A stretch of DNA of 4,061 nt. Origin: a virus (lineage: Duplodnaviria; Heunggongvirae; Uroviricota; Caudoviricetes). Numbering within the stretch: position 1 is the first letter of the stretch; every line of letters begins with the position of its first letter. Under the pieces are notes generated by a model. That model saw only the letters and a program-made list of their open reading frames with translations, did no database searches and was not told the DNA's origin. The stretch lies in IMG/VR virus record IMGVR_UViG_2703718793_000006, one strand, 5' to 3'. This document shows, one piece after another, positions 1-4,061 of the stretch. Position numbers and translations under genes: made by a program.

Positions 1-26
1 ACACAGTCGTCTGTCGGCGGAGGTAA
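1..26 (+). CDS. 3' end of an upstream ORF (possibly terminase large subunit), partial; the stop could be TAA 24-26 or TAG 28-30 in a different frame
   Basis: Two reading frames run open from the window edge to a stop just before the portal start (TAA 24-26; TAG 28-30, which overlaps the GTG at 30). Only about 9 codons are visible, so the product cannot be identified. The terminase suggestion is based solely on the usual HK97-like gene order (terminase - portal - protease - capsid). Confidence 0.2.
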
Positions 27-29
27 ATA

Positions 30-1047
30 GTGTTCTTTTCGGGATTATTTCAACGAAAAAGTGACGCGCCGGTGACCACGCCAGCAGAACTGGCGGATGC
101 TATCGGGCTGTCATATGACACCTATACCGGAAAGCAGATCAGCAGCCAGCGGGCCATGCGACTGACGGCGGTTTTTTCCTGCGTCAGGGTGCTGGCAGAG
201 TCGGTCGGGATGTTGCCCTGCAATCTGTATCACCTGAACGGCAGCCTGAAACAGAGAGCCACCGGCGAACGTCTGCATAAGCTGATCTCCACGCATCCCA
301 ATGGCTATATGACGCCGCAGGAGTTCTGGGAGCTGGTGGTCACCTGTCTGTGCCTGCGGGGAAACTTTTATGCTTACAAAGTGAAAGCATTTGGCGAAGT
401 GGCTGAACTGCTGCCCGTCGATCCTGGCTGTGTGGTGCCGAAGCTTAACAGTAGCTGGGAGCCGGTCTATCAGGTCACATTCCCGGACGGTNNNNNNNNN
501 NNNNNNNNNNNNNNNNNNNNNNNNNNNNNNNNNNNNNNNNNNNNNNNNNNNNNNNNNNNNNNNNNNNNNNNNNNNNNNNNNNNNNNNNNNNNNNNNNNNN
601 NNNNNNNNNNNNNNNNNNNNNNNNNNNNNNNNNNNNNTGTTCCGGGTGCCGTTGCACATGGTGCAGAACACCGATCGCGCCACCTTCAACAATATCGAAG
701 AGCTGGGGCTCGGATTTATCAACTATTCACTGGTGCCGTATCTGACCCGCATCGAACAGCGGATCAACACCGGACTGGTACGAAAAAGTAAGCAGGGCGT
801 TTATTACGCCAAATTTAACGCCGGGGCGTTACTGCGCGGGGATATGAAGTCCCGTTTTGAAGCCTACGCCACCGGGATTAACTGGGGAATTTACTCTCCC
901 AATGACTGCCGCGACCTGGAAGATATGAATCCGCGTCCCGGTGGTGATGTCTATCTCACACCGATGAACATGACCACGAAACCCTCCGATGGCAGTAAAG
1001 CCGGTAAGCAGAAGGATAACGCCAATGCAGACGAAACAACGTCTTGA
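30..1047 (+). CDS. Phage portal protein, HK97 family (interrupted by an N-run at 492-637; N-terminal part in frame 30.., C-terminal part in frame ending at TGA 1045-1047)
   Basis: GTG start at 30 preceded by GGAGG (19-23) with a 6-nt spacer. The N-terminal translation (…RAMRLTAVFSCVRVLAESVGMLPCNLYHL…LRGNFYAYK…) and the C-terminal translation (…ATFNNIEELGLGFINYSLVPYLTRIEQRI…YYAKFNAGALLRGDMKSRFEAYATGINWGIYSPNDCRDLEDMNPRPGGDVYLTPMNM…) resemble the conserved N- and C-terminal blocks of HK97-type portals (Phage_portal-like). The two halves are in different frames across the N-run, so the true length is not defined by this window. Confidence 0.85.
492..637. other. Run of 146 ambiguous bases (assembly gap or masked sequence) inside the portal gene
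   Basis: Uninterrupted n characters from 492 to 637. The flanking coding frames differ (frame of 30 versus frame of 1047), so the N count does not equal the true missing length in a multiple of 3, unless the gene is disrupted. Confidence 0.95.
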
Positions 1048-1675
1048 TGTACCGCTGAGTCTGAAATCTGTCAGTGACTCCGGTGAGTTTGAAGGGTATG
1101 GCTCCGTCTTTGGTGTAAAGGACAGCCACGATGATGTGGTGATGTCCGGGGCATTTGCTGCTTCCCTGCGGGCGTGGAGTGACAGAAAAGCGTTACCTGC
1201 GCTGCTCTGGCAGCACCGCATGGATGAACCCATCGGTGTTTACACCGAAATGAAGGAAGACGATGTCGGGCTTTACGTCAAAGGACGGTTGCTTATTGAT
1301 GATGATCCCCTCGCAAAACGCGCACATGCACACATGAAGGCCGGTTCGTTAACCGGCCTTTCTATTGGGTACGTCCTGAAAGACTGGGAATACGACCGGA
1401 GCAAAGAAGCCTTTCTGCTGAAAGAAATCGACCTCTGGGAAGTCAGCCTGGTGACGTTCCCGTCTAACGACGAGGCGCGGATCAGTGACGTCAAGAACGC
1501 ACTGGCCCGCGGGGAAATTCCCGAACAGAAAAAAATCGAAAGAGTCCTGCGTGATGTCGGACTCTCCCGTACCCAGGCCAAAGCATTCATGGCCGGGGGC
1601 TATGGCGCACTGTCCCTGCGCGACGCTGAGGATGTGGGCTCTGCACTGAATGCACTAAAAAATCTGAACTTCTAA
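1025..1675 (+). CDS. Prohead maturation protease, HK97 family (peptidase S78-like)
   Basis: ORF in frame 989..1675. I prefer the ATG at 1025 because GAAGGA (1011-1016) lies 8 nt upstream, while the ATG at 989 has no Shine-Dalgarno. The translation has 'GEFEGYGSVFGVKDSHDDVVMSGAF' (candidate His in an Asp-rich context) and 'GSLTGLSIGY' (candidate Ser nucleophile), typical of HK97 gp4-like prohead proteases. The start is nested in the 3' end of the portal gene; stop is TAA 1673-1675. Confidence 0.88.
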   Translation: MQTKQRLDVPLSLKSVSDSGEFEGYGSVFGVKDSHDDVVMSGAFAASLRAWSDRKALPALLWQHRMDEPIGVYTEMKEDDVGLYVKGRLLIDDDPLAKRAHAHMKAGSLTGLSIGYVLKDWEYDRSKEAFLLKEIDLWEVSLVTFPSNDEARISDVKNALARGEIPEQKKIERVLRDVGLSRTQAKAFMAGGYGALSLRDAEDVGSALNALKNLNF

Positions 1676-1689
1676 TCAGGAGAAATACG

Positions 1690-2895
1690 ATGGCGGTTGA
1701 TATTAAAGATGTGGAACAGGTCGCGCAGGAGCTGCAGCAGAAGTTTGACGACTTCAAAGCAAAGAACGACAAGCGCGTTGAGGCGATTGAGCAGGAAAAA
1801 GGCAAACTTGCCGGGCAGGTGGAAACCCTGAACGGAAAACTCAGCGAGCTGGAAAATCTCAAAAGCGACCTTGAAAAAGAGCTGCTTGAGCTGAAACGTC
1901 CGGCAGGTGGTGCGCAAAATAAACTGGCCACCGAGCATAAAGAGGCGTTTGTGGGCTTCCTGCGTAAAGGCCGTGAAGACGGTCTGCGCGATCTGGAGCG
2001 TAAGGCATTGCAGGTGGGCACCGATGAAGACGGTGGCTATGCCGTGCCGGAAGCACTGGATCGCAACATTCTCAACCTGCTGAAAGATGAAGTGGTGATG
2101 CGCCAGGAAGCCACGGTGATCACCGTTGGCGGTTCCGACTACAAAAAACTGGTGAATCTGGGCGGCACGGCTTCCGGATGGGTTGGCGAGACTGACGCGC
2201 GCTCCCAGACTGCCACCTCAAAACTGGGACTGATTGAACCTTTCATGGGGGAAATCTACGGTAACCCGCAGGCCACCCAGAAAATGCTGGATGATGCCTT
2301 TTTCAACGTGGAGGCCTGGATCAACAGCGAGCTGGCAACCGAATTTGCCGAACAGGAAGAAATTGCCTTTACCACCGGCGATGGTACCAAGAAGCCGAAA
2401 GGGTTCCTGGCGTATGAATCCACTGATGAAACCGACAAGGTCCGGGCATTCGGCAAACTTCAGCATATTGTATCCGGCGAAGCGACGGCAGTGACTGCAG
2501 ATGCCATTATCAAACTGATTTACACGCTGCGTAAGGCACACCGCACCGGCGCGAAGTTCATGATGAACAACAACAGCCTGTTTGCCATTCGTCTGCTGAA
2601 AGACACCGAGGGTAACTATCTGTGGCGTCCGGGGCTGGAGCTGGGGCAGCCGTCCTCTCTGGCGGGTTACGGTATCGCTGAAAACGAACAGATGCCGGAT
2701 ATTGCCGCTGATGCGAAAGCCATTGCATTTGGTAACTTCAAACGGGGTTACACCATCGTTGACCGTATCGGTACCCGCATTCTGCGTGACCCGTACACCA
2801 ATAAACCGTTTGTCGGTTTTTATACCACCAAGCGCACTGGCGGCATGCTGGTCGATTCGCAGGCCATCAAACTGCTGAAGATTGCAGCGGCGTAA
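1690..2895 (+). CDS. Major capsid protein, HK97 fold, with N-terminal coiled-coil delta (scaffolding) domain
   Basis: AGGAG at 1678-1682, 7 nt before ATG 1690. 401 aa. The first ~100 residues are strongly charged and heptad-like (…QELQQKFDDFKAKNDKRVEAIEQEKGKLAGQVETLNGKLSELENLKSDLEKELLELKRP…), as expected for a delta domain. They are followed by a region resembling HK97-type capsid proteins (…GTDEDGGYAVPEALD…, …YLWRPGLELGQPSSLAGYGI…, C-terminal …KPFVGFYTTKRTGGMLVDSQAIKLLKIAAA). It follows directly after portal and protease with no separate scaffold gene. Confidence 0.92.
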   Translation: MAVDIKDVEQVAQELQQKFDDFKAKNDKRVEAIEQEKGKLAGQVETLNGKLSELENLKSDLEKELLELKRPAGGAQNKLATEHKEAFVGFLRKGREDGLRDLERKALQVGTDEDGGYAVPEALDRNILNLLKDEVVMRQEATVITVGGSDYKKLVNLGGTASGWVGETDARSQTATSKLGLIEPFMGEIYGNPQATQKMLDDAFFNVEAWINSELATEFAEQEEIAFTTGDGTKKPKGFLAYESTDETDKVRAFGKLQHIVSGEATAVTADAIIKLIYTLRKAHRTGAKFMMNNNSLFAIRLLKDTEGNYLWRPGLELGQPSSLAGYGIAENEQMPDIAADAKAIAFGNFKRGYTIVDRIGTRILRDPYTNKPFVGFYTTKRTGGMLVDSQAIKLLKIAAA

Positions 2896-2902
2896 TCATT
2901 CA

Positions 2903-2924
2903 GGGGGCGCAGAAGTGCGCCCCT
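2903..2924 (+). terminator. GC-rich stem-loop immediately downstream of the capsid gene (putative intrinsic terminator, attenuator or mRNA 3'-stabiliser)
   Basis: Perfect inverted repeat GGGGCGCA (2904-2911) / TGCGCCCC (2916-2923) around a GAAG tetraloop (2912-2915), 8 nt after the capsid stop. The downstream tract GTTCTG is T-poor, so this is not a canonical strong rho-independent terminator. Confidence 0.4.
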
Positions 2925-2945
2925 GTTCTGACAGGTGAAAGAATC

Positions 2946-3134
2946 ATGATCCTGAAACAAGATCTGAAATGGTCACCGGACGGTATACGTGTTGAGATTA
3001 TTCGGGCCGGTGAGTATGAAGATAAAGAATTACCCGAACGGGTACGCGAAATTGCCATTGCAGCTGGGATTGTCTCTGATAAGAGAACACCTGTTGCGCG
3101 GGGGGCTGATAAGTCTAAAAAACAGCATTCATAG
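2946..3134 (+). CDS. Hypothetical small protein (62 aa), unknown function, between the capsid and head-tail connector genes
   Basis: ATG 2946 preceded by AGGTGA (2933-2938) with a 7-nt spacer; stop TAG 3132-3134 lies 11 nt before the next gene. Same strand and packing as the neighbours. I recognise no family from MILKQDLKWSPDGIRVEIIRAGEYEDKELPERVREIAIAAGIVSDKRTPVARGADKSKKQHS. GC is lower than in the head genes. Confidence 0.5.
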   Translation: MILKQDLKWSPDGIRVEIIRAGEYEDKELPERVREIAIAAGIVSDKRTPVARGADKSKKQHS

Positions 3135-3145
3135 AGGTTGCCCAA

Positions 3146-3451
3146 ATGATGCCCACTCTGGAAGAGCTTCGTGTTCAGTGCCGGATTGATGATGACAATG
3201 AACAGGAGAATTCTCTTCTTATGATGTATCTGGCTGCCGCCAGGGAAGAGGCTGAAAAGTTTTTAAACCGGACGCTTTACGATGAAACTGTTTCTGAGCA
3301 GGATGCGACCGGGCTTGTAATAACACCTCTGATAAAACTGCGTCTTATGCAACTGGTTGGCTACTGGTACGAGAACAGGGAAATGCAGGATGCAGTGCCT
3401 GATTTTTTCTATACCGGACTGCGGATGTATCGGTTTCATCCCGGAACATAG
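3146..3451 (+). CDS. Head-tail connector protein, gp6-like (Phage_connect_1-type; also annotated as DNA-packaging/head completion protein)
   Basis: ATG 3146 with AGAGG (3133-3137) upstream. 101 aa. The N-terminus 'MMPTLEELRVQCRIDDDNEQENSLLMMYLAAAREEAEKFLNRTL' matches the characteristic '…LEE(L/V)KxHLRIDxDDED…L…AAREY(I/A)E…' signature of gp6-like connectors. Stop TAG 3449-3451. Confidence 0.85.
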   Translation: MMPTLEELRVQCRIDDDNEQENSLLMMYLAAAREEAEKFLNRTLYDETVSEQDATGLVITPLIKLRLMQLVGYWYENREMQDAVPDFFYTGLRMYRFHPGT

Positions 3452-3459
3452 GAGGATTC

Positions 3460-3798
3460 ATGCAGGCAGGAAGATTACGTGATCGTGTGGTTATTCTGAA
3501 TGCCACCACCGTTCGGTCTCCATCAGGGCACCCTGTGGAAACAATGACGGAGGGGGCAACCATATGGGCAGAAGTTAAGGGGATCAGTGGCAGGGAGAGA
3601 ATATCCGGAGGCGCAGAAACTGCTCAGGCTACAGTGAGGGTCTGGATGAGATTCCGGCGAGATGTGACAGCAACTTCATGTCTGAAAGTGCTGACTGGTG
3701 CATTCAAAGGCGCGATTCTGAGTATAGACGGTCCGCCGATACCGGATGCCCGTGCCACCCGGCTTGAGATACTCTGTTCTCAGAAGGGGAATGTGTGA
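3460..3798 (+). CDS. Head closure / head-tail adaptor protein (Phage_H_T_join-type, SPP1 gp16 / HK97 gp7-like)
   Basis: GGAGG at 3451-3455, then ATG 3460. 112 aa starting 'MQAGRLRDRVVILNATTVRSPSGHPVETMTEGATIWAEVKGISGRE…', which matches the 'M.AG.LRHR(V/I).(I/L)Q…' N-terminus and size typical of this family. Stop TGA 3796-3798 overlaps the next start. Confidence 0.85.
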   Translation: MQAGRLRDRVVILNATTVRSPSGHPVETMTEGATIWAEVKGISGRERISGGAETAQATVRVWMRFRRDVTATSCLKVLTGAFKGAILSIDGPPIPDARATRLEILCSQKGNV

Positions 3799-4061
3799 TG
3801 GATTTCAGTCTTGATTTTTCAGGTCTGGCGGATATTGCACGGGATCTGGAGACGCTCAGCAGGGCAGAAAATAATAAGGTACTGCGCGATGCCACCCGTG
3901 CCGGTGCTGAAGTTATGCGGGATGCAGTTGTTGAACGTGCGCCGGAGCGAACCGGGAAACTGAAGAAAAATGTGGTTGTTCTCACTCAGCGTTCAAAGCG
4001 TCGGGGGGAAATTATCTCGGGTGTCCACATTCGTGGACGGAACCTGCGAACCGGAAACAGT
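3798..4061 (+). CDS. HK97 gp10-family protein (neck / tail-completion component), 3'-truncated by the window end
   Basis: ATG 3798 overlaps the upstream TGA (TGATG); AAGGGGA (3784-3790) is 7 nt upstream. There are 88 open codons to the window edge: MDFSLDFSGLADIARDLETLSRAENNKVLRDATRAGAEVMRDAVVERAPERTGKLKKNVVV…, resembling the N-terminal pattern of the HK97 gp10 family. This ORF is not in the supplied track because it has no in-window stop. Confidence 0.8.
   Translation, partial: MDFSLDFSGLADIARDLETLSRAENNKVLRDATRAGAEVMRDAVVERAPERTGKLKKNVVVLTQRSKRRGEIISGVHIRGRNLRTGNS

Follow-up and report, generated by a model that had tools for sequence, protein, structure and literature searches.

Head-assembly and neck genes of a tailed Escherichia coli prophage, and not of a capsid-forming satellite, in a 4,061-nt viral DNA

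The stretch of DNA analysed here (4,061 nt; hereafter the window) is the head-and-neck block of a tailed E. coli prophage of an ordinary and common kind, and not of a tail-stealing satellite. Gene identities, gene order, the flanks of identical contigs and the identity to sequenced phages make it almost certain that the block belongs to a temperate, lambdoid, long-tailed prophage of the lineage of the Stx2f-converting phage phi467. The block is nearly identical along its whole length to sequenced phage genomes, in which HK97/lambda-type tail genes are contiguous with it, and it is a prophage structural module that is already known and already sequenced. The features of the window are the following.

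1..30, + strand, 3' end of a 60-aa ORF (phrog_502; gene tables and coordinate map of the identical contigs L008 and L011)
30..1047, + strand, portal protein gene (PF04860 on both halves), interrupted by 146 N at 492-637
1025..1675, + strand, prohead (head maturation) serine protease of the S78/HK97 gp4 family, 216 aa (Peptidase_S78, 110 bits; phrog_80)
1690..2895, + strand, major capsid protein with the HK97 fold, 401 aa (PF05065 Phage_capsid, 267 bits, residues 115-398)
2903..2922, + strand, perfect 8-bp GC-rich hairpin, GGGGCGCA-GAAG-TGCGCCCC, in the 50-nt gap 3' of the capsid gene
2946..3134, + strand, 62-aa ORF, function unknown (phrog_1020)
3146..3451, + strand, gp6-like head-tail adaptor (Ad1), 101 aa (PF05135 Phage_connect_1; phrog_40 'head-tail adaptor Ad1')
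3460..3798, + strand, head closure / head-tail joining protein (Hc1), 112 aa (PF05521 Phage_HCP; phrog_25)
3798..4061 (window end), + strand, HK97-gp10-like Neck1/tail-completion protein, 5' 88 codons (PF04883 HK97-gp10_like)

The six named genes all lie on the + strand and each scored above the Pfam gathering threshold, the portal with 84 bits for its N-terminal part (30-491) and 104 bits for its C-terminal part (640-1047); the PHROGs roles (head maturation protease, major head protein, Ad1, Hc1 and Neck1/tail completion) agreed with Pfam. The PF04860 portal, S78 protease and PF05065 capsid genes are adjacent in this order and colinear with HK97 gp3-gp4-gp5. An initial annotation of the window had listed a portal, a prohead protease, a delta-domain capsid protein, a connector, an adaptor and a gp10-like protein. 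All of these are present by Pfam and PHROGs, so that the list was correct for the six genes, but it missed the 62-aa ORF at 2946-3134, for which the Pfam search gave no match. The same annotation had described the module as complete and self-sufficient; the six genes are indeed there, but the portal gene contains the N run, the gp10-like gene is cut at the window end and the terminase genes lie outside the window.

The genes are tightly packed. The 60-aa ORF, placed by PHROGs in the moron/membrane protein class, sits between the terminase large subunit and the portal, and its TAG stop (28-30) shares one base with the GTG start of the portal gene. The protease ORF spans 989-1675 and its start was taken as 1025 after the annotation of the relatives; its 5' end overlaps the 3' end of the portal gene by 23 nt in a different frame, and no ORF was found between the protease and capsid genes in the window. 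The ATG of the gp10-like gene overlaps the Hc1 stop (TGATG). By the full length in the identical contigs, 88 of its 148-149 codons fall in the window, and the complete protein encoded in L011, assigned to phrog_5 'tail completion or Neck1', has 79.7% identity to the HK97 gp10-family protein.

The genomic context was read from identical and near-identical contigs and not from the window's own flanks. All 3,915 readable bases of the window are 100% identical in two contigs, L011 (GCA_014444375.1) and L008 (GCA_039857135.1). In both of them a holin (PF05106), an endolysin (phrog_90), Rz1, an HNH gene, a P27-type TerS, TerL and an intact 413-aa portal were found on the 5' side. On the 3' side the gp10-like gene is followed by tail completion gp17 (tail terminator), a 234-aa Ig-bearing tail tube and the chaperones G/T and, further on, by a 1070-aa tape measure and homologues of lambda M and L; the start of K is reached in L008. 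Lysis and tail genes in the flanks had been named in the initial annotation as the sign of a prophage, and they are there, with the lysis cassette upstream and the tail cluster downstream. In the contigs identical to the window, it is a DNA methyltransferase and not stx2f that separates the Q antiterminator from the lysis genes.

The same arrangement extends to further relatives. Tail genes were present in 10 of 10 contigs encoding the identical capsid protein (nine siphovirus-type, one myovirus-type with a sheath). The prophage of E. coli strain 2D (99.3% identity, ~41.5 kb) begins at an integrase beside tRNA-Ser, ends with the tail fibres and carries lambdoid regulation, replication, Q and lysis genes. 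The early genes of the relatives are cI/cro-like, O/P-like and Q, and their sizes are 38.5-38.6 kb in the phage records and ~41.5 kb in the prophage. Among complete E. coli genomes, 276 contain the window to 80% or more, and a contiguous gp6-to-tail-chaperone segment is present in 251; neck genes without following tail genes were found in none of the matches listed for these genomes. The exact block occurs in ~5% and the head part in ~30% of complete E. coli genomes. The species-representative genome collection contained no exact match to an 81-mer taken from the window's 3' end.

Among the named phages, phi467 (LN997803.1, Stx2f-converting, 38.6 kb), in the literature a lambdoid Stx2f phage (PMC7366253), matches window positions 1-491 with 100% and 638-4061 with 99.0% identity, this latter part, after the N run, containing 33 mismatches and one indel. 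Phage vB_EcoM-606R7 (ON470580.1) shows 98.7% nucleotide identity over 638-4061. Both have the order of the window lineage: HNH-TerS-TerL, portal, protease, capsid, 62-aa ORF, gp6, Hc1, gp10 and a lambda/HK97-type tail.

A first alternative is that this copy is a defective (cryptic) prophage, with a ~224-nt deletion and a frameshift in the portal gene that would leave it without functional heads. The N run at 492-637 is 146 nt long, the contigs matching both sides have 370 nt there, and in the window the two portal halves are consequently in different frames. Decay is also visible in relatives, the integrase of strain 2D being annotated as frameshifted and the tail tube and tape measure genes of another contig, L009, being split. 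However, a run of N says nothing about the underlying sequence, and its length is often arbitrary, set by masking or by a scaffold gap. On either side of the run the window matches, at 100% identity, contigs in which the portal gene is intact (1242 nt, 413 aa, in L008 and L011), and every other gene of the window is intact. The segment under the N run cannot be judged from the window, and a defective portal is considered improbable. The inducibility of this copy is putative.

By analogy with HK97-type biology, an assembly course can be proposed for the intact prophage. The portal would nucleate a prohead of capsid protein, in which a ~107-residue N-terminal delta domain would act as an internal scaffold. 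The co-assembled S78 protease would then cut off the delta domain, at the predicted site L107/Q108, and digest itself. The upstream HNH-TerS-TerL would package a genome of ~38-42 kb into the expanded head, Ad1 (gp6-like) and Hc1 would close the portal, and the gp10-like Neck1, together with the downstream tail terminator, would form the interface to a separately assembled, non-contractile tail of HK97/lambda type.

In the capsid protein, the ~107 N-terminal residues lie outside the PF05065 domain and give a weak coiled-coil match; residues 1-107 are predicted to be the delta (scaffolding) domain, with the mature protein starting near Q108. The cleavage site L107|Q108 is placed solely by alignment with K103|S104 of HK97 and S93 of the EcCIEDL933 capsid. 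At the chainmail columns (HK97 K169, N356 and E363) the window capsid reads S, K and T in a MAFFT alignment of low confidence (21% identity). The covalent chainmail residues define HK97 itself and not the wider family.

The comparison with HK97 (NC_002167) separates the head from the neck and tail. The gene order from the portal to the tape measure is identical to that of the window lineage, and neither has a separate scaffold gene. The initial annotation had called the cassette HK97-like, which holds well from the head-closure gene on, where identities are 51-80%: Hc1 (gp7) 63%, the gp10 family 80%, tail terminator 51%, tail tube 70.5%, G 63% and tape measure 55%. It holds less well for the head genes, which are 26-36% identical in BLAST local alignments (portal 31%, protease 36% to gp4, and capsid 26% over 170 aa by BLASTP or 21% overall), and the window gp6 gave no BLASTP match in HK97. 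The window capsid also has a ~15-residue insertion that is absent from HK97 gp5, an extra 62-aa ORF follows the capsid gene, and the terminase (in the identical contigs) has an HNH partner and a P27-type TerS. The HK97 record places a putative terminator after gp5, in the same position as the hairpin at 2903..2922. This hairpin folds with -18.8 kcal/mol (centroid) to -21.7 kcal/mol (MFE; z = -2.5). It was not called by the consensus terminator scan because it has no T run; the scan of the window gave 5 calls against 4.2 expected, which is chance level. The hairpin is likely a partial terminator or an mRNA-stabilising stem.

A second alternative is that the window derives from a phage of the SfV/SfIV/ST64B type with a contractile (Mu-like) tail in place of a long non-contractile one. 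The portal, protease and capsid genes are 93.6-98% identical at the nucleotide level to those of SfI, SfII, SfIV and ST64B (97-98% for the Sf phages, 93.7% for ST64B; 83% for phiP27). In L003, the one myovirus-type context inspected, the identical capsid protein is followed by sheath, tube and Mu-type baseplate genes, and the closest named phage has 'EcoM' in its name. However, homology to SfI, SfII, SfIV, ST64B and L003 stops at ~window 3018, inside the 62-aa ORF, and that to phiP27 at ~2884, shortly before the capsid gene ends. L003 has the same breakpoint as the Sf phages, then different neck genes and the contractile Mu-like tail. The gp6, Hc1 and gp10 genes of the window match only the lineage with HK97/lambda-type tail genes, and in vB_EcoM-606R7 itself the tape measure H, M, K and I are encoded, whereas a sheath gene is absent. 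A contractile tail is thus very improbable. The block is a known mosaic in which a portal-protease-capsid module of SfV/ST64B/phiP27 type is joined to a neck and tail of HK97 type, and the point at ~3018 inside the 62-aa ORF is the recombination junction between a shared head module and alternative neck/tail modules.

The initial annotation had left undecided whether the block came from a prophage or from a capsid-forming satellite (capsid-forming phage-inducible chromosomal island, cf-PICI), that is, a 10-18 kb element that makes its own small capsids, packages itself and depends on a helper phage for tails only. The prophage side of this alternative is supported, and the satellite side is refuted by the tail genes that follow the gp10-like gene. 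The gene families are those of a cf-PICI (portal, S78 protease, HK97-fold capsid, gp6-like and head closure), the capsid is a clear homologue of the EcCIEDL933 capsid (PDB 9GYI; E 1.5e-54, 37% identity) and the head-closure protein is 50% identical to its cf-PICI counterpart. Against this, all close relatives, the 100%-identical contigs included, have lysis and tail genes on the two sides of the block. A tail cluster 3' of the gp10-like gene had been named as the finding that would speak against a satellite; such a cluster follows that gene in L008 and L011, and likewise in all the further close relatives examined, which comprise 8 contigs, 2 phages and E. coli strain 2D. The published definition of cf-PICIs includes the absence of tail and lysis genes.

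Size, gene order and sequence identity point in the same direction. The related elements, which stand in for the size of the window's own element, are 38-42 kb long with lambdoid early genes and not int-alpA-rep; they do not show the ~10-18 kb length with integrase, alpA-type regulation and primase/replication beside the packaging genes that marks a cf-PICI. The order in the fetched EcCIEDL933-type loci long enough to show it is capsid-protease-portal-head closure-gp6-HNH-TerS-TerL, against portal-protease-capsid-ORF62-gp6-Hc1-gp10 in the window. In pairwise comparison, protein identity to the EcCIEDL933-type set is 29-50% where detectable, against 98.7-100% nucleotide identity to phages and contigs, and the window protease gave no BLASTP match to cf-PICI proteases at 1e-3. 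No homologues of gp10, tail terminator, tail tube or tape measure were found in the fetched EcCIEDL933-type loci. A satellite origin therefore retains next to no probability. The opinion that the window alone could not separate the two cases does not stand either, because the fetched EcCIEDL933-type loci differ in gene order, wherever they are long enough to show it, and none has a gp10-like gene. An EcCIEDL933-type cf-PICI and a prophage can be told apart on a short window by three features, namely the order of the genes, the presence of a gp10-like Neck1 gene and the nucleotide identity to phages already known. There is no need to flag such head-gene cassettes as possible satellites, and beyond correct annotation the importance of the result is small.

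EcCIEDL933 itself shares protein families with the window, as well as HNH-TerS-TerL packaging. Its capsid has a delta domain cleaved at a position that aligns with the site predicted for the window capsid, and both capsids carry a 'connector loop' insertion relative to HK97. The chainmail columns of the cf-PICI and RcGTA capsids likewise hold non-matching residues in the same low-confidence MAFFT alignment. The island, 15.4-15.5 kb long, carries int, alpA and rep; it lacks lysis genes, tail genes and a gp10-like gene. According to the cf-PICI structure paper, its 15-kb genome is enclosed in T=4 capsids, and the connector loop is the main difference from HK97. The relatives of the window are 38-42 kb long. 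The best match among solved structures is the capsid of RcGTA (PDB 6TB9/6TBA; E 8e-75 with 6TB9, ~40% identity over 364 aligned residues). RcGTA is a domesticated head-tail cluster, whereas the window relatives are complete prophages of inducible type with full-length tails. A gene transfer agent of this kind was rejected, the likeness being confined to the capsid protein and the relatives having full lambdoid early, lysis and terminase modules.

EcCIEDL933-type islands use the tails of HK97-like phages such as HK106. Tail-less EcCIEDL933 capsids have been combined in mixing experiments with lysates of HK106 and HK022. Since Hc1, gp10, the tail terminator and the tail tube of the window lineage are of HK97 type (51-80%) and the islands use HK97-like tails, prophages of this lineage could conceivably supply tails in nature to the EcCIEDL933-type cf-PICIs of E. 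coli, and the connector loop could be a trait of the capsid subfamily; we regard this as a rather doubtful suggestion. The loop has equal length in the window capsid, whose phage relatives have genomes of 38-40 kb, which suggests a subfamily trait and not a determinant of the small T=4 shell. The head-closure protein of the window, moreover, has 50% identity to that of the island.

The long ORFs of the window with family assignments all lie on the plus strand. The following genes were found in the ORF survey, with Pfam matches above the curated thresholds except where indicated:
30-491 and 640-1047, plus strand: portal protein (Phage_portal), in two parts
989/1025-1675, plus strand: prohead protease (Caudovirus prohead protease, family S78)
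1690-2895, plus strand: capsid protein (Phage_capsid, domain covering residues 115-398 of 401)
2946-3134, plus strand: 62-aa ORF belonging to a PHROG of unknown function, without a match in the Pfam search of the window products
3146-3451, plus strand: gp6-like connector
3460-3798, plus strand: head completion protein
3798 to the window end, plus strand: HK97-gp10_like protein, the gene being cut there
Since the roles assigned by PHROGs agree with those from Pfam and both coincide with the genes named in the initial annotation, that gene list was correct.

An exact look-up of the capsid protein retrieved ten contigs. Two of them, L008 (GCA_039857135.1) and L011 (GCA_014444375.1), match the window at 100% identity on either side of a run of 146 N at positions 492-637, and four others showed 99.6-99.97% identity in the part that follows this run (638-4061). 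The N run breaks the portal gene, whose halves lie in different frames. Because the same slot is occupied by 370 nt in L008 and L011 (343 nt in phage phi467), where the portal is an intact gene encoding 413 aa, the sequence comparison indicates that the run is most likely a mask or a scaffold gap of arbitrary length rather than a deletion. A real deletion in the source is the less likely alternative.

One question raised by the initial annotation was whether the window comes from a prophage or from a capsid-forming phage-inducible chromosomal island (cf-PICI). The flanks were inferred from the identical contigs L008 and L011, not read from the window's own source. Directly after the gp10-like gene, both contigs carry a gp17-type tail completion/terminator gene (tail terminator in PHROGs), followed by an Ig-domain tail tube protein of 234 aa (major tail protein in PHROGs), lambda G- and T-family chaperones, a 113-aa ORF, a 1070-aa tape measure and homologues of lambda M and L; the start of K is reached in L008. 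Upstream of the window genes, a Q-type antiterminator, a DNA methyltransferase, holin, endolysin and Rz1 were found, and between Rz1 and the portal come HNH, the terminase genes (a P27-type small subunit, then the large one) and a 60-aa ORF. The same layout is annotated in the Stx2f-converting phage phi467 (LN997803.1), in phage vB_EcoM-606R7 (ON470580.1) and in E. coli strain 2D, where the element (~41.5 kb) extends from an integrase beside tRNA-Ser to the tail fibres. A query from gp6 through the tail chaperones was contiguous in 251 complete E. coli genomes, and every neck-gene match in a spread sample runs on into tail genes. By the initial annotation's own criterion, the satellite alternative is refuted, since the tail cluster is located directly downstream of the gp10-like gene in both identical contigs.

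The 113-aa ORF (L008 13459-13800, L011 13704-14045 and, in a further contig, L007 14408-14749) belongs to phrog_2320, of unknown function, and gave no Pfam match. Only those contigs that are closest to the window have it, and it lies in the slot of the HK97 gp15 moron, with tail chaperone T on one side and the tape measure on the other. Another variable slot separates the antiterminator from the lysis genes; in it, phi467 (L002 12850-14085) carries stx2f A/B with tRNA-Thr and tRNA-Gly; in the window-identical contigs (L011 2033-3085) it is occupied by an N6/N4 DNA methyltransferase and contains no toxin genes. In strain 2D (L013 11266-12181 and 13527-14577), frameshifts are annotated both in the integrase next to tRNA-Ser and in a second integrase by tRNA-Asn, beside the yersiniabactin island; hence, this prophage lineage may include immobile copies.

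The cf-PICIs are defined as elements of ~10-18 kb with an integrase, regulation, a replication module and an exclusive packaging module, without lytic genes or a tail module (bioRxiv 10.1101/2022.09.08.507074, 10.1101/2025.02.11.637232). The capsid of one of them, EcCIEDL933 (PDB 9GYI), was the third-best solved-structure match to the window capsid protein, and its sequence was used to retrieve 44 EcCIEDL933-type loci from viral contigs as positive control. The clean reference example (L020 1903-16530) lies between roxA (ycfD) and phoQ. Genes for an integrase, DUF4222, an AAA_25 replication protein and SSB precede its eight packaging genes, which are ordered capsid, protease, portal, head closure, gp6-like, HNH, TerS and TerL. 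Every locus long enough to reveal the order shows this arrangement, and no homologues of gp10, tail terminator, tail tube or tape measure were detectable in these loci. Identities between the window lineage and the EcCIEDL933-type island were 30% for the portal, 37% for the capsid, 36% for gp6, 50% for head closure, 40% for HNH, 29% for TerS and 32% for TerL, and the proteases gave no BLASTP match at 1e-3. Gene order, the presence of a gp10-like gene and these protein identities thus set the window apart from this cf-PICI clade. All five membership features tested spoke against cf-PICI identity, which was rejected. Within two of the island loci (L053 and L055), capsid, head-closure or gp6 genes are 48-74% identical, versus 77-100% for the other packaging genes present, which fits the published adaptor/connector swapping.

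The window block is an already sequenced and very common prophage head-neck module. Matches were present in 1,646 of 5,426 complete E. coli genomes, with at least 80% query coverage in 276. Among phage records, megablast gave 99.0% identity with phi467 and 98.7% with vB_EcoM-606R7 over the whole part after the N run, and SfI, SfII, SfIV, ST64B and phiP27 matched only to about position 3018 or less. The name of vB_EcoM-606R7 carries the myovirus tag 'M'. Its tail genes are of siphovirus type, since the record encodes a lambda-type tape measure H together with M, K and I of the tail tip and lacks a sheath gene.

The gene order of HK97 is colinear with that of the window lineage from portal to tape measure, whereas the similarity is split. 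It is low for the head genes (portal 31%, protease 36%, capsid 26% over 170 aa by BLASTP and 21% overall) and high for those of neck and tail (head closure 63%, gp10-like 80%, tail terminator 51%, tail tube 70.5%, chaperone G 63%, tape measure 55%). The window head genes match the SfV/ST64B/phiP27 group rather than HK97. An apparent exchange junction lies at about position 3018, inside the 62-aa ORF; the sequence up to there is common to SfI, SfII, SfIV, ST64B and the contig L003, which encodes the identical capsid protein and then switches at 3018 to other neck genes and a sheath-bearing Mu-like contractile tail. Several hundred more E. coli genomes share the block from head closure through gp10 to the tail and differ in the gp6-like gene (matches starting at query position 304), which suggests, from alignment boundaries, a second exchange point near 3450, at the gp6/head-closure boundary. 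This pattern is the modular mosaicism well known from temperate enterobacterial phages.

By analogy with HK97-type biology, the portal would seed a prohead of capsid protein with the delta domain as scaffold, which the S78 protease would then strip. The HNH-TerS-TerL machine would pack DNA into the head, the gp6-like adaptor (Ad1) and the head closure protein (Hc1) would seal the portal, and the gp10-like Neck1 protein and tail terminator would attach a pre-assembled non-contractile tail.

In sequence, the window capsid protein resembles the capsids of RcGTA (~40% identity) and of the cf-PICI (34-37%) more than it does HK97 gp5. Its residues ~235-270 align without gaps with the insertion of EcCIEDL933 (9GYI residues 227-248) named 'connector loop' in the cf-PICI structure paper, where it is discussed as a possible size determinant. 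The insertion is present in the RcGTA capsid, whereas HK97 gp5 lacks it, and the loop looks like a trait of the capsid subfamily. The loop alone probably does not dictate a T=4 shell, because the phages with this capsid gene have genomes of 38-40 kb. In the low-confidence, low-identity alignment with HK97, equivalents of the chainmail residues are apparently absent from the aligned positions. The predicted maturation cut, L107|Q108, aligns with HK97 K103|S104 and with S93 of EcCIEDL933, the experimentally determined start of the mature capsid in the cf-PICI paper.

Positions 2903-2922, in the gap that follows the capsid gene, contain a GC-rich hairpin with a perfect 8-bp stem and a GAAG loop. 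Its folding energy is -19 to -22 kcal/mol (z = -2.5), it lacks a T tract, and at the same position, after gp5, a putative terminator is annotated in the HK97 record.

What the first reader, a model, noticed from the sequence alone, without database searches (positions are those of the whole stretch)
492..637. Portal gene broken by an N-run with a frame mismatch
The portal N-terminal half reads in the frame of position 30 and the C-terminal half in the frame ending at 1047. The span 30..1047 is 1018 nt, not a multiple of 3. So the 146 Ns do not represent the true missing length, or the gene carries a real frameshift or insertion. The visible portal (about 154 + 136 aa) is also shorter than I would expect for an HK97-type portal, which suggests a larger missing segment. 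The gap could hide an insertion or a pseudogenising lesion, not just a sequencing hole.
Basis: partly seen in the sequence, partly recalled or inferred. Interest (0 to 1): 0.4.

Follow-up and report, generated by a model that had tools for sequence, protein, structure and literature searches.

The report
Mis-sized scaffold gap in portal gene
The break in this phage portal gene is an assembly gap whose 146 placeholder Ns stand for 370 real bases; with those bases restored the gene is a normal, intact 413-residue portal, so there is nothing biological to explain.

Summary
The window has one N-run, at 492-637 (146 N). The portal reads in two frames on either side of it: 30..1047 is 1018 nt, which leaves a remainder of 1 when divided by 3.

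A public contig (L031) is identical to all 3915 determined bases of the window and has 370 nt between the flanks. Then 462+370+410 = 1242 nt, one ORF of 413 aa. It covers the whole Pfam Phage_portal profile and aligns to the 424-aa HK97 portal.

The 370-nt spacing recurs:
- 37 of 38 loci carrying both flanks
- 28 of 28 IMG/VR contigs
- nearly all sampled complete E. coli genomes

No scanned collection has a 146-nt spacing.

An IMG/VR contig, identical to the window over 1-491, begins exactly at base 491. That marks the spot as a contig end. The first and last hidden bases are both polymorphic in this phage family. This fits assembly-graph branch points between co-resident, near-identical prophage copies, but that cause is inferred.

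I found no evidence for a hidden insertion or pseudogenising lesion. It cannot be strictly excluded for this isolate. The finding is ordinary and of low interest.

The parts
30..491 (+). Portal gene, 5' part: codons 1-154, GTG start
   Evidence: Same start as the annotated 'phage portal protein' CDS in L001 and L041. Pfam PF04860 profile positions 2-104, E 1.3e-23. 491/491 bases identical to L031.
492..637 (.). Scaffold-gap placeholder: 146 N standing for 370 nt (codons 155-277 plus the first base of codon 278)
   Evidence: Searches give the coordinates. Searches show 370 nt between the exact flanks in 37 of 38 loci; about 126 Pfam profile positions are hidden. IMG/VR contig L046 begins exactly at window base 491.
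638..1047 (+). Portal gene, 3' part: last two bases of codon 278, codons 279-413, stop at 1045-1047
   Evidence: Pfam PF04860 profile positions 231-321, E 1.1e-29. Collinear with the annotated portal CDS end in L001.
1025..1675 (+). HK97-family prohead protease; overlaps the portal 3' end by 23 nt (context)
   Evidence: Pfam PF04586 Peptidase_S78, E 1.7e-31. Annotated at the equivalent position in L001.
1690..2895 (+). Major capsid protein (context)
   Evidence: Pfam PF05065, E 3.1e-79. The exact protein occurs on contigs that all carry a 413-aa portal wherever the portal is in view.
2946..4061 (+). Downstream head-completion genes, all intact: 62-aa ORF 2946-3134, head-tail connector 3146-3451, head closure 3460-3798, HK97-gp10-like 3798 to the window end (context)
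   Evidence: ORFs. Annotations at equivalent positions in L001 and Pfam labels in L031.

Best explanation
The N-run is a scaffolding gap between two contigs of a draft assembly. Its length of 146 is the scaffolder's distance estimate, not a base count. The real sequence there is 370 nt of ordinary portal coding sequence, so the gene is an intact 1242-nt, 413-aa HK97-family portal. The apparent frame mismatch (224 nt missing, 224 mod 3 = 2) is purely an artefact. The likely cause of the contig break is inferred, not shown. The source genome probably carries a second, near-identical copy of this prophage head module. The assembly graph then branched at two sites where the copies differ (the first and last hidden bases). 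The short piece in between was dropped, and paired reads bridged the two outer contigs with an estimated gap.
For: Shown:
(1) L031 (Logan SRR1981207 contig 81) equals the window at 491/491 and 3424/3424 determined bases and has 370 nt between them. Window flanks plus this segment equal its portal CDS: 1242 nt, one stop at the end, 413 aa.
(2) The spacing is 370 nt in 37 of 38 loci with both flanks and in 28 of 28 IMG/VR contigs (span 415 = 21+370+24). Complete E. coli genomes span 1924 nt for query 1-1700 in nearly every full-length row sampled and 4285 nt for the whole window. All 9 contigs that encode the identical capsid protein and have the portal in view carry a 413-aa portal.
(3) Independently of close relatives, Pfam places the two halves at profile positions 2-104 and 231-321. 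About 126 positions are therefore hidden, which matches 123 codons and not 49. The rebuilt protein covers profile 2-321 (E 1.4e-107) and aligns to the 424-aa HK97 portal 8cez/8fql over residues 27-385 (E 3.3e-51).
(4) No record with a 146-nt spacing exists in viral, genome or metagenome contigs. Within the window itself a pattern N matches a literal N.
(5) IMG/VR contig IMGVR_UViG_2675903366_000013 (L046) starts exactly at window base 491 and is 100% identical over 1-491, so this base is a real contig end.

Supporting the inferred cause:
- The first hidden base (G in 3 loci plus the reference L031, T in 137) and the last hidden base (C 136, T 5) are both polymorphic in the family. The last one is the only variable site between reference positions 836 and 900.
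- Genomes hold up to 5 copies of this module.
- E. coli 377323_2f has two copies differing at 32 positions in 7.9 kb.
- There are no internal repeats or hairpins in the region, and GC is 59%.
Against: The joining 370 nt were read from other assemblies, not from the isolate behind the window. Identity of the flanks does not prove identity of the hidden part. The scaffold the window comes from could not be retrieved, so the assembler and the meaning of its gap sizes are unknown. The coincidence of the gap edges with polymorphic sites is only moderately unlikely by chance. It is about 0.5% if only sites with a minor-allele count of at least 2 are counted (7.2% of sites) and about 1.6% if any variable site is counted (12.7% of sites). 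Only about a third of other real contig ends in this module fall next to a variable site. One public relative, phi467, does carry a different length here (343 nt).
Confidence: 0.93

Rival explanations
1. The N-run preserves length (for example low-quality or masked bases), so the isolate really has only 146 nt here. That would be a 224-nt out-of-frame deletion making the portal a pseudogene in a decaying prophage.
For: The literal reading is out of frame. Real portal truncation exists in this family: the K-12 e14 element keeps only window-equivalent 1-436, fused to a baseplate gene remnant. One copy in E. coli 377323_2f is annotated as frameshifted.
Against: No record with 146-nt spacing was found in three large collections, among 38 loci, or in the sampled complete genomes. 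All determined bases are identical to a contig with an intact gene. All seven neighbouring head genes are intact. An independent contig ends exactly at base 491, which is what an assembly break looks like.
Confidence: 0.03
2. The gap hides an insertion, such as an IS element, a homing-endonuclease or intron-like element, or another repeat. The insertion broke the short-read assembly and disrupts or modifies the portal gene.
For: Repeated mobile elements are a common cause of contig breaks. The hidden length is unknown for this isolate. An HNH endonuclease gene lies in the same phage module upstream.
Against: With a simple insertion, the two contig ends would be adjacent, or would overlap by a target duplication, in the intact gene. 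Here they are 370 nt apart, so an insertion plus loss or non-assembly of flanking portal sequence would be needed. None of the roughly 140 related loci (at least 95% identical) shows any insertion in this interval.
Confidence: 0.03

Closest known systems
Portal proteins of the SfI / SfII / SfIV / ST64B / phi467 / e14 group of enterobacterial temperate phages (annotated 'phage portal protein', 413 aa, for example WP_000466258.1 and WP_097756681.1)
   Same: The flanks are 97-100% identical in DNA. Gene order is the same: terminase, 60-aa ORF (ymfR-like), portal, S78 protease, capsid. The rebuilt protein differs from WP_000466258.1 only at residue 155, Ala versus Ser.
   Different: Only the 370 nt that are undetermined in the window. 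Nothing in the determined bases differs.
Bacteriophage HK97 portal gp3 (PDB 8cez / 8fql, 424 aa), Pfam PF04860 Phage_portal
   Same: The rebuilt protein aligns over residues 27-385 at E 3.3e-51 and covers the whole Pfam profile. It is followed by an S78 prohead protease and an HK97-fold capsid protein.
   Different: It is a distant homologue by sequence and 11 residues shorter. The hidden segment (residues 155-278) corresponds to the central, well-conserved part of the alignment (GLVGL...RKFQ..E), which the window simply lacks.
Truncated portal pseudogene of the E. coli K-12 e14 element
   Same: It is the same gene family, 97% identical over window 1-436. It is an example of a real lesion in this portal.
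   Different: In e14 the gene stops at codon 136 and is fused to a baseplate J remnant, with the protease and capsid genes deleted. In the window the 3' part of the portal and all downstream head genes are present and collinear.

Membership tests
HK97-family phage portal (Pfam PF04860) | Significant match to the family profile above the curated cut-off (39.1 bits) | tested here: met
   The left half scores 84.2 bits, the right half 104.1 bits and the rebuilt protein 360.1 bits.
HK97-family phage portal (Pfam PF04860) | One continuous ORF covering the whole profile at a normal length of about 400-425 aa | tested here: inconclusive
   This is not readable in the window itself, where profile positions 105-230 are hidden by Ns. 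It is met in L031, which is identical to all determined bases: 413 aa, profile 2-321 of 321.
HK97-family phage portal (Pfam PF04860) | Position in a head-morphogenesis module: terminase upstream, prohead protease and major capsid protein directly downstream | tested here: met
   S78 protease at 1025-1675 and capsid at 1690-2895. TerL lies upstream in L001, L031 and L046.
HK97-family phage portal (Pfam PF04860) | Assembles as a dodecameric ring at one capsid vertex | not testable with these tools
   Inferred only from homology to the solved HK97 portal.
Assembly (scaffold) gap | An uninterrupted run of N whose flanks are collinear with an intact reference sequence | tested here: met
Assembly (scaffold) gap | The gap edge coincides with a contig end in an independent record | tested here: met
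   L046 (IMG/VR contig, range 1-4102) starts at window base 491 and is 100% identical over 491 nt. A matching record for the right edge was not found.
Assembly (scaffold) gap | The N count is an estimate that disagrees with the true distance | tested here: met
   146 N against 370 nt in relatives. No sequence with 146-nt spacing was found anywhere scanned.
Pseudogene / decayed prophage gene | A frameshift, premature stop or truncation visible in determined bases | tested here: not met
   There is no indel, stop or substitution relative to the intact L031 gene in any determined base. The frame offset arises only from counting the Ns.

The most novel reading that the evidence does not exclude
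In this particular isolate the hidden stretch is not the standard 370 nt. It would instead hold a real structural variant of the portal's conserved central region, such as an insertion of a mobile element or a deletion like the 27-nt one recorded in the Stx2f phage phi467, and that variant is what broke the assembly.
Probability: 0.04. Interest if true: 0.25.

Novelty: not a real feature. Interest (0 to 1): 0.03.

Why it matters
It matters only for annotation hygiene. A gene caller will report two portal fragments or a 'frameshifted' pseudogene here, and a prophage-completeness tool could score this prophage as defective. The evidence says the head module is intact. It is also a small worked example of two points. 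N-run lengths in draft scaffolds should not be used for reading-frame arguments. The expected hidden length can be estimated from a family profile alone: the Pfam positions missing between the two halves.

Tried and rejected
(1) I tried to retrieve the window's own scaffold. The exact flank-N146-flank pattern gave no hits in viral, genome or metagenome contigs. The left-flank 34-mer gave no hits in genome contigs. A window-specific 47-mer from the right part found only L016 in viral contigs. The source assembler is therefore unknown.

(2) I looked for an intrinsic cause of the break in the hidden segment. There are no direct or inverted repeats in L031:2000-3500. The longest homopolymer is 4 and GC is 59%. 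An intrinsic cause is rejected.

(3) I tested whether contig ends in this module generally sit next to polymorphic sites. Roughly 5-6 of about 19 true contig ends do, against a 7-13% background. This is suggestive, not decisive. BLAST end-trimming and IMG/VR provirus trimming confound it.

(4) I considered that 224 = 2(k-1) might reveal the assembler's k-mer size. It gives k=113, which is not a usual value, so I dropped it.

(5) I considered the e14-type deletion as the explanation. It is rejected because its breakpoint is at window 436 and it removes the downstream head genes, which are present here.

Full report
**Observation.** The window holds a single run of ambiguous bases, 492..637, exactly 146 N.
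- Upstream, a GTG at 30 opens a reading frame that runs cleanly to 491: 462 nt, 154 codons.
- Downstream, the frame that ends with the stop at 1045-1047 begins with two bases of a split codon at 638-639, followed by 135 sense codons.
- 30..1047 is 1018 nt, remainder 1 on division by 3. Read literally, the two halves are out of frame.
- The long ORFs 30..791 and 391..1047 arise only from translating N as X.
- Each half on its own is a significant match to Pfam PF04860 Phage_portal. The left half covers profile positions 2-104 and the right half 231-321.

**What should be in the gap.** The window is the head module of a very common enterobacterial temperate phage group. The first 1700 bases match 1397 complete E. 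coli records, mostly at 95-99% identity. They also match phages phi467, SfI, SfII, SfIV and ST64B.
- In nearly all full-length rows listed, the query 1-1700 spans 1924 nt in the subject. The whole window spans 4285 nt. Both are 224 nt more than the window.
- Direct alignment with E. coli F719 (L001) shows the flanks abutting a 370-nt segment, with no other rearrangement.
- All 28 IMG/VR contigs carrying both exact flanks have the same 370-nt spacing.
- Across 38 loci with both flanks, 37 have 370 nt and one (phi467) has 343.
- 462+370+410 = 1242 nt, the length of the annotated 'phage portal protein' CDS (413 aa) in these records.

**Closest available resolution.** A look-up of the window's exact capsid protein returned contigs that all carry a 413-aa portal wherever the portal is in view (9 of 9).
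- One of them, L031 (Logan assembly of SRR1981207, contig 81), is identical to the window at every determined base: 491/491 on the left and 3424/3424 on the right.
- Inserting its 370 nt between the window's flanks reproduces its portal CDS exactly. That CDS is one ORF with one terminal stop.
- The product matches the entire Pfam profile (positions 2-321 of 321, E 1.4e-107). It aligns to the solved 424-aa HK97 portal (8cez/8fql) over residues 27-385, E 3.3e-51.
- The hidden residues are 155-277 plus the first base of codon 278. They are the conserved centre of the protein.
- The Pfam coordinates alone predict about 126 hidden positions. That fits 123 codons and cannot fit 146/3, about 49.

**Why the N count is wrong.** These points are shown:
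- No record in the viral, genome or metagenome collections has the flanks 146 nt apart. Within the window itself a pattern N matches a literal N.
- An IMG/VR contig (IMGVR_UViG_2675903366_000013, L046) starts exactly at the base corresponding to window 491. It is 100% identical over the 491 nt. So position 491/492 is a genuine contig end in a public draft assembly.
- The hidden segment has no repeats, hairpins or homopolymers, and its GC content is unremarkable.

This part is inferred: the break was probably caused by a second, near-identical copy of the module in the same genome.
- Genomes hold up to 5 copies. E. coli 377323_2f has two copies differing at only 32 positions in 7.9 kb.
- The first hidden base (G in 3 loci plus the reference L031, T in 137) and the last hidden base (C 136, T 5) are both polymorphic in the family. 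The last one is isolated in an otherwise invariant stretch.
- In a de Bruijn graph, a shared contig ends at the base just before a site where two copies differ. That is exactly what is seen at both edges.
- The piece of about 368 nt between the two sites would fall under common minimum-contig cut-offs. A scaffolder would then bridge the outer contigs with an estimated number of Ns.
- The chance that both edges touch variable sites is roughly 0.5% to 1.6%, depending on which sites are counted. This is suggestive, not conclusive.

**Rivals.**
- A length-true N-run would mean a real 224-nt deletion and a pseudogene. That spacing was found in none of the three scanned collections, the 38 loci or the sampled complete genomes. 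All determined bases equal those of an intact gene. The seven neighbouring head genes are intact.
- A hidden insertion does not fit the geometry. Insertion-induced breaks leave the contig ends adjacent in the uninterrupted gene, whereas these are 370 nt apart. None of the roughly 140 related loci shows an insertion there.
- Real lesions do occur in this gene family. The K-12 e14 element keeps only the first 136 codons, fused to a baseplate remnant. That breakpoint and its consequences differ from what is in the window.

I give each rival about 3%.

**Comparison with known systems, and verdict.** The gene is an already-known HK97-family portal, essentially identical to catalogued proteins. It differs from WP_000466258.1 only at residue 155, Ala versus Ser. 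The 'feature' flagged, a frame mismatch across the N-run, is not biological. The speculative lesion or insertion is unsupported. The feature is not real, and interest is very low (0.03). The only residual uncertainty is that the joining sequence was read from other assemblies and not from this isolate. A single PCR across the gap, expected at about 455 bp, would settle it.

Noticed in passing
L002 (phage phi467, LN997803.1) about 3560-3580; equivalent to the hidden segment of the window: The Stx2f-converting phage phi467 (PMC7366253) has a portal CDS of 1215 nt (404 aa). A +1 / -28 nt change inside the same central region replaces NPVAYAREAISLAAAT with KSRRAAT in a conserved part of the HK97-portal alignment. 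It is the only one of about 140 related loci with this change. It is either a record error or a surprising viable deletion.
   Followed up: partly
window 1-4061; L002: The window's head module is 99-100% identical to that of the Stx2f phage phi467. Its closest chromosomal matches include several STEC strains, such as STECUZB006, 2015C-4136CT1 and H1827/12. The window may come from an Stx2f-type prophage or a toxin-less relative. This cannot be told from the window.
   Followed up: no
L151 1530-1937 (E. coli BW25113, e14 element); window 1-436: K-12 strains carry a genuine truncated copy of this portal: the first 136 codons at 97% DNA identity, fused to a baseplate J/gp47 remnant, with the protease and capsid genes deleted. 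The 60-aa ORF that ends at window 30 is the homologue of ymfR.
   Followed up: yes
L041 and L042 (E. coli 377323_2f, two chromosomal sites): One complete genome holds two copies of the whole head module that differ at 32 positions in 7.9 kb. One copy has its portal and protease annotated 'frameshifted' because of single-base indels at L041 positions 3422, 4007 and 4753. These may be long-read errors or early decay.
   Followed up: partly
L032 from about 5330 onwards; window about 3018: The same portal-protease-capsid block (capsid protein 100% identical) is joined in L032 to a contractile-tail module (sheath, tube). In L031 and the window's lineage it is joined to a siphovirus-type tail (tail tube, chaperones, tape measure). 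Similarity to L032 ends near window 3018, inside the 62-aa ORF. Only 251 of 1946 matching E. coli records cover at least 80% of the whole window. This is ordinary phage mosaicism.
   Followed up: no
window 2904-2923: A GC-rich hairpin (GGGGCGC-AGAAGT-GCGCCCC) followed by TGTTCTG lies just after the capsid gene stop. The terminator scan did not flag it because the T-run is weak. It may be a partial terminator or an RNA-stability element after the most highly expressed head gene.
   Followed up: no
L043 (contig end at reference position 820), L010 (1159), L020 (2300), L040 (1506), L108 and L050 (238/239): Several other draft contigs of this phage family end inside the portal-to-capsid region. 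Some end immediately next to family-polymorphic sites. Two contigs from one genome (IMG 638341085) end at the same spot. This suggests that multi-copy prophages commonly break assemblies of this module.
   Followed up: partly

Follow-up and report, generated by a model that had tools for sequence, protein, structure and literature searches.

The window analysed here is a 4,061-nucleotide stretch of viral DNA (Caudoviricetes; IMG/VR record IMGVR_UViG_2703718793_000006). The gene under study is a short open reading frame (ORF) at positions 2946-3134, between the gene for the major capsid protein and that for the head-tail adaptor Ad1. The features in and around the ORF are as follows:

1690-2895, + strand: HK97-fold major capsid protein gene (PF05065, E = 3e-79)
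2903-2924, + strand: GC-rich 9-bp hairpin after the capsid stop codon (folding computation)
2933-2938, + strand: Shine-Dalgarno sequence AGGTGA, 7 nt 5' of the ORF's ATG (read from the sequence)
2946-3134, + strand: the ORF, a member of phrog_1020, with ATG at 2946-2948 and TAG at 3132-3134, 62 aa
2946-3074, + strand: ORF codons 1-43, acidic core, predicted to be folded (alignments and an AlphaFold pLDDT of about 80)
3013-3022, no strand: module boundary in the ORF, codons 23-26 (blastn HSP ends at 3022, 3013 and 3019)
3075-3131, + strand: ORF codons 44-62, predicted disordered tail with few hydrophobic residues and the Lys-rich tip DKSKKQHS (pLDDT and family statistics)
3146-3451, + strand: Ad1 (gp6-like) head-tail adaptor gene (PF05135; phrog_40)
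3460-3798: head completion protein gene (PF05521)

The window also encodes a portal protein and an S78 prohead protease, the latter in the same orientation as the ORF, and thus carries the head genes of an HK97-type prophage. The translation of 2946-3134 is MILKQDLKWSPDGIRVEIIRAGEYEDKELPERVREIAIAAGIVSDKRTPVARGADKSKKQHS. Inspection of the sequence bore out the description given in the initial annotation of this DNA, which had listed the ORF, its ribosome-binding site, its co-orientation with the flanking genes and its basic tail. Downstream, the ORF is tightly packed against the Ad1 gene, which has its own GAGG ribosome-binding site and starts 11 nt past the ORF stop codon; in Klebsiella, the Ad1 start overlaps the stop codon.

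Several details of the neighbouring genes were noted. The portal gene is split by 146 N at 492-637, which makes the portal frame unreadable in the window. The protease starts at 989 in the mechanical list of open reading frames and at 1025 according to the phi467 annotation (651 nt); with either start, the protease gene begins before the portal gene ends at 1047. Among solved structures, the nearest relative of the capsid protein is the capsid of the Rhodobacter capsulatus gene transfer agent (6TB9, E = 8e-75), with solved phage capsids being more distant. The first ≈85 residues of the capsid protein gave coiled-coil-type noise in the Pfam scan, consistent with an N-terminal delta (scaffolding) domain.

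It had been stated initially that the ORF matched nothing recognisable. This is correct for Pfam, NCBIfam and the PDB, searched by sequence or fold, but a catalogued family does exist: the HMM of phrog_1020 matches the ORF over its full length (residues 1-62 to profile positions 1-62 of 66; E = 3.7e-34, 117.8 bits). This PHROG is listed with function unknown and contains Sb7 of ST64B together with hypothetical proteins of phi467, vB_EcoM-606R7, SfI and SfII. Sb7 and the phi467 protein CUW01221 are orthologues of the ORF. Protein identity to the ORF is 97% for phi467 and vB_EcoM-606R7 and 56-61% for ST64B, SfI, SfII and SfIV. All of these phrog_1020 relatives occupy the same place after the capsid gene and show no difference in kind from the ORF. 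The alleles differ in their tails, however: the window allele finishes in the short tail 'IVSDKRTPVARGADKSKKQHS' and comes with a neck and tail of siphovirus type, whereas the ST64B and Sf alleles finish in '...KEKKATTSKEG' and come with a Mu-like contractile tail. Searching 1.8 billion representative proteins with a profile, together with an indexed search, extended the family to Klebsiella, Citrobacter, Enterobacter, Yersinia, Pectobacterium, Serratia, Lonsdalea and others; these wider members are all called hypothetical, and none of them has a Pfam domain. SfIV (NC_022749) encodes an intact 66-aa family member at 3065-3265 that is unannotated in both the RefSeq and the GenBank records. The most distant profile match was P0069 (70 aa; phrog_1020 E = 9e-11), found on the metagenome contigs L088-L090, where it lies after a gene for a 484-aa protein matching Wzy_C rather than after a capsid gene. 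P0069 thus represents either a second genomic context for the phrog_1020 family or a doubtful member.

The negative searches were as follows. No family was matched in Pfam or NCBIfam scans of the ORF protein, even at E ≤ 1 in the case of Pfam. PDB sequence searches, whether with the single sequence or with a 46-sequence profile, returned chance-level matches alone (E ≥ 0.15), and an Rfam scan of the window at E ≤ 1 gave no family. Homology to PD40/WD40 propellers was considered and rejected. The start of a PD40 blade resembles the "KWSPDG" strand-turn-strand of the ORF, and the family profile matches many propellers, but only over the 10-20-residue "WSPDG" motif, which is repeated in proteins of 300-1600 aa; the ORF has a single copy of the motif and itself had no Pfam PD40 or WD40 match at E ≤ 1. 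From the extent of these matches, we read the likeness as motif-level convergence and not homology.

Alignments of the family define a core of ≈43 residues with the pattern L-K-W-S-P-D-G-x-R-V-E-x-I-x-A-G-E-Y...L-P-x-R-A-x-E-I-A-x-Q-L-G-I. Residues W9, S10, P11, G13 and A37 are invariant in 46 sequences from many genera. The family plan comprises three parts: an acidic core, a disordered linker that differs widely in length between members, and, at the C-terminus, a polybasic tip. Among 132 distinct intact members, the mean net charge was −2.5 for the core and −2.1 for the linker. The tail was 10-93 aa long (median 24) and had 5% hydrophobic residues. The last seven residues had a mean net charge of +2.3, reaching at least +2 in 101 of the 132 members, and the tip typically reads KKSKK, KKGKK or KKAKK (KKxKK). 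The window's ORF, which ends in KSKKQHS, is a short-linker version of this plan.

An AlphaFold model made from the 46-sequence alignment (mean pLDDT 70.8) was used in preference to an 8-sequence version (57.6), which was set aside. In this model, the core is predicted to consist of short β-strands followed by one α-helix at residues 31-40. The pLDDT is about 80 for core residues 1-43 and falls below 50 from residue 47 onwards. Fold searches with the predicted core, PDB representatives included, gave no match. The linkers of several members carry repeats, such as 13 PEQ in Enterobacter soli, QQPE in Serratia and an E/A/K-rich sequence in the 129-aa Endozoicomonas member (repeat-bearing loci L099, 3754-4056; L104; L109; and L111, 3797-4186). 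Tandem repeats of varying copy number suggest that linker length varies by slipped-strand events.

Relatives of the ORF are encoded at 456 loci in IMG/VR, and the frame was intact in 82 of the first 83 of these. Compared with the diverged SfIV and ST64B alleles, the core (first 43 codons) had a dS of 0.66-1.53 and a dN of 0.18-0.20, corresponding to dN/dS values of 0.27 and 0.13. Conservation at the same position in related prophages, which had been proposed as a check, was confirmed across many genera. Purifying selection on the amino acids together with this conserved position rules out a chance ORF. The option of a non-functional ORF, raised initially, can therefore be dropped in the face of purifying selection, conservation of position across genera and hundreds of intact copies, and we consider it highly probable that the ORF is a genuine gene for an accessory head-module protein. 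A 281-bp query comprising the 3' end of the capsid gene and the ORF matched, at least in part, 1019 of 5426 complete E. coli genomes (≈19%, with partial matches counted), making this head module very common; it is also present in serotype-converting phages of Shigella and in prophages of the ST64B type in Salmonella.

Some database variants of the ORF are shifted at the homopolymers G6 (3100-3105) and A6 (3117-3122) in the part encoding the tail. In P0005, P0007, P0008 and one 80-aa IMG/VR copy, translation passes into the +1 frame and continues into the adaptor gene, probably because of sequencing errors or prophage decay. Programmed frameshifting at A6 was considered and rejected, since the zero-frame sequence TCT AAA AAA CAG does not fit the canonical X XXY YYZ pattern; without such a slippery heptamer, homopolymer length errors or decay are the better explanation for the shifted variants.

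The gene order TerL, small ORF, portal, S78 protease, capsid, ORF, Ad1, HCP is found in Pectobacterium, Yersinia and Klebsiella, in phi467, SfIV and ST64B, and in about 12 further genera. The slot itself, in which the capsid gene is followed by a hairpin, the ORF and Ad1, is common to phi467, ST64B, SfI, SfII, SfIV and prophages of at least 12 enterobacterial genera. Downstream, the tail modules differ and are either lambda/HK97-like and non-contractile (Klebsiella, siphovirus) or Mu-like and contractile (Yersinia, myovirus). The small ORF between the terminase large subunit and portal genes is a conserved one of 61-62 aa (L084, 1686-1871; L085, 1667-1855; L086, 1688-1873), and the copy from Pectobacterium was matched by phrog_502, a family with the label membrane protein/moron.

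Nucleotide comparisons place a module boundary inside the ORF. By blastn, the head module of SfIV is 97.8% identical in DNA to the window from the portal gene to position 3022, and that of ST64B is 93.7% identical from the portal gene to position 3013. The Klebsiella head module is 76.5% identical from the portal gene to 3019, with similarity resuming at 3439, a little ahead of the head completion gene at 3460. Base composition changes in the same region: the GC content is 0.54 in the portal, protease and capsid genes, 0.46 in the ORF and 0.47 in the Ad1 gene. The 3' part of the ORF and Ad1 make up a separate low-GC block (0.46-0.47), flanked on both sides by sequence with a GC content of 0.53-0.545. 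In 19 lineages, core and capsid protein diverged in step (partial Spearman rho 0.46, permutation p about 0.001); Ad1 showed no such relation to the core (partial rho 0.09, p = 0.13). Taken together, the end of DNA identity inside the ORF and the tracking of the capsid protein by the core place the ORF on the capsid side of the module boundary. Physical linkage alone could be the source of the co-variation between core and capsid.

The distribution of the ORF was surveyed in one genome per species, scanned with the capsid protein. The ORF was present in most lineages with a capsid identity of at least 72%. Mangrovibacter, with a capsid 83% identical, has no ORF, and Ad1 directly follows the capsid gene. 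The ORF is likewise missing from Xenorhabdus, Proteus, Morganella and Gilliamella (capsids 65-70% identical), in which the capsid gene adjoins Ad1, and from alphaproteobacterial relatives, in which Ad1 comes directly after the capsid gene. Its absence from close relatives indicates that it is required by neither capsid nor adaptor. In one Morganella morganii locus (L119, 3781-4086), the slot is filled by an unrelated 101-aa gene (phrog_4827, function unknown), showing that the slot takes unrelated accessory genes. An Arsukibacterium prophage encodes a 104-aa protein with an N-terminal low-complexity extension that aligned to the family with an hhalign probability of 59%, and, judged by this alignment, it may be a distant relative. 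The initial suggestion of a head-completion or decoration accessory thus holds in the generic sense of an accessory of the head module, given the fixed slot, the co-variation with the capsid and the dispensability in relatives.

The hairpin at 2903-2924 has a centroid energy of −18.8 kcal/mol (z = −1.98), and five of 200 shuffled sequences folded as well. It is terminator-like, with a weak U-tract. Post-capsid hairpins were found in all six ORF-bearing lineages examined, with stems that differ in sequence and, in some cases, a proper T-run, and also in eight of the nine ORF-lacking relatives examined. The structure, rather than the sequence, is kept across the capsid clade (the window, L003, L002, L084-L086, L100 and L112-L131). 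Since the hairpin is present with or without the ORF, it belongs to the 3' end of the capsid gene. The stem-loop does sit between the capsid stop codon and the ORF, as had been noted initially, but the implied tie to the ORF was wrong, in view of the ORF-lacking relatives that have it. The pattern suggests a conserved element that terminates or attenuates the capsid message or stabilises its 3' end; lying upstream of the ORF, the hairpin could lower expression of the latter. No promoter-like (sigma-70-like) sites were found in 2600-3500, and no plus-strand terminator was found after the ORF, the sole hairpin being the one upstream. The related phage SfI has been reported to have its early, regulatory and Nin regions in common with lambda (PMC3636060). 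By analogy, read-through of the hairpin would be plausible if late transcription is antiterminated as in lambda.

The most economical reading of this protein anatomy is a tether. In such a scheme, transcription of the head genes would read through the post-capsid hairpin into the ORF. The capsid lattice is the head protein on which the acidic core would most likely dock, and DNA is the polyanion to which the flexible linker would most likely present the lysine tip. The protein would then assist at a stage between prohead assembly and neck attachment, in DNA packaging or head completion. In the morphogenesis operons of tailed phages, the order of the genes usually follows the order of action, and the slot between capsid and adaptor therefore points to action at that stage.

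Lambda gpFI offers a parallel to such a tether, and we tentatively suggest, by analogy, that the ORF encodes a late-expressed, capsid-associated tether that works like gpFI without being homologous to it. Lambda FI lies between E and FII, just as the ORF lies between the capsid and Ad1 genes. gpFI is an accessory, non-essential packaging chaperone, and the ORF is absent from close relatives. In gpFI, a capsid-binding domain and a second functional region are connected by a flexible middle linker, which is acidic in sequence. A gpFI-like role is favoured by the shared slot, the accessory character of this packaging chaperone and the acidic, flexible middle. According to PMC4856287, gpFI is proposed to reside on the gpE lattice and to exert its effect by binding DNA non-specifically. 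There are also clear differences. With 132 aa, gpFI is twice the length of the ORF, its capsid-binding domain is C-terminal, so that the parts are in reversed order relative to the ORF family, and it has two functional regions, whereas the basic tip of the ORF family is a motif and not a domain. Moreover, the majority of family members carry a net negative charge, and DNA binding through five lysines would be weak, both of which argue against a tether. A gpFI-type chaperone would bind the prohead lattice, stimulate formation of the terminase-prohead-DNA complex and be absent from mature virions. Literature searches on Sb7 and related proteins turned up no relevant proteomic, Ribo-seq, genetic or other functional work. 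Homology to gpFI was tried and rejected: the hhalign probability was 0.5% (E = 0.13 over 14 columns), and there was no Pfam or fold match.

It is also possible, although we would not call it probable, that the family represents a previously unrecognised class of capsid-tethered proteins, built from a ≈43-aa docking domain of new fold, a variable spacer and a polybasic tip, and acting either as a non-homologous stand-in for gpFI during DNA packaging or as a tunable brush on the surface of HK97/RcGTA-type capsids; in that case, prophages in about a fifth of complete E. coli genomes would carry it.

Rather unlikely, in our judgement, is a dispensable decoration or surface protein of the virion, in which the core would sit on the outer capsid lattice and the acidic or proline-rich linker and its Lys tip would form a stabilising or adhesive brush. 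Very small decoration proteins exist, for example SPP1 gp12 with its 64 aa. The ORF resembles lambda gpD and SPP1 gp12 in its small size and its place next to the capsid gene, and such proteins can often be dispensed with or vary in presence among related phages. Some close relatives lack the ORF, as is usual for genes of decoration proteins; the ORF adjoins the capsid gene and co-varies with the capsid, and its fast-evolving, low-complexity repeat linkers are typical of exposed segments. However, the protein has no likeness in fold or sequence to known decoration proteins, and we know of none in which a disordered linker with a polybasic tip is a feature. The ORF also differs from the genes for gpD and gp12 in its place: it comes after a terminator-like hairpin, and is neither upstream of the capsid unit nor fused into it. 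This would be an odd slot for a protein made in capsid-like amounts, although late antitermination could allow transcription to read through. A search of the virion proteomics literature yielded no report of the protein, and no virion proteomics or cryo-EM literature was found for a phage carrying the ORF.

A moron-type gene with a role outside morphogenesis, for example in anti-defence or directed at the host, and housed in a permissive slot after the terminator, would fit a slot that is variably empty, filled by the family or, in Morganella, occupied by phrog_4827. The position after a terminator-like hairpin and the lower GC content of the ORF compared to the portal, protease and capsid genes would fit as well. 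We nevertheless consider this reading improbable. The ORF has neither a promoter of its own nor a downstream terminator that we could find, and its low GC content is common to the Ad1 gene. Morons are usually discrete insertions, but here the module boundary cuts through the ORF and not around it. In addition, the core co-varies with the capsid gene, and the family was found in one slot only across genera and tail types, with P0069 as one doubtful exception.

It is very improbable that the ORF has no function, or serves just as a translated spacer allowing ribosomes to load again at the adaptor gene beyond the hairpin, with the peptide itself being irrelevant: the ORF is indeed short and without a characterised homologue, the adaptor start is close to its stop codon (or overlaps it, in Klebsiella), relatives manage without it and frameshifted copies occur in databases, but this reading is contradicted by the selection data (dN/dS 0.13-0.27), as well as by the five residues that are invariant in 46 sequences, by a tip that stays polybasic while the linker changes completely, by a core that is predicted to fold, and by the adaptor gene's own GAGG site.

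The three-part architecture, the optional but capsid-linked distribution, the module boundary inside the gene and the reassignment of the hairpin to the capsid gene are new for a family whose members bear the label "hypothetical" wherever they are annotated and whose SfIV representative is left out of the RefSeq record. As a selected, modular and optional head-module protein, the product of a previously unassigned ORF offers a simple case for asking whether HK97-type heads other than those of the lambda group rely on a packaging helper like gpFI. Should the protein be a minor decoration or fitness factor only, it would be of local interest to phage annotators.

Finally, enterobacterial prophage sequence was encountered under the labels Enterococcus phage Efm 3-10 (OR844966.1, 1429 bp), a Bacillota MAG and Martelella alba (the latter two in L110 and L103); these off-taxon labels probably reflect contamination or mis-binning.
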